Of a DNA stretch of 64,000 nucleotides, positions 1 through 64,000 are shown one piece after another. The stretch's first letter is position 1. The number at the start of each line of letters is the position of its first letter. Under the pieces are notes generated by a model, which was not told the origin of the DNA, did no database searches, and saw nothing but the letters and a program-made list of their open reading frames with translations. The translations under genes were made by a program, and so were the position numbers. This DNA is from Candidatus Doudnabacteria bacterium RIFCSPHIGHO2_02_FULL_42_25 (GTDB taxonomy: Bacteria > Patescibacteriota > Doudnabacteria > UBA920 > O2-02-FULL-48-8), in contig MFEQ01000003.1 in assembly GCA_001777665.1 (NCBI GenBank), forward strand, positions 11,258-75,257, read 5' to 3'.

Positions 1-195
1 ATGCCGAAGCACAAAGTCGAAGATGCCATGCAACGCAGCCTTCAGAACTCCATGCTTTATTTTTTCCCGATTATTTTGTTTGTTTCAATTCTTGCATTGC
101 CAGCCGGCTTGGCATTATATATAGTAGTAACTACTCTATTTAGTATCGGGCAACAGTATTACATTTTAAGGCAAGAAGCGAAGCAATCTCTATGA
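1..195 (+). CDS. yidC: membrane protein insertase YidC, C-terminal fragment (5' partial)
   Basis: Hydrophobic C-terminal TM segment ending in a QQYY-like tail typical of YidC. It is followed by jag, as in the conserved yidC-jag arrangement. Confidence 0.55.
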   Translation: MPKHKVEDAMQRSLQNSMLYFFPIILFVSILALPAGLALYIVVTTLFSIGQQYYILRQEAKQSL

Positions 196-680
196 ATGAA
201 ACTCTAAAAAAGATGGTATTGGACTTACTCAAACAGATGGGGTTTGAGGCAGAAGTCTATGAACGACAAGAAGAAGGGCGCACTGTTTTTAATGTCAAAA
301 CTCATGACGCGCAACTTTTGATTGGCAAACAAGGTGCGAATCTGGAAGCCCTGCAACATATGATTCGAATTTTGTTTCGCAAACAAACCCAAGATGACAG
401 GTTTCCATTTGCTATCGACATTGATGACTACAGGGATAAACGAGTGTTGTATCTGAAAGAGTTAGCCAGAAAAGCCGCTCATCATGTCAGACAAACTAGG
501 AAGCCAGTCAGCCTGGAACCCATGCCAGCCTATGAACGACGAGTCGTGCATAGCTATCTTTCGCTTTACAATGATATTGGTTCAGAAAGTGTCGGAGTTG
601 ATCCAAATCGAAAGTTAATCATCAAACCGAAAGCCAAAGAAAAAAATCCCGATGACTTCAACTTTATTGAGAATATGTAG
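192..680 (+). CDS. jag: Jag/KhpB RNA-binding protein (KH + R3H domains)
   Basis: N-terminal Jag_N-like segment and a C-terminal R3H-like region (VHSYLSLYNDIGSESVG). Overlaps the yidC stop by 4 nt. Confidence 0.7.
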   Translation: MNETLKKMVLDLLKQMGFEAEVYERQEEGRTVFNVKTHDAQLLIGKQGANLEALQHMIRILFRKQTQDDRFPFAIDIDDYRDKRVLYLKELARKAAHHVRQTRKPVSLEPMPAYERRVVHSYLSLYNDIGSESVGVDPNRKLIIKPKAKEKNPDDFNFIENM

Positions 681-719
681 CGCTCTGTCCATTCCGAGCA
701 AAGCGAGGAATCGCTCCTC

Positions 720-735
720 CGAGGGTGACCCTCGT
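720..735. repeat. REP-like palindrome cgagggtgaccctcgt (copy 1 of 3)
   Basis: An identical 16-nt palindromic core recurs at 47135-47150 and 47779-47794, where the two copies flank a Y1 transposase gene. Confidence 0.7.
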
Positions 736-875
736 AAGAGGGGTCCCTCCGCTCCTGCTTGACTTAGCCCTTACGAGGTCGGTCGGGATGACAGGACAAG
801 GTCACAAATTGTGACCTTGAATTGAATCAGTGTAAAATGTTTTGACAATTTTAGAAGATAGTTTTAAAATTAAAA

Positions 876-904
876 TAAGTCGGAAAGCCGACTTTTTATT
901 TTTA
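876..904 (+). terminator. rho-independent terminator-like hairpin (aagtcggaaagccgactttttattttt)
   Basis: 7-bp GC-containing stem followed by a T-run. It ends a roughly 200 nt structured intergenic segment. Confidence 0.5.
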
Positions 905-911
905 TACAATC

Positions 912-1427
912 ATGAAAAATAATTTATTAATTTCTGAGCGAATTGAAAGCAAAATTTATCTTATCCGTGGGAAAAAAGTAATGTTTGATGGTGATTTGGC
1001 CGAGCTTTATGGGGTAGAAACGAAAATGTTGAATCGTGCGGTGAGAAGAAACAGAGATCGTTTTCCTGTCGATTTTATGTTTCAATTAAACCAGAAGGAA
1101 ATCAAGATTTGGGAAAACTTGAGGTTCCAATTTGGCACCTCAAGTTTAGGTCATGGAGGTCGCAGATATCCACCAATGGTCTTTACAGAGCAAGGCATTG
1201 CAATGCTTTCAAGTGTCTTAAACAGCAAGGGAGCAATCCAAGTTAACATCCAAATCATGCGAACGTTTACAAAGCTACGTGAGATGCTGGCAACTAATAG
1301 AGAATTACGAGAAAAAATAGAAAAACTTGAACGCAAGTATGATCAGCGGTTCAAAATTGTCTTTAATGCGATTAGAAATTTGTTATCTACTGAAACCAAA
1401 CCAACGAAAGAGATTGGTTTTAAGTAG
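912..1427 (+). CDS. ORF6N (KilA-N-like) domain protein
   Basis: The N-terminal segment (IYLIRGKKVMFDGDLAELYGVETKMLNRAVRRNRDRFP...FQL) matches the ORF6N/antirepressor-like domain, followed by a coiled-coil tail. Confidence 0.6.
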   Translation: MKNNLLISERIESKIYLIRGKKVMFDGDLAELYGVETKMLNRAVRRNRDRFPVDFMFQLNQKEIKIWENLRFQFGTSSLGHGGRRYPPMVFTEQGIAMLSSVLNSKGAIQVNIQIMRTFTKLREMLATNRELREKIEKLERKYDQRFKIVFNAIRNLLSTETKPTKEIGFK

Positions 1428-2606
1428 TTATTGTTTTATATAAAATAGACTGATGGCGAACCAAAAGAGTAAGGCTAAGTCGTTTTTGAAATAAGAAGTG
1501 TCGACGAGGCCGTGAATTAAAACAGTTAGAATAAAAATACTCGCAGCGAATTTAATCAGCTGCGGGTGCTTGTCCGCCGAAGCTTTAGCGAAGGCGGATT
1601 TTTGATACTGCTTCAGGGCCAGATTAATTATCCATGCAAAACTTAGGATGCCCAATAATCCTAGCTCCACCCACAGAGCCAAAAATAAATTATGCGGATA
1701 GTTATGAATTTCTCCCGTGTAACCTGCTTCTGCTTGGGTTGTTCGAAATCCATAGAGACCATTACCCAAAAACGGATTATCCAGGATTTTATTGACCCCG
1801 ATCCCCATTAGCTCTAATCTCGCATTGGTCGAGGAATCAGAAATTCCGAGTGTTATTCGATCACGAATCGAGCTGATCAGGAGTAAGGCCAGGACTCCTA
1901 TAACTGCAGGAATTATTATTTTTTTTAAGCCAAATTGATTGATAAGGACGACAAAAATGCTCAAAGCTACGGCCAACCAAGCGCCTCTAGAAAAAGTTAC
2001 GATTAATGCTGTTCCAATAATTAACAATCCAATTCCTGATATCCAAATATTTTTTGTTAATTTATAGCCATTGAGCCAGAGAGTCACAAAAAATGCAAAC
2101 AACGGAGCTAAATATAAACTTAAAGCATTCGGATGAGCAAAAATCGAAACGATGCGACGTGGTTCATCTCCATAGCCCCAGAACTTGGGCAGTAAATGAA
2201 TAAAACTATAATACTGAAAAATTCCAAAAGCAGAAATTAGCACTGTCACCCAGAATAGGGGTTTTATGATAACTGTTATCTGTTTACTGTTAACTGTCAG
2301 AACAATGGCGTAGAAAATTAAAATAGGTTCGATAATAAACGCTCGCAACAACCCAAGAGCTTTAATTGGTTCAGGCGAAAATGCCGTGCTGATAATTCCC
2401 GCAATTACAAAAAGAATTATCGCATAATTTATATTTCCCAAAGATTTTATTTTTTGCTTGATATCTGATAACTGATATCTGATAACTGACCCAACTAAAA
2501 AGCCCACGATCAGAATTTCTAGGAGCGTCGTGGGCAGTGGTCCGATTTGGAATCGGACCAGATAGATTGGAGCAAAAGCTAGGATGAGAGCTAGAAACCA
2601 GACCAT
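1428..2606 (-). CDS. O-antigen ligase (Wzy_C)-like polytopic membrane protein
   Basis: About ten TM helices and a Wzy_C-like motif region (FSRGAWLAVALSIFV). Confidence 0.55.
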   Translation of the reverse strand: MVWFLALILAFAPIYLVRFQIGPLPTTLLEILIVGFLVGSVIRYQLSDIKQKIKSLGNINYAIILFVIAGIISTAFSPEPIKALGLLRAFIIEPILIFYAIVLTVNSKQITVIIKPLFWVTVLISAFGIFQYYSFIHLLPKFWGYGDEPRRIVSIFAHPNALSLYLAPLFAFFVTLWLNGYKLTKNIWISGIGLLIIGTALIVTFSRGAWLAVALSIFVVLINQFGLKKIIIPAVIGVLALLLISSIRDRITLGISDSSTNARLELMGIGVNKILDNPFLGNGLYGFRTTQAEAGYTGEIHNYPHNLFLALWVELGLLGILSFAWIINLALKQYQKSAFAKASADKHPQLIKFAASIFILTVLIHGLVDTSYFKNDLALLFWFAISLFYIKQ

Positions 2607-2608
2607 AG

Positions 2609-5209
2609 TTATGAGCCAGTATTAATATTGATTCTTATTGATTTTTGGATGGAGCCACCATTCGTAAGTCGCACGAGGGCGGTAAGCGTCTGCCACCCAT
2701 TTTTAGCTTGAGTTATTGTAAAGCTATAAGGTGCCGAAGCTTTGCTCCCAATAAATTCACCTTCCAGTATTAAATCCACAGCGATGACCGAGCCATTAGA
2801 AACATTGACCTGGACTGTCATTGGGAGGGAAGTAATTTCTTGATTATCGCTAGGAGTCACGAAGTTAACTGACTGTTCAATGATGAAGTCCGGATTGACA
2901 CTTCCATCATCCAATTCATCTGGTGGATAGGTATAACCGGCTGATTTGGCCCAATAAACAACAGGAGCTTCCCAAGCAGCATTGTTCGGCATTTCTGAAT
3001 GGATGGGTGTGTAGACTCTGGTTTCGACTAGTTCAGGAGGCGTCTGATCAGTAGCTTTTTTCCCGTTTAATTTATTGATTTTCACAGCGACATGGACATC
3101 ATCGAATGTTTGAGGCAATCCAAAGCTGGAAAAAACTTCAGATTTGGTGTTGGGGGTGTATTCAGTGGGCAGTTTACCCGAAATAGTATCGACGAAGACA
3201 TGCTGGATCCCTGATGGTTCTAAGAATTGTTCAGGTGGCATGGATTTGGCTTTCAATGCTTCGCGCATAAATTGATTCCAGATCGGAGCGGCAACGATTA
3301 CCCCATCAGCGCCAGCACGCATTTTTGTATGATCATTGTTCCCAGCCCAGACTCCGGCCACGAGTGAAGGAGTAAACCCAAGAGTCCAACCATCCCGCCA
3401 TTCGTTGGTCGTCCCCGTTTTGGCAGCCACCACTCTGTCTGACAAAATCAGTGGAGACTTCGCCCCAAAGATAAAAGTTCTAGCGTCATTGTCTGTCATG
3501 ACACTGATAGTTTGATAAGCGACTTGCGGATCGATTACCTGCTGCCCTGGATTTTCTTGGTATTCTTCCAAAACTTCACCTTTACTATCCTCAACTCGTA
3601 GAATCGGCGTTTGTTGTTGTTTAACTCCCATGTTCGCAAAAGTTCCCATAGCTGCGACGTGATCTATTAATTTAACTTCACAGCCACCAAGCACCAACGA
3701 TAGACCACAGCGATCAGCGCTGATATCAGAAGTAATCCCCATATCTTTAGCGGTATCGATGGCATCAGATACTCCAACCAAGGCTAAAGTTTTCACTGCG
3801 GGGATGTTAAGGGAGCCTGCGAAGGCTTTACGAATATTTATGACTCCATAGTTGCTGCCATCATAGTTGTTTGGTGAGTAATCTTTCCCACCATAAGTGC
3901 CAAAACTAGTTTTAACATCCACAAGCATCGTGGCTGGGCTCATCCCTTCTTTGAAAGCGGTTGCGTAAATATAAGGTTTGATAGAGGATCCAGGCTGGAG
4001 CTCACTTAGTGCGACGTTGAGCTGACAGTAACCGCAATCTTCTTTAAAGTACTCTCTGGACCCGACCATGGCCAAGATTTGCCCCGTCTTTGGGTCTTGT
4101 GCCACCAATCCCGCATTGGTGGCTTTATTAAACTTTTCGTTGCGTGTTACACCTTCAGATACAGCTTTTTCGGCAATTTGCTGCATATCCCAGTCGAGAG
4201 TTGTGATAACTTTGAGTCCCCCTTCTTCTAGGGCTTTTTCCCCGTATTTTTCCGCGAGCAAATCCACAGTATAGAGCACAAAATGCGGAGCGAGGATCGC
4301 ATCTCTGATTTTACTAAAGACCACAACTTCTTTTTTGGAAACATCTCTTTCTTCAGAGGTGATGTAGCCTTGTTCAGCCATCAAATCCAAGATTCGTTCG
4401 TGACGGGCATCGAGTGCTTCGCGGTGAGGGCCGTTGGGATTATAAAAAGTTGGAGCTTGCGGTAGGGCTGCTAAGTAAGCTGCTTCGGCCAGGGTGATAT
4501 TTTTGGCTTGTTTGTTGAAATAAGTTTGGGCAGCAGCTTCCACGCCATAAGCGTTTTGGCCATATGGGATTTCGTTGAGGTAGAGTTGGAGAATTTCATC
4601 CTTACTAAATTTCTGTCCGATTTCGATGGCCAGTACTGCCTCTTTGATTTTACGGGTAAAAGTTTTTTCCCGAGTTAAAATCGCGTTACGTACAAATTGC
4701 TGGGTAATGGTCGAACCACCTTGGGAGGTACTACCACTGGTGATGTCGACCCAAACCGAACGGACAATTCCTCGCCAGTCCACGCCAGGGTTGCTATAGA
4801 AATTTTTATCTTCAATCGCGATCGAAGCTTGCTTGACATAGTCTGGCAAGTCGTCGAGTTTAATCAAGGTTCGTTTGGCCTCGCCGTGGACTTCATAGAG
4901 TAGGGTGGTGCCATCGCGAGCGTAGATTTTTGTGGATTGCGGGACGATCCGAGCGTTGAGTTTATTTGGATCAGGCAGACTCAACGAAATCATGGCAAAA
5001 GTTAGGCTGCCCAAAAGCAGCATCGCAGCACCAAAGTAAAGACAAGCCATAAAAATTCTTTTTTGCCAGCTTTTTTGTTGACGCAAATGATCCCAAAGAT
5101 ACTTGGGGAGTTTCAAAATAGTAGCCAGAACACCTTTCAGTGTAGGTTTGTTATTTCTGTTCCAATTGGAGTAATAGTATGACATGTTAACGCTTTCTAA
5201 TTTTACCAA
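2609..5209 (-). CDS. class A penicillin-binding protein (transglycosylase + transpeptidase), PBP1A-like
   Basis: GT51 motifs (EDKNFYSNPGVD, RKIKE), a transpeptidase SxxK (SIKP) with KTG, and a long C-terminal extension. Confidence 0.85.
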   Translation of the reverse strand: MVKLESVNMSYYYSNWNRNNKPTLKGVLATILKLPKYLWDHLRQQKSWQKRIFMACLYFGAAMLLLGSLTFAMISLSLPDPNKLNARIVPQSTKIYARDGTTLLYEVHGEAKRTLIKLDDLPDYVKQASIAIEDKNFYSNPGVDWRGIVRSVWVDITSGSTSQGGSTITQQFVRNAILTREKTFTRKIKEAVLAIEIGQKFSKDEILQLYLNEIPYGQNAYGVEAAAQTYFNKQAKNITLAEAAYLAALPQAPTFYNPNGPHREALDARHERILDLMAEQGYITSEERDVSKKEVVVFSKIRDAILAPHFVLYTVDLLAEKYGEKALEEGGLKVITTLDWDMQQIAEKAVSEGVTRNEKFNKATNAGLVAQDPKTGQILAMVGSREYFKEDCGYCQLNVALSELQPGSSIKPYIYATAFKEGMSPATMLVDVKTSFGTYGGKDYSPNNYDGSNYGVINIRKAFAGSLNIPAVKTLALVGVSDAIDTAKDMGITSDISADRCGLSLVLGGCEVKLIDHVAAMGTFANMGVKQQQTPILRVEDSKGEVLEEYQENPGQQVIDPQVAYQTISVMTDNDARTFIFGAKSPLILSDRVVAAKTGTTNEWRDGWTLGFTPSLVAGVWAGNNDHTKMRAGADGVIVAAPIWNQFMREALKAKSMPPEQFLEPSGIQHVFVDTISGKLPTEYTPNTKSEVFSSFGLPQTFDDVHVAVKINKLNGKKATDQTPPELVETRVYTPIHSEMPNNAAWEAPVVYWAKSAGYTYPPDELDDGSVNPDFIIEQSVNFVTPSDNQEITSLPMTVQVNVSNGSVIAVDLILEGEFIGSKASAPYSFTITQAKNGWQTLTALVRLTNGGSIQKSIRININTGS

Positions 5210-5232
5210 AAAATTGCTATAATATCCACATT

Positions 5233-6387
5233 ATGACTGAAGAATTATTGACGAGAGGGGTAGCTGAAGTTATTGACAGGAAGCATTTAGAAGAATCATT
5301 GCGATCCGGCAAGAAGCTTCGGGTTAAACTTGGAATCGATCCAACCGGTGCGAAGTTACATTTGGGACATGCTGTAGTCTTACGCATTTTGCGTCGATTC
5401 CAGGATCTGGGACATACTGCAGTTTTGATTATAGGTGATACCACAGCTGCGATAGGTGACCCGTCTGGAAAAAACGAGACTCGACCACAGATGAGTGCTG
5501 AAGAGATTGAAAAAAACTATGCAACTTTTGAAAAGCAAGCTTTAAAGATTTTAGATAAGAAACTGCTCGAAGTACATCGTCAATCTGAATGGTTTGGTAA
5601 GTTTGGGTTAATTGATGTGATCAACGAAGCTTCGAAATTATCTGCTGGCTGGATTACTTCGCACGAAACTTTCCGCAGACGTTTAGCTGAAGGTCAACCT
5701 CTCGCCTTTCATGAACTCCTCTACCCGCTGGTCCAAGCTTATGATTCAGTGGCGATCAAAGCCGATGTCGAATTGGGCGGCATGGATCAGAAATTTAATT
5801 TACTTACCGGAAGAGAATTAATGCGCGCGCATCAGATGTCTCCACAAGACATCGTGCTTTCGAAATATTTGATTGGGACGGATGGTCAGAAGATGGGAAA
5901 ATCTTTGGGTAACTTTATCGCGATAGAAGAAGAACCAAATGAAATGTTTGCCAAAGCCATGACCATCGATGACTCTTTGATTTTGGAATACTTCGAACTG
6001 GCTACCAATGTTTCTATGGATGAAATCCAAGTAATTGCCAAAGAACTGAAAGCCGGAACCAACCCTCGTGATATCAAGATACGATTGAGCATACAACTCG
6101 TAACAGAATACCATGATGAAAAAGCCGCGGAAGTAGCTGCTGCCGAGTGGCAAAAAGTCTTTTCTCAGAAAGAAAAACCAAGTGAGATTGAAGAAGTGAA
6201 AGTGAAATCGAAAAATATCGTGGATGTATTGGTTGAAACAGAATTGGCATCCAGCAAAAGCGAAGCGAAACGATTGATTGAACAAAGTGGAGTGAAAGTC
6301 GATGACCAGATAGCAAATGAAGAAACAGAAATCTCGTCTGGTAACCTCCTCCAAGTCGGCAAACGAAAGTTTATAAGAATAAAGTAG
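5233..6387 (+). CDS. tyrS: tyrosyl-tRNA synthetase
   Basis: HIGH-type motif (HLGH), GDPSGK, KMGKS (the KMSKS signature), and a C-terminal S4 domain. Confidence 0.9.
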   Translation: MTEELLTRGVAEVIDRKHLEESLRSGKKLRVKLGIDPTGAKLHLGHAVVLRILRRFQDLGHTAVLIIGDTTAAIGDPSGKNETRPQMSAEEIEKNYATFEKQALKILDKKLLEVHRQSEWFGKFGLIDVINEASKLSAGWITSHETFRRRLAEGQPLAFHELLYPLVQAYDSVAIKADVELGGMDQKFNLLTGRELMRAHQMSPQDIVLSKYLIGTDGQKMGKSLGNFIAIEEEPNEMFAKAMTIDDSLILEYFELATNVSMDEIQVIAKELKAGTNPRDIKIRLSIQLVTEYHDEKAAEVAAAEWQKVFSQKEKPSEIEEVKVKSKNIVDVLVETELASSKSEAKRLIEQSGVKVDDQIANEETEISSGNLLQVGKRKFIRIK

Positions 6388-6402
6388 CCCTAATATGAAC
6401 CA

Positions 6403-6421
6403 CCCGGGACTTGATCCGGGG
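6403..6421. repeat. hairpin repeat CCCGG(G)ACTTGATCCGGG (copy 1 of 3)
   Basis: The same 17-nt hairpin core also occurs at 30602-30618 and 45137-45153. Copies 1 and 2 share a gaacca prefix. Confidence 0.65.
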
Positions 6422-6459
6422 TCTTATTTATGGTAAAGTTCCTGACGTTCGGAGGAACT

Positions 6460-6714
6460 ATGGATTTGGAAGCTGCGGTTAGTGACTTCCTGCAAAAAGT
6501 TGCGGGAAATGTAGATCTGGGTACTCGGCAGAAGATTGCACGGGGTTTTCTGCGGTTCATCGACGACGTCTCGGAGCGATCGCATATACCGAGAGAAGCA
6601 TTCGAACACGCTTCTTTTGTCGAGGGGACCGACGAAAGCGGCAATCTGACTATTGAGACGCGCATCGCGGCACCGAGCAGGAGGTGGGCGGATAGCACGG
6701 AGCCGGGTCCGTAA
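6460..6714 (+). CDS. hypothetical protein, high-GC ORF (84 aa from the ATG preceded by GGAGG; the ORF-track frame opens at 6430)
   Basis: Strong SD (ggagg) 5 nt upstream of ATG 6460. Acidic, protein-like composition. A hairpin plus T-run lies at 6721-6760. GC is much higher than in the flanks. Confidence 0.4.
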   Translation: MDLEAAVSDFLQKVAGNVDLGTRQKIARGFLRFIDDVSERSHIPREAFEHASFVEGTDESGNLTIETRIAAPSRRWADSTEPGP

Positions 6715-6804
6715 ACGTTCGCGGTTGGCACCAGTGCCAGCCTTTTTTATTTACTCGACCTATAATTTATTAGGCATTTAAAAAATCCTGACAGAAGTCA
6801 GGAT

Positions 6805-7014
6805 TTAAGCAGTTGGATGGGATTGATGATGCTCTTCGTCGGCGAGCACCCAAAGTACCAGATATGCTATGAGCCCGAGTCCATTGAGGAATATTCCGAG
6901 GACAAATCCGAGACGAACAAGAGTTGGATCAATATTAAAATAGTGAGCTAGTCCACCAGCTACACCTGCGATTTTCCGATTATTTTTGGAGCGATAAAAT
7001 TTTCTCTCATTCAT
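6805..7014 (-). CDS. PspC-domain membrane protein
   Basis: [25 protein letters not shown] matches the PspC domain signature, followed by one TM helix. Confidence 0.7.
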
Positions 7015-7106
7015 AGAATCTTAGTATATATTTTAAAGAGTGCTTTGTAAACTATCATGCCACTGCTGTATCGAACATTGCTCGGCCGAGCAATACAGGA
7101 CATAGA

Positions 7107-7586
7107 TTACTTATTAAATTTTAGTCTTGAAATTCCGCTCCATGCGATGGCTACTGCGTCAGCTGCGTCATCAGGCTTGGGGTTTTTTTTTAGTTTCAAA
7201 ACAGTCTGCATCATACGATGCACTTGAGCTTTGTCTGCTTTACCGTAGCCCGTGGCAGAAATTTTTACTTGTAGTGGGGTAACCTCGATTATTTTCAGTT
7301 TGTGTTCTGCGGCGGTAACCACGATCACTCCTCTGGCTTGGCCGACACTCATAGCAGTTTTCGCATTCGCGGCAAAAAATAATGATTCGATACAGACCGC
7401 ATCTGGTTTATATTTTTTTATAATCGAATCCAAATCTTGCTTGATTTCCAGCAGTCGTTGATACTCTGCGTCACCGACTTTAGTCGTGATGCATCCGACA
7501 ACTTTTAGTACGATATTATTGCCAGTTTGTTCGAGTATGGCATAACCAGTTCGCCCGATGCCTGGATCTATTCCTAGTATCTTCAT
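7107..7586 (-). CDS. ruvC: Holliday junction resolvase RuvC
   Basis: MKILGIDPGIGRTGYAIL N-terminus and the RuvC fold length. Confidence 0.9.
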   Translation of the reverse strand: MKILGIDPGIGRTGYAILEQTGNNIVLKVVGCITTKVGDAEYQRLLEIKQDLDSIIKKYKPDAVCIESLFFAANAKTAMSVGQARGVIVVTAAEHKLKIIEVTPLQVKISATGYGKADKAQVHRMMQTVLKLKKNPKPDDAADAVAIAWSGISRLKFNK

Positions 7587-8299
7587 AGGTTTACGTTAGA
7601 ATGAATATTAACCACATCGTCATCGTCATTCAGTGCATCGATGAGGGTTTGAACTTTTTGCTTATCTTCCTCAGGAATCTCCACACTCTGTGCTGGGCGC
7701 ATGATTAATTCAGAAGAAAGAATCTTTATTCCTTTGCTTTCTATAAACTTCTTAGTTTTTTCTAAATCTATAGGTAAGGTATAAATTTCTAAGCCTTCTT
7801 CAGTCTCTTTGACATCTTCCACTCCTTGATCTATTAGCTCTAGTGGTAAATCTTCGATTCCTTTTTGATGGGCCACCAGGATTTCCCCTTTGGATTCAAA
7901 CATCCAAGCGACTGATCCTTGTTCCCCCATCCGGCCATGGTTTTTGGTAAAGATTGTCCGGATATTTTGAGTAGTCCGATTAGTATTATCAGTAACTCCT
8001 TCTACAATAAAAGCTGAACCAGCTGGACCATAACCTTCTACTGTGACCTTGGAAATAGCGTCTTTTCCTTCACCTGTTCCTTTTTTTACAGCACGTTCGA
8101 TGTTGTCCTTCGGCATCCCCGCTTCTTTGGCTCGATCTATCGCCATGCGGAGTTTGAAATTAAATTCTGGATCAGGACCGCCTCCAGTTTTGACCGCAAT
8201 ACTAATGTTGCGACCGAGTTTGGTAAAAACACCACCGCGTTTCGCATCGATGATGGCTTTCGATCTTTTAATTTGCGCCCATTTCGAATGTCCAGACAT
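7583..8299 (-). CDS. YebC/PmpR family DNA-binding regulator
   Basis: MSGHSKWAQIKRSK...GGPDPEFN signature. Overlaps ruvC by 4 nt. Confidence 0.9.
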   Translation of the reverse strand: MSGHSKWAQIKRSKAIIDAKRGGVFTKLGRNISIAVKTGGGPDPEFNFKLRMAIDRAKEAGMPKDNIERAVKKGTGEGKDAISKVTVEGYGPAGSAFIVEGVTDNTNRTTQNIRTIFTKNHGRMGEQGSVAWMFESKGEILVAHQKGIEDLPLELIDQGVEDVKETEEGLEIYTLPIDLEKTKKFIESKGIKILSSELIMRPAQSVEIPEEDKQKVQTLIDALNDDDDVVNIHSNVNL

Positions 8300-8313
8300 G
8301 AGAATAAGATTGT

Positions 8314-8559
8314 TTATTTAGGATGTTCACGTAGGCTGTGAAGATAATAAGTATGATCCTCGATGGTAAAATAAAAGCGCCAGGAGCGAGTAACCCTGGC
8401 TTGCCAAAGATTAATTGTTTTATTAAATTTTTTAGCGCGTAGCGATGGATGTCGAAGGTTAGTAAGCAACAGGCGTTGTTGCTTATCGAATGCTTTTTGG
8501 ACTTCGGCCGGAGCAGTCGCATACTGTTTTTCAAATCTGGCTGAATGGATGACCTGCAT
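8314..8559 (-). CDS. RelE/ParE family type II toxin
   Basis: 81 aa with a C-terminal RelE/ParE-like segment (WRFYFTIEDHTYYLHSLREHPK). Translationally coupled to the upstream antitoxin. Confidence 0.6.
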   Translation of the reverse strand: MQVIHSARFEKQYATAPAEVQKAFDKQQRLLLTNLRHPSLRAKKFNKTINLWQARVTRSWRFYFTIEDHTYYLHSLREHPK

Positions 8560-8864
8560 TATTTTTTTATCTGGTGAGTGCGAGCGGCTTTGTGAAGGGA
8601 TCGAGCCGCTTTGTCAGCAGTATCAAATGGGCCAGAAAAGCGTCCGTTTCTGATATCTTCCATGCTCGCTTGTACATCTTCCAGGATTTTTTTATCAATC
8701 AGGGTTTTTGGTTTGAATATTACTACGCCCTTGGATAATTCTACCTGTAAGTAGTCTCCTGGCTGTAATCCTAAAGCATCATGAATACGCTTTGGAATTA
8801 CCACCTGACGACTCGCCCCAATTTTTACTGCTGAACTTAAATTTTCTTTGACTTGTATTTTCAT
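8559..8864 (-). CDS. AbrB/MazE-type (SpoVT/AbrB) antitoxin
   Basis: Swapped-hairpin motif QVVIPKRIHDALGLQPGDYL. Its stop shares 1 nt with the toxin start. Confidence 0.6.
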   Translation of the reverse strand: MKIQVKENLSSAVKIGASRQVVIPKRIHDALGLQPGDYLQVELSKGVVIFKPKTLIDKKILEDVQASMEDIRNGRFSGPFDTADKAARSLHKAARTHQIKK

Positions 8865-8896
8865 ATATTCATATTACTATAAAATTATCACCAATG

Positions 8897-9652
8897 TCAA
8901 CTATACTCTTTTACTACTTTCTCATAAGGCTCGGCTTGTGTCCAGGCCATGTTGAATAATGTTTTGAGAGATTGATAAATGGTTTTGCTTTGGATAACCA
9001 CGGCAAAGATGTGTGGTTCGTAAGAGAAAAATGCAACGTTACCGTCGTAGAGAGCATTATCAGTTAAGAACTCTTCATCCTTTTTAGAAAATCTTTGCTG
9101 GTAGAACTCGCTTTGAGGGACTGTCTTCGCATAGCCGATGTCAGCTTCGTTTTGAGTTAGTATTTCTCTGGTCTTAATTTCTTTTCTCTGCGTTTTTGCT
9201 ATTAGCTGAGAAGTGTATTCAGGATAGACATTTAAGAAATCTCGAATCGTCGCGAACCAATCCACTTCTTTTGATTCTAGAATTTTGTCATATAGATCTT
9301 TGACAGCCTGCCTGCCCTCGTAAAGAAGGACTTGGGGTTTATTTTTTGGTTCGTTATACACTGCTAATAAATTTGGTAGAAATCGTTTCATCAATTCTTG
9401 TTTTCGATTCAGGTCCGAAATAATTTTGTCCGGAGATTCTGGCATGTAAAGTATTTTTTTTGAACGTGGGACCAGTGTCGCTAACCCCTTTTTTTGTAAA
9501 TCATCCAGAATCAAATAAGTAGTAGGTCTTTTAGTCCCTGCTTTATGTGCAATAGCCTCAACTGAAGCAGTGCCCAACTCTAATAGAGCCATGTAAACGA
9601 TGGCTTCTTTTTGGTTTAAACCGGTTTTTTCAAGGATTTCTGGGATTTCCAT
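8897..9652 (-). CDS. TrmB family HTH transcriptional regulator
   Basis: N-terminal TrmB wHTH (LNQKEAIVYMALLELGTASVEAIAHKAG) and a C-terminal TrmB-like domain. Confidence 0.6.
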   Translation of the reverse strand: MEIPEILEKTGLNQKEAIVYMALLELGTASVEAIAHKAGTKRPTTYLILDDLQKKGLATLVPRSKKILYMPESPDKIISDLNRKQELMKRFLPNLLAVYNEPKNKPQVLLYEGRQAVKDLYDKILESKEVDWFATIRDFLNVYPEYTSQLIAKTQRKEIKTREILTQNEADIGYAKTVPQSEFYQQRFSKKDEEFLTDNALYDGNVAFFSYEPHIFAVVIQSKTIYQSLKTLFNMAWTQAEPYEKVVKEYS

Positions 9653-9847
9653 ATATATTAGTATATATTAAAATCCGTAAATTGTCAATATTTCTGACAA
9701 CATATCACTAAATATCAAATATTACTTTATCTAAGCCAAAATTTGGCCATTATTTAAGTCAGTTTGATTGACTAGGAACCGAATATATGATATTATTTCC
9801 GGTTATGCTAGATAACCTAGCTAACATTTCAAAGCCCAAAGGAGGGC

Positions 9848-10552
9848 ATGATGGATATTAGAGAGTTCGCGAAACGGCACGGGATTTCAGTCATCGTTCG
9901 TCGTCACTTCGGGTACCGCAAGCCGGTCACAGACGCTCAGCTCACCCCACCGGTTCGCGCAGCACTGACCTACTCGCGCAATCTCGACGATCGAAAGCTT
10001 GGTCTGTTGTCCTCTGAAGTTGTGAAGGCGATGGATCAGGGTCGTCTGCTCGTCGCCATGGGGATCACTCCGCGTCTCGTCATCGTCGGTGACAACCAGC
10101 GCAATTGGGATGGCGGTCGTTCCACAGCGGAAGCGATCACCGATCTCACCGGCCTCACGGTCGACGTCTGGACCTCGCCTGCCGTCACCTACCCCCACTA
10201 CGCGAACTACGAGCAGAGCCTCGTCGAGTTCGGTGGGCCTGACAAGGGTGACTTTTCGCCCCACCGGTACCTCGCAGGCAAGACAGCCGGATCATTCTGG
10301 TCCGAGCCACCGCACGTCTTCGCCGATCGGGTCTCCCAGTCGGTACTCGCCGATTACGGTGTCGAACCCGTGCTCTTCGATCTCAACTTCGAGCAGGTGA
10401 CACTGTGCTACTACAAGCACGTCAAGAAGTTGATGCTCGAGCAGATCCCGACCGAGGGCGCTTGGATCCCCACCATGGGTGGCGGGATCGTGTACTCCAG
10501 CGATCGCCAGATCGCGATGGAGTTCCGACCCGACCTCACCATCAACGAATAG
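9848..10552 (+). CDS. hypothetical protein encoded by a high-GC gene-sized insert
   Basis: SD aaggaggg upstream. GC-rich codon usage is unlike the host. A GC-rich hairpin follows at 10575-10608. Confidence 0.5.
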   Translation: MMDIREFAKRHGISVIVRRHFGYRKPVTDAQLTPPVRAALTYSRNLDDRKLGLLSSEVVKAMDQGRLLVAMGITPRLVIVGDNQRNWDGGRSTAEAITDLTGLTVDVWTSPAVTYPHYANYEQSLVEFGGPDKGDFSPHRYLAGKTAGSFWSEPPHVFADRVSQSVLADYGVEPVLFDLNFEQVTLCYYKHVKKLMLEQIPTEGAWIPTMGGGIVYSSDRQIAMEFRPDLTINE

Positions 10553-10662
10553 TCGCTCCCCGCGACTCCCACCTTCAGGGAACGATTGAGACGCCAGTCT
10601 CTTCGTTCCCTCCCTTCCCTGAATTTGGTAATTAATACTAATTTGAGTGAAGGAGAATAAAT

Positions 10663-10992
10663 ATGAATAAATTAATGTTAAAAGGGTTACCAGCATCAAA
10701 TGGAATCATTGAAGGAATTGCAAAAGTTTTTTTACCTGGAGATGACGCAAAAGAATTTCCTCAAGATGCAATCATGGTCACCACTCTAACAGATCCAACT
10801 ATGGTTATGGCTATGATGAAAGCATCTGCTATTGTCACTGATATGGGCGGGATTACGTCTCATCCCGCGATTTTAAGCCGTGAAATGGGGATTCCCTGTA
10901 TTGTTAATACTAAATTAGGTACAAAGCTAATCAAAGATGGTCAGAGAATTAAAGTCGATGCGATCACAGGAGAAATATATGACTTGGATTAA
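10663..10992 (+). CDS. stand-alone PEP-utilising-enzyme mobile (phosphohistidine swivel) domain protein
   Basis: GGITSHPAILSREMGIPCIV is the swivel-domain signature with the catalytic His. Confidence 0.7.
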   Translation: MNKLMLKGLPASNGIIEGIAKVFLPGDDAKEFPQDAIMVTTLTDPTMVMAMMKASAIVTDMGGITSHPAILSREMGIPCIVNTKLGTKLIKDGQRIKVDAITGEIYDLD

Positions 10993-12049
10993 AGATTTTG
11001 CCAAAGCTTCTTATGGAATTTATGCGGGGAATACAATTGATGCATTCCAGCCATTAGATTTTTTCCATTTTTTTGGACTTTGGTATGATCTCTGGCTAAT
11101 CGAGGTTTTAAAAGCCTTCGATAAGTTAGATGTCGATAAAAAACACTATAAAGACTTAAAGCACTTGTTACCAATGCCTTCGAACATGAGAGCTATTTTA
11201 ATTAAAGCTATTCCTTCATATGTTGGGGCAGGCAAAAAGAACAAAGAAGTATATCGGAGATTTACTAATTTCAAAGCTAGAATGTTGCAAGAAGCATGTA
11301 TCGAAGATCCCTTCGGGAAATATAGCACTCCGCTTCATAGACGTGAGGAAGTAGAACAAATTATGAAAACAATCCTGTGGAGAACAGCTACGGAGTCAGA
11401 TGCCCGGGTATTAGGAAAGTTAATCACGGCTGCGGCATCGATCGTACATGGTTTATACAACGACGTGGTTACGGATTTTGGCTGGGACGCATATGGTCCT
11501 TATCATAAACATAGGGCTGGTAAAAATTTAACTTTATTGATTCGCGATTTCCCTGATTTGCAACCACACCCATTATGGCCCAAAGAATTGATGCCTGAAA
11601 TAAAAAAGTTTCAGATCTACCAGCTTTTCGAAAAAGTAGAATGGGAAATAAGTTGTGTCGGCTGTCATACGATTTTGAAAAGTGGCAATCCGATTTCTGG
11701 ATTGAGATACTTTGCAGTAATTGCTGATGGGAAACCTTTAACATTAGAAGAAATTAAAAAATTAACTTTTCATTTAGCTACAAAGGCCGAGAGCTTATAT
11801 AAAGAAATTAGAAAGAAAGACTTTGAAGAATTGAAACTAATGGTTATGTGGCAAGAATGTTATCAGTTAAAAGCTTTATTAGAAGCAGCAGGAATGGATT
11901 GGAGACCTACTGCAGAAATGTTGGATGCAATCAAAAATCAGCCTCTACAGACAGGTGTTCTGCCACACGGTGTCATGATGACGAGCCTCGATCAATACAT
12001 GAAAGAATTTCACTTGGAAACATTTGAAAAAGAAGTTCTTAAGAATTAA
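10979..12049 (+). CDS. hypothetical protein, partner of the swivel-domain gene
   Basis: ATG 10979 overlaps the upstream stop by 14 nt in another frame. 356 aa, no recognised motif. Confidence 0.45.
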   Translation: MTWIKDFAKASYGIYAGNTIDAFQPLDFFHFFGLWYDLWLIEVLKAFDKLDVDKKHYKDLKHLLPMPSNMRAILIKAIPSYVGAGKKNKEVYRRFTNFKARMLQEACIEDPFGKYSTPLHRREEVEQIMKTILWRTATESDARVLGKLITAAASIVHGLYNDVVTDFGWDAYGPYHKHRAGKNLTLLIRDFPDLQPHPLWPKELMPEIKKFQIYQLFEKVEWEISCVGCHTILKSGNPISGLRYFAVIADGKPLTLEEIKKLTFHLATKAESLYKEIRKKDFEELKLMVMWQECYQLKALLEAAGMDWRPTAEMLDAIKNQPLQTGVLPHGVMMTSLDQYMKEFHLETFEKEVLKN

Positions 12050-12080
12050 AAAAACTGCCCATGGGGCAGTTTTTTGTGAG

Positions 12081-14543
12081 CTATATCAATGTTGTAGTTG
12101 CGACTTTGTCGCCGGCATCCAGGGTCATGACCCTGACACCTTGGGTCGCACGTCCCAGGGTCGAGATTTTACCTACTGGGGTACGGAGAGTTTGCCCTAG
12201 TTTCGAGATCACCACTAAGTCATGGTCTTCGGCTTTGTTGATTACGTGGAGAGAGACGATGCGTCCAGTCTTAGGGGTGACTTTCAAAGTTTTGATTCCC
12301 GATCCCCCACGATGTTGGATTTTGTAGAATTTCAAATCAGTTTTCTTACCCAGTCCGTTTTCAGTCACAACCAAGATTTGGAGATTATCGATATTATCTT
12401 TTTCTGAAATCAAATCCATACTCATGAGATGATCATCTTTCTTGAGTCGCATACCTTTGACTCCAGCAGCAGTACGACCCATGGGTCTGACATCTTTTTC
12501 GTTAAAGCGGATAGCTTGGCCATTGGACGTGGATAGGATGACGTTATCAGCACCACCCGAGCGTTTGACCCACTTTAATTCATCTCCTGGTTTAATCTTA
12601 ATCGCGATCAATCCGGAGCGTCTAACTTTTGCAAATTCTTCGATCGGGGTTTTCTTAATCAAACCCTGCTTGGTTGCGAGCATTAAATATTTGGCTGAAG
12701 TTTTTTTGGATATCGTCAGAATTGATGAGACAGTTTCGTCATTGGGGAGTTCCAAGAAGTTAACCAAAGCCTGGCCCCGGGCAGTTCTTGAGCCTTCTGG
12801 TAATTCATAAACTTTAGTTTGGAACACGCGTCCTTTCGTAGTAAAGAATAGGATATCATCATGAGTATTGGTTGTGTTGAGCCATTCCACGACATCTTCT
12901 TCTTTAGTAGTCATGCCGATCACGCCCTTCCCACCACGGCCTTGTGTTTTGTAAGTTTCAGGCGGCAGACGTTTTACATACCCAGATTTGGTGATGATAA
13001 CCATGGCCTGTTCTTCAGGGATCAGATCTTCCACTTTGAATTCACCTATTGGCTGCTTGACCAAAGTTGTTTTGCGAGGATTGCCGTATTTATCTTTCAA
13101 TTCTGTAAGTTCAGTTTTAACTACTCCACGCATTTTCTTTTCGCTTTTGAGCAAGTCTTCCAATTCTTCGATCAACGCATATTTTTCTTTCAACTCATCA
13201 TTGATTTTTTTGCGTTCCAGTCCAGCCAATGCTCGAAGTTGCATTTGTAAAATAGCTGAAGCTTGTTTATCCGATAATTTAAATTTGCTCATCAAAGCCG
13301 CATGAGCTTCTTCTGTAGTCTCCGATTTTTTGATTGTCGCGATTATCGCATCAATATGATCGAGGGCTTTTTTTAAACCTTCCAAAATATGAGCACGATC
13401 TTTGGCTTTGTTCAGATCAAAAACCGTTCTGCGTTTGATGATTTCCAGTCGGTGCTTGATGTAGTATTCAAGAATATTTTTCAGATTCAGGACCTGTGGT
13501 TCGATGCCATCCACTAGTGCCAACATGTTGACGTGGAAGGTTTCCTGGAGAGAAGAAAATTTGAAAAGCTGGTTTAAGATTTTATTGGGCAATCCTTCTT
13601 TTTTCAGTTCTATCACTACGCGCACCCCATCTTTGTCAGATTCATCGCGAATATCTTTGATTCCTTCCACGCGTTTATCTTTGACTAATTCTGCGAATTG
13701 TTCAAGGAGGGATGCTTTGTTGACCTGATACGGAATTTCATTGATGATAATTTTATGCATACCCTTCTCTTCGATGATTTCCGTGCGGGCGCGCATAACC
13801 ACTGGACCTTTGCCAGTGGCATACATTTGTTTGATCGTGTTCCAGTCGTAAATATATCCACCAGTTGGAAAATCCGGTCCTTTTACAAATTCTAATAAAT
13901 CTTCAGTGGTTGAAGTCGGTTCATCTATTAATTTAATCGTGGCGTCGACAACTTCCCCCAAATTATGCGGTGGAATATTGGTGGCCATACCTACCGCAAT
14001 GCCGAGTGTTCCGTTGAGTAAAAGTTGGGGTGCTTTTGCTGGTAAAACTTTCGGTTCTTTCTTGGTGGCATCGTAGTTGTCCATCCAGTCCACAGTTTCT
14101 TTATCGAGGTCAGCGAGCATTTCTTCAGCCAAAGCCATCATGCGAGCTTCGGTATAACGCATGGCAGCTGGAGCATCGCCGTCCATGGATCCGAAGTTGC
14201 CTTGGCCATCCACTAACGGATACCGCATAGCGAATTCTTGGGCCAATCTGACCATGGAATCATAAACAGCGGCATCACCGTGAGGGTGATATTTGGCCAA
14301 CACTTCTCCGACGACAGCGGCGGATTTACGGAATTTGACGTTTGAGCGCAGTCCCAATTCAGACATCGCATATAGAATCCGACGATGGACTGGTTTTAGC
14401 CCATCGCGGACATCAGGAAGAGCCCTGGCCACAATTACGCTCATCGCGTAGTCGAGGTAGGATTCTTCCATCTCCCGCTCGATTGGACGGAGATTGATTT
14501 TCCCTATAGTGCTAGATTCTTTTGTTGGTTCTTGGTTGGCCAT
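12081..14543 (-). CDS. gyrA: DNA gyrase subunit A
   Basis: Active-site region AAMRYTE (catalytic Tyr), the quinolone-resistance region [11 protein letters not shown], and C-terminal beta-pinwheel repeats. Confidence 0.95.
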
Positions 14544-14636
14544 AGTTATTATCTACGAACTTACGAAACTTTTACGAAATTACGAAGTGGACTAACCCTT
14601 TTGTATTTTCGTAGTTCTTTCGTACTTTCGTAGCCG
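14544..14636. repeat. array of eight TACGAA/TTCGTA hexamers in two inverted arms upstream of gyrA
   Basis: ctacgaacttacgaaacttttacgaaattacgaag ... ttttcgtagttctttcgtactttcgtagcc. Confidence 0.6.
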
Positions 14637-15191
14637 TCAGTTTCTGACATTGGCTGGATTATTTAATTCTTCTAGATTCAGATCAAGGGTTTGTTGAAAT
14701 ATATTTGACGCGTCGTTTTCTAGTGACATATTACTTAAAATAAGTTGCGCAGTTTTGGCATTGGTCGGCTCAAAGTAGAGGATGCCGAAATTTTGCGTCT
14801 TGGAGAGGATTTTTTGGACAAATGGTTTGCCTTGGCGATCGGTGATTTGTTGAGCTGTGATTATTTTATCATTAATCACCAAACTGATATCAGATATTTT
14901 TGAAACATTTAGAATGTCATTAGTATTGTTATTCAGATTAAAATAAACCTTGAGTCCATTTTCGCCCTGTTCGACTCTTTCAACTTTTGCAAATTCTTGC
15001 GGGCTATTCGGCAGGGTGGTTTTGGAATTATTAAGCTCAATTAAATTTTCACCGCTACTGTTCTCTACTGTATTGCGAATGCTTTGAGTAAATAAAATAA
15101 TCAGCCCAATCGCTGCGATAGCCGATGCAACCCAAAGAATTTTTACCCGGGTATTATAAGGAAGTTTTTGGAGTCGATCTAAGGGAATCAT
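14637..15191 (-). CDS. hypothetical membrane-anchored protein
   Basis: N-terminal TM helix and an Asn-rich extracytoplasmic region. Overlaps the upstream gene by 4 nt. Confidence 0.45.
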   Translation of the reverse strand: MIPLDRLQKLPYNTRVKILWVASAIAAIGLIILFTQSIRNTVENSSGENLIELNNSKTTLPNSPQEFAKVERVEQGENGLKVYFNLNNNTNDILNVSKISDISLVINDKIITAQQITDRQGKPFVQKILSKTQNFGILYFEPTNAKTAQLILSNMSLENDASNIFQQTLDLNLEELNNPANVRN

Positions 15192-15802
15192 CGTTGTGGG
15201 GTCAGAATAATTAATTGCGTTTGCTCCCCGACCAATTCTTTCTTCTTCAGAGTTAGTTTGTCCATTTCTTGGTGTTTTCCGCCCATTTCCTGTAAAAACT
15301 TATCTAATTTATCTAAATTCAAACTTACCCCAGGAATTTTGTAACTATGCGGGATAACGACAAATGGTTCTAGTTTGGTTGCTACTTTCGCTGCTGTCTC
15401 AAAATCCATAACATCTTTTCCACCAACAGGTACTAAAATAATATCTGCTCCCTCCAGGCTTTCTTTTTGGTCATCAGTGAGCTCGGTTTGTTTGATCTGA
15501 CCTAAGAAAGCGATCCGGATCCCCTCAACCTCAATACTATAGATCGTCCCACCTTTTCCTGGGGCACCAATAATAAAGGCACCTTTAATATCATACTCAC
15601 CAGGCCCAGTGATGATAAAAGGAGTTCCTGTAATTGAAGAAAAATTATTCGCAATTTCTAAGCTGGGATTAGAAGAAATAACGATATCAGCCCCACCCCG
15701 AACTGGCGACAAACCAGAGCCACTCCCAAATGGATCAGTGATAATAGTTAGATCTTTGCCGATGATTTTGAAACTTGATAGCCCGTACCAGGATATGGTC
15801 AT
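15188..15802 (-). CDS. MBL-fold metal-dependent hydrolase (UPF0173-like)
   Basis: About 200 aa with MBL-like architecture (WYGLSSFKI...IITDPF...VISS...IPHSY). Motifs are degenerate, so confidence is limited. Confidence 0.45.
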   Translation of the reverse strand: MTISWYGLSSFKIIGKDLTIITDPFGSGSGLSPVRGGADIVISSNPSLEIANNFSSITGTPFIITGPGEYDIKGAFIIGAPGKGGTIYSIEVEGIRIAFLGQIKQTELTDDQKESLEGADIILVPVGGKDVMDFETAAKVATKLEPFVVIPHSYKIPGVSLNLDKLDKFLQEMGGKHQEMDKLTLKKKELVGEQTQLIILTPQR

Positions 15803-15879
15803 AAAATAGCCTTATTTTCAACAAAAAATGCTGCTATAAAGCGCATCTTTCTGCCTCTATATTTTACCATTTTTCGGTC

Positions 15880-15908
15880 TTGATTTCAATGCTGTTTTGG
15901 AGTATAAT
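15880..15908 (+). promoter_or_regulatory. sigma70-like promoter of rpsA (TTGATT-17-TATAAT)
   Basis: -35 at 15880-15885 and -10 at 15903-15908, followed by a structured roughly 120-nt leader. Confidence 0.55.
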
Positions 15909-15923
15909 GCCTCAAGCGTAAGA

Positions 15924-15943
15924 CCTGCCTGCCGGCAGGCAGG
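15924..15943. repeat. perfect 20-nt palindrome CCTGCCTGCCGGCAGGCAGG (copy 1 of 2)
   Basis: An identical copy lies at 46989-47008. Confidence 0.7.
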
Positions 15944-16033
15944 AAGGGGTTTAGTCAATCGCAGCGCCTGCCTCGCCTTGAGGTAGGGCTCGTCTGAGTC
16001 AAGGCGGGCCGAATTGCTAAACACTAGAAAATC

Positions 16034-17164
16034 ATGACAACTGCTACTGCCTCAGTAAAGACTATGCAAGACTTGCTGGCTTTAGAAGGAGTAGAAATAA
16101 AGGTGCCGAAAGTTGACGACGTATTAGAAGGTCGTGTTTTGTCAGTTGGTAAAAACGAAGTTTACATCGACATCGAAGGTTATGGACTTGGAGTAGTCCG
16201 GGGACGAGAGCTTTATGACGAATCAGTTCGATTAAGCAGTCTCAAAATTGGTGACCCAGTGGTGGCTTCGGTCGTTGAACCTGAAAACAAAGAAGGCAAC
16301 ATCGAGCTTTCTTTCCGCCAAGCTGGCCAAGAACGTGTCTGGCAAACTTTGATTGGTCGCATGCAAACTCGCGAAGTGATCAAAACCAAGATTATGGAAG
16401 CGAATAAGGGCGGTTTGATCGTGGAAGTTAACGGAGTAATTGGCTTTTTACCAGTTTCCCAGCTATCTTCTGAACATTACCCTCGCGTTGAAGAAGGCGA
16501 TAAAACCAAGATTTTGGAAGTACTGAAGAGCTATGTCGGTAACCAATTTGATGTCCAAATCATTACAGCTGATCCTCGCGATGAGAAACTAATCGTTTCG
16601 GAAAAAGCTGTAGGTGAAGACGAGCTCCGTGGTAAAATCTCCAAATTGACCATCGGTATGAATGTCGAAGGCGAAGTCTCCGGTATTGTCGATTTCGGAA
16701 TTTTCTTGAAGTTTGGACAGGGGTTAGAAGGATTGGTCCACATTTCCGAATTGGCTTGGAGCCGCATCGAGCATCCAAAAGATCTATATAAAGTTGGTCA
16801 GAAAGTTCAAGCTCAAGTAATTTCTATCGACAAAGATCGCATTTCTCTCTCCATCAAACGATTGCAACCTGATCCTTGGGTAGAATCAATCAAGAAATAC
16901 CAAGTCGGTCAAATCGTCAAAGGTAAAGTTAGTAAAGTTATGCCATTTGGTGCATTCGTAGAATTGGACCCAGAAATTTTTGGGTTAGTCCACTCTGTTG
17001 AATTATCAAATGAAGAAGTCAAAGACACGAATGATATTCTAAAAGTTGGTGAAGAACGAGAATTTAAAATCATCTCGATCGAACCTCAAGAACATCGTTT
17101 GGGACTTTCTCTCCGTGCCGTAACAAATCCAGTACCTCCAGCTGAACCAGAAAAGCAATCATAA
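16034..17164 (+). CDS. rpsA: 30S ribosomal protein S1 (four S1 domains)
   Basis: Repeated S1 OB-fold motifs (G.V..V...G.FV.L). Confidence 0.9.
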   Translation: MTTATASVKTMQDLLALEGVEIKVPKVDDVLEGRVLSVGKNEVYIDIEGYGLGVVRGRELYDESVRLSSLKIGDPVVASVVEPENKEGNIELSFRQAGQERVWQTLIGRMQTREVIKTKIMEANKGGLIVEVNGVIGFLPVSQLSSEHYPRVEEGDKTKILEVLKSYVGNQFDVQIITADPRDEKLIVSEKAVGEDELRGKISKLTIGMNVEGEVSGIVDFGIFLKFGQGLEGLVHISELAWSRIEHPKDLYKVGQKVQAQVISIDKDRISLSIKRLQPDPWVESIKKYQVGQIVKGKVSKVMPFGAFVELDPEIFGLVHSVELSNEEVKDTNDILKVGEEREFKIISIEPQEHRLGLSLRAVTNPVPPAEPEKQS

Positions 17165-17165
17165 C

Positions 17166-17199
17166 AAAAAACCGTCCCGATAAATCGGGACGGTTTTTT
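17166..17199 (+). terminator. rho-independent terminator after rpsA
   Basis: aaaaaccgtcccgataaatcgggacggtttttta. Confidence 0.85.
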
Positions 17200-17818
17200 A
17201 AATACTTTTTTCGATATTGTTCAGATCGTCGTAGATGACTTGGACGTTGTAGAGCCAGTGTGCTTTTGCTGGCTGTTTATATAATCCATTCATCTGCTTA
17301 AATGTCATTTGTGCATACTTCACATTTGAGCGTAGTGGATAATTTTCTAAAAATTTATTCATTTCCATAATTCCATCACCGAGGTTATTACCCATATCCC
17401 AAAGATTGGATCCACCAACGCCCCAGCAATTTGCCAGACTCACCGGATATTTGCGACACATACTACTTTCAGCATTAGCTAGCGCGACTATTCGTTTCCA
17501 ATTCGGCATAGTGATCAGAATATCAGTGTGCTCAGCAAGCGGAGATTTTTTAGTTTCCAAATAATTTTTTACTTTGATTCGTAAATGCCCCTGGCGGACT
17601 GCTTGCTTGCGAACTTCTTCGTTGTTTTGTTTGCCGCGAAGAACGTAATTAATGGAATCAATAATATCTTGGTAAGCTTTATCATTCTCATCAAAAACTA
17701 AAATTGGCTCTTTCGAAGTTGGAGCTTTAATTGTCCACGCATGCGATTGATGCGGGATTAAATTCAAGAGTAATGCAAACAAAAACAACTGCAAGAAAAA
17801 TTTTTGTTTTGGTTTCAT
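17198..17818 (-). CDS. secreted hypothetical protein (possible lysozyme-like E-S motif)
   Basis: Start moved to the ATG at 17818 (MKPKQKFF... signal peptide), because the longer frame would overlap tRNA-Cys. ALANAESS...CWGVGG weakly resembles muramidase motifs. Confidence 0.45.
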   Translation of the reverse strand: MKPKQKFFLQLFLFALLLNLIPHQSHAWTIKAPTSKEPILVFDENDKAYQDIIDSINYVLRGKQNNEEVRKQAVRQGHLRIKVKNYLETKKSPLAEHTDILITMPNWKRIVALANAESSMCRKYPVSLANCWGVGGSNLWDMGNNLGDGIMEMNKFLENYPLRSNVKYAQMTFKQMNGLYKQPAKAHWLYNVQVIYDDLNNIEKSI

Positions 17819-17951
17819 CGTGGCAAAACTTGCTTTGATTTGCGGGATACCGTTAGTTAAAGTAAGTTTTCGAACTATATCCATCGTATGTATTATTATA
17901 GCAAAAATTGCGCAAAATGTCAATAATACGCTATAATATTTGCTGCAACGA

Positions 17952-18025
17952 GGCGTGATGTCCGAGCAGTTAGGAAGCGGTCTGCAAAACCGCGTAGACG
18001 GGTGCAACTCCCGTTCACGCCTCCA
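17952..18025 (+). tRNA. tRNA-Cys(GCA), non-canonical T-loop
   Basis: Acceptor GGCGTGA/TCACGCC, discriminator U then CCA. Anticodon loop CTGCAAA. T-loop TGCAACT has G55 in place of T/Psi55, which is unusual. Confidence 0.55.
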
Positions 18026-18164
18026 CGAGTCAATTAACCCTTAGGCCTACGCGTATCCGACTAGTCGTCGAATTCGCTCCGGCCTTCGGGATTAATGCCT
18101 CTTTCAAATAAAAATTTCTTGGAGAATGCTTCTGGTTAAATTTTTATTTGTTTTTAACTCAAAT

Positions 18165-18251
18165 GCCCTGGTGGTGGAACTGGCATACACGCAGCACTTA
18201 AAATGCTGTGGCCGAAAGGCCTTGAGGGTTCGAGTCCCTCCCTGGGCACCA
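18165..18251 (+). tRNA. tRNA-Leu(TAA), type II
   Basis: Anticodon loop CTTAAAA. Variable arm GGCC-GAAA-GGCC. T-arm GAGGGTTCGAGTCCCTC, followed by CCA. Confidence 0.85.
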
Positions 18252-18270
18252 AATTCATGGAAATAATTTT

Positions 18271-18308
18271 AAAAGCCCCGCTTAGTAGCGGGGCTTTATG
18301 TTTTGTTT
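18271..18308. terminator. bidirectional terminator hairpin (aaagccccgcttagtagcggggcttt)
   Basis: Flanked by A/T runs on both strands. Terminates tRNA-Leu on the + strand and the lysozyme-like gene on the - strand. Confidence 0.7.
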
Positions 18309-18936
18309 AATTGATTAAAGGTTCAACTGGAGCTGTTTCTGCAATTATTTTTGCAGAAGCTAAGACTGCTGGCAAATGTTTTAGGTAAGCTCCTTTAGTA
18401 TAAGCATACCAAGGTTGGAATCCACGTCGAGAATACATTTCTAACGCGACATCCAAGTTATACTTACAATCCTGTAACTGTTCGAATGTGTGCCATGGAT
18501 TTCCTGGTCTCCAGTTAATCTGGGCCAATCCGATGTCGACTGAACCGTTGCGGTTCAATCCACGATTATCTCTGGTACATTCATGAGTACCATTTTCTGC
18601 CTTGAGGACGGCAATAAAGATATTACATTTATTGATGTCGCCAATTTTTGGACAGATATATGCTCGAATTTCTGGTTCGTGCATATAGACTCGAGCGTCA
18701 CCTACTGTTTTTGGAGGTAAAGCATATTTAGATGCTGACTTTGCAACTGGTGTCGGGGTCACAACTGGTTCAGGTTTTGGTTCAGTCTTTTTTCCTTCGA
18801 GAATTTTAGTTAAATCAGAAATTTTTATTTCAAAGACAAGGGTTGTTTTGTTTTCGGTAGCAGCTGACACATGAATTGGGAACACCATAGTGCTCACGAC
18901 CATGATCAGCATTACCCAGACAAAACGTCTAGTCAT
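18307..18936 (-). CDS. secreted lytic transglycosylase/lysozyme-like (GH23-like) protein
   Basis: Signal peptide, Pro-rich linker, and SVDIGLAQIN, the SLT-type catalytic motif. Confidence 0.6.
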   Translation of the reverse strand: MTRRFVWVMLIMVVSTMVFPIHVSAATENKTTLVFEIKISDLTKILEGKKTEPKPEPVVTPTPVAKSASKYALPPKTVGDARVYMHEPEIRAYICPKIGDINKCNIFIAVLKAENGTHECTRDNRGLNRNGSVDIGLAQINWRPGNPWHTFEQLQDCKYNLDVALEMYSRRGFQPWYAYTKGAYLKHLPAVLASAKIIAETAPVEPLIN

Positions 18937-19170
18937 TGAATAATGCTTTCTTAGCTTTGGTTATTCATAGCTCCTGGCTACGGATAAACAAAGTTGGTTA
19001 GACCTTATAATTTATAAAGAGCTTGATTTTGTTTGCGTAACCCTGCAAATATGGGCTTTTTGACAACATTAGGCTTTTATGGCGTAATGTTGCCTGCCCC
19101 GCCCTGTCCGGAGACAGGGTCGGGTACGCAACTATCAATCTTAGCATAAAACGCCAGCTTTGTCAAGGCT

Positions 19171-19200
19171 TGATCATTGCCCCATATTTGGGCTATAATC
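19171..19200 (+). promoter_or_regulatory. promoter of tRNA cluster (TTGATC-18-TATAAT)
   Basis: -10 TATAAT lies 12 nt upstream of tRNA-Leu(GAG). Confidence 0.5.
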
Positions 19201-19212
19201 AACCAGTTGTAT

Positions 19213-19299
19213 GCGCGGGTGCTGTAACTGGTAGCCAGGCTGCCTTGAGGTGGCAGTGCTCTTACGAGCGTGGAGGTTCGAGTCCTCTCCCGCGCACCA
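19213..19299 (+). tRNA. tRNA-Leu(GAG), type II
   Basis: Anticodon loop TTGAGGT. Variable arm GCTC-TTAC-GAGC, then CCA. Confidence 0.85.
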
Positions 19300-19300
19300 C

Positions 19301-19377
19301 GGACGGTTAGCTCAGCTGGTTAGAGCGCCTCGTTTACACCGAGGAGGTCGCAGGTTCGAATCCTGCACCGTCCACCA
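19301..19377 (+). tRNA. tRNA-Val(TAC)
   Basis: GGACGGTTAGCTCAGCTGGTTAGAGC..., anticodon loop TTTACAC, T-arm GCAGGTTCGAATCCTGC, then CCA. Confidence 0.85.
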
Positions 19378-19403
19378 GAAGAATTTGGTATAATGTACAT
19401 CAC

Positions 19404-19690
19404 GCCGCGGTAGCTCAGCGGTAGAGCGCAGCCCTAAATATCTTTGGGGCCAGAATCAGTAATGGTTCTTGAGAAAAATTGGGTGAATTCGGGGGAACCC
19501 CAGTCATGCTGGACAATCCCGAGCCAAGCCAGAAAGGGCAATGGTTTTCTGGAAGGTGTAGAGACTAGCAAGTGAGTCCCAACAATAATCTTGCAAACAG
19601 CGCCCAACTCCTTTAGTAAGGATGATGATATAGTCCACATAGCTTCGGAAGAGGCTGGCGTCGGGTGTTCGACTCACCCCCGCGGCACCA
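19404..19690 (+). tRNA. tRNA-Phe(GAA) interrupted by a group I intron after U33 (exons 19404-19435 and 19648-19690)
   Basis: Exons assemble to GCCGCGGTAGCTCAGCGGTAGAGCGCAGCCCU|GAAGAGGCUGGCGTCGGGTGTTCGACTCACCCCCGCGGCACCA. P1 (GCCCU/GGGGC) and P10 (GAAGA/UCUUU) pairings fix the splice sites. Confidence 0.75.
19436..19647 (+). ncRNA. group I (IC3-like) self-splicing intron in the tRNA-Phe anticodon loop
   Basis: Conserved blocks match the Azoarcus tRNA-Ile intron: GAAGGTGTAGAGACTAG, CGAGCCAAGC, GCAAAC. The 5' exon ends in U and the intron ends in G. Confidence 0.8.
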
Positions 19691-19763
19691 GAAATATTTG
19701 ATGTTCTTTAAAAACCGAACCCTTAATGGTATAATAGACAGGTAAATAACTATAGTTTTAATT

Positions 19764-20432
19764 ATGGCTAGAAACGATAAACATTTAGCACTGCTATTAA
19801 GAAAATCTGGGAAAAGTTATGGTTTTATAAGTCGAGAGTTGCAAATTCCCAAAAGCACTTTATCAGAATGGTTTAGTGGTCTTAAGTGGTCAGGTATTGT
19901 AAAAAATAAACTTATCACAAAGGCCAACTTGCTAGCACAAAAGCGGATGCGTTTAATGGCGAAAGCTAATCAAAAACGCTGGCTAGATTGGAGAGCAGGA
20001 TATCGGTTACAAGCTATAGAAGAATTTGAGCTATTGAAGAATAACCCTTTATTTATCTCGGGTGTAATGCTTTATTGGGCAGAGGGAGATAATGGTAAAA
20101 AAAGTAGTAATGTTCGACTAGCCAATATTGATCCACGAATGATCCGAATTTTTATCAAATTCGCTTTAAAGATTTGCAAAGTTTCAAAAGCAAATATTAG
20201 AATCGGTTTGATTTTATATCCTGATTTAAAGGATACAGTATGCAAAAGTTTTTGGAGTAAATATTTAAAAATACCTATCGTTCAGTTTCATAAAACTCAA
20301 GTGATTAAAGGGAATCATCCTACAAAAAGACTCGAATACGGCATTTGTATGGTCAGAATTGGTGGAGCAGGACTAAAGGAAAAAATAAAAGTTTGGATAG
20401 ATCTATGTTCAAAAGAAATTATGCGGGTATAG
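19764..20432 (+). CDS. free-standing LAGLIDADG-like homing endonuclease-like protein with N-terminal HTH
   Basis: FISGVMLYWAEGDNGKK...VRLANIDPRMIRIFIKF resembles the second LAGLIDADG block of I-DmoI (FIKGLYVAEGDKT...LRIWNKNKALLEIV). 3' end overlaps tRNA-Gly by 10 nt. Confidence 0.45.
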   Translation: MARNDKHLALLLRKSGKSYGFISRELQIPKSTLSEWFSGLKWSGIVKNKLITKANLLAQKRMRLMAKANQKRWLDWRAGYRLQAIEEFELLKNNPLFISGVMLYWAEGDNGKKSSNVRLANIDPRMIRIFIKFALKICKVSKANIRIGLILYPDLKDTVCKSFWSKYLKIPIVQFHKTQVIKGNHPTKRLEYGICMVRIGGAGLKEKIKVWIDLCSKEIMRV

Positions 20433-20496
20433 TATAGGGGTAATACACTTGCTTGCCAAGCAAGACAGGCGGGTTCGAGTCCCGCTACCCGCTCCA
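20423..20496 (+). tRNA. tRNA-Gly(GCC)
   Basis: GCGGGTATAGTATAGGGGTAATAC..., anticodon loop TTGCCAA, T-arm GCGGGTTCGAGTCCCGC, then CCA. Confidence 0.85.
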
Positions 20497-20625
20497 ACAA
20501 AGGCACTCAATGTTTCATTGGGTGTTTTTGTTTACAGGTAATAATAATTAGAACCGAAGCTAAATAATGGCATAGTAGGATGTGCTAAGTCGCTTTGCTA
20601 AGAACTTTCTGATAAACTATGAAAT

Positions 20626-21459
20626 ATGCCAGATAAATATAATCCAACTGAAGATGAAATGAAAGCTGCAGAAGCGATGCTGACTGATGAGCAGAGAGCA
20701 ATGTCAGAGGAAAGAGAAAATGATATAGAAAAATTTAAGCCAGTTCCTATTGTAAAAGTTAGTGAACTAATAAAAGGAATAAACACCGAAAATCTGCCAG
20801 ATGACTTGGAGGGACAAGCTAAGATAAATATGACGAAGATTAGAGAATTGGGACTAAACGAGGGGGGTGATTCAACATCACCATTCACTGATAGCCTAAC
20901 CGCCTCTTTTTCCGCAGACCTAGAAAGCATTTATAAAGGTGAAAGAAAAATGAAAGAATTATTCAGTGACTGGAAAGACCAAATTGTTGTAGACTTAGGT
21001 GCAGGAAGTTATCCATCGGCTTATCATATTGCAGGGAAATATAAAGCCAAAGGATTTGTAGCTGTTGAAGCATTTCATCCTCATAATTTAGCAAGCTATT
21101 TTTCACGAGCACAGAACCCCTATGACCGTTCAGATAAAAGCGGAATTAACAAACACTCATATTGGTATAGGTTTCCTGAAAGAATTCCTGTGGCTATCGT
21201 GCCAGAGGATATGTTGTCTTTCCTGAAAAGATTGCCAGATAATTCTGTAAGTGTTTATGCGGGTAATATTGATTTAGACTTAATACCTCGGAAATATCAT
21301 AATCAGGTCGCAGCAGAAATTGCCAGAGTTTTAGACCCTAATGGCTCATTTGTTTCAGCAGGGTCTGATTTTCACTTGGATAAAGACAATGATTTTTCAG
21401 TTGACCATTTTTCACAAGGTAGCGGTGGATATGATATAGATATTTTTAAAAAAAAGTGA
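20626..21459 (+). CDS. hypothetical protein (possible Rossmann/SAM-MTase-like motif VVDLGAGSY)
   Basis: 277 aa, acidic N-terminus. The DLGAG motif alone is weak evidence. Confidence 0.45.
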   Translation: MPDKYNPTEDEMKAAEAMLTDEQRAMSEERENDIEKFKPVPIVKVSELIKGINTENLPDDLEGQAKINMTKIRELGLNEGGDSTSPFTDSLTASFSADLESIYKGERKMKELFSDWKDQIVVDLGAGSYPSAYHIAGKYKAKGFVAVEAFHPHNLASYFSRAQNPYDRSDKSGINKHSYWYRFPERIPVAIVPEDMLSFLKRLPDNSVSVYAGNIDLDLIPRKYHNQVAAEIARVLDPNGSFVSAGSDFHLDKDNDFSVDHFSQGSGGYDIDIFKKK

Positions 21460-21591
21460 AAGAACAATCTTAGTAATGCGGGCAGCCATTTTTAATTGAT
21501 TTTAGCTGTTTCCAATGTTAGGCTTGGGATAAAGAAGCGGTCGGCAGTGGTCTGCCAATAGGTTCTAACGTTCTCCACTAACCCGCTCAAA

Positions 21592-21624
21592 GAAAAAACT
21601 CCACTTAGTGTGGAGTTTTTTCTT
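21592..21624 (+). terminator. rho-independent terminator (actccacttagtgtggagttttttc)
   Basis: Perfect 8-bp stem plus a T-run. Confidence 0.75.
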
Positions 21625-21697
21625 TGTAAAGTTATGTTACGATCCCTAAGACATTTTAACAATTGCCAAATAGCTTCTGAAAAGCTATTGTTACCAT

Positions 21698-22048
21698 ATG
21701 TTAAACATAATATTAATTTTAATCTTGGGCTTACTAGTCACTTTTTTTGCGATTCAAAATAGCGCCATAGTTACCATCAAACTTGGGAACTATAGTTTTG
21801 ACCAAGTGCCTCAATATCTGGTCATTATTTTGTCCTTAATTTTAGGATTCCTTATTTCTTGGCTTTTAAGCTTAGTTGATTTTATTTCTTCTTGGTTTAA
21901 GATTTTTGGTAAAGATAGAAAAATCAATGAAAGTAAAATAATCGTGACGGACTTAAAGAATAAAATTCATGAACTGGAAATTGAAAATGTGCAGTTGAAG
22001 GAAAGAATCAAAACTGCACCTTTCAAGGGCCCGACACATCAGGTCTAA
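21698..22048 (+). CDS. LapA/DUF1049-family small membrane protein
   Basis: Two N-terminal TM helices followed by a coiled-coil tail. Confidence 0.5.
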   Translation: MLNIILILILGLLVTFFAIQNSAIVTIKLGNYSFDQVPQYLVIILSLILGFLISWLLSLVDFISSWFKIFGKDRKINESKIIVTDLKNKIHELEIENVQLKERIKTAPFKGPTHQV

Positions 22049-22087
22049 AAAGCCTCTCTGCCTCACCGATATAAAATATCAGGAACC

Positions 22088-22873
22088 CTAAAATTTTCTC
22101 TCTTTGCCGACGATCATTTTTAGGGCTTTTGGTAATAGCTCTATGGTCGCTGGAGTTTTGGCGACTATTTTTCCGTTGAGTGTCAGCGGCAATCCTTCTG
22201 GTAGAACTAGTTCCATTTTCATCACATGCAAAACCGATGTCAGAGCTATTTGCTCATAATATTTAGCCTTCAGGATTCGACGTTTGAGAAAAGCCGTGAC
22301 TTTGGAAATTGATGGCATTAATAGAACGTCCAGTACCCCATCTGTCGGATCCCCGATTTTGCTGTAAGATTCATTATATCTCATGTTTATAATCGCACCG
22401 AGTGTGAAATTCTGGCGAGCTTGGAATCGATCATCAGCTCGAAAACTAATTTCAGAAAGAGTTTCAGCGTCACCCAGAGCTATTTGAGTTAGAAATAAAT
22501 ATTCATTAACCATAGCTAGATCGATAGATTCGACTCGCCGGAAAGCAATGGTTTGCGCTGCTTGCGGGATATCTTTGATCCCGAGGATTTTGGCAATTTC
22601 ACTATCCACCAGGGGGATAAAGCCTATGACCATATCACGTCTGCCAACGGCGTTGATAACTTCATGGAGTGTCGCTTCACTCCCTACCGCCACTATTGTT
22701 TTTGCTTCGTGGGCAAATGCATTTTCGACTAATTGGGGAATGGTTCGGACTCCAGTTGCTCGCACGACTTCGCCAGAAATTCGAAATTCAGACAAAGACG
22801 AGTACAAAATACTTTGTACTCGTTCAAATTCTTTTTGTGTTAGTTGTTCTGGATCAACGATATAGTAGTACAT
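22088..22873 (-). CDS. diacylglycerol/lipid kinase catalytic-domain-like protein with degenerate GGDGT motif
   Basis: AVGSEATLHEVINAV sits where AVGGDGTLHEVVNG is expected. Confidence 0.45.
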   Translation of the reverse strand: MYYYIVDPEQLTQKEFERVQSILYSSLSEFRISGEVVRATGVRTIPQLVENAFAHEAKTIVAVGSEATLHEVINAVGRRDMVIGFIPLVDSEIAKILGIKDIPQAAQTIAFRRVESIDLAMVNEYLFLTQIALGDAETLSEISFRADDRFQARQNFTLGAIINMRYNESYSKIGDPTDGVLDVLLMPSISKVTAFLKRRILKAKYYEQIALTSVLHVMKMELVLPEGLPLTLNGKIVAKTPATIELLPKALKMIVGKERKF

Positions 22874-22874
22874 A

Positions 22875-23237
22875 TCATTCCTGCGGTTCCATTATCGGTA
22901 GCTTTGGTTCATTCATCTTACACGCACCAGAAAAGTATGCACCTTCTCTGACACTAAGCGTGCCACAACTGATGTTGCCGATAATTTTTCCGGTTTCGAG
23001 AATCATCAATGCACCTTTCACGATAACATTGCCTTGAATAGTGCCGGCGATGGTAGCATTTGCTGCATTCACATCAGCTTCGATTCTTGCATTTGGACCG
23101 ATCATTAGATCACGACTGGTTTGGACTTTGCCATGAACCACGCCATCTATACTTATATTGCCATTCGATTTCAACTCTCCTTCAATCCGCATTGAAGATG
23201 AGACGACGGTATCTGGATGTTCTTGAATCTTGGCCAT
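22875..23237 (-). CDS. bactofilin
   Basis: Beta-helical repeat pattern (I.G.V.G.V...D..IG..A...). Confidence 0.7.
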   Translation of the reverse strand: MAKIQEHPDTVVSSSMRIEGELKSNGNISIDGVVHGKVQTSRDLMIGPNARIEADVNAANATIAGTIQGNVIVKGALMILETGKIIGNISCGTLSVREGAYFSGACKMNEPKLPIMEPQE

Positions 23238-23701
23238 TATTTTGCTTTTTTAATTGCTTCTACTTCTTCTTCAGTGAGTTGTGATTCAGATAATCCGCTT
23301 CGAACTACTTTTGCGTAAACTCTAGTTCCATCACGACCATGTAATGAGGAAAGCACAAATCCATCATTGTGTGAATTCAGCAGAGCTAAAGCAAAACTGA
23401 TATTGCCACCTGCATCATCAAACGGATTAAATCGGATAAAACCAATTTTTTGAAAATTTTGGGTGTTGTCTTTCTGGCCTTGAGCGATTTCTTTTTCGAT
23501 TTGTCGAATGTCTTTATTGATAATACTGATGGAGCGGTTTTGCTCGACTAAAATTTGCTCCAAATCTTTCTTGATTCCAGAAGAAAAAAATTCTTTTCGG
23601 ACTTGGTTGAGCTTGGTCACCCTGATCACTAACCAAATTACAGCCAATAGCAACAAGCCGGATAAACCTAGCGATAAATATAGCAAATTTGTCTCATTCA
23701 T
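23237..23701 (-). CDS. DUF4446-like hypothetical protein with N-terminal TM helix
   Basis: FNPFDDAGGNISFALALLN...GFVLSSLHGRDGTRVYAK. Overlaps bactofilin by 1 nt. Confidence 0.45.
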   Translation of the reverse strand: MNETNLLYLSLGLSGLLLLAVIWLVIRVTKLNQVRKEFFSSGIKKDLEQILVEQNRSISIINKDIRQIEKEIAQGQKDNTQNFQKIGFIRFNPFDDAGGNISFALALLNSHNDGFVLSSLHGRDGTRVYAKVVRSGLSESQLTEEEVEAIKKAK

Positions 23702-23899
23702 GCCGACATTATATACTAATGCAATGGATATAGTAAATCAACGGGAACAAGAAGAGTACGACCAGGTTCGCAGAGATTTGATTTTTGTGGTCACTATGAA
23801 CGCAATTTTCTTTGCGATTTTGATCGGACTTTATTTCTTCAATCGTTCGACTGGTTCAGTCGACCAATTCTTCGCCCAAGTTCTGAAATTTTAATCTGA

Positions 23900-23970
23900 G
23901 GGCTTATGGTCCAGTGGTAAGACGCCACATTCGCATTGTGGAGACGTGGGTTCGATTCCCGCTAAGTCCA
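23900..23970 (+). tRNA. tRNA-Ala(CGC), no encoded CCA
   Basis: GGGCTTA...TAAGTCC acceptor with G3:U70. Anticodon loop TTCGCAT. T-arm GTGGGTTCGATTCCCGC. Confidence 0.75.
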
Positions 23971-24033
23971 AAGCAGTAGATTTGGTTCAAATATGTATGG
24001 ATTCCATTTGAGGTCTGTGGTATAAAAACAAAC

Positions 24034-24963
24034 ATGAAAATGAAAAATTTCAAACTCAAGAAATATTTACCGAACACCAAGGCCAGTGCGATTATTCTTG
24101 CGTGTTTTTTAATACTCGGCCTTTGGCAGCAGACTCGTTCGAGTTGGAGTGCAACTCTAATCCATCTCAATCGCCTCCTCAATAAAAATATTTTTCAATC
24201 GGGCGCTGTAAATGGCCATGCGATCACGACCAGACTAGATGTCCCATTCCATCGCCAAGAGCATTCGCTTAGCTGTGAAATTGCAGCACTAAAGATGGCG
24301 CTATCTGCTTATGGGTTAGACATTCCTGAATCAGAATTGATCGACAGGATGCCATTTGGTCCCATGAACTCTGATCCGAACGAAGTGTTTGTTGGTAATA
24401 TTGATGGGCGCATGCCAACTACCGGGTATGGAGTTTATTGGTCACCGATTGCCAAAGTCGGCAATGCTTATTTGCGCTCAGAAATTTTTCAAGCATCGCC
24501 AGCTACTGTCGCGGAACACATCAATGCCGGTCGCCCCATAGTCATGTGGGGATACTTCGGCCGTGGCAGTAGAATTGATTGGACAACTCCAGAGGGCAAA
24601 AGGATCCCAGCGGTGATGGGTGAACATGCCCGAACGATTATTGGTTTTAGTGGTGATATCGATGCTCCAGATGGGTTTGTGGTCATGGACCCGATCTACG
24701 GTGAACAATTCTGGTCCACATCTGATCTATTTAGTAATTGGTTACCATTTGATAAAATGGGAGTAGTCATCTATCCCCATAGCAAATGGGTCAGAATTGA
24801 GGGAAGTCCGACAATTTGGGAAATTTCCTCTGATGCCAAGATTAAATACCCTCTAGCTATGAATTGGGCCCGATTTCTCGAATATGGCGGAGTCCCCGAT
24901 GGAGTAAAGCTTATCTCAAGTCAGGAATTAAGCACTATGACCAATGGTTTCTTGATTTACTAA
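24034..24963 (+). CDS. membrane-anchored C39-like (papain-fold) cysteine peptidase domain protein
   Basis: N-terminal TM helix. VPFHRQEHSLSCEIAALKMAL carries the Cys, and a downstream His lies in HARTIIGF. Confidence 0.55.
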   Translation: MKMKNFKLKKYLPNTKASAIILACFLILGLWQQTRSSWSATLIHLNRLLNKNIFQSGAVNGHAITTRLDVPFHRQEHSLSCEIAALKMALSAYGLDIPESELIDRMPFGPMNSDPNEVFVGNIDGRMPTTGYGVYWSPIAKVGNAYLRSEIFQASPATVAEHINAGRPIVMWGYFGRGSRIDWTTPEGKRIPAVMGEHARTIIGFSGDIDAPDGFVVMDPIYGEQFWSTSDLFSNWLPFDKMGVVIYPHSKWVRIEGSPTIWEISSDAKIKYPLAMNWARFLEYGGVPDGVKLISSQELSTMTNGFLIY

Positions 24964-24969
24964 CCCCCT

Positions 24970-25692
24970 ATGAAACGATTAATTTTTATTATTCTACTTG
25001 GTATCGCTGCTGCGGCCGGTTTTAACTATTATCAGAATATGAGGGGTTCGAATGTCGATTTACCCAAGCCTAAACCATATACCACTCCAAATCCAGCTAT
25101 TCCACCACCGACGACTTTGCCTGTGGAAATCAATCTCAAAGTCCCCTTCACTTCTCAAGCTCCACACGCGAACTGGGAAGATCCTTACGGAGAATTTTGT
25201 GAAGAAGCGTCAGCTTTAATGGCGGCGTTTTATTTGCAAAATAAATCGATCGCATCTGCGAATCTGGCTGATCAGGAATTACTGAAAATAAAAGCGTTTG
25301 AAGAGGGTTGGTTTGGTTATTACAAAGACACCACAGCCAAAGAAACTATGACAATTTTGAAAGAGTATTTTGGGATTTCTGATTCCAAGTTAGAATTGAT
25401 ATATCGCCCAAGTTCCACTCAAATGAAAGAATTTCTTGCCGAAGGCAAAATTATTCTTGTCCCAGCAGCTGGAAGATTACTCCCCAACCCGAATTATCGA
25501 TCCCCTGGCCCTCTTTATCACATGATTGTAGTCAAGGGCTATACCAAAGATGACCAGTTTATCACGAATGATCCGGGCACTAGAAATGGTGCAGATTTCT
25601 TATTTGATTATAATGATGTCTTAAATGCCATGCACGATTGGAATGGCGGCGATGTCATGTTTGGCGACAAAGTGATTATCGTTGTCGGATAA
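24970..25692 (+). CDS. membrane-anchored C39-like cysteine peptidase domain protein (paralog)
   Basis: VPFTSQAPHANWEDPYGEFCEEASALMAAFYL and HMIVVKGYTKDD. Tandem with the previous gene. Confidence 0.55.
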   Translation: MKRLIFIILLGIAAAAGFNYYQNMRGSNVDLPKPKPYTTPNPAIPPPTTLPVEINLKVPFTSQAPHANWEDPYGEFCEEASALMAAFYLQNKSIASANLADQELLKIKAFEEGWFGYYKDTTAKETMTILKEYFGISDSKLELIYRPSSTQMKEFLAEGKIILVPAAGRLLPNPNYRSPGPLYHMIVVKGYTKDDQFITNDPGTRNGADFLFDYNDVLNAMHDWNGGDVMFGDKVIIVVG

Positions 25693-26962
25693 TTTCTCTT
25701 ACAATTTTTCTATCATCCCACGGAATATAGCCGTCCTTCACGGCTATTTTTTGTTCAGCACCTTTGCCTGTGAGAATTATTAAATCATTTTCTTGGGCCA
25801 GCGAAATTGCTTTCATAATTGCTTGGCGCCGATCTAAAATTTTAAAAAGATTTTGATCCAGAATTTTATTTTTTTCTAAAGCCCCAGCAGCCACATCATC
25901 AATAATTTTTCGCGGATCATCATTGTATGGATCTTCGTTAGTGACGATGACTGTATCAGCATTCTCGCCAGCTATGTTGCCGAGAATTTTTCGTCGATCT
26001 ATGTCTCGCCCGCCACCAGTGGAACCAAGTACATGAATAATTTTTGCATGTTGCCAGTTTTGTACTGTGGCGTACATTTGTGTCAATCCGATCGGTTCTG
26101 GTGCATAGTCGACTAAGACTTTGAAATTCTGTCCTTCATCGATTAGTTCCATTCGTCCAGGTATCCCCGGAATTTTTTCCAATGCGGATTTAGAAGTTGC
26201 CAAATCGATGTCAAAAATCTTAGCAGTAGTTATAGCAGCTAGTGAATTATAAATATCAAAAAGACCTTTTAAATGCAGGTTAAAATCAACATTTTCAAAA
26301 GTGAAACCAATCCCCGCTTCGGTATTATTTATATTCCTCAATCCGTGTCTACTAAACGTAATTTTTTTATCCACTCGGAAGTTTAAAAATTCTTGCGCAT
26401 ACAGATCGTCAGCATTGACCACGATCGCTTTTGGAATTTTTTTGTTGTCTATAATTTTTTCAGGCAAATTTTCTAAGTAGTGAAAGTATTCAAGTTTCGC
26501 CGCTTTATATTTTTCAAATCCACCGTGAGCTTGGAGATGTTCCGGTGTGAGGTTGGTAAAGACCATGCAATCATATGCTACACCAATCTGTCGGTGCTGC
26601 AAAATTCCTTCAGAGGACGATTCTATAATCATGAACTGACAACCGGTCGTAACTGCTTGGCGCATCAAGTGTTGGAGAAATAATCTACCAGGCATAGTCA
26701 TTTTTAGATTGTTCAACTTATCATCATCCCCTACTTTAAAGTTGACTGTGGAACTAATCGCAGTTTTGTACCCTGCTTCTTCTAAAATTTTTGAAATTAA
26801 ATTTACTGTCGTACTTTTTCCGTTCGTGCCAGTGACCCCGATCACAATTAAATTCTTCGATGGATGACCATATGCCAGCGCAGCCAAATTCGCCAATACT
26901 AAATGGTAGATACTTAGTAAAGAATTCGGAACAAATAGTTTAATGAAGTTCTTGAGTGTCAT
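25676..26962 (-). CDS. Mur ligase family protein (MurE-like)
   Basis: P-loop VIGVTGTNGKSTT and TNLTPEHLQAHGGFEKYKAAK. Shorter than canonical MurE. Confidence 0.65.
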   Translation of the reverse strand: MTLKNFIKLFVPNSLLSIYHLVLANLAALAYGHPSKNLIVIGVTGTNGKSTTVNLISKILEEAGYKTAISSTVNFKVGDDDKLNNLKMTMPGRLFLQHLMRQAVTTGCQFMIIESSSEGILQHRQIGVAYDCMVFTNLTPEHLQAHGGFEKYKAAKLEYFHYLENLPEKIIDNKKIPKAIVVNADDLYAQEFLNFRVDKKITFSRHGLRNINNTEAGIGFTFENVDFNLHLKGLFDIYNSLAAITTAKIFDIDLATSKSALEKIPGIPGRMELIDEGQNFKVLVDYAPEPIGLTQMYATVQNWQHAKIIHVLGSTGGGRDIDRRKILGNIAGENADTVIVTNEDPYNDDPRKIIDDVAAGALEKNKILDQNLFKILDRRQAIMKAISLAQENDLIILTGKGAEQKIAVKDGYIPWDDRKIVREIIRQR

Positions 26963-28265
26963 TTGTAATTTGTGATTTGTTATTTATGTTCGGCAGTGCT
27001 GCTAGCATTCCCAATACCACGCCGAACATTAGTCTTCCTTGTTGAATTGTAACAAAATAATGATCCATTTGTCCCAATGCTAAAAATAAAATGCCAAGCA
27101 ACGTCAAACTAAAAACTAATGGGTCAGAGAAAATATTTTTTAGTTTGGAAAAAATTTCGTAAAGGATCATTATAAATAATCCCAAACCGAGTACTCCTAG
27201 TTCTGCTGCGGTAAAAATAAAAATATTATGCGGTGGTTGATATTGCCAAGGTTGCATGTGAAACAAATCTTGTTGTGCAACTGTGTAATTCCCCACTCCC
27301 ACACCTAGTATCGGAAATTTTTTGATTATCTCCACCCCTTTATCATTGAAAAATTCTCTGTCAGTGACACTTCTTGGATCAGGATTATATATTCTTGATT
27401 CAAAACTCGAATTGTAAAGCAAAAATATAGTTACACATGAAACAAGTACTATAAAAAGAAGAAATCCTACTTTTCTTTTTTGGTCTCTTAGCCAAAAGAA
27501 TCCCATGAAACTAATTATAGAGATTCCTGAGGCTAGCCAAGCCATTCGTGAAAAGGATGTAAAAATCCCGATTAAGATAACAATAAGCACACCCTCAAGG
27601 GCAAAATGCCTTATTTTAGCCTTTTTTTGGTCAGATGTTTCCTGTGAAACAAAGAATAAGCCCAGGATAAGACCCAAAATTAGGAAAGCTCCTAAAATAT
27701 TTGGGTGAGGCATGGTTCCATAGGCACGGATCACCTTCCCACTAATAGTTTCAATGGTAGAGAGGCCAGCCGTGCCTAAAGGGGCAATATATTCCCCTAG
27801 CCAACCCAAACCAACCATATGTTGCATGTGAAACTGTGCCCATCCTAGTCCGGCTTGAAGCAATGCACCGATAAACAATATCCAAGCAGAAGCCTTAAAT
27901 GACAATGTTTCATTAAATGTTTCACGGATATATAGGATAATTCCGAGGAATTCTAGCCATTTGAATGTTCCATACCATCCAAGTTCCACATGTTTCACGT
28001 GAAAGAGGGTGACAATGATGAGTGAAACAAGTCCTAAACAAAGTAAGAACAGCCTTGATTGGACAAGTTTCGTGAAACTAGGACGGTCAAAGATAAGCCA
28101 ACTTGTGAAACAAGCGACAAGAATAATATCAGTTAGATATAAAAATATGGCTAAATGGTAATCAAAATACCATGAAACATAGGATTGGTCTGCGTTAAGC
28201 AGAATCCGAGTCTGAAACGGTAGAGTAAATAAGAATAAATAGAATAATAATCGATGAAGTTTCAT
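26940..28265 (-). CDS. O-antigen ligase (Wzy_C)-like polytopic membrane protein (second copy)
   Basis: Multi-TM protein with a Wzy_C-like region (FSRMAWLASGISIISF). Confidence 0.55.
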   Translation of the reverse strand: MKLHRLLFYLFLFTLPFQTRILLNADQSYVSWYFDYHLAIFLYLTDIILVACFTSWLIFDRPSFTKLVQSRLFLLCLGLVSLIIVTLFHVKHVELGWYGTFKWLEFLGIILYIRETFNETLSFKASAWILFIGALLQAGLGWAQFHMQHMVGLGWLGEYIAPLGTAGLSTIETISGKVIRAYGTMPHPNILGAFLILGLILGLFFVSQETSDQKKAKIRHFALEGVLIVILIGIFTSFSRMAWLASGISIISFMGFFWLRDQKRKVGFLLFIVLVSCVTIFLLYNSSFESRIYNPDPRSVTDREFFNDKGVEIIKKFPILGVGVGNYTVAQQDLFHMQPWQYQPPHNIFIFTAAELGVLGLGLFIMILYEIFSKLKNIFSDPLVFSLTLLGILFLALGQMDHYFVTIQQGRLMFGVVLGMLAALPNINNKSQITNDTQELH

Positions 28266-28437
28266 GTGGAACTATATTAGACCATAAATTTGTTTAATTA
28301 TCAAGTTTATGGCTTAGTAAAGAGATCTGATTAAATTATAGAATAGTTTGTATTGATTGTCTGCGATTAACTATTGATTGGAGAATCTTTTTATGATAAC
28401 ATTTCCACACTGTCACAACAGAAAGGAGGGTAGAAAC

Positions 28438-28641
28438 GTGACTGACATTAGGCGAAAAAACAGCCTGTTCATACAGGGGCCTCTTATCTTGAATGATTCA
28501 CCAGACGCCGAACTCACTGCAGGCGAATGGATTGACATCCTTCTGGATGAGAAGGACAACCTTGTAGCCGAACAGGTATTCAAGGCTGCCGAACTGCTTT
28601 CCAAACTCACCCAGAAGCTTTCCACCGAACTTGCTGCCTGA
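28438..28641 (+). CDS. hypothetical small protein (GTG start after aaaggaggg SD), moderately GC-rich
   Basis: Strong SD 7 nt upstream of GTG 28438. 67 aa, acidic. Confidence 0.3.
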   Translation: MTDIRRKNSLFIQGPLILNDSPDAELTAGEWIDILLDEKDNLVAEQVFKAAELLSKLTQKLSTELAA

Positions 28642-28669
28642 GGTCCAACATGTCACACGTCGTTCGCTC

Positions 28670-28746
28670 AACGCCAGACTGCCTACCGACAGGGAAAAAA
28701 CCCATTTTCTGCATGCTGCAGATTACCTGTCAACCAGTCTGGCGTT
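28670..28746. repeat. 12-bp inverted repeat AACGCCAGACTG/CAGTCTGGCGTT enclosing 53 nt
   Basis: Perfect arms at 28670-28681 and 28735-28746. Confidence 0.6.
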
Positions 28747-28800
28747 CTCTTGTCTGGAAATAAATTGAAATAAAAATTATAATTAAATCGTGATTAATAA

Positions 28801-28874
28801 CGGGGTGTCGTATACCGGTAGTACGCACGATTCGGGTTCGTGTAGACTGGGTTCAATTCCCAGCACCCCGACCA
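28801..28874 (+). tRNA. tRNA-Pro(CGG)
   Basis: Acceptor CGGGGTG/CACCCCG, discriminator A, CCA. Anticodon loop TTCGGGT. T-arm CTGGGTTCAATTCCCAG. Confidence 0.8.
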
Positions 28875-29004
28875 GTAAACGCTCGGCATATTTGTAAAAA
28901 TTACCGGCCATAAAATTCTGCTGAATTTTTGGCCTACGCGCTCGCACCGTCGTGCTGCGCAAGTTAATTTATTACAAAAATGCCTCGCTACAGAAGTTTA
29001 ATGT

Positions 29005-29442
29005 ATGAAACAGGGATTTGATTTTATAGGGAATTCAGTAGTGTATTTTTGTCATGATGGGAAGGGGAATGTGGTTATGGCAAAAAGAAGTCAAAATGCT
29101 CGCGATGAAAAAGGACGGTGGGATATAGGTGGGGGAGCGTTGGAACTTTATGAAACAGTTGATCAAGCTCTGCGTAAAGAAATTAAAGAAGAATATAATT
29201 GTGAAGTTATAAGTTATGAGTTTATAGGTTTCCGTGAAGTCCATCGTGAGATTGACGGGCGAAAAACTCATTGGATTAGTTTAGATTTTAAAGTATTGGT
29301 TGATGTTTCAGATTTGAAAACCAATGAGCCGCATAAGTTTGATGAGGTGAAACTATTTCCGATTAGCGAAATGATACGCGAACCTGAACAGGTCCATTCG
29401 CAGCTCCCAGAGTTTTTAGAAAAGTATAAAGATAGATTGTAA
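29005..29442 (+). CDS. NUDIX hydrolase
   Basis: Nudix box GGGALELYETVDQALRKEIKEEYN. Confidence 0.8.
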   Translation: MKQGFDFIGNSVVYFCHDGKGNVVMAKRSQNARDEKGRWDIGGGALELYETVDQALRKEIKEEYNCEVISYEFIGFREVHREIDGRKTHWISLDFKVLVDVSDLKTNEPHKFDEVKLFPISEMIREPEQVHSQLPEFLEKYKDRL

Positions 29443-29550
29443 TGAAACAATGAAACATTTGACAAAGAACCCCAACAAAAAAGACTTCACTGGGTTTACA
29501 GGACATCACTTTTCCAGTAAAATAAACTGCAAGATGTTGTAGAGAATTTT

Positions 29551-29625
29551 GCCCTTATCGTTCAATGGATAGGACAGGGATTTCCTAAATCTCAAACCCA
29601 GGTTCGACTCCTGGTAAGGGCACCA
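29551..29625 (+). tRNA. tRNA-Arg(CCT)
   Basis: GCCCTTA...TAAGGGC acceptor. Anticodon loop TTCCTAA. T-arm CCAGGTTCGACTCCTGG, then CCA. Confidence 0.85.
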
Positions 29626-29780
29626 GAAGCTCGCAATTTACCGTTCGAAACACGGCGTCAAATTTCGCTAGTCGCTAAATTTGCGCCTAAGCTCTCGTCC
29701 TCGTTGCGGTTATGCAACTTCGGACTGCGAGATTGTTTCTCACTCGGCAAATTGCTCGCCGGAAATTTATTGATAGACGT

Positions 29781-29854
29781 GGGCCCATAGTATAATGGTA
29801 ATACGCGACTATGGCATAGTTGAGTCTGGGGTTCGATTCCCCATGGGTCCACCA
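29781..29854 (+). tRNA. tRNA-Ala(GGC)
   Basis: GGGCCCA/TGGGTCC acceptor with G3:U70. Anticodon loop ATGGCAT. T-arm CTGGGGTTCGATTCCCCAT, then CCA. Confidence 0.85.
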
Positions 29855-29861
29855 AAGAAGA

Positions 29862-29895
29862 CTTCGTGAAAGATTCGTGAAGTCTTTTTTGTTTT
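29862..29895 (+). terminator. terminator hairpin after tRNA-Ala (aagacttcgtgaaagattcgtgaagtcttttttg)
   Basis: 8-bp stem plus a T-run. The rnhB -10 box (tataat) follows directly. Confidence 0.65.
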
Positions 29896-29910
29896 TGCTA
29901 TAATACAATC

Positions 29911-30612
29911 ATGAAATTTCCGACATATAAATACGAAACAAAAAAGATGGATGAGGGATTTCGAGTTGTGGCTGGATGTGATGAAGTGGGGATAGCACCA
30001 ATTGCTGGTCCTGTGGTTGCAGCAACGGTAATTTTAGATGCGACATCGATAGGGAAGCAGAGATCGAAAAGTAAATGGTGGTATCGCGTGAGAGATTCCA
30101 AAACAGTTGATGAAAAAGAACGCAATGAATTAGTTAGTTTTATCAAAGATCACTGCATTGATTTTGGTGTCGGTGTCGTGTCACACGAAACGATTGATGA
30201 AATAAATATTTACCAAGCTTCACTCCTCGCCATGGAAAAATCTGTGAGTGAATTAAACACTGTTCCGGATTTTCTTTTCTTAGATGGCATCCATAAGTTA
30301 ACAAAGCTTTCTATCGTGCAACAACCAGTCATCAGTGGTGACGCAAAAATTTTGTCGATCAGTGCCGCATCGCTCGTCGCGAAAGTTGCACGCGATAAAA
30401 TTTTGCATGAGATGCATGAAATTTTTCCTGAATACGGATTTGATAAACATAAAGGTTACGGTACCCAGTTCCACAAGACCGCCCTGATGAAACACGGCGT
30501 GACGCCGATGCATCGCCAAACTTTTGGCTTTGTAGCTTTGTGTTTGAAGCGGATGAAGTCAATGAATAATTTTAAGAAAATTTTTCTAGCCCCAGAACCA
30601 TCCCGGACTTGA
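29911..30612 (+). CDS. rnhB: ribonuclease HII
   Basis: VAGCDEVGIAPIAGPVVAA active-site motif. Confidence 0.9.
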   Translation: MKFPTYKYETKKMDEGFRVVAGCDEVGIAPIAGPVVAATVILDATSIGKQRSKSKWWYRVRDSKTVDEKERNELVSFIKDHCIDFGVGVVSHETIDEINIYQASLLAMEKSVSELNTVPDFLFLDGIHKLTKLSIVQQPVISGDAKILSISAASLVAKVARDKILHEMHEIFPEYGFDKHKGYGTQFHKTALMKHGVTPMHRQTFGFVALCLKRMKSMNNFKKIFLAPEPSRT

Positions 30613-30647
30613 TCCGGGATCCATACCATATTAAAATAAGATGATAC

Positions 30648-30737
30648 GGTGGGTTGTGCCGAATTGGCTAAGGCACCGGTTTCGAAAACCGGCGCCCCTC
30701 ACGGGGCTTACAGGTTCGAGTCCTGTACCCACCGCCA
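30648..30737 (+). tRNA. tRNA-Ser(CGA), type II
   Basis: GGTGGGT...ACCCACC acceptor, discriminator G, CCA. Anticodon loop TTCGAAA. Long variable arm. Confidence 0.85.
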
Positions 30738-30757
30738 GTAAATTTTTAACTTGCTCA

Positions 30758-31120
30758 ATGATCTACAGATTCTATAAAAATGAGACGGGTTGGTTTATAG
30801 ATCTGCCTAACTACCCACTTTCCAAAGCACATTTAGCCATGGTTAAAGGTGCCGATATACTGCTCAATCAGCTCTCGGAAAATGGCAATGAAATTTACGC
30901 AGAGATTTCCACCCAACCCATCCCTGATTACACGGACGTATTGGATAGAGTAAAAAAGCTCGGCCTTAGTAAAGGCGCGATATACAAAGGAAATAAAATC
31001 AAAATAAACTATAAAATCTTAGAAGAAAATAACCTTTGGTTATGTCCAGTGACGCTCTTTGTATTTTGGTATTATCCGAAGAGAATATATTATAGAATCC
31101 TCCCGTCTCCGCCAAAATGA
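30758..31120 (+). CDS. hypothetical protein
   Basis: Frame trimmed to the ATG at 30758, because the longer frame overlaps tRNA-Ser. 120 aa. Confidence 0.4.
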   Translation: MIYRFYKNETGWFIDLPNYPLSKAHLAMVKGADILLNQLSENGNEIYAEISTQPIPDYTDVLDRVKKLGLSKGAIYKGNKIKINYKILEENNLWLCPVTLFVFWYYPKRIYYRILPSPPK

Positions 31121-31145
31121 TATATCCAAAGGTCCCTTTTCGTAA

Positions 31146-31174
31146 TTGACATTTGTATCCGTGTTTGCTATCAT
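31146..31174 (+). promoter_or_regulatory. promoter TTGACA-17-TATCAT driving a leaderless TrpR-like gene
   Basis: -10 ends 8 nt before ATG 31183. Confidence 0.5.
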
Positions 31175-31182
31175 GCAAACAA

Positions 31183-31695
31183 ATGAGGACAGTAGGATAT
31201 AAGCTTAATAAACAGCAGCAGGAAGGGCTTTTTGTTAAATTGGCGAGAGCTGTAGCTTTGTTGCGCAATCCGGTCGAAGGAGCGGAGTTTATCAAGGATT
31301 TACTTTCTGAATCCGAAGTAATTATGTTGGCGCGAAGACTGCAGGTAGCGGAATTGCTGATTGAGGGTAAAACTTACCGTGAGATTAGCAAGGAACTAAA
31401 AGTTGGGTTAAATACAATAGTAAAAATTCAAACTTGGCTGAATCTTTACGGGGAGGGTTACCGAAGTGTTGTTGCCAAAATGAGTAAACAAGCGAAAGAT
31501 CGCCAGGAACCCGATCCGCATAGGCCTTTTGCTGAACTTAAACGCAAGTATCCACTATATTTTTGGCCACAGCTGTTGTTAGAGGAATTAGTAAAAACTG
31601 CCAATAAACGTGAAAAAGAAAGACTGCGGAAGATTATAAGTCAATCAAAAGAAAAGACGCAGTTATCCAGACAGTTATCAAAACTGCTACAATAA
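31183..31695 (+). CDS. TrpR/YerC-family (Trp repressor-like) DNA-binding protein
   Basis: LSESEVIMLARRLQVAELLIEGKTYREISKELKVGLNTIVKI. The TTG-start extension in the ORF track lies inside the promoter and was trimmed. Confidence 0.6.
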   Translation: MRTVGYKLNKQQQEGLFVKLARAVALLRNPVEGAEFIKDLLSESEVIMLARRLQVAELLIEGKTYREISKELKVGLNTIVKIQTWLNLYGEGYRSVVAKMSKQAKDRQEPDPHRPFAELKRKYPLYFWPQLLLEELVKTANKREKERLRKIISQSKEKTQLSRQLSKLLQ

Positions 31696-31699
31696 CCAC

Positions 31700-32854
31700 A
31701 TGGCAAAAACAAAAATTCTAGTATTGTGCACAGCCGTCGGATATGGCATCAAAGCCACAGCTGACAATATCGCCCAGCAGTTAAGTAAATCTGAAGAATA
31801 TGAAGTCCGCTCGGAAACAGTGGAAAAAGTTGAAAGCGGCATGGCGAGTTCGGCGGTTATAAAAATTTATTTAATGCTCCTAGATAAAATTTCACCGGTC
31901 TGGGGGTATTTGTATAGTTCGCGTCTGGTTATGGCGATAAGTTTGCCGATGCGAAAATTTCTGGCATCATTCAAGGTCAAAAATGTTTTACAAATTTTGC
32001 GAGAGTTCCAACCAGCGATCGTCATCTCGACTCAAACCGTGCCATCCGGGATTATCGCTTATCTGAAATCCAAAGGTCTGTATTTGGGAAAATTAGTTAT
32101 AGTTTTTTCGGATTATCATTTGCACTCTTTCTGGTTGTATGATGAAGCGGATTTGTATATTTGTAATATTCCAGAACAAGTAGACGAACTGAAAAAATTA
32201 GGAGTGCCAGAATCTAAAATTCGTTTGACTGGAACCTTGGTTGCTGAAAAGTTTTTTCAGGACATCAGTAAAGATAACGCACGTGATCAGCTGGGGTTGC
32301 TAAAAAGTATGCCTATGGTACTCATGGGTGGGGCGGGGAGAGCCAGAGCCTCGAACAAAGAAGTATTCAAACAGTTACTGCGGAGCTCCAGGTCATTTCA
32401 AGTCGTAGTTATATGTGGGAAGAACGAAGAGTTGCGCGAGGAGCTGTCAGCCATATCAGCTCCAGCGCCACATCCGGTTCGAATTTTGGGCTATGTCGAT
32501 AACATGGAAGTACTGATGTCTGCGGCTGACGTTTTGATTTATAAAACCGGGGGACCGAGTATGGCCGAAGCTGTGATTAAGAAGCTACCTATGATCTTAA
32601 CCGATATTCGGCCAGGGCATGAATTGATCAATCTGAATTATTTAGTAAATAATGGGATAGCGAAGTATGCCAGGATTCCCAGAGAAGCCGTTTTTATGGC
32701 TGAACAAGTTTTGGATGGAAAAACTGTATTTAATCACGAAAAAAATTATGAAAAAATCGTTAAGCCCCCTGGAGCAGTGACATTAGTGGAAGCTATCAAA
32801 GATATTATCCCCGAACCAGAGGGTCTAAAAATCAAGAATTATCAAGAAAATTGA
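31700..32854 (+). CDS. GT28-family glycosyltransferase (MGDG synthase/UgtP-like)
   Basis: N-terminal MGDG_synth-like region (ILVLCTAVGYG...) and a C-terminal GT-B domain. Confidence 0.55.
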   Translation: MAKTKILVLCTAVGYGIKATADNIAQQLSKSEEYEVRSETVEKVESGMASSAVIKIYLMLLDKISPVWGYLYSSRLVMAISLPMRKFLASFKVKNVLQILREFQPAIVISTQTVPSGIIAYLKSKGLYLGKLVIVFSDYHLHSFWLYDEADLYICNIPEQVDELKKLGVPESKIRLTGTLVAEKFFQDISKDNARDQLGLLKSMPMVLMGGAGRARASNKEVFKQLLRSSRSFQVVVICGKNEELREELSAISAPAPHPVRILGYVDNMEVLMSAADVLIYKTGGPSMAEAVIKKLPMILTDIRPGHELINLNYLVNNGIAKYARIPREAVFMAEQVLDGKTVFNHEKNYEKIVKPPGAVTLVEAIKDIIPEPEGLKIKNYQEN

Positions 32855-32859
32855 ACCAT

Positions 32860-32888
32860 TTGACATTCATTGGCCAATAAATTAATAT
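32860..32888 (+). promoter_or_regulatory. promoter TTGACA-17-TAATAT upstream of hsp20
   Basis: -35 32860-32865, -10 32883-32888. Confidence 0.5.
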
Positions 32889-32908
32889 CAAGCTACAAGT
32901 TAAATCCT

Positions 32909-33370
32909 ATGGCCAAAGATAAGAATTTAATCAACAAACTAATGGGGACACAAACTATGGAAGACGAGCAAGAAACCGATTTGGAAACCACCAATGTACA
33001 GCAGGAGGGGAGTTCGGAAGATTGGCTTTCAGAGTATGAAGGACAGCTGACTATAGATATGTATCAGACGAAAGATAATGTCATTATCAAATCCACAATT
33101 GCTGGGGTGAAACCAGAAGATATCGATGTCACGATAGCCAATGACATGGTCACTGTTCGAGGCGAGCGAAAGCGAGACTTCGAAGCTTCTAGTGAAGATT
33201 ATTTCTATCAAGAATGTTATTGGGGATCGTTTAGCCGATCAGTGGTACTGCCAGTAGATGTAGATATCGAGAATGTCAGTGCTGATCTCAAAGATGGAAT
33301 TCTCACCGTGGTACTTCCAAAGGCTGCGAAATCCAAAGCCAAGAAGATCCGAGTTGGCGCTCGAACCTAA
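32909..33370 (+). CDS. Hsp20/alpha-crystallin small heat-shock protein
   Basis: ACD signature ...VTVRGER...DGILTVVLPKA. Start placed at ATG 32909, downstream of the promoter. Confidence 0.85.
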   Translation: MAKDKNLINKLMGTQTMEDEQETDLETTNVQQEGSSEDWLSEYEGQLTIDMYQTKDNVIIKSTIAGVKPEDIDVTIANDMVTVRGERKRDFEASSEDYFYQECYWGSFSRSVVLPVDVDIENVSADLKDGILTVVLPKAAKSKAKKIRVGART

Positions 33371-33449
33371 ATTTAGTAAAACAAAACTTAATAAAACAAA
33401 CAATTAATGTGAGAGAGAATTAAAGGCGGCGGATAGTCGCTTTTAATTT

Positions 33450-33848
33450 ATGTATAAAAATGATTTTGATAAATGGAACGAAATAAAAAAACGAGTTCAT
33501 TCTCAGAAAATTTTTCACCATCCGTTCCCAAAAGAGGGAGAAGTCTGGATGAGCATCCTAGGTAGAAATGTAGGATTTGAACAGAATGGTGGAGGTAATA
33601 ATTTTTCCCGACCGATCTTAGTAATCAAAAAGTTTAATAATCAAATGTTTTGGATAGCTCCATTAAGTACGAAACAAAAAAATTTGGACTTTTATTATAA
33701 TTTTATAGATTCAGATCATCGAAAGGTATCAGTGATTTTAGCCCAACTAAGATTGATAAGTGTGAAAAGATTTAAACGTAAAATGTACGAATTATCAGCT
33801 TCGAAGTTTGAAAATATTAAACAGATTTTAAAAAGTTTCATAGCCTAA
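33450..33848 (+). CDS. PemK/MazF-fold toxin-like protein (solitary)
   Basis: GEVWMSILGRNVGFEQNGGGNNFSRPILVIKK...IAPLSTKQKN parallels the MazF core. No adjacent antitoxin recognised. Confidence 0.45.
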   Translation: MYKNDFDKWNEIKKRVHSQKIFHHPFPKEGEVWMSILGRNVGFEQNGGGNNFSRPILVIKKFNNQMFWIAPLSTKQKNLDFYYNFIDSDHRKVSVILAQLRLISVKRFKRKMYELSASKFENIKQILKSFIA

Positions 33849-33851
33849 AAA

Positions 33852-33885
33852 TCGAAACCCCGCTATAAGCGGGGTTTCTCGGAGC
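33852..33885. terminator. terminator hairpin gaaaccccgctataagcggggtttc (functional mainly for the - strand)
   Basis: On the - strand the hairpin is followed by gattttta. Confidence 0.55.
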
Positions 33886-34093
33886 CCGAAGGCACTTTAT
33901 ATTGACATTATATAGTTAACGTATATTTTTGTCAATGAATGGTATATTATATTTTTACTATCAAACTCTATGAGCGAATTACCTTTTTGGAGAAAAGCGC
34001 TATTAATTATAGTCCTTGTAATTGCAGCTATACTAGCAGCAGCTTTTGTCCTGACATTTTTCTTATAAAAAAGGGCGAGTCGCAAGACTTGCC

Positions 34094-34669
34094 TTAGTGT
34101 CTGATCGTGGCAACAATGTAGTTGCGCATTATCAGATGTCCTCTGAGATCTGTATAAGCCACGGTGGCAACCGATAACCAGGCAATTTTTGGAACCGTAA
34201 AACTTATTCGCGGCCCCACAAGTGCTTGGTTTTTTATGTTCCCGTTCAGCCCGGTTACAGCTTCGAATTCGAATCCAGATCGGAACACGAAGTTTTTGAT
34301 CTGTAAGGGAGATGTTACAAAGACACTGGCTAAGGTCAGATTCGGCCGAATCTGGAATTCGGTATAGAGGTCCGTCCGTTTGTTCCGGTTATAGGCTCGA
34401 ACATTTATTAAAGGAGTCCGCGTACTTGCGGTAAAAACTCCACCGGACATGATCTCTAACCAATTCTGCCCATCTTTCATCAGCCAGCCTGCCACTATGA
34501 CCGTGCGAAAAGGCTGTGTGATATCTGGGAAAATTGTCCAGCCAGCAATCCCTCTTCCTTCATTGTTAGGGATTTGCCAGTGAACCAAGGGACGGAGTTG
34601 ATAGTCACTATGTTGTCCTGCAAAAAGCGGGGAAGTAACCAAGAGCAAGGCGAGCACGAGTTTGTACAC
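34094..34669 (-). CDS. secreted hypothetical protein (GTG start with AGGAGG SD)
   Basis: ggcttaaaGGAGGattcGTG start context, then a signal peptide VYKLVLALLLVTSPLFAG. Confidence 0.5.
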   Translation of the reverse strand: MYKLVLALLLVTSPLFAGQHSDYQLRPLVHWQIPNNEGRGIAGWTIFPDITQPFRTVIVAGWLMKDGQNWLEIMSGGVFTASTRTPLINVRAYNRNKRTDLYTEFQIRPNLTLASVFVTSPLQIKNFVFRSGFEFEAVTGLNGNIKNQALVGPRISFTVPKIAWLSVATVAYTDLRGHLIMRNYIVATIRH

Positions 34670-34775
34670 GAATCCTCCTTTAAGCCAATAGTCAGTTTGA
34701 CTCTTGACGCCAAAGCATATATTATGTATAAAGAGTGGCCAATAGCACCATATGGTGATAATTAACACCACATAA

Positions 34776-35537
34776 ATGTATCAAGAAACATTCCAATTGT
34801 TGGGTTTAAGCCCAAATGAAGCTAAAATTTATGAAACTTTAGTTAGTTCCGGCGAATCTTCCGTTGGTGATATAGCGATTAATGCTAAGATTCACCGACG
34901 GAACGTATACGATTCGATCCAAAGACTAATTGAGAAGGGGCTGTGTTTCGAAATTCTTTCAAGTAGCGAAAACAAATATAGCGCAGTTGATCCAGGCAAG
35001 CTTTCTGAATTGATAGCAGAGAAACAGCAGAAACTAAATTTAATTCTGCCGGAACTTCAAAAGAAATTTCGACAAGGGACTTCGAAAGAAGAGGCTTATA
35101 TTTATCGTGGTTTTGAAGGCCAAAAAAATATTTGGAGAGATATTTTAAGAGTGGGGAAGGACAGTTTTTACATTGGAGCCAAAGGCGCGTGGTTTGATCC
35201 AAAACTAGATAAAATAGCCCGTGATGCATTTTTCAAAGAAGCTAATCGCAAAAAAATAAAATTTATCCAATTATTTGATTACGAAGTACAGTACGAAATT
35301 CCTGACTTTCCACATCATTTTCCAGGGAATTTGAAATACAGATTTTTGCCGAAGGAATATTCAACTAGTTCAGGTCTGGGAATTTATGGGGATTATATTG
35401 TTACGTATACGGGTATGAGTATTAAACATATCAATGAAGACACGGTGTTTTTTATTATGAAAAGCAAAGATCTAGCGGAAAGCTATCGTACTTGGTTTTG
35501 GTACATGTGGGAGCAGTCAACACCAGCAAAGAAATGA
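34776..35537 (+). CDS. TrmB family HTH transcriptional regulator (second copy)
   Basis: LSPNEAKIYETLVSSGESSVGDIAINAKIHRRNVYDSIQRLIEKG wHTH. Confidence 0.6.
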   Translation: MYQETFQLLGLSPNEAKIYETLVSSGESSVGDIAINAKIHRRNVYDSIQRLIEKGLCFEILSSSENKYSAVDPGKLSELIAEKQQKLNLILPELQKKFRQGTSKEEAYIYRGFEGQKNIWRDILRVGKDSFYIGAKGAWFDPKLDKIARDAFFKEANRKKIKFIQLFDYEVQYEIPDFPHHFPGNLKYRFLPKEYSTSSGLGIYGDYIVTYTGMSIKHINEDTVFFIMKSKDLAESYRTWFWYMWEQSTPAKK

Positions 35538-35595
35538 TCCTTGATTTTTGTTCGGGATTCTGGCATAATAACCTGTAAATTAATTTTACGGACGC

Positions 35596-37518
35596 ATGGA
35601 TATCTCTACACTATCTAAGCAATTGAATATGCCGGTTACACAGCTGCGATATAAAATTCGTGAAGCTGGTTTTTTCGTATCACCTAAAGCGAATAAGATT
35701 GATAATCAGATGGCGAAGCAAATAATCAATGCTTTGACTCAGACAAAGACTGAAGTCCCGACAGTTGCCCAGACGAAAGAAGTTTCTCTGCCAAAAGTTT
35801 TGAGTGTCAAAGAATTATCTACCAAATTGGGACTGGATGTAACAGTGGTCATCAAAAAGCTGATCCAAAATGGTGTGATGGCCACGATTAATGAAGAGAT
35901 TGATTATGATACTGCTGCGATAATTGCTGCAGATTTGGGCTTTAATGTTTCTGAAAAAACCGAAACCACTACTCGCTTGGGATTAGGTTATGTTTCAGAA
36001 GCAATAAAAAAAGAATCAGAAGAGAAGAATGAAGAGTTTATCATTCGCCCGCCGATCGTGGCGATTATGGGCCATGTTGACCATGGGAAAACTACACTTT
36101 TAGACACTATTCGCTCGACCAAGGTCGTGGACACTGAAGCTGGCCGAATTACTCAACATATAGGTGCATACCAAGTAGAACGTAATGGAAAATTTATTAC
36201 CTTCTTGGATACTCCAGGACATGAAGCTTTCGCGGCAATGCGCGCTCGTGGTGCAAATGTCACAGACATTATCGTATTAGTCGTGGCTGCAGATGATGGA
36301 GTGAAACCACAAACTATCGAAGTCATCAATCGCGCGAAGTTAACCGGCACACCATTAATCGTTGCGATTAATAAAGTGGATAAACCAGATTCGAATATTG
36401 AACGAGTCAAAAAAGAATTGTCTGACTATGGAGTACTGATCGAAGAGTGGGGTGGGAAGGTCCCGATTGCGAAACTATCCGCTTTAACAGGACAAGGCGT
36501 TGATGATTTATTGGATTTGATTTTATTGCAAGCAGAAGTTTTAGATTTAAAAGCCAATCCTAAAGGGGTAACATTAGCTACTGTCATCGAATCCCATGTT
36601 TCTCGAACTTTAGGATCTGTTGCTACTATTGTCGTGCAAAACGGAACTCTGAATCTGTCGGATTTCGTGGCGGCTGGAAAAGCTCATGGCAAAATTCGGT
36701 CCATGATGGATGCTAGGGGAGCGAAAATGAAATCAGCTGGGCCAGCTGCCGCTGTGCAAATTACAGGACTTTCTGATGTACCACAAGCCGGAGATATTTT
36801 GAAAACTTATGAAACTCAAGAAGAGGCACGAACTTATGCTGGAGATGTCATTAAATCTGATAGAGCTAAAAAAATTGCTGGTTCTAGAAGGTTGAATGTT
36901 ACTGGCAAAGATTTGAATTTAATTATCAAAGTTGATGTGAAGGGGAGTTTGGAAGCCATCAATGAGGCACTGAATAAACTGAAAAATGAAGAAGTCAAAA
37001 TCAATATCCTCGAAGAAGGTGTCGGTGAGATCAATGAAAACGATGTCTTGCGAGCGGCTTCGGCTGGGGGGACAATCATCGGGTTTCATACCAGACTTAG
37101 TCCGCAAGCTGCCAAATTAGCTCAAACAAAAAAAGTTATCGTCCAGCAATACGATATTATTTATGAATTACTCGAAGATATAACCAGACAAGTTGTCGAA
37201 ATGTTAACGCCGGAAGTTCTCCGCACTGATTTGGGCCGGGTCAAAATTTTGGGGATTTTCCGCACAGAAAAAGATCGAATGGTTATTGGCGGTGATGTGG
37301 CTGAAGGAAAAATTCGAGACAATGCGCAGTTTGAAATCAAACGCAATGATGAAATAGTTGGTAAGGGTCAAGTTTTGGAATTACAGCAAAATAAAGTTGC
37401 GGCGAAAGAAGTTTTGCGGGGTAGCCAGTTCGGCGCCAGTGTCAAAGCCAGCCCGAACGTCGAAGAAGGTGATGTATTGGTTTTGTTTGAAGAAACGATT
37501 AAGAAAAAGAGCTTATAA
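35596..37518 (+). CDS. infB: translation initiation factor IF-2
   Basis: GHVDHGKTTLLD, DTPGHEAF, NKVD G-domain motifs. Confidence 0.9.
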   Translation: MDISTLSKQLNMPVTQLRYKIREAGFFVSPKANKIDNQMAKQIINALTQTKTEVPTVAQTKEVSLPKVLSVKELSTKLGLDVTVVIKKLIQNGVMATINEEIDYDTAAIIAADLGFNVSEKTETTTRLGLGYVSEAIKKESEEKNEEFIIRPPIVAIMGHVDHGKTTLLDTIRSTKVVDTEAGRITQHIGAYQVERNGKFITFLDTPGHEAFAAMRARGANVTDIIVLVVAADDGVKPQTIEVINRAKLTGTPLIVAINKVDKPDSNIERVKKELSDYGVLIEEWGGKVPIAKLSALTGQGVDDLLDLILLQAEVLDLKANPKGVTLATVIESHVSRTLGSVATIVVQNGTLNLSDFVAAGKAHGKIRSMMDARGAKMKSAGPAAAVQITGLSDVPQAGDILKTYETQEEARTYAGDVIKSDRAKKIAGSRRLNVTGKDLNLIIKVDVKGSLEAINEALNKLKNEEVKINILEEGVGEINENDVLRAASAGGTIIGFHTRLSPQAAKLAQTKKVIVQQYDIIYELLEDITRQVVEMLTPEVLRTDLGRVKILGIFRTEKDRMVIGGDVAEGKIRDNAQFEIKRNDEIVGKGQVLELQQNKVAAKEVLRGSQFGASVKASPNVEEGDVLVLFEETIKKKSL

Positions 37519-37584
37519 AGTATTAAGGGGTGAGTATAAAGGGGTAAGGAACTCCTTAATACTTACTACTTAGCCCTTATCCCT

Positions 37585-37920
37585 ATGTCACGAAGAACCG
37601 AGAAAGTGGCGTCATTGATCCAACATGAGGTTGGAGAGTTTATTATCAAACTCGAACTGCCAGCACTGACGACAATTAGTAAAGTGGAAATTACTCCAGA
37701 CCTCAAGTGGGGAAAGCTTTGGGTTACCGTAATGGGTGATGATAAAGAGCAGAAAGAAGTATTAAGTATATTGGGTGAAAATTTACCAGAACTCCAAAGA
37801 TCACTGAATCAAAAATTAGAAATGAAATTTGTACCCAGAATAAAATTTGTCCTCGATCACGGGGAAGAGTACGCGGCCAAAATTAATGAGTTGTTGAGAA
37901 AAGCTCATGAATCCCGTTAG
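37585..37920 (+). CDS. rbfA: ribosome-binding factor A
   Basis: MSRRTEKVASLIQHEVGEFI signature, directly after infB. Confidence 0.85.
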   Translation: MSRRTEKVASLIQHEVGEFIIKLELPALTTISKVEITPDLKWGKLWVTVMGDDKEQKEVLSILGENLPELQRSLNQKLEMKFVPRIKFVLDHGEEYAAKINELLRKAHESR

Positions 37921-38012
37921 AAATTTTACATCGTTAGTGAGTCGTAATATTATACTCGAATCGGGATATTATAATAAATTTAATTATTTAACTAATCATT
38001 ATTTCTAACGGG

Positions 38013-38966
38013 ATGAAGACCAATAAACTACCATTTAAAAAAGCTCTAGAATTAATTAATAACTCCAACAGAGTGCTGTTGACCATGCATGAAGGACCAG
38101 ATGGCGATGATTTAGGTTCGCTTTTGGCCATGCGTTATTTCCTGAAGCAGTTGGGCAAAGAACCGACAGCAATCATCAAAGGGGATGTGCCTGATAATTT
38201 AAGTTTTCTTCCTGATGTAAATGTCATCAAGCAAGAGATCGATCATCTTAACTTTGATTTGGTGATTTTTTTTGGGTGTAATTTAGCAGCCCGAACTGGG
38301 TTTAAGCAATTAGAGAATTTAAAATTGTCTTCAATTAGTTTTGATCATCATCCGGACAATCAAGAATTTGCGATTGTCAATGTCGTGGATCCGGAGACTT
38401 CGGCTGTGGCAGAATTGGTTTATTATTTTTTGGAATTTGCTGATGCGGAGCTGACGAAAGAAATGGCAACGTGTTTACTAACGGGAATTTTTACAGACAC
38501 CGGTGGGTTCAAGCATGCCAATACTTCGTCTGAAGCTCTGGAAGTGGCGGCTCACTTGCTGAAAAAAGGGGCCAGGATAGATAAGATCGCCATCCAAACC
38601 ATGGGGAAGAAACGACCATCAGCCATTAAAGCTTGGGCCAAAGGCTTAGAGAATGCCCGATTTGATCCGGAAAAGAAAATGGTGTTTTCGGTACTAACTG
38701 AAGAAGATTTGCGAGAGATTGGGGCGACTGACGAAGATTTAGACGGGTTTGTGGAATTACTCAATAACATGCCACAATCTCGATTTGCTCTTTTACTTCG
38801 GCAAGATGGCGATGTAGTCCGAGGCAGTCTTCGTTCCGAACCCCAGAAAAAAGTAGATGTTTCGAAAATCGCCAAATCATTCGGCGGCGGCGGCCATAAA
38901 CTCGCCTCCGGGTTCAAGATCAAAGGCAAACTCAAAAAAGAAGGAGACGCGTGGTCTATTCAGTAG
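38013..38966 (+). CDS. DHH-family phosphoesterase (NrnA-like)
   Basis: DGDDLGS and FDHHPDN motifs. Confidence 0.75.
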   Translation: MKTNKLPFKKALELINNSNRVLLTMHEGPDGDDLGSLLAMRYFLKQLGKEPTAIIKGDVPDNLSFLPDVNVIKQEIDHLNFDLVIFFGCNLAARTGFKQLENLKLSSISFDHHPDNQEFAIVNVVDPETSAVAELVYYFLEFADAELTKEMATCLLTGIFTDTGGFKHANTSSEALEVAAHLLKKGARIDKIAIQTMGKKRPSAIKAWAKGLENARFDPEKKMVFSVLTEEDLREIGATDEDLDGFVELLNNMPQSRFALLLRQDGDVVRGSLRSEPQKKVDVSKIAKSFGGGGHKLASGFKIKGKLKKEGDAWSIQ

Positions 38967-39025
38967 TTTTTGATTCAGGCTTCACGTTTCAGGTTTCATG
39001 ACTTTTATGGTAGAATTAGTCACGT

Positions 39026-41230
39026 ATGGCAAGAAAAAAACATCAAGAACAATTCGATTATTCCAATTTTAAAAGACCACAGTTAAACCTCAAACGAGAA
39101 ACCAGGCGGGGGGTGGCTGTGGTAGTTTTTATAGTTTTAGCGATTTTGTTCGCGCTTAGCCTAGCGAATTTAGCTGGTCCATTTGGCGGAATCGCTAATC
39201 AAGTTTTGAAATTAGCGTTTGGGTGGGTGGCTTATGTGACACCAATTATCTTTTTAATTGTCTCGATTGCATTGTTTCGGCAAGATCCTGATGAAGAATC
39301 GTCTACAGTTTCCACTCATGCATATGTAGGTGCAGTTTTGTTAACACTGACCCTGACTGGGTTTTTACATTTAATAGTCATTAGACCTGATATCACAGAA
39401 GCCTTTGATTTAGTAAAAGATGGCCGAGGAGGGGGATACTTAGGTGTACTGTCTTCTTACCCACTCATGAATTTTTTAGGGTTTATCGCCAGTCTGGTAA
39501 TTTTGTTAGCCGGAATAATTGTTTCGGTATTAGTCACATTTAATATTTCATTTACTAATTTATTTAAAAAGTCAGTAAGCAGTAAACAGGAAACAGTAAA
39601 CAAGGAACCCAGCAAACTCAAAATCAATAATGCGGGGAATATTGGGTTTACTAAAGAAGTAATTAGCGAACCAAACAAGGTTGCTTCGAGAGAAAAACAG
39701 GAAATCGAGATTAATGCTTTCGAAGATATCAAAGTTTCGAAAGTAAAAATGACTTCGACAATAGATAAGAATTGGAAGTTTCCCTCCATTGATTTATTGG
39801 AAGACGCGTCGAGTAAAGTTGATTCTGGTAATATCGAAACGAATGTCGCTGTTATTCAAAAAACTCTCAATGACTTCGGGATCGATGTCGAGATGGGTGA
39901 AGTCAATGTTGGACCAACAGTGACCCAATATACTTTCCGGCCAGCAGTTGGCGTCAAACTTTCGCAAATTGCCAGTCTACAAAATGATTTAGCACTGGCA
40001 TTGGCAGCACCTTCAGTGAGAATGGAACTGCCGATTCCGGGGAAAGCTTTGGTGGGTATTGAAATTCCGAACAAAACTAAAGCCGCAGTTCGCATCAAAG
40101 AAATTATTGGGCATCAAATGTTCATGGAACAGCCCTCGAAGTTGGCGTTTGCTTTGGGCCGCGATGTTGCTGGACATCCGATGATAGCCGAGTTGGGGCG
40201 CATGCCGCATTTGTTAATAGCTGGAGCGACTGGCAGTGGGAAATCCATTGCCATCAATACGCTTTTGATCAGTTTATTGTATCGATCAACTCCACAAGAA
40301 GTGAAATTTATTCTAATCGATCCCAAGCGAGTTGAATTGAATTTGTATAATGGATTGCCGCACTTATTAACTGGAGTAATTATTGATCACCAAAAAGCCG
40401 TAAATGCTCTGAAGTGGGCAGTAGCAGAAATGGATCGACGCTACAAACTTCTTTCGGAAGTTCATAAACGAAATATTGGTGAATATAATAATGCATCTGC
40501 CAGCAAACTACCCTATCTGGTAGTTATTGTAGATGAGTTAGCGGATTTGATGTCTGTGGCGCAAAATGATGTGGAAGCGGCAATCGTGCGGCTCGCCCAA
40601 ATGGCCAGAGCCGTGGGGATTCATTTGGTGGTCGCGACTCAACGTCCATCAGTGGATGTTATTACCGGATTGATCAAAGCCAACATCACGGCACGCATGG
40701 CATTCGCTGTCGCATCACAAGTTGATTCACGAACTATTCTAGATTCTGCAGGAGCGGAAAAACTTTTGGGCCAGGGAGATATGTTGTATGTCACTTCTGA
40801 ATTACCAAAGCCAAAACGTATTCAAGGAACCTATGTTGCTGAAAAAGAAATTAAGAAAGTTGTGGAGTTTATTAAAGGCCAAACCGGTTCGGTGATTTAT
40901 GACGAACAGATAACTGAAAAACCACAACGCGGTTCCAGTACTCCTGGATTTGATAATGGTGGTGATGATGAAGAAGATGAAATGTTTGCAGAAGCAGTGG
41001 AATTAGTCCGCCAAGCAGGTAAAGCATCGGCGTCATTACTACAAAGAAGATTACGACTTGGTTATGCCAGAGCTGCGCGCATATTAGACATCATGGAAGA
41101 TAAAGGAATCGTCGGCCCTGCCGAAGGTGCAAAGCCACGAGAAGTATATGGAGTTAGTGAAGGAGCTGTCGAAGCATCAACAGATCCTGAAGCTGAAGAG
41201 TTTGAAAAATCACAAAAAGGGCAATACTAG
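39026..41230 (+). CDS. ftsK: DNA translocase FtsK/SpoIIIE
   Basis: N-terminal TM helices, Walker A GATGSGKS, VVIVDELADLM, and a C-terminal gamma domain. Confidence 0.9.
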   Translation: MARKKHQEQFDYSNFKRPQLNLKRETRRGVAVVVFIVLAILFALSLANLAGPFGGIANQVLKLAFGWVAYVTPIIFLIVSIALFRQDPDEESSTVSTHAYVGAVLLTLTLTGFLHLIVIRPDITEAFDLVKDGRGGGYLGVLSSYPLMNFLGFIASLVILLAGIIVSVLVTFNISFTNLFKKSVSSKQETVNKEPSKLKINNAGNIGFTKEVISEPNKVASREKQEIEINAFEDIKVSKVKMTSTIDKNWKFPSIDLLEDASSKVDSGNIETNVAVIQKTLNDFGIDVEMGEVNVGPTVTQYTFRPAVGVKLSQIASLQNDLALALAAPSVRMELPIPGKALVGIEIPNKTKAAVRIKEIIGHQMFMEQPSKLAFALGRDVAGHPMIAELGRMPHLLIAGATGSGKSIAINTLLISLLYRSTPQEVKFILIDPKRVELNLYNGLPHLLTGVIIDHQKAVNALKWAVAEMDRRYKLLSEVHKRNIGEYNNASASKLPYLVVIVDELADLMSVAQNDVEAAIVRLAQMARAVGIHLVVATQRPSVDVITGLIKANITARMAFAVASQVDSRTILDSAGAEKLLGQGDMLYVTSELPKPKRIQGTYVAEKEIKKVVEFIKGQTGSVIYDEQITEKPQRGSSTPGFDNGGDDEEDEMFAEAVELVRQAGKASASLLQRRLRLGYARAARILDIMEDKGIVGPAEGAKPREVYGVSEGAVEASTDPEAEEFEKSQKGQY

Positions 41231-41400
41231 CTCGGAACGAAATTTTAGCGAACGTAAAAATCTGCAATTTGTTATGTACTTCAGAGTGGATTTTTACTCG
41301 CGTTGCGATTTTTGAGGAAATACGCAAAGCGTCCTAAAATTTGTTCCTCGCTTGACACCGCAAATTAGCGGGAGCATAATAAATATATAAATGAATAAAC

Positions 41401-41430
41401 AAAGGCGGTCGGAAGGCCGCTTTTATTTGT
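41401..41430 (+). terminator. terminator hairpin aaaggcggtcggaaggccgcttttatttg
   Basis: Hairpin plus a T-run. Preceded by TTGACA-17-CATAAT at 41352-41380. Confidence 0.5.
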
Positions 41431-41524
41431 ATGCCCGCCTCGTCTCGAGCTAAAGCTCGACGGCGAGATCGAGACGGGATATTATTTCTTTAATGGAAAT
41501 AGTTGGTGTCGGAGAAAGGTAAAA

Positions 41525-42538
41525 ATGTCAGAAAATCAAGAAAATAAGGGCGAAATCATTATTTATAAGGGACAAGATTCACCTCAAATACAGGTCAATC
41601 TTGTTGATGAGACTGTTTGGCTCACGCAAGCTCAAATGGCCGAGCTTTTTGATAAAGATGTTAATACTATTGGTGAGCATATTCAGAACGTCTATAAAAC
41701 CGCAGAACTAAGCCAAAATCGAACTACCCGGAAATTCCGGGTAGTTCAAACTGAAGGAAAAAGGGAGGTTAATCGTGAATTAGAGCATTATAACCTCGAT
41801 ATGATCATTTCCGTAGGGTATCGGGTGAACTCCAAGCGCGGGACACAGTTTAGAATTTGGGCGACTCAAAGACTTCGAGATTTCTTACTTAAGGGGTATC
41901 TGATCAACGAAAAACGACTTCAAGAGAACCAGCAATTAAAGTTGAAAGAGTTGCAACAGGCGATCACTCTGATGCAACAAGCTCTGGAAGTGAAACGTCT
42001 GGAAGGCTACGAAAAAGAATTACTTCACATCATTACTGATTACACCAATACTTGGATTACATTAAACGAGTTCGATAAAGGGGATTTGAAGTTAGATCAA
42101 GTTACGAAGAAAGTTGTAAAGCATCTGGATTATGATCAAGTTAAAAAATCAATTGAACGATTTAAGACTCGATTAATCAAAGATGACGAAGCTTCAGATT
42201 TGTTTGGTTCTGAAGTCGGAAAAAAGTTGGCACAGGTTTTAGGCAGCATCGGCCAAACTTATGGCGGTAAAGATCTGTATCCAAGCCTTGATGAAAAAGC
42301 TGCGCACATCTTATACTTTGCGGTGAAGGATCATCCGTTTGTCGATGGCAACAAAAGAATTGGTGCGTTGTTATTTTTACTTTTCTTAATCAACAATAAT
42401 TATTTGATTAACAAAAAAGGTGAGCGCAAAGTAAATGATACAGCACTGACTGTTTTGACTTTGCTCGTGGCAGCCAGCAAACCAGACCAAAAAGATGTTA
42501 TGATAAAGTTAATAGTCAATTTGATAAACAAGAAATAG
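41525..42538 (+). CDS. RhuM-family N-terminal domain fused to Doc/Fic-family toxin domain
   Basis: RhuM-like IIIYKGQDSPQIQVNLVDETVWLTQAQMAELF...SVGYRVNSKRGTQFRIWATQ. C-terminal Doc-type motif HPFVDGNKR. Confidence 0.6.
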   Translation: MSENQENKGEIIIYKGQDSPQIQVNLVDETVWLTQAQMAELFDKDVNTIGEHIQNVYKTAELSQNRTTRKFRVVQTEGKREVNRELEHYNLDMIISVGYRVNSKRGTQFRIWATQRLRDFLLKGYLINEKRLQENQQLKLKELQQAITLMQQALEVKRLEGYEKELLHIITDYTNTWITLNEFDKGDLKLDQVTKKVVKHLDYDQVKKSIERFKTRLIKDDEASDLFGSEVGKKLAQVLGSIGQTYGGKDLYPSLDEKAAHILYFAVKDHPFVDGNKRIGALLFLLFLINNNYLINKKGERKVNDTALTVLTLLVAASKPDQKDVMIKLIVNLINKK

Positions 42539-42567
42539 TAATTAGTAAATAGTAAGCAGTAATCAGA

Positions 42568-43503
42568 ATGTCTGACCCCTTATTTAAAACCAAGCAAGTT
42601 AAGATTGATACTCTGGGTGAGTATTTGCAGCAAGTCCGGAAGCAACTGAATTTGGATATAAAGACTGTGAGTATCTTGGCTCAAATCAAACCTAACTATT
42701 TGGAGCTACTTGAAGCCGGGGCTTATTCGAAATTGCCCGCAGAAGTTTACATCCGTGGCTTTCTTAAAAGTTTAGCTGATTTTTATCACATCAAAGAACA
42801 AATGTTAATTGATCAGTATGAAAAAGAGCGAGGCGAGAATATCCAGCCAATTCCGATTTCGAAAATGGGAAAAAATAGTTGGCTGTCATTTACACCCCGT
42901 ACATTAATTGTTGGATCAAGTTTGTTGGTTGCCCTGATCGCGATAATTTATGTAGGCCTGGAAATTCGTTCAGTGCTGGCACCTCCCTATTTAAATTTGG
43001 AAGAGCCAGGTTCTGATGTCACCGTGGACGGTAATAGTGTGGTAGTGGCTGGAACTGGCGAAATAGGGGCGGCGGTATTTATCAACAACCAACCGGTGCT
43101 GATGGATCAAAATGGGAATTTTACAGAAACGTTACTTTTGAGCCCAGGGGTAAATATCATAGAGGTTACGGAGAAGAACAAGTTTGATAAGGTCAGTAAA
43201 ATCACCAGACAAGTCACTTCGCAAGCACTTCCAGAACAACCAGTTACTGCCCAAGATTTGAGTTTAATTGTGGAAATCGGTCCGAACAGTGCTTGGGTGA
43301 ATTTACAAGCTGATGGAGTATTGATCTACCGCGGCACCATGCTTCCAGGTTCGACGAAGTCAATAGCTGCGAAAAATGAAATTATTTTAACTTCCGCCAA
43401 TGCGGGGTCGACGAAAATTATCTACAACGGAAAGGATTTGGGATTAATGGGGCGGGAAGGTGAAGTTATTCGGAATGTTGAGTTTTCAAGTTCGGGTCAA
43501 TAG
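42568..43503 (+). CDS. RodZ-like protein (HTH + TM + DUF4115)
   Basis: N-terminal XRE-type HTH (LGEYLQQVRKQLNLDIKTVS), one TM helix, and a C-terminal beta-rich domain. Confidence 0.55.
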   Translation: MSDPLFKTKQVKIDTLGEYLQQVRKQLNLDIKTVSILAQIKPNYLELLEAGAYSKLPAEVYIRGFLKSLADFYHIKEQMLIDQYEKERGENIQPIPISKMGKNSWLSFTPRTLIVGSSLLVALIAIIYVGLEIRSVLAPPYLNLEEPGSDVTVDGNSVVVAGTGEIGAAVFINNQPVLMDQNGNFTETLLLSPGVNIIEVTEKNKFDKVSKITRQVTSQALPEQPVTAQDLSLIVEIGPNSAWVNLQADGVLIYRGTMLPGSTKSIAAKNEIILTSANAGSTKIIYNGKDLGLMGREGEVIRNVEFSSSGQ

Positions 43504-43558
43504 AATATAATTAACTCATGAGTTCATGAAACATGGATCATGAAACATATATAAATTT

Positions 43559-44608
43559 ATGGCTAAAGGTTCAAACAAAATTGATTCAAGTAATAAAAAC
43601 CTCGAAGAGACTCTTACTTCTATAAGAGATAAATTTGGGGAAGGTTCAATCATGACTTTGCAAAAAGCTAAGACTATGAATGTAGAAGTTGTTCCAACGG
43701 GTAGCATATCGTTGGACTTAGCTTTGGGTGCTGGTGGAATTCCTATAGGGAGAGTCATCGAAATCTTCGGGCCGGAAGCGTCTGGGAAAACAACGCTGGC
43801 CATGCACATAGTCGCTGAAGTTCAAAAGAAGGGTGGAGTGGCGGCGTTTGTGGATGCGGAACATGCGCTCGACCCGGATCGAGCCAAAGCGGTGGGAGTG
43901 AAAATTGATAAGCTTTTAATTTCCCAGCCAGACAACGGTGAGCAAGCGCTAGACATTGTGGAGGCATTAGTCCGATCCGGAACTGTGGATATCATCGTTG
44001 TGGATTCAGTGGCCGCGCTCACTCCTCGGGCAGAGATCGAGGGTGAGATGGGGGATTCTCATATGGGACTTCATGCCCGACTCATGAGTCAGGCACTCCG
44101 CAAGCTGACTGCGATTATTTCCAAGACCAATTGCACCGTAATTTTCATAAACCAGATCCGAATGAAGATCGGCGTAATGTTTGGCAACCCTGAAACAACT
44201 ACCGGTGGCCAAGCATTGAAGTTTTATTCTTCAGTTCGCATCGAAATTCGGAGATTGGCACAAATCAAACAGGGCGAATCGATAGTCGGCAGTCGAGTCA
44301 AAGTTAAAATTGTGAAAAATAAGGTTGGAGCACCTTTCAAATCCACGGAATTCGATATTATGTTCTCCGAAGGTGGTATTTCTCACACTGGTGACCTACT
44401 CGATACAGGTATAACCTACAAAGTGATTGAAAAAACTGGGAACACTTACAATTTTGGGGATAACAAACTCGGAGTGGGCAGGGAAAATGCTAAAACTTTC
44501 CTCAAAGAGAATCCAAAAGTTGCTCAAGAGATCGAAAAAGCTATCCGTCGCCAGGCCAAAGACGTAGACTTGGCCTTGGTCGACTCGAATCCAGCACCAG
44601 TTTTGTAA
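43559..44608 (+). CDS. recA: recombinase RecA
   Basis: GPEASGKTT Walker A and conserved L1/L2 regions. Confidence 0.95.
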
Positions 44609-44624
44609 AAAAACTGGTGCTGGA

Positions 44625-44653
44625 TTGACAGCGCTTATTTTTTTTGCTATAAT
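44625..44653 (+). promoter_or_regulatory. promoter TTGACA-17-TATAAT immediately after recA, leading into about 600 nt without ORFs
   Basis: -35 44625-44630, -10 44648-44653. Confidence 0.5.
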
Positions 44654-45023
44654 AGTTGTATTGAAAGTCGGATTAGGGATTAGAACCTTGAAAACTGAAT
44701 AAACGAGGATAGCGGGGAAAGCCGAAGCCTTAAAAATCTGAAATATTTGAGTCTTTGACGTTCTTCACTATTCGTCATAGCTGTTCTAACCCAGCTGCTT
44801 GCAAAACAAAAATAAAAATCGTTTGAATAAAAAAATAAAACAAACATAAAACAAAAATTGTTAGGGTGATTTCGATCACCACAAGAACAGTGAAGAAATC
44901 TCTTATAGAGTGGTTAGATATATAAGCGTTCTTTTTCGGTTTTATCATCGTGATGTTTACCACTGCTTCAGGCTTTGGAGCTTGAAACTTTTGAACAAAA
45001 TTTTCAAAAGATAAATTTCAAGC

Positions 45024-45165
45024 CCCGGATCCTGTAAGCGGTGATAAGCTTGATGCTAAGGCCGCCTACAGGGCGGACTCGCTACAATATAAAATATTTA
45101 GAGCGGCATGTCCGCTCTGTAATCAACTAAACTTGTCCCGGACTTGATCCGGGATTACAGAGCAC
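45024..45165 (+). other. GC-enriched cluster of nested hairpins (candidate structured RNA or REP-like element)
   Basis: CCTGTAAGCGG...CCGCCTACAGG, GAGCGGcatgtCCGCTC, and CTCTGTAATC...GATTACAGAG enclosing copy 3 of the CCCGGACTTGATCCGGG hairpin. Confidence 0.4.
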
Positions 45166-45253
45166 AGAAATATAAACACTTGAGCCTACAAAGAAGAAGG
45201 CTTTTTTTGTTGCCCAAATTTTGGTATAATAAGATTAATTAATTTTTGAATAT

Positions 45254-45616
45254 ATGACCTCGAAGAGTTTAATTGAAGAGAATAAGAAAAAATTATTAGC
45301 TGAAGCAAAACGGTTGCGAGCGATTTTGAACAAAGAAGATATCAAAGATGGTCCCGGAGAATTTCCCGGTGAGTACAAACCGAAGTATGATGATGTCGGT
45401 CGTGAGGACGGCGAGAACGCAACTGAAGTAGAAAATTTTCAGAACCAACTTTCCGTGACGTACGATTTGGAAGCGAAACTGCAGAAAATAAAAATCGCAC
45501 TCGCAAGAATGGAAGATGGAAGTTATGGCACGTGTGCTGTTGGTGGTGAAGAGATCGAAGAAGAAAGATTGCGAGCCGAGCCATCAGCAGATACTTGTGT
45601 TGCTCATGCATTGTAG
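45254..45616 (+). CDS. DksA/TraR-family C4 zinc-finger protein
   Basis: C-terminal DGSYGTCAVGGEEIEEERLRAEPSADTCVAH. Confidence 0.7.
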   Translation: MTSKSLIEENKKKLLAEAKRLRAILNKEDIKDGPGEFPGEYKPKYDDVGREDGENATEVENFQNQLSVTYDLEAKLQKIKIALARMEDGSYGTCAVGGEEIEEERLRAEPSADTCVAHAL

Positions 45617-46009
45617 ATGATGCTGAAAAAAATATTATTTTTATTTTTAGTTGATCAAGTCACGAAATTAATTTTTGATTATCGTGAAGTAAAAAACTTT
45701 GGGTTGTCGTTTGCGATAAACTTAGGACCGATACCAAATTTGATTCTGGTAATTTTGGGCCTAAGTTTTTTCATTTATTATTATTGGCAACGCCGCGAAA
45801 AATTTACTTATGTCGGCGAGCTAACTTTTGTTTTTATTTTTGCCGGGGCGTTGTCTAATATTTTTGATCGAGCATACTTTGGTTACGTCAGAGATTTTAT
45901 GGATTTGGGCTGGGGTTTTACTTTTAATTTAGCTGACATATTTGTGGTGGTCGGATTGATTTTGTTTTTATATCTGCCTGATAAAGATAAGTATCAAAAT
46001 TTTGGCTGA
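45617..46009 (+). CDS. lspA: lipoprotein signal peptidase II
   Basis: DQVTK, NLGP, SNIFDR, FNLADIF motifs across four TM helices. Confidence 0.8.
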   Translation: MMLKKILFLFLVDQVTKLIFDYREVKNFGLSFAINLGPIPNLILVILGLSFFIYYYWQRREKFTYVGELTFVFIFAGALSNIFDRAYFGYVRDFMDLGWGFTFNLADIFVVVGLILFLYLPDKDKYQNFG

Positions 46010-46068
46010 AATGCCAATTGTGATTTTGGGAAGTAGGAGTAGTATGAAGTCGAAAGGGGGTGGGCATC

Positions 46069-46185
46069 ATGGAAAAATCACAAGGTCGGGGTTGGCATGG
46101 AGATTCTGAAGGCCATAGACGAGCAGGCAGACTAGGGGGTCGGGCAAGAGGCAAGAAAAGAGGGAGAACTAGCACAAGTCCTTAG
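46069..46185 (+). CDS. small KGG-repeat stress-protein-like ORF (38 aa), not in the ORF track
   Basis: MEKSQGRGWHGDSEGHRRAGRLGGRARGKKRGRTSTSP. SD aaggggg upstream and an intrinsic terminator directly downstream. Confidence 0.4.
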   Translation: MEKSQGRGWHGDSEGHRRAGRLGGRARGKKRGRTSTSP

Positions 46186-46195
46186 GATTTCTTTA

Positions 46196-46224
46196 GAAAC
46201 CCCGCCTATTAGGCGGGGTTTTGC
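46196..46224 (+). terminator. rho-independent terminator gaaaccccgcctattaggcggggttttg
   Basis: 9-bp GC stem plus a T-run. Confidence 0.8.
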
Positions 46225-46242
46225 TAATGTTATAATTAGTTC

Positions 46243-47013
46243 ATGGCTAAAATTTTAGGAATTGATGTCGGGGGCACGAAAGTCGCGTCAGGAATAGTCA
46301 CCGATGGTTTGAACGTGGAAAATTTAGAGATAAATAAAACTTCACAAGTCGATTTGGTAGGCCAACTTCAAGATATCATACGCGATAAAGGTAGTTTTGA
46401 CGCGATTGGGCTCGCGATGCCGGGTCCTGTGCTTGCTGACGGGACAGTTATGAGGTTGCCCAATGTGCCGCAATTTCAGAAAAGTAATATTAAACAAATT
46501 TTAGAAAATCAATTCCATATTCCAGTGGCAGTCATGAATGATGCGAAGGCATTTGCTTTGGCGGAAAGTATAGTCGGGCAGGGCAAGGGTCATAATGTGG
46601 TGGCGGCTGCGGTCTTGGGTACAGGTATCGGAGTTGGGATCGTCATCAACAAACAAATTTATTTCGGGAAAGACGGAGTGGCTGGGGAACTTGAGCATGT
46701 GCAGTTGCTAGATGGGATGTTGTTTCGGGAGCACCGACATGCAGCAGGACCATTTGTAAAAGCAATTGATGCTAAAAAATATCTAAAGACTTTGTTGGAC
46801 ATGATCGTCCTTAGCTTCAATCCGGATATAATTGTTTTAAGTGGTGGCTGGTCGACACTGCCTGGAATGGAAGAGATGGCAAATGAGCTGACGAAAGGAG
46901 CTGGGAATTATGAGAGTCAAACTCCAGTTAAGATTTCTGAGCTAATGTATCCGTCTCTGATCGGAGCGGCTTTGATGGCCGAGCAAGGCCTGCCTGCCGG
47001 CAGGCAGGCTTGA
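46243..47013 (+). CDS. ROK-family sugar kinase/regulator-like protein
   Basis: ILGIDVGGTKVASGIV N-terminus and a glycine-rich ROK core. Confidence 0.75.
   Translation: MAKILGIDVGGTKVASGIVTDGLNVENLEINKTSQVDLVGQLQDIIRDKGSFDAIGLAMPGPVLADGTVMRLPNVPQFQKSNIKQILENQFHIPVAVMNDAKAFALAESIVGQGKGHNVVAAAVLGTGIGVGIVINKQIYFGKDGVAGELEHVQLLDGMLFREHRHAAGPFVKAIDAKKYLKTLLDMIVLSFNPDIIVLSGGWSTLPGMEEMANELTKGAGNYESQTPVKISELMYPSLIGAALMAEQGLPAGRQA
46989..47008. repeat. perfect 20-nt palindrome CCTGCCTGCCGGCAGGCAGG (copy 2 of 2), inside the ROK gene 3' end
   Basis: Identical to 15924-15943. Confidence 0.7.
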
Positions 47014-47047
47014 AGTAAAATCGAGTTAGCAATATAATAATATCCAC

Positions 47048-47122
47048 GCGCGTGTAGCTCAGCGGTAGAGCGATTGTCTTATACACAATTGGCCCCAGGT
47101 TCGAATCCTGGCACGCGCACCA
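47048..47122 (+). tRNA. tRNA-Ile(TAT)
   Basis: GCGCGTG/CACGCGC acceptor, discriminator A, CCA. Anticodon loop CTTATAC (UAU). T-arm CCAGGTTCGAATCCTGG. Confidence 0.8.
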
Positions 47123-47131
47123 GTGAAGTAA

Positions 47132-47794
47132 TACGAGGGTGACCCTCGTATTTTAGAATCCTTCGAAGTCGAAGGTTTTTTTAATTTCTTCATTTCGGTT
47201 CTGATGACTCATGACAAAGTCTTCATAGTGGGTTGTTGAGTTTTCAAACCAACTTAGTAGTATAGAACGATCGCAAATCGATTCAGGCGAGATACCTAAA
47301 ATTTCTTGAAAACTAGAGTATTCATATGTTTTGACATTAGAGGGGTTATTGTGAATATATGCTGAGAGGTATGAGGCATATTCACTGGTATCCACTAACT
47401 TGGCCTTAAATCTATCTTGAAATAAATTTCCAATACGAGAATATTTTTTATTTATATAGCATACATAGCTCGTGCATAACTTAAGAATTAGTTTATCAAT
47501 ATTTATCAAAGTATTTTGTTTGATAAGAAAATGGAAATGATTAGGCATGAGACAATATGCTAATATAGTGAATGTTCCTGGTGCAAATGGCTGAATTCTA
47601 GATTTACTTGGAGGCAATACTAACTTACCAAGAATAATTCTAAGGCGTTTTAGAAATTGAGTATAATCTTGATCATCAAAAAATATAAGTTGTTTATTAA
47701 CCCCACGATTGAAAATGTGATAATAATTACCAGCGCTAAATAGTTTATAGTCTCTGTATTGCATAAAATAAAGGGATACGAGGGTGACCCTCGT
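47132..47794 (-). mobile_element. REP - RAYT (IS200/IS605-type Y1 transposase) - REP unit
   Basis: Palindromes tacgagggtgaccctcgta at 47132-47150 and 47777-47794 bracket the transposase ORF. Confidence 0.7.
47153..47764 (-). CDS. REP-associated tyrosine transposase (IS200-like Y1 HUH transposase)
   Basis: HUH motif NHFHFLI. YHIFNRGVNKQLIFFDDQDY N-terminal region. Tyr-containing C-terminal helix (YVCYINKKYSRIGNLFQDRF). Confidence 0.75.
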   Translation of the reverse strand: MQYRDYKLFSAGNYYHIFNRGVNKQLIFFDDQDYTQFLKRLRIILGKLVLPPSKSRIQPFAPGTFTILAYCLMPNHFHFLIKQNTLINIDKLILKLCTSYVCYINKKYSRIGNLFQDRFKAKLVDTSEYASYLSAYIHNNPSNVKTYEYSSFQEILGISPESICDRSILLSWFENSTTHYEDFVMSHQNRNEEIKKTFDFEGF

Positions 47795-47797
47795 GGA

Positions 47798-49318
47798 TTA
47801 TTCGACTTTCGGCCGGTATTGAACTGCTTCGGCAAGGTGAGTGACTGTAATCGATTGAGCATCTTCTAAGTCAGCAATGGTTCGAGCGAGTTTCAAAACA
47901 CGATGGTATGACCGAGCAGAAAGATACATTTTTACTACAACAGCCTTCATGAATGCTTGTTCGGCTTCTCCTAGCTGGCAAAACTCTTTAATCTCTTTTA
48001 TCGTCATCTCCGAATTAGTTTTAAGACCTGGAAGATTTGAAAACCTCTTTGTTTGAATGTCCCGTGCTCGCTGAACACGTGATTGAACTTCCTCGGATGA
48101 TTCTCCACCAGCATCTGACGCTAATTTGTCATATTCAATCCGTCCTACTTCCACATGGAGATCAATTCGATCCATCATCGGACCCGAAATTTTCTTATGA
48201 TACTTCGCGATTTGTGATGGTGAACAAATACAAGGCTTAGTCGGATCAGAAAAATATCCGCAAGGACAAGGATTCTGTGCTGCGACCAAAGTAAACTGTG
48301 CAGGAAATTCTACGGTGGCAGCAGCCCTAGCCACAGTCACGACCCCGTCTTCCAAAGGCTGACGTAAATTTTCCAAAACTGATCGATTAAATTCTGGAAA
48401 CTCATCCATAAACAACACACCCCGGTGAGCCAGCGATATCTCTCCAGGTTTCGGATTAGAACCTCCTCCAACCAAAGCCACTGAAGAAGAGCTGTGATGA
48501 GGACTCCGAAAAGGTCTCATCGTGATCATAGTTTTGTTTAAATTGAGCAACCCAGCTACACTATAGATTTTTGTAATTTCTAAAACCTCATCGACTGTCG
48601 GTTTGGGTAGAATCGAGGGCAGCGCCTTGGCCAACAATGTCTTACCAGTCCCCGGAGGACCAGAAAGCAGAACATTGTGTCCACCCGAAGCGGCAATCTC
48701 CAAAGCGCGTTTAGCAGATTCCTGGCCTTTGATCAATTTCAGGTCAAAAATCTCTTTCGGGGTACTTAGAATCTCTTCCCAATCAATTGCTTGGATGGGT
48801 TTTATCTTTATCAAATTCTGTAAGTACCCGATTACTTCGTATAAATTTTTTATAGGAATGATCGTGATTCCAGAAACCAGGCTCGCCTCTCTGCTATTTT
48901 CTTTTGGTACAAAAACTTTTTTAAATCCTTGCTCTTTCGCTGACAGCAACATTGAAAGCACTCCTGAAACTGCTCTGACACTACCGTCCAGAGCCAACTC
49001 ACCAAGAAATATTTTATCTTTTGGTTCAAAAAATATTTGACCAGAATTCAGTAAAATTGAAAGTGCAATGGGTAAATCATAATGCGTCCCATTTTTGGGT
49101 AGATCGGCTGGTGCTAGGTTAATGGCAACATGAGACCTGGGGAAAATTGCATTGGAATTTTTAATCGCAGACTTTACGCGTTCTTTCGCTTCTTGGACTG
49201 CGGTATCTGGTAACCCGACAATTATCGTTTTCGGTAACCCTCCCGAAATATCAACCTCAACCTCTATCGGAGCTGCGTCTAATCCTACTAAAGCAGTAGC
49301 ATAAACTTTCGCTGGCAT
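47798..49318 (-). CDS. comM: YifB/ComM family Mg-chelatase-like AAA+ ATPase
   Basis: ChlI-like N-terminal domain, Walker A SGPPGTGKT, and a C-terminal Mg_chelatase_C region. Confidence 0.85.
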   Translation of the reverse strand: MPAKVYATALVGLDAAPIEVEVDISGGLPKTIIVGLPDTAVQEAKERVKSAIKNSNAIFPRSHVAINLAPADLPKNGTHYDLPIALSILLNSGQIFFEPKDKIFLGELALDGSVRAVSGVLSMLLSAKEQGFKKVFVPKENSREASLVSGITIIPIKNLYEVIGYLQNLIKIKPIQAIDWEEILSTPKEIFDLKLIKGQESAKRALEIAASGGHNVLLSGPPGTGKTLLAKALPSILPKPTVDEVLEITKIYSVAGLLNLNKTMITMRPFRSPHHSSSSVALVGGGSNPKPGEISLAHRGVLFMDEFPEFNRSVLENLRQPLEDGVVTVARAAATVEFPAQFTLVAAQNPCPCGYFSDPTKPCICSPSQIAKYHKKISGPMMDRIDLHVEVGRIEYDKLASDAGGESSEEVQSRVQRARDIQTKRFSNLPGLKTNSEMTIKEIKEFCQLGEAEQAFMKAVVVKMYLSARSYHRVLKLARTIADLEDAQSITVTHLAEAVQYRPKVE

Positions 49319-49367
49319 AAATTTATCTTATATAAAAGCCCCGCACTCCGACGAACAGGGCTTTCGC

Positions 49368-49598
49368 TTAGTTATTCTGTTTACTCATGAACCCCATAAC
49401 ATCTTCTAACGCTTTCGTAAACTCACCTACTTCGCTTTCGAAAACATTGAGATAGCTTTTCTTTCTCTCTTCCCCATTTAATTCTGATTGGGTAATTTTC
49501 AGAAATGGTTTGGCATTTTTAGCCGATTTCACATCGAAAAAATATGTTCGACGGCCGGCTGAAACTTTGGTAGAGAAAAGTGCTGGTGCAAATTCCAT
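49368..49598 (-). CDS. DUF3276/PUR-like small nucleic-acid-binding protein
   Basis: YFFDVKSAKNAKPFLKITQSE segment. Confidence 0.45.
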   Translation of the reverse strand: MEFAPALFSTKVSAGRRTYFFDVKSAKNAKPFLKITQSELNGEERKKSYLNVFESEVGEFTKALEDVMGFMSKQNN

Positions 49599-49603
49599 AT
49601 GTT

Positions 49604-49792
49604 TTATACTCTAATTACTGTTAACAATCCGTTGAATCTATCATTAACGATCAGTGGGACTCCAGACAGTCTAGCCACTTCTGTAACTATTGGTTGCAGT
49701 CGGCAGTTGTGGCTTACCTCATTAGTGCAGTGCGCACACAAACCCTTTAACTGACTAATGATGGTATATTTTTGTTGTTCAAATTCGCTCAT
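49604..49792 (-). CDS. hypothetical small protein downstream of lexA
   Basis: 62 aa, Cys/His-containing (CAHCTNEVSHNC). Overlaps the lexA stop region. Confidence 0.3.
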   Translation of the reverse strand: MSEFEQQKYTIISQLKGLCAHCTNEVSHNCRLQPIVTEVARLSGVPLIVNDRFNGLLTVIRV

Positions 49793-49793
49793 A

Positions 49794-50408
49794 TTACTCT
49801 AGCCTTCTAATGACTCCGATTACTTTCCCCTGAATCGACCATTCATGTTCAGGGTATATATTAGGATATTCCTTATTTTCTGCTTTTAGATAAAACTTTC
49901 CTTCTTTCTTTACCAGTCGTTTAACTGTAGCTTCGTCTTCGAGAAGTGCGACGACGATGTCATTGATGTCTGCAATTTTTTGTTGTTTGACCAAAACCAA
50001 ATCTCCATTCAAAATTCCAGCATCCTTCATACTCATTCCCTGAACTTTGAGTAAGAACACATCTTTTCGTCCTCGGACTAAACTTACTGGGAGATTTAAC
50101 CAATCCTCTATCTGTTCTTCGGCTAGCATCGGCAGTCCAGCTGTGATGCGTCCCAACACCGGAAGACTAACCATCCCAAGTCCGATGGGGTCCCCTTCTG
50201 GATTGAGAACTTCTATTCCTCGAGCTTTACTCGATCTGCGGATATAACCCTTATCTTCCAAAACCCGAAGTAATTTTGCCACTGCATTTTTTGATTTGAG
50301 TTTGAGGCTCCTGGCCATTTCTGAAAAAGAGGGAGGTAAGCCTTTGTCTTGAATTTCATGCTGAAGTAGTTCTAATAATTGTTTTTGCTTAGGAGTAAGT
50401 TCATTCAT
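49794..50408 (-). CDS. lexA: LexA repressor
   Basis: N-terminal wHTH. Ser (VQGMSMKDAGI) and Lys (ATVKRL) catalytic dyad context. Confidence 0.85.
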   Translation of the reverse strand: MNELTPKQKQLLELLQHEIQDKGLPPSFSEMARSLKLKSKNAVAKLLRVLEDKGYIRRSSKARGIEVLNPEGDPIGLGMVSLPVLGRITAGLPMLAEEQIEDWLNLPVSLVRGRKDVFLLKVQGMSMKDAGILNGDLVLVKQQKIADINDIVVALLEDEATVKRLVKKEGKFYLKAENKEYPNIYPEHEWSIQGKVIGVIRRLE

Positions 50409-50556
50409 AGTATTCCGGAGGATTTCGAAGGAATCAGTAGACTCGGGGCGGCTTCCTCACCCACCAACTCCTTCGTTTTTGTCATCCGTATAAGTAATGG
50501 TATACGATCGTTCACCTATTGTCAAGATAGGGAATTCTTTAGAAAAATTCAAAGGA

Positions 50557-50586
50557 TTGATTAGTTATTCACAGTCGAGCTATAAT
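50557..50586 (+). promoter_or_regulatory. promoter TTGATT-18-TATAAT upstream of galU
   Basis: -10 ends 9 nt before ggag and ATG 50596. Confidence 0.5.
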
Positions 50587-50595
50587 ATTGGAGTT

Positions 50596-51471
50596 ATGAT
50601 AAACGCTAAAAAAGTACGTAAGGCGGTTATTCCTGCCGCTGGGTTTGGAACTAGATTTCTTCCAGCCACTAAGGCCCAACCCAAAGAAATGTTACCGATT
50701 GTTGATAAACCGGTTATTCAATATGTAGTAGAGCAAGCGGTAGCAGCTGGAATTGAACAAATTGTGATCGTCACAGGTTGGCATAAACGAGCAATCGAGG
50801 ATCACTTCGATCGTCATTTTGAATTGGAAGCGAGATTAGAAAAAGACGGGAAAATTGAACAATTGCAATCAATAAAAAAGATTTCCGATTTAGCTGATTT
50901 TGTTTATGTTAGGCAAAAAGAAGCGTTGGGGAATGGCCATGCAGTACTCATGGCAAAAGATATAATTGGTAACGAACCTTTCGTTGTCATGTGGGGTGAT
51001 GAATTTTTTGAGGCAGATCCACCATCTTTGAAGCAATTAATTTCAGTTTATGAACAAACTGGTTCGCCAGTCATAGCTGGAATAAAAGTTGATAAAGCTG
51101 ACGTATCACGTTATGGAATCGGAAAAGTTACGAATATAAAAGACAATTTATTCAAGCTGCATGAAATAGTCGAAAAACCGACCCCGGAAGAAGCCCCTTC
51201 TAACTTGGCAGTTCATGGCAATTATCTATTTACTCCGGATATTTTTGATATGCTCAAAGATTTAAAACCATCTAAGAGTGGAGAGATTTGGCAAGTTGAT
51301 GCAATTAATAAACTTGCAGCACAAAAAGATGTTCATGTTCTGGAGTTAAAAAATTCCCACTACTATGATTGCGGGAATAAATTAGGATACCTCAAAGCTG
51401 TCGTAGAGTTTGGACTCAAACACGATGATCTTCGGGATGAATTTGCCGAATACCTCAGAAATATTGTATAA
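50596..51471 (+). CDS. galU: UTP--glucose-1-phosphate uridylyltransferase
   Basis: AVIPAAGFGTRFLPATKAQPKEMLPIVDKPVIQY signature. ATG preceded by a ggag SD. Confidence 0.85.
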   Translation: MINAKKVRKAVIPAAGFGTRFLPATKAQPKEMLPIVDKPVIQYVVEQAVAAGIEQIVIVTGWHKRAIEDHFDRHFELEARLEKDGKIEQLQSIKKISDLADFVYVRQKEALGNGHAVLMAKDIIGNEPFVVMWGDEFFEADPPSLKQLISVYEQTGSPVIAGIKVDKADVSRYGIGKVTNIKDNLFKLHEIVEKPTPEEAPSNLAVHGNYLFTPDIFDMLKDLKPSKSGEIWQVDAINKLAAQKDVHVLELKNSHYYDCGNKLGYLKAVVEFGLKHDDLRDEFAEYLRNIV

Positions 51472-51515
51472 TACAGGTAGTAAAAATTGATTTTTTCTGA
51501 CACAAACATTAAAAC

Positions 51516-52814
51516 ATGGATCGCAAATATATCCTCATAGGCGGAATTGGAGTCCTGCTATTAATTCTAATAATAGTTGCAGTTTTTGCGTTCTCAGGCG
51601 ATTCAAAAAATAATCAACCAACGAACGAAAATATCGAACTGATTTGGTGGAAACCATTTGAGGATTCCCAGAATGTTCAGGAATTAATTAACAATTACCA
51701 GCAATTACATGGAAACGTTCAAATAAAGTATGTCAAGAAAGATTCAGCGGAATATGAGAATGAGCTCCTAAAAGCAATTGCCACCGGGAATGCTCCAGAC
51801 ATTTTTTCGATACACAACGATTGGTTGCCAGCTTATGAAAGTATAATTGCACCAGCACCAGAATCCCTGATTAGTCCTAAGGCATACAAAGATAATTTTG
51901 CTGATGTAGCCTATAATGATTTTGTGAAGGGCAATCGAATTTACGGCGTACCATTATCGATTGATGCCTTGGCTCTGTTTTATAACAAAGACATTTTGGG
52001 TTCGGCAGGATTACTTCCTCCGACAACGTGGCCAGAATTGGTAAATATGGTGCCAAAGCTGACCCAAGTTTCGAAAACTGGAGTTTTTGCGCAATCGGGT
52101 GTAGCGCTGGGAACTTCGGAGAATGTTAACCGCGGTGTGGATATTTTGACTTTGATGATGCTCCAAAACGGCACGAAATTTTATTCCGATGATTTCACAT
52201 CTGCAGAATTTGATCAATCACAGGAAGATTTTAATCCAGGCGTCTATGCTCTAACTCTCTACACACAGTTTGCCAATCCATCGAAGCAATCGTATAGTTG
52301 GAATGTCCGAAATGATCAAAGTGTTGACGCCTTTACCCAAGGCAAACTGGCGATGATGCTGGCGTATCAATATTTGCAGCCATTGATCAAAGCTAAAGCT
52401 CCAAATTTGGGCTGGGATACTGCCCCTGTTCCTCAAATCAGTCCGGAGGTTTTGAAAGTTAACTTTGCGAATTATTGGGGAGAAGCTGTCACCAGCGCTT
52501 CCAAAAATCAAGCCGCGGCTTGGGATTTTCTGAATTTTATCACTTCCAAGGAGGAATTGGAAAAGTATTACGCTAAACATAAAGTACCAGCATCAAGAAA
52601 AGATATATTGCCGCAGCAACAAGGGGATGCTGATATAGGAGTATTTGCCGAAGCCATCTTCACAGCCAAAAGTGTTTACAAAAAGGACGCCCGTATTTAC
52701 GAAGGTGTATTTAAAACAATGATTGATAGTGTGGTACTGAATGGGGTCCCGATCGATGATGCTCTACGAAATGCCGCGGAACAAATCAATCTTAATTTAA
52801 GAAAAAATGAATAG
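51516..52814 (+). CDS. membrane-anchored ABC-transporter solute-binding protein (SBP family 1), orphan
   Basis: N-terminal TM anchor and an SBP_bac_1-like fold. No permease or ATPase genes adjacent. Confidence 0.7.
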   Translation: MDRKYILIGGIGVLLLILIIVAVFAFSGDSKNNQPTNENIELIWWKPFEDSQNVQELINNYQQLHGNVQIKYVKKDSAEYENELLKAIATGNAPDIFSIHNDWLPAYESIIAPAPESLISPKAYKDNFADVAYNDFVKGNRIYGVPLSIDALALFYNKDILGSAGLLPPTTWPELVNMVPKLTQVSKTGVFAQSGVALGTSENVNRGVDILTLMMLQNGTKFYSDDFTSAEFDQSQEDFNPGVYALTLYTQFANPSKQSYSWNVRNDQSVDAFTQGKLAMMLAYQYLQPLIKAKAPNLGWDTAPVPQISPEVLKVNFANYWGEAVTSASKNQAAAWDFLNFITSKEELEKYYAKHKVPASRKDILPQQQGDADIGVFAEAIFTAKSVYKKDARIYEGVFKTMIDSVVLNGVPIDDALRNAAEQINLNLRKNE

Positions 52815-53238
52815 AACTAAATTAAATATTATTTTTGGTATGGTTATTCTGGGGTTAGCCATTGCACCCATAGCTTCAGCCGCATTGGTCACATGTGGTG
52901 GTAATAATCCAGAGGTATCTTCAAAAGCATGCGAATTGGGAGATTTAATTCAGACTTTACGATTAATAGTAAATACTTTGTTGTCGTGGGCTTGGTTAGT
53001 TTGTATCTTGTTTATTGTCTATGCGGGTATTCGAATGGTGACTTCGCGTGGTAATGATGAAGAGGTGAGTAATGCCAAAACAATTCTAACTAATGCCATC
53101 CTGGGATTTCTTGTCATTTTGCTGTCATTTGTTTTGGTAAATTTCTTAGTCGGATTACTTACGGGTTCGGGTGGATTTAATCCTGGAGCAATTTTTGATG
53201 CTTTTCAACTAGTTCCATCAAGTAGCTCAAAACCATGA
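52807..53238 (+). CDS. TrbC/VirB2-like (T4SS-type) pilin paralog 1
   Basis: Signal peptide, Cys pair (VTCGG...ACELGD), TM1, loop YAGIRMVTSRGNDEEVSNAK, TM2. Confidence 0.6.
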   Translation: MNRTKLNIIFGMVILGLAIAPIASAALVTCGGNNPEVSSKACELGDLIQTLRLIVNTLLSWAWLVCILFIVYAGIRMVTSRGNDEEVSNAKTILTNAILGFLVILLSFVLVNFLVGLLTGSGGFNPGAIFDAFQLVPSSSSKP

Positions 53239-53822
53239 TTAACTATTTAATTTTAGCTCAAACTGCCAACACAATTTGCAACAACACAGTCGATAAACTT
53301 TGCAATCCCGTTAAAGTTGCAACTTTGCCACTGTTTATTTCCAAGATTTTGATTGCCGCCGGTGCCGTTGTCGGTGTACTCACGATAATAATGGTGGTGT
53401 ATAGCGGTACGAGAATGATTCTTTCTCAAGGAAATGAAGAGGACGTTACAAAAGCAAAAAGTTCTTTGCAATGGAGTATTTCAGGTTTTGTTCTAACACT
53501 GTTTGCTTACATTATTGTTTATGCAGTAAGTGGATTTTTCCAAACCAGACCTTTTGGAGCCAATCCAGGGCAAATAGAAAATCCACTTCAGAGTCCAGAC
53601 ATATTCTCTCTGATTCAAACCGTGCTAACTAGTTTTCTGGGAGTCGTCGGATTATTGGCGATACTGTTTATAATCATTAATGGGTTTCGATACATCACCT
53701 CCAGAGGGAATGAGGAGCAATCAGGTCAAGCTAAACAAGGTTTAACCTGGTCAGTATTAGGATTAATTGTTAGTCTTTTGGCTTACGTGATTGTGGCGGC
53801 AACCGCTAACTTTTTTAAATAA
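53235..53822 (+). CDS. TrbC/VirB2-like pilin paralog 2 (two fused pilin modules)
   Basis: Loops YSGTRMILSQGNEEDVTKAK and INGFRYITSRGNEEQSGQAK, each between hydrophobic helices. Confidence 0.6.
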   Translation: MINYLILAQTANTICNNTVDKLCNPVKVATLPLFISKILIAAGAVVGVLTIIMVVYSGTRMILSQGNEEDVTKAKSSLQWSISGFVLTLFAYIIVYAVSGFFQTRPFGANPGQIENPLQSPDIFSLIQTVLTSFLGVVGLLAILFIIINGFRYITSRGNEEQSGQAKQGLTWSVLGLIVSLLAYVIVAATANFFK

Positions 53823-53828
53823 AATTAT

Positions 53829-54212
53829 ATGAAACAATTATTTATAAGTTTAGTTTTGGTGACTATTCTGATGGTTCCTTTATTTAGTGTAAATGCACAG
53901 GTATGCGATACGACTAAGCCAGTTACTAGTGCCGTTTGCAACCCAGCTCCTGGTTGGTTTATTTCATACCAGGATAACAGCGTAAGAGGTGTGATAACTA
54001 TGATTATCCAGTTTCTGTTACTGATTGTCGGACTTGTAGCTATCGCCTTTATTATTTATGGCGGTTTCCAGTTTATTACTTCGAGAGGGGACGAAGAGCA
54101 GGCCACCGCTGGTAAAAGAACCTTGACTAATGCTATAATAGGTCTAGTAATAGTTATCCTGTCCTATATAATAGTAGCCGTAATAGTAAATGCCCTGAAA
54201 GGGAGTGCTTAA
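53829..54212 (+). CDS. TrbC/VirB2-like pilin paralog 3
   Basis: Signal peptide, Cys pair, and loop YGGFQFITSRGDEEQATAGK. Confidence 0.6.
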   Translation: MKQLFISLVLVTILMVPLFSVNAQVCDTTKPVTSAVCNPAPGWFISYQDNSVRGVITMIIQFLLLIVGLVAIAFIIYGGFQFITSRGDEEQATAGKRTLTNAIIGLVIVILSYIIVAVIVNALKGSA

Positions 54213-54258
54213 TTAACAAAACTATTAAAAGGTCGAAGAATATTAAGAAAGGACTTAT

Positions 54259-54630
54259 ATGAAAAAAATATCAACATCTAAAATTGCTTCAATTGTGATG
54301 GTTGCCTTCGTTTTGACTATGGCTATCGCCCCGGTCGGATCAGCTGCGTGGGTAAATCCACAATGTACTGGTACTGGACTGCCATGTCAAACATCTATTA
54401 CGGATTTCATCATGAACATCATCAACATTGCTTTAACTGTTGCTGGTTTGATCGCAGTGTTGTTCCTGATCATTGGTGGTTTCCGCTACATCACATCTGC
54501 GGGCAATGAAGAAACAGCGGAGAACGCGAAGAAGATTATCATCAATGCCATTATCGGTATTGTGATAATCATTCTCTCATTCGTGATTGTCAGAGTGATC
54601 TCTGAAGCTTTGGTAAGAGGTAATACTTAA
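54259..54630 (+). CDS. TrbC/VirB2-like pilin paralog 4
   Basis: Signal peptide, Cys pair (QCTGTGLPC), and loop IGGFRYITSAGNEETAENAKK. Confidence 0.6.
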   Translation: MKKISTSKIASIVMVAFVLTMAIAPVGSAAWVNPQCTGTGLPCQTSITDFIMNIINIALTVAGLIAVLFLIIGGFRYITSAGNEETAENAKKIIINAIIGIVIIILSFVIVRVISEALVRGNT

Positions 54631-54641
54631 ACCAACATTTC

Positions 54642-54986
54642 ATGAGTAGAATTAAATACATCTCGTTAATATTATTGTCTTTACCATCTGTTGCATTTGC
54701 GCAGATTATTCCGGATCGAATTCCAGGACTGCCTGGAGATCAGTATAGTACAGTTTCCAATGCATTAACTGAAATCATCCAAACAGTTTTAGTTGTGGTC
54801 GGCCTGATAGCTGTCGCATTTTTGATATACGGTGGGTTCCGTTATATCACATCTGCTGGAAACGAAGAGACTGCGGAATCAGCAAAAAAGACAATCCAAA
54901 ACGCTATTATAGGGCTAGTAGTTATTATTTTGTCTTATATAATAGTAGTGGTTATATCGAACGCTCTACTTACAAGCGATATATAA
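54642..54986 (+). CDS. TrbC/VirB2-like pilin paralog 5
   Basis: Signal peptide and loop YGGFRYITSAGNEETAESAKK. Confidence 0.6.
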   Translation: MSRIKYISLILLSLPSVAFAQIIPDRIPGLPGDQYSTVSNALTEIIQTVLVVVGLIAVAFLIYGGFRYITSAGNEETAESAKKTIQNAIIGLVVIILSYIIVVVISNALLTSDI

Positions 54987-55005
54987 TTCCGAAATAAAAA
55001 AAGAG

Positions 55006-55054
55006 AGCCGGGACCCCTGTGGAGCCCCGGCTTTTTTGCGTTGACTTCAACGCG
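55006..55054. terminator. bidirectional terminator at the pilin-array / high-GC island junction
   Basis: agccgggacccctgtggagccccggctttttt, plus a second small hairpin gcGTTGActTCAACgc. Confidence 0.7.
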
Positions 55055-56045
55055 AGGATGCTTCGCAGTCTTTCTTTACAGTTGACTGGTCGAACACTCG
55101 CTGTTCCTTGAAGTGGTCGTCAGTTATGACGATGGTCATGTGGCGACCACCGACGACCTCGTTCTCAGCCTGTGAGTACGCCCTCACTGGCCAAGTGTAG
55201 TAATGCCCATCGCTGATCCGAACGGCAGTCAGGTCTGCGTATTCGCCAGCGATTAGCGGTACTTTTTGATCGACGATACCGTCGATCTGGTTCGCCGCAC
55301 CGATGTAGCAACCCCGCAGGTAGATCTCGACACCTTTGGTCCTGCCCTGAGTCTTCAAGCCGCCGATCGTACCACGGTTCCTGACAGTTCTGGAGACCTC
55401 GGCGTAGAACGGGTCGACGTAGCCCACGGTTCCTGGCTGCATATAACCCACAGCTCCGTAGCCAACCGCAGCGGGGTAACCGATGCTGCCGTAGGCAAAT
55501 CGATTCTGTTTGGCCAGGAAACTCTCGCATCCGTAATCGCCGTAAAAGCAGGGATTATAACCCGGCAAACTCCGGCGACGTCGGTACATCTCGTCTGGAT
55601 CCATCTGCGGAGGCTGGATGGCAGCAGATCTTGCTTGAACTGCTGGACCTGACACGACAGGATTCGCGTTCTGAGTCGCTGTGACTTCTGGGACTGTTGC
55701 TTCCTGTAGGCTCCCCGGTTTGACTTTGCGAATGTAGGTAAGAGGTGGCTTCACCTCCACGTAGCACCCGATTCGACCCGCGACTTGCTTCAGCACCTCG
55801 TATACCGGGAAGTCATCGTAAGGCACGAGCGGCGGAACGATGCGCGATGCTTCACAGCCTGCGGTGTGAGCGACAATACCGATACGGCTGTTTGCGCCGT
55901 CACCCGAAAGCTCGGTCACGATCTCCCCGAACGTTTTCGATTTCGTGAGGTCGATGGTGACGCGCTCCTGCTGTGCCGCTGGAATCTGCGCGTAAACCGG
56001 CATTGCGAACGCCAGTGCGCTGAGAACGAAAAAGAAACACTTCAT
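55047..56045 (-). CDS. high-GC island gene 1: secreted hypothetical protein with GY-rich region
   Basis: SD ggagggg, ATG at 56045, signal peptide MKCFFFVLSALAFAMPVYAQ. Own promoter at 56113-56141. Confidence 0.55.
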   Translation of the reverse strand: MKCFFFVLSALAFAMPVYAQIPAAQQERVTIDLTKSKTFGEIVTELSGDGANSRIGIVAHTAGCEASRIVPPLVPYDDFPVYEVLKQVAGRIGCYVEVKPPLTYIRKVKPGSLQEATVPEVTATQNANPVVSGPAVQARSAAIQPPQMDPDEMYRRRRSLPGYNPCFYGDYGCESFLAKQNRFAYGSIGYPAAVGYGAVGYMQPGTVGYVDPFYAEVSRTVRNRGTIGGLKTQGRTKGVEIYLRGCYIGAANQIDGIVDQKVPLIAGEYADLTAVRISDGHYYTWPVRAYSQAENEVVGGRHMTIVITDDHFKEQRVFDQSTVKKDCEASSR

Positions 56046-56112
56046 TGTTTGCCCCTCCATTGAGGCTGTTAACGCATACTTCGTTGAGAGCTGGGCGGGA
56101 AATTTAATAAAA

Positions 56113-56141
56113 CAGTATAGCAAAAATAAGCAATTTTGTCA
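56113..56141 (-). promoter_or_regulatory. promoter TTGACA-17-TATACT in an AT-rich spacer inside the high-GC island
   Basis: Read on the - strand. Preceded by a terminator hairpin at 56196-56236 for the upstream operon. Confidence 0.45.
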
Positions 56142-56266
56142 ATAATAGCACGAAAATATTAGTTTGTAAGTAAAAAAAGACCGGCCTCTCTAAAGCGAGA
56201 AGCCGGGGCGACGCTACTAATGAGCGTCGAAAATACTCTTATTTGTTCATCCTCCTTGGATGCTAC

Positions 56267-57139
56267 CTAGTTGATTTTGACTAGCAGTTCGCCCGGGTGG
56301 GCTTTGCAGACGTCGGTAGAAAACGTCTGTCCTAACTGCGGGTTGTCAGGTGTGATCACGAACTTGCGCTTGCCGGAACCGATGAAGTAACCGCTTCCTT
56401 CGGCGCCGTCTAGCACGACTAACCCGTTGAACCACCCCTGAAAGTGTCCGCCCTCGTAGTACTTCGGTCCGACGCAAAGTACAGCGTCAGAGAACAGAGG
56501 GAAACCGGCTTCGCAGGAGTCGCCGTCCTCGTCGCAGAACCGGCCGATCGCTTGATTGAGTTTGCCGGTTTCTGGAGTCGGATTATCGAGTCCGCGTTCG
56601 TGCATCAGGACTGTTCGGTCCCGAGCATTGGGATTACGTATCCACGTAATTCCATCCGGACCAGATTCGTGGGTCGGGTAGTACTTCGGTCGAACCTTCC
56701 CAAAAACCTGGATCCTTGTCGGTACTCGGATCTCCCGAAGGTAAGCCCAGTCTGTATCGTCGGCTTCGACCTCGGTAGACAGATACGACTCGTCACGGTC
56801 GGCGGCGTGAGCGTCCCATGCTTTTTCGACACGGACTAGATCCCGTGATCGATTGGCAGATGGCCACAAAATCGCCAGTAGTTCGTTCGAGTTAGTGACC
56901 TTCCGCTGTCTTTCGGCACGTCTCACGATCTTTTCGCTCTCGTCGTTGAGCTGAAGAGCGTTGACATGGTGTTCGCGGCTGAGCTTGGTCTGCATCTCCT
57001 TCTGCGCTTCCCAGTACCGCGGGCGGTTACGTTGCTCGTAGTACTGATAAAGCGCGAAGCCGATGGCAATCACTGCGAGGACCTTCATGATCGCGCGCAA
57101 GTTGACAGAACTGGTTTTCTTTTTGTCTTCTCTCGCCAT
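56267..57139 (-). CDS. high-GC island gene 2: N-terminally membrane-anchored hypothetical protein
   Basis: SD gaggag, one TM helix (LAVIAIGFALYQYY), and a Cys-containing extracytoplasmic domain. Confidence 0.55.
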   Translation of the reverse strand: MAREDKKKTSSVNLRAIMKVLAVIAIGFALYQYYEQRNRPRYWEAQKEMQTKLSREHHVNALQLNDESEKIVRRAERQRKVTNSNELLAILWPSANRSRDLVRVEKAWDAHAADRDESYLSTEVEADDTDWAYLREIRVPTRIQVFGKVRPKYYPTHESGPDGITWIRNPNARDRTVLMHERGLDNPTPETGKLNQAIGRFCDEDGDSCEAGFPLFSDAVLCVGPKYYEGGHFQGWFNGLVVLDGAEGSGYFIGSGKRKFVITPDNPQLGQTFSTDVCKAHPGELLVKIN

Positions 57140-57149
57140 GTCAGTCTCC

Positions 57150-58181
57150 TCAGTGATGATGACTCGTGGACTTCATGGACCCCGCTAGAATGACAAGGCC
57201 TACCAGAAGAAGCAAAATCGGATGCTCTTCGAAGTAGTTTGTCCCTCGCGAGATCCAGCCTTCGGAGCTTTGATCTTCTTCAGGTTTGAGATCAGCCTTG
57301 ATCTCCTGGATCGCTTCCAGTTGCTGTTCGTCTTCAGCCGTCCAGGAATGACCGACTGGATCAAGTTTGTACTCGCGCTGTTTATTCAGCAGCTGGAGTT
57401 CTTGCTTGTCCACCCGTTCACGCCAGTACCGGTCGACGCCTTCCTTGGTTTCGATACTCTTCGCAGTCTGACGCTTTTCTGTCTGACTGTAGTGATACTT
57501 CGCCATGAGGTAGTCGTATGTTCCCGGTGCGATGGTCCGTACGGTCATTGGTCCCAGAAGGAACAGCGCGTATACGGTAACTGCGTATCCGAGCCGTCGC
57601 CGCCATTTCTTGATGTCGACGAAGTCCTCTGTAGCGACGAAGAAGAGGATCATCGTTGTGATCATCACCGTTGCGGAGAACCAGTCGTTCTCCCACACCG
57701 GGAAGATCCCACACACCATCAGGAAGACTTCCGACCACATGAAGATGGTCGAAATCAGATGGAACGCGATTCCACTGATGTACTTCTCGTGCCACAGGAC
57801 TTCCTGACTGCCTGCGTGCACTTCAGCGTGTACTTCCGGAGGCTGACCCACGATGTTGCGGAGCCAGTTCGGAATTACTTCGTTTACTCGACGCCATATC
57901 CCAATAAAGAGATCGACGCCGAGGAGAGGAACCGCGATCTTGCGCGAGACGTAGAGGTAAATCAGGTACCCGGTGAAAATTCCAATGCGGGCCGGGGTAT
58001 TACTCCCCAGGACCCGAGTGGCTGCTGCGAACACCACGATGTTCGCGATCATCAGGATCACGGCGATTTGCACGTCGCGAACCTGATCGCCGAACCAAAC
58101 CCTGAACTCGGTCATTCGGAGCCGGCCAATTCGCGCCCGCTCCTGAAGGTTCTCCCACAGTGCTTCGAACATCTCGAACAT
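57150..58181 (-). CDS. high-GC island gene 3: polytopic membrane protein (about 6 TM), His-rich C-terminus
   Basis: SD aagagga and multiple hydrophobic helices. Confidence 0.55.
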   Translation of the reverse strand: MFEMFEALWENLQERARIGRLRMTEFRVWFGDQVRDVQIAVILMIANIVVFAAATRVLGSNTPARIGIFTGYLIYLYVSRKIAVPLLGVDLFIGIWRRVNEVIPNWLRNIVGQPPEVHAEVHAGSQEVLWHEKYISGIAFHLISTIFMWSEVFLMVCGIFPVWENDWFSATVMITTMILFFVATEDFVDIKKWRRRLGYAVTVYALFLLGPMTVRTIAPGTYDYLMAKYHYSQTEKRQTAKSIETKEGVDRYWRERVDKQELQLLNKQREYKLDPVGHSWTAEDEQQLEAIQEIKADLKPEEDQSSEGWISRGTNYFEEHPILLLLVGLVILAGSMKSTSHHH

Positions 58182-58199
58182 TGCAGTAATCCTCTTAGG

Positions 58200-59084
58200 T
58201 TAACGGGAACGAATCCCGAAGTTGAAGTGAAAGCGCCGACGCGGCCGCTTGAGTTTCGTGACCTTGGTCACCCGATCCGTCTTCGCCGCTTCATGTACCC
58301 GGACTATCTCGACCTGGCTGTCAATGCGGTGTCTGCAGAGATCGTATTGACGCTTCTCCGCTCGCTCTTCACGCCGCAGTGCCCGCCATTCGCGGAATCG
58401 AGCCCAGCGCTGCTCCCACCAATTACTCAGTGAAGTCATGAGGTTGCGGTTGGCTCTGTGCTGTTTTGCAGCCAATTTTTGTTCGAGACCTTCCCGAACT
58501 CCACGCAGTCGCAGCGTGTCCTGTCGAACGCTCTGGGTAGCCTCGGTCAGTGCTTTCTGACCGTCTTTCTGGAGCCACTTCAGGAACGTCTGCCACGTCG
58601 TCTCCACTTTTGACTGATCGAGGTTCATGACATGCGCCCAGCGATCCCATTCGTCATCTGTCATGCGAGCATCCTTCTCGAGAGTATTCGCGATTTTCTC
58701 GGGAGTATCTTGCATGACAGTAATCCGATACCAGTCAGACTGCTCCGATGTGAGCTTAGCGAGGCGTTTCGACAACCTGGTGCGGTCGTTGTCTTCGAGG
58801 AGGTTCCTTGCGTCGTTGAAGCGTCGCTCGTCCTCGCTCTTCACGCCCCAGATCCGCAGCCCGATGTAGTCCGCTGCGGTTGCACTGATCTTTTCGCCGG
58901 TTTTCTCGGCGAAAGATCCGAGGAGCTTGTTTAGAATCGAAACGCCGCTCGCGGCCAGGAGCTTGACTATTGACGCGACGCCGATCGCGGAGGTGGCCGT
59001 ACCGAGGTGCTTCAGGAACTCGAATCCGTCGGCGCCTCCATGGTCCTTCGGTTTTTCTTGCGGTGTGTCTGCCATCTGTCTCAT
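58200..59084 (-). CDS. high-GC island gene 4: hypothetical protein (coiled-coil rich, Arg-rich C-terminus)
   Basis: ATGA start/stop overlap with gene 5. Confidence 0.55.
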   Translation of the reverse strand: MRQMADTPQEKPKDHGGADGFEFLKHLGTATSAIGVASIVKLLAASGVSILNKLLGSFAEKTGEKISATAADYIGLRIWGVKSEDERRFNDARNLLEDNDRTRLSKRLAKLTSEQSDWYRITVMQDTPEKIANTLEKDARMTDDEWDRWAHVMNLDQSKVETTWQTFLKWLQKDGQKALTEATQSVRQDTLRLRGVREGLEQKLAAKQHRANRNLMTSLSNWWEQRWARFREWRALRREERAEKRQYDLCRHRIDSQVEIVRVHEAAKTDRVTKVTKLKRPRRRFHFNFGIRSR

Positions 59085-59836
59085 GCCTCTTTGAGTAAAG
59101 TCTTCTTCACCAGCTCGTTGCTCTCCTCGTGGAGGAAAGAGCAGTACGCATCAGCTGTCAGGAGCTGGATATGAAGAGTGAGTTTGCCGTTGTCGAGAGT
59201 TTCGAACCCTTTTTCGCCGTCATACACCTCGTCATATCCACGCACCTTGAATTTCTGACCGGCGTTGATAGACACCGTCCCTTGCTCTGGCTTGCCGGTC
59301 TCGTCCTTACAAATGAACGTGACCGGATTCCAGTTGTCCAGGGACAGAGGATGGGGGATGACTTCGAATCGCTTCTTGTCGTCCTTCTTCGTCGTCGGTT
59401 CCGCCACGGGAGTGAACTTGCCCGTCGTGGGCAGAGGTTTGGTATCCTCCCAGCTGTAGACGCCGTGCACGGCAGTGATGTGCGTGAACTTCTCGTGTGC
59501 TGTCGTCAACGGGAATTTTCCCGCTGCGATGCCGCGCTCGTCGGTTTCGAGCACCCAGACACTCTTGCTCCCATCAGCTGCAGTCTTCTCGATCTGCTTC
59601 TGACGTTTCTGGGTATCGGCACCGAGCCAGAACCAGAGTTGTTCGCCTTTGATGGCTTTGCCGTCCTTCGTGATTCTGACAGAGAGTTCGACTGCTTCGC
59701 GCTTACCTCCGCACTCGAATTCGTACTTGAAGACGGGTGCCTTCGGTCGCTTGTCCTGTTGCTTCCCGCGATCTTGCTGACCGCGGTTTCTGTTCTGATC
59801 GCGCTGTCCTCCAGTGCGACCTTGGTCTCTTGCCAT
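59081..59836 (-). CDS. high-GC island gene 5: hypothetical protein with low-complexity N-terminus
   Basis: SD ggaaggag. First gene of the five-gene minus-strand operon. Confidence 0.55.
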   Translation of the reverse strand: MARDQGRTGGQRDQNRNRGQQDRGKQQDKRPKAPVFKYEFECGGKREAVELSVRITKDGKAIKGEQLWFWLGADTQKRQKQIEKTAADGSKSVWVLETDERGIAAGKFPLTTAHEKFTHITAVHGVYSWEDTKPLPTTGKFTPVAEPTTKKDDKKRFEVIPHPLSLDNWNPVTFICKDETGKPEQGTVSINAGQKFKVRGYDEVYDGEKGFETLDNGKLTLHIQLLTADAYCSFLHEESNELVKKTLLKEA

Positions 59837-60029
59837 GTCTGCTCCTTCCGCATTTAGCGGGAATTTGATGTTGATTTTTCTGTGAGACTACCTGATACCA
59901 ACCACACTTTCGTGTAGCCGATCTCAAACAATCTCGTGTACAAACCTAGGTTGTCAAAGGACTCTCATGTCCAAATGCCATATATGTGGCGGGCAGACAT
60001 GATTAACGTCAAATGATAGCAGATTTTGG

Positions 60030-60091
60030 CCATTTTGTCAATAGTTAGCGTTATCTGAAAGGTTGACAAAATGGGCTGTTTTTGCTACTAT
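60030..60091. promoter_or_regulatory. symmetric divergent promoters: CCATTTTGTCAA ... TTGACAAAATGG with -10 TACTAT (+ strand) and TATCAT (- strand)
   Basis: Both -35 hexamers lie in the arms of a 12-bp perfect inverted repeat (60030-60041 and 60063-60074). Confidence 0.5.
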
Positions 60092-60154
60092 TTGGGGTCG
60101 CAAGTTGGGAATGAGCCTGACTGCGCGTTCGTCCACAAATCACAGGGGGAAATA

Positions 60155-61585
60155 ATGCTGCCAACTCGAATTAAGGTTCTCTGGTTGACGGCGGCGGAAA
60201 TTATAGCGATGGCCGCAGGAAAACCCTCTGGGGTTTTCTGGGGTGTAGTCACTCACACTTCGCCACACCTCGACGAACTATGGGGCGTATTCCAACTTCG
60301 GCACTGGGGAGAACATCGATTCCCCGGAATCTGTAGTCCGGATTTCGTGCTCGTGCTCCTCATGGATCCGGATAGCATCACTTGGCAAGAACTCTCTGCG
60401 CTCGGTCTCATTCCCGTCGGTATCGGGGGAAAAGAAAATCCCTTCGATGAGCATGGTCTCGTAGACGAAGATGGCGAACGAGTCGAGACTTGCGCTGCGA
60501 TGTTAATCGAGCGTGGTCACCGGCCTCGGTATAAGAAAGACCCGGGTGGTTACAAGGCCTGGTTTCAGGATGCAATGAAACGCGGACTGGATCTTCTCAA
60601 TCGCGTGAAGTTCTTCCGGAGACTCTATCCGAACGCCCAGGTTTACATCCATGCCATCGACACAATCACCAAGTACGTCCGACAGGGTGATCTCAATCGG
60701 ACCGAAGACAAGCACGCGGCCGGCAATGACGTGAAGGACCGATGGTCCGTATACGAGGACTTGGCGCGTAAGAAGCTTCGTCTACCGAAGGACATGACTC
60801 CGCTGGCGGAATTTATTCCAAAGGACGAGCGAGAAGCCTTAAACGTCCTTGGAACACGCGTCGTCAATGACACATTCAGGGACCTTTGGCTTTACTTGGC
60901 TCGGGGAATATCGTTCGCAGATTGCATTCGCCGAGTTAAGGACAACCCCCCGGAGAAGCGCAAGTTCTACATCGAAGGTATCAAGCCTCCGATGTGGCTG
61001 AAGATTATTCGGGAGCATCATCCGCTTGCGAATTTGCGTGAAGTTCCTCCCGTGCTTCGACATCTCGGTGCGGACTGGACATATAAGCGGAACGCCTCGG
61101 GCCACATCCACATCGGCTTCCCCGACTACGTCATTAAGATCGTCGAGGAAGACGAGATTGACTCGGAAATGACGACGACAGAAGAGGAGTACGTTAGTCG
61201 GACACGCATCAAGGTCAAGTTCTTCATCCAGAACGTTCTCCGGGCCTTGCGACGTCTGGAGAAAGTTAAGTTCGGGAAGAATTGGACTGAAGAAGAAATG
61301 GGACGACCTCAGCTCGAAGGTTCGCTGTTTTCGACACCGAACCTAGAGGCTGGATTCATCCTGTGGGGTTCGACTTTCGCCGGGCAAGGAACCATAGCTT
61401 GTCCGTTTGAAGATGATGATCTGATCCAGCTCCTCATCGACAACATCGAGGGCGAGATCGTCGAGTCGCGCGAACTCCATCACGCCAAGAAACTCGCAAG
61501 GGAGGAGGACGAAGTAAGGCAGCAGATCGCGATAACCGCAGTGACTTCACTGGCAGATATGCCAGTGGACGTAACTGTCGGCTAA
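60155..61585 (+). CDS. high-GC island gene 6: cytoplasmic hypothetical protein (476 aa)
   Basis: SD aggggga plus ATG 60155. The longer ORF-track frame begins inside the promoter. Confidence 0.55.
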   Translation: MLPTRIKVLWLTAAEIIAMAAGKPSGVFWGVVTHTSPHLDELWGVFQLRHWGEHRFPGICSPDFVLVLLMDPDSITWQELSALGLIPVGIGGKENPFDEHGLVDEDGERVETCAAMLIERGHRPRYKKDPGGYKAWFQDAMKRGLDLLNRVKFFRRLYPNAQVYIHAIDTITKYVRQGDLNRTEDKHAAGNDVKDRWSVYEDLARKKLRLPKDMTPLAEFIPKDEREALNVLGTRVVNDTFRDLWLYLARGISFADCIRRVKDNPPEKRKFYIEGIKPPMWLKIIREHHPLANLREVPPVLRHLGADWTYKRNASGHIHIGFPDYVIKIVEEDEIDSEMTTTEEEYVSRTRIKVKFFIQNVLRALRRLEKVKFGKNWTEEEMGRPQLEGSLFSTPNLEAGFILWGSTFAGQGTIACPFEDDDLIQLLIDNIEGEIVESRELHHAKKLAREEDEVRQQIAITAVTSLADMPVDVTVG

Positions 61586-61591
61586 GTCGAT

Positions 61592-61643
61592 GGCCCGAGA
61601 TTCTGTTTCCCCGCAAGGGAGCAGTTCTCGGGCCTCGTTTTTA
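61592..61643 (+). terminator. GC-rich intrinsic terminator closing the island (GGCCCGAGA...TCTCGGGCC tcgttttta)
   Basis: 9-bp perfect stem plus a T-run. Confidence 0.75.
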
Positions 61644-61675
61644 TATATTGGATATTTTGATACAATACCTTACAT

Positions 61676-61762
61676 GCCGGGGTGGCGAAACTGGCAGACG
61701 CATCAGCTTTAGGAGCTGACGGAAGAAATTCCATGCAGGTTCAATTCCTGTCCCCGGCACCA
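61676..61762 (+). tRNA. tRNA-Leu(TAG), type II
   Basis: GCCGGGG/CCCCGGC acceptor, discriminator A, CCA. Anticodon loop TTTAGGA. Long variable arm. T-arm CAGGTTCAATTCCTG. Confidence 0.85.
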
Positions 61763-61929
61763 CTGCTTCGCTCCTAATCGGAGCTTCGCAGTGCAAGCAC
61801 GTTCTTGCATTGGGAGCGAAGCAGTGTCCTCCGAAGCTTTAGCGAAGGAGGGCATTATTGGTCAAGTTCACTGGTTGACATAAACAGCGCTTTCTCGTAA
61901 AATTTATAGGCATTAGGAAAGAATAAACT

Positions 61930-63825
61930 ATGAACAAGTTCTTCAGAAATCTATTTATAATTCTCGCGATCTTTTTAGTGGTTTCGGGAATTTTCATGTT
62001 ATTTAGTGGGGAAAAAGAGCCACAAAACGAAGTGACCTTGGGCAAATTGGCTGATGAAGTCATAGCGTCCCAAGTTAGTAAAATCGAAGTTGCTGACAAT
62101 AACCTGACCATTTATCTGAAAGATGGAACCAAGCAAGTTTCCACGAAAGAGCAGGAAGCCGCCTTGTCTGATACTTTGAGGAATAATTATTCAGTGGATC
62201 CCGCCAAAATCAAAGAAGCGAACATTGTTTCTGTGGACTCTGGTTCGTCTTCGATTTTTGTCTCGACGATTTTACCATTTGTCATTCCATTTTTGTTTAT
62301 TGCCGCTTTCATTTGGTTCCTTATGCGACAAGTTCAGGGTTCGAACAACCGAGCAATGTCGTTTGGCCAATCCGGAGCCAAACTCATGGAGCAGTCTGAT
62401 CGGCGCAAGCGAATAACGTTTGGAGATGTAGCTGGGATTAAAGAAGCAAAAGAAGAATTAAAAGAAATTGTGGAATTTTTACGATTTCCTCAAAAGTTTT
62501 TCTCTTTGGGTGCCAGGATTCCGAAAGGAGTATTATTGCTGGGTCCACCAGGAGTGGGAAAAACATTAGTGGCTCGGGCTGTAGCTGGAGAAGCGAATGT
62601 TCCGTTTTTTCATATTTCTGGTTCCGAATTCGTCGAGATGTTTGTCGGAGTTGGTGCTTCTCGAGTCCGTGATCTATTTAAACGAGCCAAGAAAAATGCT
62701 CCTTGCATTATTTTTATAGATGAAATTGATGCAGTCGGACGACAGCGTGGAGCGGGGTTAGGTGGCTCCCACGATGAACGAGAACAAACATTAAACCAAA
62801 TTTTGGTAGAAATGGATGGATTTGAAAATGAAACTAATGTCATTGTCATTGCCGCCACCAACCGCCCAGATGTATTAGATCCAGCCTTACTCCGTCCGGG
62901 TAGGTTTGATCGTCAAGTAATTCTCGATCAACCAGATATTAATGACCGCGAAGCGATTCTCAAAATCCATGGAAAAAATAAGCCATGGGCGAAAGATGTA
63001 AATATTCGGAAAATTGCTGAACGAACCCCTGGATTTTCAGGGGCAGATTTGGCGAATTTGATAAACGAAGCTGCAATTTTGGCTGCACGCCGTAATCTCA
63101 AAGAAGTTACACAGTCAGAATTAACTCAGGCCATAGAAAAGGTCATGCTCGGTCCTGAACGCAAGAGCCATCTCTTAACCAAGAAAGAAAAAGAAATTGT
63201 GGCCTGGCACGAAGCGGGGCACGCTTTAGTTGCGACAGTGCTCGATCACGCTGATCCAGTTCACAAAGTCTCGATTGTTTCTCGGGGGCGCGCCGGAGGT
63301 TTTACGATGAAGTTACCGACCGAGGATAAGAACTTACACTCCAAATCAGAATTCTTAGCTGATATCGCGGTGTCATTGGGTGGGTATGCCACAGAGCAGA
63401 TGATTTTCAACGAATTAACCACTGGCGCTTCCAATGATTTGAAAGTCGCGACAGCTCTGGCCCGGAAACTGATTACTAGTTATGGTATGTCAGAAACTTT
63501 AGGCCCCATGACCTTTGGCGATACTCACGAAATGGTTTTTCTGGGACGGGAAATTTCCGAATCAAAAAATTATTCGGAAAAAGTTGCTGCGAAAATTGAC
63601 GAAGAAGTATCTGGAATTATCGAAAGAGCCCACCGCACCGCTACTGACATCCTCAAAAAGTATCGCAAACATCTCACTGCTATCGCTCACACTTTGATGA
63701 AACAAGAAACTCTGGAACGGGATGAGTTCGAAACTTTGGTTGCGGATATAATTCCCAAACATAAGATTGGGAAAAAAGAAGAAATTTCATTACCGTCAGA
63801 TATTACCGCCACGGCCACAGCTTAA
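61930..63825 (+). CDS. ftsH: ATP-dependent zinc metalloprotease FtsH
   Basis: Walker [12 protein letters not shown] region, and HEAGHAL zinc-binding motif. Confidence 0.95.
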
Positions 63826-63828
63826 ATA

Positions 63829-64000
63829 ATGATTCCGTACGCTAAAATTTTTAGACAGGCTATTGAGATTACACGAAATAATAAATTCTTGTGGATCTTT
63901 GGCCCGCCCGCCATCGCAAGCCTGATTATAAGTCTTAAACTTGCTCAGGCGTTGCGGGCGGGCCTGTTTTTAAGTTTAGCGACGACATTTATCGTTCCAG
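63829..64000 (+). CDS. hypothetical membrane protein (3' partial at window end)
   Basis: ATG 63829, open to the window end. Hydrophobic, and contains an 11-bp GC inverted repeat. Confidence 0.35.
   Translation, partial: MIPYAKIFRQAIEITRNNKFLWIFGPPAIASLIISLKLAQALRAGLFLSLATTFIVP

Follow-up and report, generated by a model that had tools for sequence, protein, structure and literature searches.

The closest described systems come from a survey of tRNA introns in Patescibacteria, in which group I introns occupy nearly every anticodon-loop position and 33/34 is a common site, known from tRNA-fMet (Nakagawa et al. 2026, mSystems; PMC13011429). Table 1 of that survey lists a Phe (GAA) intron at 33/34 for GCA_016699995.1, called identically by the authors' pipeline, ARAGORN and tFind, and Table S3 gives it as an intron of class Doudnabacteria with a length of 211 nt, its structure not being described there (PMC13011429). 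By all three finders, this Doudnabacteria genome holds exactly one tRNA-Phe, and it is the split one. A tRNA-Asn intron of Patescibacteria self-splices in vitro (PMC13011429). More generally, the number of tRNA/position settings is raised from 4 classical ones to 21 in an earlier preprint (Williams 2020, bioRxiv 10.1101/2020.01.27.920355).

The locus described here lies in a 64-kb stretch of Candidatus Doudnabacteria DNA that was analysed as a whole (the window). Positions 19404-19690 (plus strand) form a tRNA-Phe(GAA) gene into which a group I intron of 212 nt is inserted after U33; judged by its sequence, this intron is a further member of the published, widespread Patescibacteria tRNA-Phe(GAA) 33/34 class. 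Its sequence identity is 78% with the published Phe intron, 75% with the tRNA-Asn intron and 65-69% with two IC3 introns. Besides this identity, the published Phe intron and ours have in common the tRNA, the site, the size (211 versus 212 nt), the bacterial class, the loop motif of a P7.1 hairpin, a 3′ exon starting with GAAGA and a short tail without an internal P9. They come from different species and differ in how the tail faces the exon: GACGC paired with exon GCGUC (39-43) with a 7-nt loop AG/GAAGA in GCA_016699995.1, and a 7-bp stem with a GGAA loop in the window. The original prediction had regarded both the Phe host and the insertion between positions 33 and 34 as unusual. Neither view holds, since a Phe(GAA) 33/34 intron of Doudnabacteria is already tabulated and at least 94 more were found here, and 33/34 is the classical tRNA-fMet site.

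Other relatives are instructive for what they keep and what they lack. The tRNA-Asn intron (GCA_016700035.1) shares with the window intron the core, a P7.1 hairpin with the loop GUGAGCCCAACAAUAAUC and the phylum, and most copies of the Asn-type introns of Patescibacteria are without a homing endonuclease, as is the window intron. The Asn-type introns sit at 35/36 in other tRNAs and carry an internal P9 with a GNRA loop, whereas ours sits at 33/34 without an internal P9. The tRNA-fMet introns of cyanobacteria and other bacteria are likewise inserted directly after U33, one of the four classical settings, but their anticodon is CAU, so that omega-G plus anticodon would read GCAU and not a GNRA loop; the Patescibacteria Met introns of Table S3 retain an internal P9 (PMC13011429). 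The IC3 introns of Azoarcus tRNA-Ile and Anabaena tRNA-Leu(UAA), the latter with 69% global identity to the window intron, are alike in being protein-free, about 200-250 nt long, located in the anticodon loop and equipped with a GNRA L2, but they have an internal P9, no P7.1 and other insertion sites. According to PMC3895272 (citing Zaug et al. 1993), the anticodon stem of these IC3 introns stays paired and supports a short P1. The window intron is unlike them in that 4-5 bases of the exon enter P1, which overlaps the anticodon stem.

The split gene consists of the following parts:

19404-19435, plus strand: tRNA-Phe 5′ exon, 32 nt, ending in U, with the acceptor 5′ strand, D arm, anticodon-stem 5′ strand, C32 and U33

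19436-19647, plus strand: group I intron, 212 nt, ending in G, supported by RF00028 and by covariation of the fold, with no homing endonuclease ORF

19648-19690, plus strand: tRNA-Phe 3′ exon, 43 nt, with G34 A35 A36 G37 A38, anticodon-stem 3′ strand, variable loop, T arm, acceptor 3′ strand, A73 and encoded CCA

The exon lengths, the insert and its final G were all found in the sequence at the positions originally claimed. The 5′ exon reads GCCGCGGUAGCUCAGCGGUAGAGCGCAGCCCU, and joining the exons in silico (19435 to 19648) gives a clean 75-nt cloverleaf with the predicted ligated junction CAGCCCU followed directly by GAAGAGGCUG. The product has what a bacterial tRNA-Phe should have: the cloverleaf, a 7-nt anticodon loop, GAA, U33 and discriminator A73. 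Its loop, CU-GAA-GA with G37, is the one originally foreseen. E. coli tRNA-Phe has A37; G37 is common to all homologues described below, but the search pattern demanded it. When the spliced tRNA was compared with phage tRNAs by blastn, the best match by E-value was an annotated tRNA-Phe (95% over 40 nt), a modest support for the isotype as other isotypes also match at lower identity.

ARAGORN with introns allowed reported tRNA-Phe(gaa) i(33,212), an independent call of the same splice sites, while in default mode it found 12 tRNAs in the window and missed the split one. Tools of this kind, run without intron options, miss the gene, and the genome would therefore seem to lack tRNA-Phe. The original prediction had named the Rfam group I model as a check; Intron_gpI (RF00028) indeed matches 19426-19657 with 72.1 bits and E = 2.4e-16, the gathering score being 50, over its full length (model 1-253) and with the conserved splice-site U aligned to U19435. 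The tRNA-Phe(GAA) host and the junctions after U33 and G19647 are thus borne out by ARAGORN with introns, Rfam and in-silico splicing. The tRNA-Leu(UAA) gene at 18165-18251 is intronless by ARAGORN, as had been stated. The only ORF within the intron is antisense (68 aa, 19434-19640) and has no Pfam match, so no homing endonuclease was recognised in it. A second group I match in the window was not returned by Rfam. ARAGORN (introns up to 1500 nt) found no further split tRNA in the window, with the reservation that divergent tRNA-Thr introns escape both ARAGORN and Rfam (PMC13011429).

Homologues were collected by scanning one genome per species for a pattern made of the P7 5′ strand, a gap, the P7 3′ strand, a second gap and omega-G followed by GAAGA. 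At least 119 stretches matched, and in at least 94 of them a tRNA-Phe(GAA) gene holds a homologous intron that follows U33, boundaries being set by the anticodon stem. As named in their records, nearly all belong to Patescibacteria (Saccharibacteria, Paceibacterota/Parcubacteria, Doudna-, Wolfe-, Harrison-, Yanofsky- and Giovannonibacteria and others). The closest split-gene relatives among the matches listed are Candidatus Doudnabacteria MAGs, with 83% identity over the whole precursor. Because at least 94 homologues share the architecture and the fold covaries, the observation is confirmed as real and far beyond chance. The Phe(GAA) 33/34 class is far more widespread than its one row in the published table for complete genomes would indicate, with at least 94 species representatives in Saccharibacteria, Paceibacteria-type lineages and Doudnabacteria. 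Our locus extends by one case what has already been published on Patescibacteria, in whose tiny genomes protein-free group I introns persist. A few of the homologue records carry other organism names, which may reflect labelling or binning issues.

The comparative data also bear on the exact splice sites. We ran all combinations of 5′ and 3′ sites round the loop through ARAGORN, and many of them yield some tRNA call. Shifted sites, for example after U19439 and G19651, would produce the anticodon AAA or another identity. For a few relatives, ARAGORN did call (aaa) i(37) or a different isotype, and mis-assignments by two bases are on record for Asn and Asp introns (PMC13011429). Against this, Rfam places the conserved U.G at U19435, and U-1 and the G with which it pairs stay the same in 53 of 53 sequences. 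The first intron bases vary (AAA, GAA, GGA, AGA, CAA) and so cannot be an anticodon, which excludes the AAA reading. Moreover, the sister intron is called Phe (GAA) 33/34 by all three methods (PMC13011429). Only the junction 19435/19648 unites U-1, omega-G, a 7-nt loop, P1 and P10; the other junctions were ruled out on this basis, and we regard a shift of the splice sites as very unlikely.

We drew the secondary structure of the window intron by hand and mapped it to alignment A1, made with MAFFT from 53 short-tailed precursors. The structure comprises these elements:

19431-19450, plus strand: P1, exon GCCCU (19431-19435) with guide GGGGC (19446-19450) and U19435.G19446 at the 5′ splice site, from the Rfam alignment

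19436-19438 with 19443-19445, plus strand: P1 extension, AAA with UUU, loop UAUC

19441-19445, plus strand: P10 guide UCUUU, pairing with GAAGA of the 3′ exon (19648-19652) over 5 bp, read from the sequence

19451-19471, plus strand: P2 hairpin, with a GUAA (GNRA) tetraloop at 19459-19462

19479-19485, plus strand: P3 5′ strand UUGGGUG, partner at 19601-19607

19488-19493 with 19518-19523, plus strand: P4, enclosing P5

19500-19503 with 19509-19512, plus strand: P5, all four pairs covarying

19524-19525 with 19555-19556, plus strand: P6, CC with GG, from the covariation alignment

19529-19535 with 19546-19552, plus strand: P6a, seven of seven pairs with changes on both sides

19561-19567, plus strand: P7 5′ strand GAGACUA with a bulged A, guanosine-binding helix, partner UAGUCC at 19631-19636

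19568-19594, plus strand: extra (P7.1-like) hairpin between P7 and P3′, 27 nt, stem GCAAG/CUUGC and conserved 17-nt loop UGAGUCCCAACAAUAAU

19601-19607, plus strand: P3 3′ strand CGCCCAA, from covariation

19609-19622, plus strand: P8 hairpin UCCUU-UAGU-AAGGA, 78.5% paired with three pairs changed on both sides, the alignment being gappy there

19631-19636, plus strand: P7 3′ strand UAGUCC, from the covariation alignment

Over the 78 pairs of this structure, 94.5% of the cells can pair, compared with 79.8% in shuffled alignments (reached in 0 of 500) and 36-49% after shifting the partners by 1-3 columns, and compensatory changes on both sides are seen in 44 of the 78. The covarying helices are P2, P3, P5, P6a, P8 and the extra hairpin. 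P1 and the 5-bp P10 (GAAGA/UCUUU) are there as originally drawn: the U.G of P1 is found in 53 of 53 sequences, exon position 30 contributes a C-G pair in 43 and a G-C pair in nine, and the guide bases UCUU are at least 90% conserved in alignment A1 though they lie outside the search pattern. Seven of the eight P2 pairs have changes on both sides, and its GNRA loop is there in 94 of 95 homologues. P3 is 99.7% paired, with roughly half of the sequences having C-G in place of U-A in its outer pairs. P7 is invariant (53 of 53) and fits the Rfam consensus AGACUA...UAGUC. All five pairs of the P7.1-like hairpin show changes on both sides (93.5% paired); Rfam handles it as a 31-nt insertion, about 10 of the 53 relatives carry two hairpins (P7.1 and P7.2), and its loop motif recurs in the tRNA-Asn intron that was spliced in vitro. 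The P3-P8 and P4-P6 domains and the P3/P7 pseudoknot that make up the RF00028 core are all present and backed by covariation.

The host tRNA behaves in the same way, the four stems of the cloverleaf, among them the anticodon stem that splicing alone brings about, pairing in 99.7% of cells across the 53 homologues with covariation in four of the five anticodon-stem pairs. A covarying ribozyme core next to a covarying cloverleaf means that ribozyme and mature tRNA are both under selection, which argues strongly against a pseudogene. A decaying locus, with an inactive intron relic in a disabled tRNA and another tRNA-Phe doing the work, could be entertained as the visible sequence amounts to only 64 kb of genome. 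We consider it highly improbable, given helices of core and tRNA kept by compensatory changes across 53-95 species, an invariant P7, omega-G and U-1, and a sister genome without another tRNA-Phe. Within the 64-kb window examined, the comparison with that sister genome suggests that the split gene is probably the organism's only tRNA-Phe, in which case splicing would be essential.

The assignment to a subgroup is less straightforward. The intron had been labelled IC3-type on account of its likeness to the Azoarcus core. The window intron has a P4-P6 and P7 core similar in sequence to the IC3 one (GAAGGUGUAGAGACUAG and CGAGCCAAGC for Azoarcus), and the sequence of the P3-P8 core is IC3-like, so this part of the comparison stands. 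The claimed GCAAAC match does not, for this hexamer sits at the 3′ base of the P7.1 hairpin, a position that we take, from hand comparison with the Azoarcus sequence, not to be equivalent to the Azoarcus site; the match is probably coincidental. In the Michel-Westhof and GISSD schemes, IC3 introns have no extra helices between P7 and P3′; P7.1/P7.2 in that interval are the hallmark of subgroup IA, not IC3. The window intron has a 27-nt hairpin there (19568-19594), one such helix as expected structurally of IA, and its hairpin after P7 forms only with the 3′ exon, not within the intron. In the sole published survey, none of the Patescibacteria tRNA introns is assigned to IC and nearly all are IA (PMC13011429). 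Membership in IC3 is doubtful because of the covarying P7.1 hairpin, the missing internal P9 and this published classification.

After P7 only 11 nt of intron remain (19637-19647), and no intron-internal P9 can be drawn. In the minimum free energy fold of the precursor (RNAfold), the seven bases that precede omega-G at the intron's end are paired with positions 37-43 of the exon:

19640-19657, plus strand: hairpin across the 3′ splice site, UAGCUUC (19640-19646) with G37-G43 GAGGCUG (19651-19657), loop GGAA, from the RNAfold minimum free energy structure and the Rfam P9

The GGAA loop consists of omega-G19647 and the anticodon G34 A35 A36 (19648-19650), and the Rfam model sets its P9 on the same bases. 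All 16 long-tailed relatives have an internal P9 with a stem of 6-7 bp and a GUAA, GAAA or GCAA cap, starting 3-4 nt after P7; the intron-exon hairpin equals this true P9 in position from P7, stem length and loop class. Such features allow us to speculate that P9-less tRNA-Phe introns may rebuild P9/L9 across the 3′ splice site, using exon 37-43 and a GNRA-type GGAA loop. The proposal is tentative, and we would not be surprised to see it fail. No description of an intron-exon P9 of this kind was found in the literature searched, and it is the sole element of the locus that might surprise specialists.

The register of this pairing was examined without an alignment, by anchoring 56 unique short-tailed introns at the splice site. 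In register 0, the seven positions pair in fractions of 0.95, 0.73, 0.95, 0.77, 0.68, 0.64 and 0.66 (mean 0.77, versus at most 0.54 in the other registers), and 23 of the 56 introns form all seven pairs. When exons were permuted among sequences, the observed tail pairing was reached in 0 of 5000 trials, a count that ignores shared ancestry. Pair counts across the alignment gave 88.5% paired versus 82.0% shuffled (0 of 500, kinship ignored) and at most 62.8% with slid partners. Exon positions 34-38 are set by the search pattern, so that P10 and the top of the hairpin cannot display covariation.

It is also quite possible that the intron is real while the hairpin has no role in splicing, P9 having been lost and the tail resembling the 5′ exon's end by descent or chance; the intron would then work by P1, P10 and the core alone, possibly with a host protein. 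Minimal group I ribozymes without peripheral helices do exist, and about one fifth of the short-tailed relatives have little or no tail complementarity (e.g., L012, L098, L107, L093 and L046). Of the changes at exon position 41, the tail follows no more than about half. With kinship ignored, the excess over shuffles is modest, 82.0% against the observed 88.5% and, in a second comparison, 76.4% against 86.4%. A hairpin without function fits less well with a specific register, with matching tails accompanying seven different anticodon-stem sequences, and with the agreement with the relatives' true P9 in length, P7 offset and loop type. The tail/exon hairpin thus covaries modestly and is not universal, and is possibly a new detail. 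With omega-G in its loop, it must open for the second step, and it could equally be inhibitory or neutral.

An improbable reading has the tail pairing not with the 3′ exon but with the internal guide, as a mimic of the 5′ exon in P1, which would make it a competitor or a post-splicing self-inhibitor. The pyrimidine-rich tail can pair with GGGGC in 88% of cells, and its alignment-free best-run score (4.2) is as high as that for the exon partner (4.0). Yet the pairing with the guide covaries no more than composition would give: shuffled alignments pair almost as often (86.8% versus 88.1%) and 174 of 500 shuffles reach the covariation score. Furthermore, where a lineage has U29-A41 or A29-U41, it is the exon that the tail goes with, the guide remaining GGGGC.

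Returning to the pairing of tail and 3′ exon, a splicing pathway can be proposed in which the anatomy is that of the locus and the chemistry is taken from the intron family. We hold it very probable that the tRNA-Phe(GAA) gene carries a 212-nt protein-free group I ribozyme between U33 and G34 that is spliced by guanosine-initiated transesterification, and the 75% identity and common P7.1 motif with the tRNA-Asn intron spliced in vitro suggest that the window intron may well be self-splicing. The precursor would be transcribed with, or just after, tRNA-Leu(GAG) and tRNA-Val(UAC). The guide GGGGC would pair with exon 29-33 (GCCCU) to form P1, with U33 in the U.G wobble, invading and opening the anticodon stem. 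Since P1 recruits exon positions 29/30-33, with covariation between exon and guide at position 30, the anticodon stem must open, which frees its 3′ strand. This strand, with G37 and A38, would then form the 7-bp hairpin with the last seven intron bases under the GGAA cap, occupying the place of the GNRA-looped P9 of relatives and sequestering omega-G before the first step. A free guanosine bound in P7 would attack after U33. The top of the hairpin would then open, GAAGA would pair with UCUUU as P10 and omega-G19647 would enter the P7 site, whereupon U33 would attack after omega-G. The product would be a 75-nt tRNA-Phe with encoded CCA, in which the anticodon stem re-forms.

If true, the hairpin step would account for the residence of this class in tRNA-Phe(GAA) at 33/34. 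It would couple the opening of the anticodon stem, which P1 requires, to ribozyme folding, and by withholding omega-G from the active site until completion of the first step it would be a built-in switch between splicing steps. A functional hairpin would mean that the ribozyme borrows host-tRNA sequence, even the anticodon, as a structural module, and would exemplify a conformational switch from one splicing step to the other. Circular-RNA and trans-splicing systems are currently built on the Anabaena and Azoarcus tRNA introns, and such a module, if real, would be relevant to their designers as well as to RNA structural biologists.

The window has about 41% G+C. It carries genes for GyrA, ribosomal protein S1, a Mur ligase and FtsH, and is therefore cellular DNA. 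As to a phage origin, blastn of the region against 50,697 phage records returned two weak partial matches only, at 72%, to E. coli jumbo phages. The tRNA-Leu(GAG)-tRNA-Val(UAC) pair lies directly upstream of tRNA-Phe and is preceded by a promoter-like site (19170-19199); tRNA-Phe may also have a promoter of its own:

19386-19394, plus strand: TGGTATAAT, extended -10-like motif lying 10 nt ahead of the 5′ end of tRNA-Phe, putative own promoter

An identical TGGTATAAT was found in the promoter scan at 19727-19735. Five flanking proteins are kept in the same neighbourhood of the Doudnabacteria MAG L070, with 49-77% amino-acid identity; this gene order and the nearest split-gene relatives point to a patescibacterium, probably from class Doudnabacteria. 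The protein adjoining the tRNA has unchanged copies on metagenome contigs from many samples.

Around ten of the homologous Phe introns carry two hairpins between P7 and P3′ (alignment A1 of 53 short-tailed tRNA-Phe precursors, columns about 221–262) in place of the single conserved-loop hairpin (GUGAGUCCCAACAAUAAUC) seen in the window. The first has the form UCCC-GAAA-GGGA and the second is variable. Two alternative peripheral designs thus exist within the family at one and the same site.

Phe introns with two hairpins in alignment A1 (L-numbers are loci matched in the pattern scan of one genome per species)
L036, L040, L046, L064, L088
L091, L103, L107, L116, L119

Among the matches listed, some come from metagenome-assembled genomes without a Patescibacteria label.

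Pattern-scan matches by record label
L006, L010, L022, L044, L109, L113: record title 'uncultured Gammaproteobacteria'
L055, L071, L094: Aminicenantes records

The three Aminicenantes matches are tRNA-Asn introns, and several of those titled Gammaproteobacteria belong, as Phe introns, to the family of the window's intron. Such labels could mean that the contigs were mislabelled or mis-binned, or they could mark a real spread beyond the phylum.

Base 37 of the spliced tRNA-Phe, within the first five bases of the 3′ exon (19648–19652), is G, as in all of the at least 94 homologues, a uniformity fixed by the search pattern, which demanded GAAGA and hence G37. E. coli tRNA-Phe has A37. In P10, G37 pairs with the guide's C; in the hairpin between intron tail and exon, its partner is the base preceding omega-G.

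Two identical copies of an extended −10-like motif, TGGTATAAT, flank this gene, one of them (19386–19394) 10 nt 5′ of its start and the other (19727–19735) upstream of the ORF at 19764–20432. The first copy suggests that tRNA-Phe may have a promoter of its own, besides read-through from tRNA-Leu(GAG)-tRNA-Val.

Elsewhere in the window, six consecutive ORFs occupy its only G+C-rich stretch (0.48–0.55 vs about 0.41).

ORFs within 55047–61585
− strand: five ORFs of 358, 290, 343, 294 and 251 aa
+ strand: one ORF of 504 aa

None of the six had a Pfam match at E ≤ 0.01. Directly downstream lie tRNA-Leu(UAG) (61676–61762) and FtsH, and the run may be an acquired island adjoining a tRNA gene.

The window also encodes a tRNA-Ile with anticodon UAU (47048–47122; 76.7 bits, Rfam tRNA model), an anticodon uncommon in bacteria, where AUA is usually read by a modified CAU tRNA.

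Follow-up and report, generated by a model that had tools for sequence, protein, structure and literature searches.

A probable REPtron-like unit in Candidatus Doudnabacteria: a Y1 HUH enzyme gene bracketed by its own palindromes

The 64,000-nucleotide stretch of Candidatus Doudnabacteria DNA analysed here (the window) carries a gene for a Y1 HUH tyrosine enzyme, bracketed by two copies of a short palindrome. Further copies of the palindrome stand elsewhere, apart from the gene. The unit is probably REPtron-like: a single-copy, vertically kept class-2 Y1 HUH enzyme amid its cognate palindromes, with solo copies elsewhere. To our knowledge, nearly all work on REP/RAYT systems has dealt with Proteobacteria and a handful of further phyla. 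The combination of REPs with a domesticated transposase is itself already known; no published description was found for this lineage and protein subgroup, and a full-text literature search returned no paper linking RAYTs or REPtrons with the CPR/Patescibacteria.

The Y1 gene and its palindromes

An earlier note, made from the letters of the window, had pointed to a 203-aa ORF with an HUH motif and the layout of a Y1 transposase, a palindrome on both sides of this ORF, and an adjoining tRNA-Ile gene. Each of these features was recovered (Table 1).

Table 1. Features of the unit and its surroundings (positions in the window)
Feature	Position	Strand	Remarks
Solo REP copy, CCGAGGGTGACCCTCGT	719-735		Same polarity as the flanking copies; in the jag-ORF6N spacer, ~2.5 kb from dnaA
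Degenerate REP-like hairpin, GAGGGGTCCCTC	738-749		3 nt past the solo copy; stem GAGGG/CCCTC as in the REP
tRNA-Ile(UAU)	47048-47122	+	Neighbour, outside the element
REP copy 3' of Y1, TACGAGGGTGACCCTCGTA	47132-47150		2 nt past the Y1 stop, 9 nt past tRNA-Ile
Predicted Y1 HUH tyrosine nuclease/transposase gene, RAYT (TnpA-REP) class	47153-47764	minus	203 aa
REP copy 5' of the Y1 start, TACGAGGGTGACCCTCGT	47777-47794		Within the 33 nt that separate the yifB stop from the Y1 ATG; 13 nt from that ATG
yifB/comM-type Mg-chelatase-like AAA ATPase	47798-49318	minus	Directly upstream of Y1, co-directional

The ORF, whose sequence includes CLMPNHFHFLIKQ, matches Pfam Y1_Tnp (PF01797) at 40 bits (cutoff 23). 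This was the sole Pfam match to the protein at E <= 0.1, and no HTH domain was found at that threshold. The HUH motif is H76-F77-H78, and Y136, in AYIHNNP, is the proposed nucleophile. The protein also contains an FQDRFKAK motif and a helical C-terminal extension of about 60 aa. With E < 1e-5 as threshold, a database search gave at least 1,773 relatives, each about 200 aa long; the few that are named carry the labels Doudnabacteria, 'transposase' or 'RayT'. Closed CPR genomes also have homologs, examples being the 868-kb contig of P0033 and the 858-kb contig of L186. Across an alignment of 37 homologs, residues H76, H78, Q116, D117 (both in FQDxFKAK) and Y136 (AYIHNNP) are invariant. The family N-terminus reads YH(I/V)(F/Y)NRG, and the sequence following from the Tyr reads YIHNNPxxPLxY; the Y motif of the family is YIHNNP, of the Y---NP type, as opposed to the Y---Q of IS200.

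The NCBIfam RayT model NF047646 (REP_Tyr_transpos) matches the Y1 protein at 35 bits, below its equivalog cutoff of 80, and likewise matches all 37 aligned homologs below threshold. No other NCBIfam transposase model, IS200 included, matched the 37 homologs at E <= 0.01. Sequence and profile searches of the PDB returned nothing relevant, and matches came from fold comparison alone. The AlphaFold model (pLDDT 89.8; C-terminal 60 aa predicted as short helices) gave as its top Foldseek match 4ER8, a complex of E. coli TnpA-REP with a REP hairpin (E 3.6e-6), with ISDra2, IS608 and IS200 transposases at lower ranks (ISDra2 and IS608 TnpA at E 1e-4 to 1e-3). Alignment with E. coli RayT by hhalign pairs HFH with HMH, LFQDRF with IWQPRF, the YIxxNP motifs with each other, and Y136 with Y115. 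Judged by sequence and fold, the ORF encodes a Y1 HUH enzyme that is intact.

The two gene-flanking palindromes have in common the + strand word TACGAGGGTGACCCTCGT, which corresponds to the 19-nt ACGAGGGTCACCCTCGTAT on the gene strand. Both share one polarity, with G as the centre base on the + strand, and so are direct rather than inverted. As single strands, they fold into hairpins with a stem of 7-10 bp and a 3-nt loop (-6.8 to -9.5 kcal/mol). The gene-strand 5' feet are CCAC, ATAC and CTTAC, followed by GAGGG; none is GT[AG]G. Exact matches to a 15-nt core, CGAGGGTGACCCTCG, lie at 720-734, 47134-47148 and 47779-47793. Shuffles of the window predict 0.03 such matches, and none of 100 shuffles reached three.

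The third of these copies lies in a 231-nt spacer (681-911) after a jag-like gene, where the stretch 680-835 folds far above shuffles (z = -4.65), in keeping with the earlier description of a distant core copy inside a hairpin-dense spacer. The degenerate hairpin beside it is similar to a REP from a related genome (AGAGGGGCACCCTCT, locus L204) and may be the decayed doublet partner of the solo copy.

Joining the window to adjacent parts of the same scaffold gave 83.6 kb. A fourth exact copy was found 704 bp outside the end of the window; it precedes tRNA-Val(GAC) by 2 nt. In all, the 83.6 kb contain four palindrome copies, two of them solo, and one Y1 gene. All four copies have the same polarity and lie on the presumed leading-strand side of oriC. 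Their sites share just the palindrome of about 17 nt, the flanking sequence not being common to them. In an unbiased scan of the 83.6 kb for repeated perfect hairpins, this palindrome family was the most abundant. The REP family had been proposed to be dispersed through the genome; the two solo copies uphold dispersal, on a small scale only.

Rfam, run on the whole window, matched neither the REP sites nor the 680-835 spacer, and the palindrome was absent from the viral contigs scanned. A hairpin followed by T7 at 47160-47185 was considered as a separate element and rejected: it is the antisense of codons for the conserved C-terminal FDFE of the Y1 ORF. It may double as the terminator of tRNA-Ile, and is not a REP.

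The palindrome also reaches another CPR genome. Among the matches listed, the identical TACGAGGGTSACCCTCGTA occurs in seven copies on four contigs of Paceibacterota SMAG_U8010 (50% GC), and three of these occurrences are inverted doublets. With the fourth scaffold copy, they take the palindrome beyond the three sites first recognized. One of the doublets lies in frame within a class I aminoacyl-tRNA synthetase gene, between the catalytic and anticodon-binding domains; in-frame insertion within genes is known REP behaviour. A tblastn search with the Y1 protein revealed no homolog within the 8-kb pieces of the SMAG_U8010 stretches. The genome-collection scan for the 16-mer returned at least 116 stretches in all, most of them single chance matches in high-GC genomes.

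Family-wide hairpins and the yifB neighbourhood

A metagenome scan collected 80 loci with homologs 33-52% identical to the Y1 protein, 70 of them with usable flanks. For each, the 150 nt upstream of the gene were compared with the 150 nt downstream for shared words, and 231 other ORFs from the same loci served as controls. A shared word of at least 11 nt was present at 56 of the 70 Y1 homolog loci, versus 15 of the 231 control ORFs; for words of at least 15 nt, the counts were 48/70 versus 2/231. The shared words are hairpins, such as CAAAGGTAACCTTTG, CCTGCAGGGCCAGGCCCTGCAGG and TGTACACCTGAGAGGTGTACA, and their stem sequence varies from locus to locus yet stays self-complementary. The pairing of gene and hairpin is a property of the family.

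These hairpins have stems of 5-20 bp and loops of 1-5 nt (occasionally longer), and occur singly, as doublets or as triplets, in either relative orientation. Among 48 family loci, the flanking copies are direct in about 28 and inverted in 14. The 5' starts in relatives include TACAAGG, GTCAAAGG and similar sequences. The closest relatives keep the RGGG/CCCY top of the stem. One close relative whose Y1 protein is 62% identical has AGAGGG...CCCTCT where the window has CGAGGG...CCCTCG, so both sides of the stem have changed. Extra copies or doublets away from the gene were found in at least 11 loci (L121, L124, L131, L134, L135, L139, L142, L152, L179, L187 and L210). A second homolog within 20 kb was seen at one of the 80 loci, and there the two paralogs, with 45% identity, have separate hairpins. 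The repeated unit of some homologs (for example, at locus L133) carries a promoter-like TGGTATAAT.

The Y1 protein recurs without change in Candidatus Doudnabacteria RIFCSPLOWO2_02_FULL_42_9 (GCA_001777545.1) and the related assembly GCA_001777775.1, as well as on a metagenome scaffold of 107 kb. In the assembly collection, 45 blocks are indexed with this exact protein, and most of them are aquifer metagenomes. Altogether it was found on 24 contigs: three listed places have identical neighbour genes (two of these being separate NCBI assemblies), and the remaining 21 contigs were grouped as similar places. Two further Doudnabacteria contigs keep the yifB-Y1 adjacency with a Y1 protein that is 62% identical and has its own REPs, which argues for long-term vertical retention.

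The Y1 unit is missing at the equivalent locus in four relatives (YifB 77-88% identical) that are among the closest found. There the gene order is ROK, tRNA-Ile, lexA, a 60-aa ORF, DUF3276, yifB and NTP-transferase, all co-directional; one of the four is without ROK, and another ends upstream of lexA. Compared with these genomes, the window has the lexA-to-yifB block in inverted orientation; Y1 and its REPs lie on the side facing tRNA-Ile, and the distal REP is exactly at one breakpoint. The second breakpoint (50,500-50,596) contains no REP, so a simple REP-by-REP recombination model of the inversion is unsupported.

In other Doudnabacteria, members of the family occupy unrelated gene contexts. 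Proximity to yifB was considered as a general family feature and rejected, yifB being nearby in just two of 80 distant loci; the yifB-Y1 linkage is local to some Doudnabacteria. The absence of the unit from relatives, together with the varied contexts, indicates that it has been gained, lost or moved over evolutionary time. Nothing points to IS-like multiplication of the unit.

Known systems and rival explanations

Class 2 TnpA-Y1 proteins, on the TnpA-REP side, are defined by Y---NP, and class 1/IS200 proteins by Y---Q (Quentin et al. 2018, PMC6006769 Table 1). Class 2 genes also have few copies per genome, and those copies show little identity to one another (PMC6006769). The unit shares with the REPtrons of E. 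coli (rayT), Pseudomonas and Stenotrophomonas the Y1 HUH fold, the HUH and Tyr residues, and Y---NP. Other points of likeness are a gene bracketed by its own short palindrome; palindromes elsewhere without the gene and as inverted doublets; one gene copy (here in 83.6 kb); protein and hairpin that change together between genomes, paralogs having separate hairpins; and in-frame REP insertion within genes, here in a related genome.

There are also differences. Canonical RAYTs are described with inverted flanking REPs and a 5' GT[AG]G hairpin foot (Nunvar 2010, PMC2817692; Ton-Hoang/Corneloup), and two motifs have been reported as specific to RAYTs: an N-terminal Thr that is conserved and, following the Tyr, NP(L/V)(R/K)xG (Nunvar 2010, PMC2817692). 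In contrast, the unit has no such foot, its hairpin is a compact perfect stem of 7-10 bp with a 3-nt loop, and its flanking copies in the window are direct. The protein has FQ instead of WQ/WE and scores under the NCBIfam equivalog cutoff. The RAYT motifs, which the earlier note had proposed to check along with the catalytic Tyr, are only partly present in the family: Y136, H76 and H78 are invariant and the NP is in place, but the N-terminal Thr and the rest of NP(L/V)(R/K)xG are absent. These features suggest a unit of the REP-RAYT kind that is atypical and lies outside the canonical RAYT groups. REPs of REPtrons are dispersed across the genome in many gene-free copies; the copies documented here are few (four in 83.6 kb), and the host is a small-genome CPR bacterium.

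Subclass 2.1, which corresponds to the TIRYTs of Di Nocera 2013 (PMC3733652) and to Bertels group 1, offers the closest motif set in PMC6006769 Table 1: NH[YF]H, FQ and Y[IV]H.NP. The agreement is partial, since NHFH and FQ fit but the Y motif is YIHNNP versus Y[IV]HLNP. Members of this subclass resemble the Y1 protein in being longer than IS200 TnpA, with a C-terminal extension, and TIRtrons likewise include low-to-moderate copy families of flanking repeats, some of them self-complementary and in dimers. The half-site AGGGTGAC agrees with the TIR consensus GGGGWSAS at seven of eight positions, which is a lead and not a test. However, the window has short flanking hairpins in place of long TIRs, and Pfam finds no C-terminal HTH; subclass 2.1 proteins have such a domain (Bac_DnaA_C, HTH_23 or HTH_28) and no REP-like hairpins (PMC6006769). 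By motif comparison, not phylogeny, the Y1 protein appears nearest to subclass 2.1. These nearest described relatives are thus reported to be REP-less.

The main rival to a REPtron-like unit is an autonomous IS200-like element, in which the same-strand hairpins are the left and right ends and the 663-bp unit transposes via a single-stranded circle. This is unlikely, although several observations that tell against the preferred reading fit it well. The unit of about 663 bp (~0.66 kb) is IS200-sized, its direct flanking copies have the end geometry of IS200/IS605 elements (IS200, IS608, ISDra2; subclass 1.1), and the same geometry recurs in 28 of the 48 family loci. The unit is missing at the syntenic locus of four close relatives, it adjoins a tRNA gene at a synteny breakpoint, and its homologs occupy varied, unrelated contexts. 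The lack of GT[AG]G and the score of 35 versus 80 bits also weigh against a REPtron-like unit; together with the direct copies, these are caveats that the earlier note did not carry. Same-polarity hairpins bordering a gene do not by themselves discriminate between the families. The Y1 protein also shares the fold of the IS200/IS605 enzymes. Against the rival stand features of the protein and, within the 83.6 kb, its copy number: IS200/IS605 elements are present as several near-identical whole copies per genome, and no second copy of the unit lies in that sequence. IS200 TnpA is core-only, about 150 aa long, with a Y[IV]ENQ-type motif (PMC6006769 Table 1), whereas the Y1 protein has 203 aa with a C-terminal extension, Y---NP rather than Y---Q, no tnpB partner, and no match to any IS200 NCBIfam model. 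A single gene copy is present in 83.6 kb while the hairpin also stands alone. The exact protein, on 24 contigs, has identical neighbours at all three listed places; the yifB-Y1 linkage holds down to 62% protein identity; and the one nearby second homolog in 80 loci is a paralog of 45% identity whose hairpin differs. The preference of the earlier note for REP-RAYT-REP over IS200 is supported by the Y---NP motif, the NF047646 matches of all 37 homologs and 4ER8 as the top Foldseek match. The comparison with RAYT and IS200 TnpA that it had suggested came out the same way (YIHNNP; no IS200 model at E <= 0.01).

Two further explanations dispense with cleavage by the enzyme or with the enzyme altogether. 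It is very unlikely that a dimeric DNA-binding regulator, possibly the C-terminal helices of Y1, uses the palindromes as double-stranded operator sites to control yifB/Y1 and a few other genes. Operators too would show dyad symmetry, one copy occupies the gap between yifB and the Y1 start, a promoter-like sequence is part of the repeated unit of some homologs, and subclass 2.1 relatives carry C-terminal HTH domains (PMC6006769). However, the range of stem and loop lengths across the family suits a folded hairpin better than an operator of fixed spacing. Moreover, copies are found 3' of genes, some form tandem inverted doublets, and one doublet lies in frame within a coding gene; the HUH and Tyr of the catalytic site do not vary among the 37 homologs, and Pfam detects no HTH. 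Still less credible is a reading of the hairpins as ordinary intrinsic terminators or RNA-stability elements, alike by chance and coincidental in their association with Y1. The copy at 47132 does follow tRNA-Ile and is succeeded by TTTT, and REPs of other bacteria act as terminators or mRNA stabilisers (PMC8266576). Yet three of the four copies have no T-tract, a terminator scan called none, and a genome of different GC content has the same palindrome. The copy count (four identical 16-17-mers versus 0.03 expected) and the strong enrichment of flank-sharing at Y1 genes over control ORFs effectively refute terminators as the origin; a secondary terminator role is possible.

How the enzyme of the REPtron-like unit would bind and cut, which strand it would choose and whether it is active today are inferred here from E. 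coli TnpA-REP and IS608 (PMC8266576). In single-stranded DNA, for example the lagging-strand template, the palindrome would form the hairpin of 7-10 bp with a 3-nt loop, and the enzyme would bind it with a divalent metal held by H76/H78. Attack by Y136 on the phosphodiester beside the hairpin would create a 5'-phosphotyrosine link, and the freed 3'-OH would rejoin at another copy. Such rejoining would copy or move hairpins and could rearrange the DNA between them. The expected outcome is hairpin spread at low copy number.

A bolder reading makes the family a CPR-wide, undescribed class-2 Y1 subclass, each member coevolved with its hairpin without a GTAG foot, and in addition holds that in Doudnabacteria the system is tied to yifB/comM and drives local rearrangements. 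The hint for this Doudnabacteria part is the inverted lexA-to-yifB block with the distal REP exactly at one breakpoint. The YifB/ComM protein is a helicase for single-stranded DNA recombination in natural transformation. Taken jointly, these claims are decidedly improbable.

Meaning for CPR bacteria and for Y1 enzymes

If the unit is REPtron-like, a streamlined genome, probably of about 1 Mb, still retains a REP/RAYT-like system. The relatives, at least 1,773 in number and with most genes accompanied by their own locus-specific hairpin, constitute a natural dataset for asking how a Y1 enzyme reads a perfect hairpin without a GTAG guide. As a possible intermediate, the family may also clarify the relationship of REPtrons with IS200-like elements and with subclass 2.1, which is supposedly REP-less. 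Genes of this kind are annotated in CPR genomes as 'transposase' or 'hypothetical', and should not be counted as active insertion sequences.

The inverted lexA-yifB block

In four related Doudnabacteria loci with no Y1 gene beside yifB (L200-L203), all genes from ROK through NTP-transferase are co-directional. Relative to these, the window contains an inverted block (47123-50545): lexA, a 62-aa ORF, DUF3276, and yifB, together with Y1, the RAYT-like HUH tyrosine nuclease gene. The first inversion breakpoint is at the distal copy of REP, the short palindrome bracketing Y1, where it adjoins tRNA-Ile. The second, which has no REP, lies immediately upstream of the −35 box in the lexA promoter. The relative L205, in which yifB and then Y1 face ddl and tRNA-Ile, appears to have the inverted state in common with the window.

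A small 23S_rRNA_IVP gene, encoding a bAvd-like four-helix bundle, adjoins yifB upstream or downstream in some relatives; in Doudnabacteria, the regions flanking yifB thus seem to be variable.

Positions of 23S_rRNA_IVP genes in relatives and of further recurring palindromes
Feature	Locus	Position
23S_rRNA_IVP gene	L200	2854-3246
23S_rRNA_IVP gene	L201	5557-5931
23S_rRNA_IVP gene	L205	758-1141
CCCGGACTTGATCCGGG	window	6404, 30602, 45137
CCGAAGCTTTAGCGAAGG	window	1577, 61831
Hairpin, stem CTGCCTG	window	15924, 46988
Hairpin, stem CCCCGCT	window	18272, 33854

REP-like elements in the scaffold and elsewhere

Further short palindromes recur two or three times each (table), and may represent either more low-copy REP-like families or shared terminators; none has a cognate Y1 gene within the 83.6 kb formed by the window and adjoining parts of its scaffold. 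A strong 10-bp hairpin, CAAGGTCACAAATTGTGACCTTG (window 797-819), shares its spacer with the solo REP and occurs once in the 83.6 kb. Its stem (AAGGTC...GACCTT) is similar to the REPs of two distant family members, the metagenome loci L141 and L179.

In another metagenome locus, L133, the unit repeated on both sides of the Y1 homolog comprises a hairpin plus the extended −10-like GTGGTATAAT, and a similar sequence lies upstream of the Y1 homolog in L125. This suggests that some REPs of Y1 homologs bear a promoter, directed either outward or inward.

In L013 (1807-1847), from the CPR genome Paceibacterota SMAG_U8010, the window's palindrome occurs as an inverted doublet. The doublet lies in frame within an 875-aa ORF for a class I aminoacyl-tRNA synthetase, where it separates the catalytic domain from the anticodon-binding domain; this ORF additionally has a histidine-phosphatase domain inserted at residues 221-386.

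Origin region, tRNA genes, and a possible dual-use terminator

The window start (1-912) falls within a classical origin-region cluster (window plus L206 6881-10489), with dnaN and dnaA on one side and rnpA-yidD-yidC-jag on the other. Roughly 2.5 kb separates dnaA from the solo REP at 719. The same + strand polarity is found in all four REP copies and in all 12 tRNA genes of the window.

Rfam identified a group I intron in the window (19426-19657, 72 bits). It directly follows a 28-nt stretch (19401-19428) that resembles the tRNA-Ile 5′ half and is 86% identical to 47045-47072. The site (window 19401-19657) probably represents an intron-containing tRNA gene left uncalled by ARAGORN.

The sole terminator-like site called near tRNA-Ile, CCTTCGAAGTCGAAGG followed by T7 (window 47160-47185), is antisense to the last codons of the Y1 ORF (TFDFEG), so this one stretch may serve both as Y1 coding sequence and as the tRNA-Ile terminator.

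Follow-up and report, generated by a model that had tools for sequence, protein, structure and literature searches.

Arrays of VirB2-like pilin genes are well known in the Patescibacteria, where 441 of them, with 2–11 genes each, have been described (Quinonero-Coronel et al., 2025, PMC12102498). The VirB2 array category of that study comprises at least two pilin genes in tandem or one gene apart, with low mutual identity, and the paralogs of the published arrays share a mean identity of 25% and a maximum of 54% (PMC12102498). In Southlakia epibionticum, six PF18895 pilins (SEML1_0014–0019) are encoded next to VirB6, and Tn-seq shows that epibiotic growth requires them (Wang et al., 2023, PMC10633639). 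No filament of such type IV secretion system (T4SS) pilins in any Patescibacterium has been reported in the studies cited here.

We find that an ultra-small groundwater bacterium (Candidatus Doudnabacteria) carries five co-directional ORFs (P1–P5; 52807–54986, + strand) that make up six helix-loop-helix modules. As five adjacent genes with 23–47% mutual identity, they fall within the published definition of a VirB2 array. We consider it probable that the locus is a six-gene operon, encoding a membrane-anchored solute-binding protein (SBP) of the carbohydrate type and five paralogous T4SS pilins of the VirB2-like kind, including one with two covalently joined modules, and that it codes for the membrane-inserted, surface-exposed part of a Patescibacteria-type T4SS of the monoderm MPF-FATA lineage. 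Pilin arrays of this kind are already published; what is less expected here is an old, conserved, SBP-led operon sited apart from the secretion machine. In its membership of PF18895, its tandem divergent paralogs, its Sec signal peptides, its chromosomal location and the lack of a relaxase nearby, the array resembles those of other Patescibacteria. Unlike these, including that of Southlakia, it is detached from both virB4 and virB6, has an SBP_bac_1 gene in first place, includes a two-module pilin that is conserved, and shows strict positional orthology across species, and the last three features find no mention in the accounts of Patescibacteria pilin arrays cited above.

The pilin array and its five genes

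All five ORFs exceeded the gathering cut-off of PF18895 (T4SS_pilin; 26.6 bits, whole-protein score) in the profile search, with match strengths far above chance level, and these calls are consistent with the precomputed annotation of public contigs. The NCBIfam model NF045849 (Mbov_0395 family pilin-like conjugal transfer protein; cut-off 40 bits) was passed by P2 (67.2 bits), P4 (42.8 bits) and P5 (43.7 bits), with P1 (30.1 bits) and P3 (34.8 bits) below it. The threshold of the TrbC/VirB2 model PF04956 (27.9 bits) was reached by none, the best scores being 19.1 bits for P3 and 18.5 bits for P5, with no match for P1, P2 and P4. These scores support P1–P5 as T4SS_pilin (VirB2/TrbC-like) paralogs, a type known to be expanded in CPR/Patescibacteria, so that the initial annotation, which had described five tandem small ORFs with six TrbC/VirB2-like pilin modules, was right about both the array and the family. 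The array accounts for every pilin-like ORF found in the window, by which we mean the whole 64-kb stretch of DNA analyzed.

P1 (52807–53238, 143 aa; 39.0 bits to PF18895) has a signal peptide, a Cys pair and a C-terminal tail, and its orthologs occupy the first position in about ten species, with the Cys pair conserved and a core identity of 42%. P2 (53235–53822, 195 aa; 86.1 bits) is matched by PF18895 over two stretches, in agreement with the two tandem modules first noted for this gene, and in the AlphaFold2 model (pLDDT 77) helices 31–63/68–102 and 123–155/160–193 form two hairpins. Its full-length orthologs (40–63% identity) also have two modules, and these alignments mark P2 as a conserved two-module ortholog. 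P3 (53829–54212, 127 aa; 45.5 bits) has a signal peptide and a Cys pair, a core that is 60% identical to its orthologs, and a sub-threshold match to PF04956 at E 0.0015. P4 (54259–54630, 123 aa; 56.2 bits) is described further below, and P5 (54642–54986, 114 aa; 49.2 bits) has a signal peptide but no Cys, a core identity of 62% to its orthologs and a sub-threshold TrbC match at E 0.0023. All five genes lie on the + strand.

Compared pairwise, the six modules are 23–47% identical, and their alignment bears out the loop motif noted at the outset, in the form ..G[FIT][RQ][YMF][IV][TL]S[RAQ]G[ND][ED]E....[AG]K, with G, S, G, E and K as invariant columns. The hydropathy segments of P1–P5 and the modeled hairpins of P2 fit the PF18895 architecture of signal peptide, hydrophobic helix, short polar loop and hydrophobic helix, P2 being atypical at its N-terminus. 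Each protein had been credited with a signal peptide and a Cys pair, which holds in part. Only in P1, P3, P4 and P5 does the sequence show a signal peptide of the classical kind, ending in an AxA-type site, whereas P2 begins with the short, uncharged MINYLILAQTA, without a convincing signal peptide, full signal peptides being found in more distant P2 orthologs. The Cys pair is present in P1, module a of P2, P3 and P4, and absent from module b of P2 and from P5.

With VirB2 of Agrobacterium and TrbC of RP4, the proteins share a small size, a cleaved signal peptide (predicted here), a two-helix hydrophobic hairpin and a short polar loop. They differ from VirB2 and TrbC in the sub-threshold PF04956 scores, in the monoderm host without an outer-membrane core complex, and in the multiple paralogs and fused modules. 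The Mbov_0395 systems, found on ICEs of Mollicutes and plasmids of Bacillota, have just one or two such genes, carried by a mobile element and with a presumed function in conjugation, whereas here five paralogs lie on the chromosome and neither a relaxase nor a coupling protein is encoded nearby.

The genes are closely spaced, as P1 and P2 overlap by 4 nt and the remaining gaps between pilin genes are 6, 46 and 11 nt. The 46-nt gap, which precedes P4, is the sole sizeable one of the array and contains the motif AAGAAAGGA. A single terminator follows the last gene, and its 12-pair stem with 9 G-C pairs (55006–55032) agrees with the strong terminator proposed earlier. As an A-run stands before the hairpin and a T-run after it, this bidirectional intrinsic terminator can serve both of the convergent genes, that is the array and the gene at 55047–56123.

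The solute-binding protein at the head of the operon

The first gene of the operon (51516–52814, + strand) encodes an SBP_bac_1 solute-binding protein of 432 aa (PF01547, 118 bits; PF13416, 109 bits) with an N-terminal TM helix, no lipobox Cys and only distant similarity to the carbohydrate-binding proteins GanS, MalE and UgpB. The initial annotation regarded this gene as an orphan. Its stop overlaps the start of P1 by 8 nt, and in about 32 of 47 related loci, including distant ones linked to T4SS genes, an SBP gene (29–62% identity) comes immediately before the array, so the description as an orphan does not hold. Upstream of it, galU (UTP-glucose-1-phosphate uridylyltransferase; 50497–51471, + strand; TIGR01099, 345 bits against a cut-off of 326.8) keeps the same place in most related loci. 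A promoter-like site, TTGCCG-18-TATAAT (51443–51472, + strand), with 10 of 12 matches in a consensus scan, stands 44 nt before the SBP start. Sites of this kind are no more numerous in the region than expected from shuffling, and we regard this one as a candidate operon promoter.

Extracytoplasmic binding proteins tied to a T4SS have precedents in PrgZ of pCF10, an OppA-family protein that binds pheromone, and in ChvE of Agrobacterium, which senses sugar for vir induction, both of them regulatory. Unlike these, the SBP described here is of the SBP_bac_1 (MalE/UgpB-like) type, membrane-anchored and translationally coupled to the first pilin gene, while ChvE has a different periplasmic binding fold. 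Tentatively, we raise the less likely possibility that in Doudnabacteria and their relatives the SBP belongs, as an authentic and conserved part, to the T4SS surface module, where it could serve as a receptor for host glycans or as part of a pilus-associated device for nutrient capture, and that the pilus is a fixed heteromer of five ancient paralogs including a covalent double subunit. More broadly, 'poly-pilins' with as many as 17 fused VirB2-like modules would then represent a mode of filament or channel construction not known from classical T4SSs.

Conservation of the paralogs in related species

Nearly all of 48 related loci have arrays of 5–8 pilins, and across about ten species both the order of the paralogs and the one-to-one orthology of P1–P5 are kept, each protein scoring clearly best against its own counterpart (e.g., 105 vs. 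58 bits for P1 and 180 vs. 70 bits for P2). The best conserved paralog is P4, whose helix-loop-helix core averages 82% identity to its orthologs (range 64–89%), comparable to FtsH at 75–85%. Its Cys pair is not kept in these orthologs. We suggest P4 as the candidate major subunit.

It was initially proposed that the array serves antigenic or adhesive variation, an idea also raised for pilin arrays in the literature, with the VirB2 arrays of Bartonella and Anaplasma as the analogy (PMC12102498). The paralogs would then be interchangeable variants of one pilin, and the diversity of their exposed parts would allow the cell to evade recognition or to bind different hosts. This could account for the low identity among the paralogs and for the lower conservation of the exposed N-terminal segments (24–42% identity to orthologs, against 42–82% for the cores), and some array members in relatives carry long N-terminal extensions or PKD domains. 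However, gene number, order and orthology are stable in about ten species, no recent-duplication or gene-conversion tracts were found among the paralogs, where the best shared DNA is 62–75% identical over 52–68 nt, and the locus contains no silent cassettes, inverted repeats or recombinase. The five genes moreover lie in one tight operon and are therefore probably co-expressed, and the members of the Southlakia array are individually essential, unlike redundant variants. The resemblance to Bartonella and Anaplasma thus extends to the tandem amplification of divergent T4SS pilin genes, whereas here the paralogs are apparently ancient and positionally orthologous with no sign of recombination, and the partner would be a bacterial host and not an immune system. 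Given the stable order and orthology, the constraint on the P4 core and the lack of gene-conversion tracts, we find variation an unlikely function for the array. In the explanation that we favor, that of a T4SS surface module, sequence comparison indicates that the five paralogs are ancient and non-redundant.

The secretion machinery and the genes around the array

No VirB4 (HMM, E ≤ 10) and no VirB6, PrgI or TrsD (phmmer, E ≤ 1) was found when the window was searched together with 10 kb of flanking sequence at either end, and VirD4 was likewise undetected in these ~84 kb, which extends the earlier remark that VirB4, VirB6 and VirD4 are missing within 10 kb. Nor were T4SS machinery genes detected up to 10 kb from the array in about 40 related loci of the Doudnabacteria type. 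Linkage of the pilins to VirB6, PrgI/VirB3, TrsD and VirB4, absent at the present locus, is found among the relatives only in two more distant Patescibacteria, L038 and L043, both with the order GalU–SBP_bac_1–[7–8 pilins]–TrbL/VirB6–PrgI–TrsD–VirB4. The VirB6 of L038 scores 38.9 bits (cut-off 25.9), PrgI in the two loci scores 33–34 bits (cut-off 27), and VirB4 is PF19044 at ~110 bits. As the same GalU–SBP–pilin string runs into the machinery genes in those two loci, we suggest that the window contains the front half of a T4SS operon, detached from the rest. Among cultured bacteria, a pilin-like gene also precedes VirB4 on the Pontibacillus plasmid NZ_CP062975.1, where it is followed by two unnamed genes, a 274-aa gene and then the VirB4-like CD1110 ATPase, the same order as in L038 and L043. 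Separation of an array from virB4 appears to be common, since pilin genes lie near virB4 in just 1135 of 1948 assemblies, about 40% having none nearby, and Table S1 of the same study marks one Doudnabacteria-class genome 'Yes' for VirB4 (PMC12102498). Our own search for VirB4 gave more than 8000 matches, among which none could be assigned to the genome of this organism.

The distance from any machinery, here and in the related loci, would also be expected if the hairpin proteins acted alone, in an envelope-stabilizing, holin-like or bacteriocin-like role, and shared just their ancestry with VirB2. The hairpin fold is generic, and the family, with its 86,456 clusters at 50% identity, is of very large size and includes, outside this genome, polyproteins of 2–17 fused pilin modules, which are awkward for a classical pilus subunit. 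Against this, profile searches with the pilin ORFs gave no matches to holin, bacteriocin or phage families, genes of the VirB6–PrgI–TrsD–VirB4 type are physically linked to the pilins in L038, L043, the Pontibacillus plasmid and Southlakia, and in Southlakia the pilin and T4SS genes have a common essentiality phenotype. We therefore consider an independent role quite improbable.

The gene comM (47798–49318), 3.5 kb from the array, had been taken to fit a role in DNA uptake, in which the pilins would form a DNA-capturing competence structure working with ComM. Some T4SSs do bring in DNA, such as ComB of Helicobacter and Ced of Sulfolobales, and many relatives have ComM, GalU, SBP and pilins co-directional with gaps of 10–30 nt. 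In our window, however, comM lies on the opposite strand, it is not beside the array in L038 and L043, the loci that bear T4SS genes, and the surrounding string of RecA, LspA, LexA and FtsH is a matter of conserved backbone synteny in general. As for linkage to ComEC, ComEA, DprA or type IV pilus genes, comM is the only competence gene nearby, and ComEC, ComEA and DprA are absent from the locus. Saccharibacteria competence rests on type IV pili and ComEC, and in Southlakia deletion of comEC ends competence without affecting viability while the T4SS pilins are essential (PMC12857230). We thus see very little chance that the array is a competence structure. Downstream, high-GC blocks with common gene families lie at the same position in 6–8 related species, so the foreign-looking high-GC island noted there initially is not specific to this genome.

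Returning to the T4SS surface module, we infer that each pilin would be exported by Sec, have its signal peptide cleaved and insert in the membrane as a hairpin whose two ends face outward and whose conserved TS(R/A)GNEE..AK loop faces the cell interior. The subunits would then be pulled out by a VirB4/VirB6/PrgI/TrsD machine coded elsewhere in the genome and built into a filament on the cell surface, or an extension of the channel, that touches the host bacterium needed by these epibionts. P4, perhaps together with P5, would likely be the bulk subunit, and P1–P3, with their disulfide-bonded variable N-terminal segments, minor or specialized subunits. An ancestral SBP–pilins–VirB6–PrgI–TrsD–VirB4 operon may have been split in this lineage, setting the pilin half apart from the machinery half.

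Patescibacteria represent a large share of uncultured bacterial diversity, and no T4SS before theirs, with its unusual pilin array, had been shown to be essential to the growth of its bearer, a picture that this locus leaves unchanged. The old, positionally conserved paralogs speak for a structure that is heteromeric or divided by role rather than for antigenic variation, with P4, constrained like a housekeeping protein, as the natural candidate for the bulk subunit. The consistent placement of a sugar-type binding protein first in the pilin/T4SS operon of one large lineage suggests a partner in host recognition or uptake.

The pilin array and its modules

We find that five co-directional open reading frames on the forward strand form a tandem array of pilin genes, P1 (52807–53238), P2 (53235–53822), P3 (53829–54212), P4 (54259–54630) and P5 (54642–54986), which together encode six helix–loop–helix modules, two of them in P2. 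The locus comes from a groundwater metagenome-assembled genome, and several Rifle aquifer samples yielded an identical assembly of it. All five proteins exceed the Pfam gathering score of T4SS_pilin (PF18895), with 39–86 bits vs 26.6, and two separate stretches of P2 are matched. The initial annotation, which had called the array VirB2/TrbC-like and proposed a Pfam HMM search as a check, was thus right in this assignment. P2, P4 and P5 also pass the cut-off of the NCBIfam Mbov_0395 family (pilin-like conjugal transfer protein), and the canonical TrbC/VirB2 model gave weak, sub-threshold matches to P3 and P5. The modules have a mutual identity of 23–47%, and in each of them the loop G-x-[RQ]-x-x-x-S-x-G-[ND]-[ED]-E....K separates two hydrophobic helices. 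The layout of five genes with six modules is confirmed, as is the strong terminator at the array end, a 12-pair hairpin at 55006–55032 flanked by an A-run and a T-run. A signal peptide and a Cys pair had been ascribed to every pilin; the former does not hold for P2, which has no normal signal peptide, and the latter fails in P5 and the second P2 module.

An AlphaFold2 model of P2 (pLDDT 77) consists of two hairpins made from four long helices. As the fold is a plain helical hairpin, comparison with solved pilin folds was uninformative, and the only match in a sequence search of the PDB with the module profile was a designed helical repeat (E 0.08). We rejected a phage, holin or bacteriocin reading, since a PHROGs scan of the pilins and of the ORFs in the high-GC block downstream of the array was empty, as was a blastn search of the operon against phage genomes. 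A tblastn search of P5 against plasmids gave a single weak match (E 0.3), of use for annotation and context only.

The C-terminal tail of P1 (53160–53238), GGFNPGAIFDAFQLVP, is kept in P1 orthologs and resembles the linker between the P2 modules, FGANPGQIENPLQSPDIFSLIQ. A single P1–P2 fusion through a frameshift, which we considered and rejected, need not be invoked, given that the ATGA overlap is standard coupling and remoter P2 orthologs carry signal peptides of their own. P1 and P2 may stem from a three-module ancestor like the pilins of Peregrinibacteria. Loci of Peregrinibacteria/Gracilibacteria (L044, L046, L047 and L048) encode one or two three-module pilins followed by a protein of 1436–1656 aa, which in L044 combines an N-terminal pilin module with seven PKD domains, and then by a protein of 717–835 aa, with six PKD domains in L044, L047 and L048. 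The top matches of the six-module profile search (86,456 clusters at 50% identity), P0175, P0171 and P0156 among them, are single proteins with 2–17 tandem T4SS_pilin modules, one such poly-pilin having 17 modules in 1775 aa. We did not find poly-pilins mentioned in the Patescibacteria T4SS literature examined.

Conservation of the paralogs and of the flanking block

The order P1, two-module P2, P3, P4, P5 is kept in about 10 of the closest species, where the clearly best score of each pilin is to its positional counterpart and P2 has full-length orthologs at 40–63% identity. The mean identity of the helix–loop–helix core to orthologs is 82% for P4, 62% for P5, 60% for P3, 41% and 53% for modules a and b of P2, and 42% for P1; for comparison, FtsH is 75–85% identical in the same genomes. 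The exposed N-terminal segments are more variable than the cores (24–42% identity), and the initial annotation had proposed that the pilins serve antigenic or adhesive variation. The kept order, the positional orthology and the paralog-specific conservation do not fit an antigenic repertoire. Comparison of the paralogs at the DNA level furthermore gave nothing above 62–75% identity over 52–68 nt, and there has therefore been no recent duplication or conversion among them. Antigenic variation is thus not supported. The paralogs are old and probably not interchangeable, as would suit subunits that have differentiated and form a fixed set, P4 being the likely bulk subunit.

The array terminator and tRNA-Leu(UAG) (61676–61762) bracket a block (55047–61585) with a GC content of 0.52–0.57 vs about 0.39 in the array. 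None of its ORFs has a match in Pfam, NCBIfam or PHROGs, a homolog search with its first protein (55047–56123) returned only itself and one partial relative, and no convincing att-like direct repeats flank it. Three related loci (L015, L023 and L032) have the array, tRNA-Leu and FtsH with no insert, and six to eight closer species carry a raised-GC block of 3–7 kb in the same place, with two gene families, a secreted 358-aa protein and a 290-aa protein, common to the blocks. This indicates a conserved or recurrent feature of the clade and not a recent private acquisition, and the description of the block as a foreign island is for the most part not upheld. Between its genes the block carries direct and inverted copies (56117–56144, 60016–60043 and 60063–60094) of a roughly 28-nt motif, TTGACAAAAT..GC..TTTTTGCTAT, which includes a -35-like hexamer and may act as a promoter or operator specific to the island.

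Elsewhere in the window, an isolated 234-aa ORF (9848–10552) has a GC content of 0.60 vs about 40% for the genome and no Pfam match. At 19426–19657, 49 nt after tRNA-Val(UAC), lies a group I intron (RF00028, 72 bits), which is followed by a 222-aa ORF (19764–20432) that extends into tRNA-Gly; the arrangement may be a tRNA gene that bears an intron, the ORF being homing-endonuclease-like.

T4SS machinery and the solute-binding protein

Searches of the window and of 10 kb past each end, with an HMM of VirB4 trained on 60 Patescibacteria sequences and with phmmer queries for VirB6, PrgI and TrsD, revealed no VirB4, VirB6, PrgI, TrsD or VirD4 gene, which bears out the earlier remark that no T4SS machinery adjoins the array. 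Apart from the chromosomal FtsK with its gamma domain, the window encodes no large P-loop translocase, and the 10-kb extensions hold only housekeeping genes and dnaA/dnaN. Likewise, no machinery gene is nearer than 10 kb to the array in about 40 Doudnabacteria-type loci. A homolog search with the VirB4 of L043, a locus from a more distant Patescibacterium, gave more than 8000 near-equidistant matches (57–61% identity), none assignable to this genome; in the portion of the published genome table considered here, which does not include this assembly, the single Doudnabacteria-class genome is marked VirB4-positive (Quinonero-Coronel et al., 2025; PMC12102498). As dnaA/dnaN lie 2–4 kb upstream of the window start (L054, 5569–8218), the window start adjoins the replication origin and the array is about 57 kb from it. 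T4SS genes of Patescibacteria are often found near dnaA (PMC12102498); the ORFs beyond dnaN here have no T4SS signatures.

Directly upstream of P1 is a gene for a 432-aa SBP_bac_1 solute-binding protein (51516–52814) with an N-terminal membrane anchor, and galU (50497–51471) precedes it. This protein had been regarded as an orphan, but it belongs to the pilin unit. The end of its gene, with the stop codon, overlaps the start of P1 by 8 nt. A scan of one genome per species gave 48 related loci, of which nearly all had arrays of 5–8 pilin genes and about 32 had a homolog (29–62% identity) immediately before the first pilin gene, usually with galU ahead of it. In L043 and a second distant locus, L038, the order is GalU, solute-binding protein, 7–8 pilins, one or two TrbL/VirB6, PrgI, TrsD and VirB4, the genes by which the T4SS of Patescibacteria is defined (PMC12102498). 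On the simplest interpretation, what the window contains is the front half of an ancestral T4SS operon whose machinery half was relocated in Doudnabacteria. A megaplasmid of Pontibacillus, a cultured member of the Bacillota (L056; NZ_CP062975.1, 351801–358115), matches L038 and L043 in gene order, from a Mbov_0395 pilin-like gene through genes of 145, 779, 116 and 274 aa to a VirB4-like CD1110 ATPase and a peptidoglycan hydrolase, which suggests that VirB2-like genes are not wholly missing from monoderm conjugation systems.

The comM gene (47798–49318), conserved near the array in many relatives, had been taken to fit a role of the pilins in DNA uptake. However, recA, lspA, lexA and ftsH are equally conserved there, so that its retention reflects backbone synteny, and comM lies on the strand opposite to the array and is absent beside it, along with FtsH, in L038 and L043. 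Competence in Southlakia relies on ComEC together with type IV pili; viability is unaffected when ComEC is lost, while the pilins are essential (PMC12857230). Nothing here favors DNA uptake, which is mostly not supported. A tRNA-Ile with anticodon UAU (47048–47122) keeps its position across related loci of Doudnabacteria.

Proposed role in host contact

With the models PF18895 and PF04956, 441 VirB2-like arrays of 2–11 genes were found among 3,035 genomes of Patescibacteria, with a mean identity of 25% and a maximum of 54%; of 1948 assemblies, only 1135 had virB4 close to the pilin genes (Quinonero-Coronel et al., 2025; PMC12102498). Neither an array of this kind nor its distance from the machinery genes is therefore unusual for the phylum. 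What we add is modest, namely a detached, positionally conserved operon headed by a solute-binding protein, and pilins with fused modules, neither of which we found in the Patescibacteria T4SS literature examined. In Southlakia epibionticum, six PF18895 pilins adjoining VirB6 (SEML1_0014–0019) are required for epibiotic growth (Wang et al., 2023; PMC10633639), and a 2025 review describes this as the sole pilin set known in a monoderm T4SS (PMC12857230).

The family membership, operon layout, conservation and T4SS linkage in relatives are shown, and the function that we propose on top of them is inferred. After export by Sec and cleavage of the signal peptide, the pilins would be kept in the membrane as hairpins with both termini outside, and a VirB4-driven machine encoded elsewhere would pull them into a filament on the surface or an extension of the channel, with the disulfide-bonded variable N-terminal segments of P1–P3 on its outside. 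Such a structure would serve contact with a host bacterium, and we consider this overall model reasonably probable. The solute-binding protein could act in the recognition of host glycans or in nutrient capture where the two cells meet.
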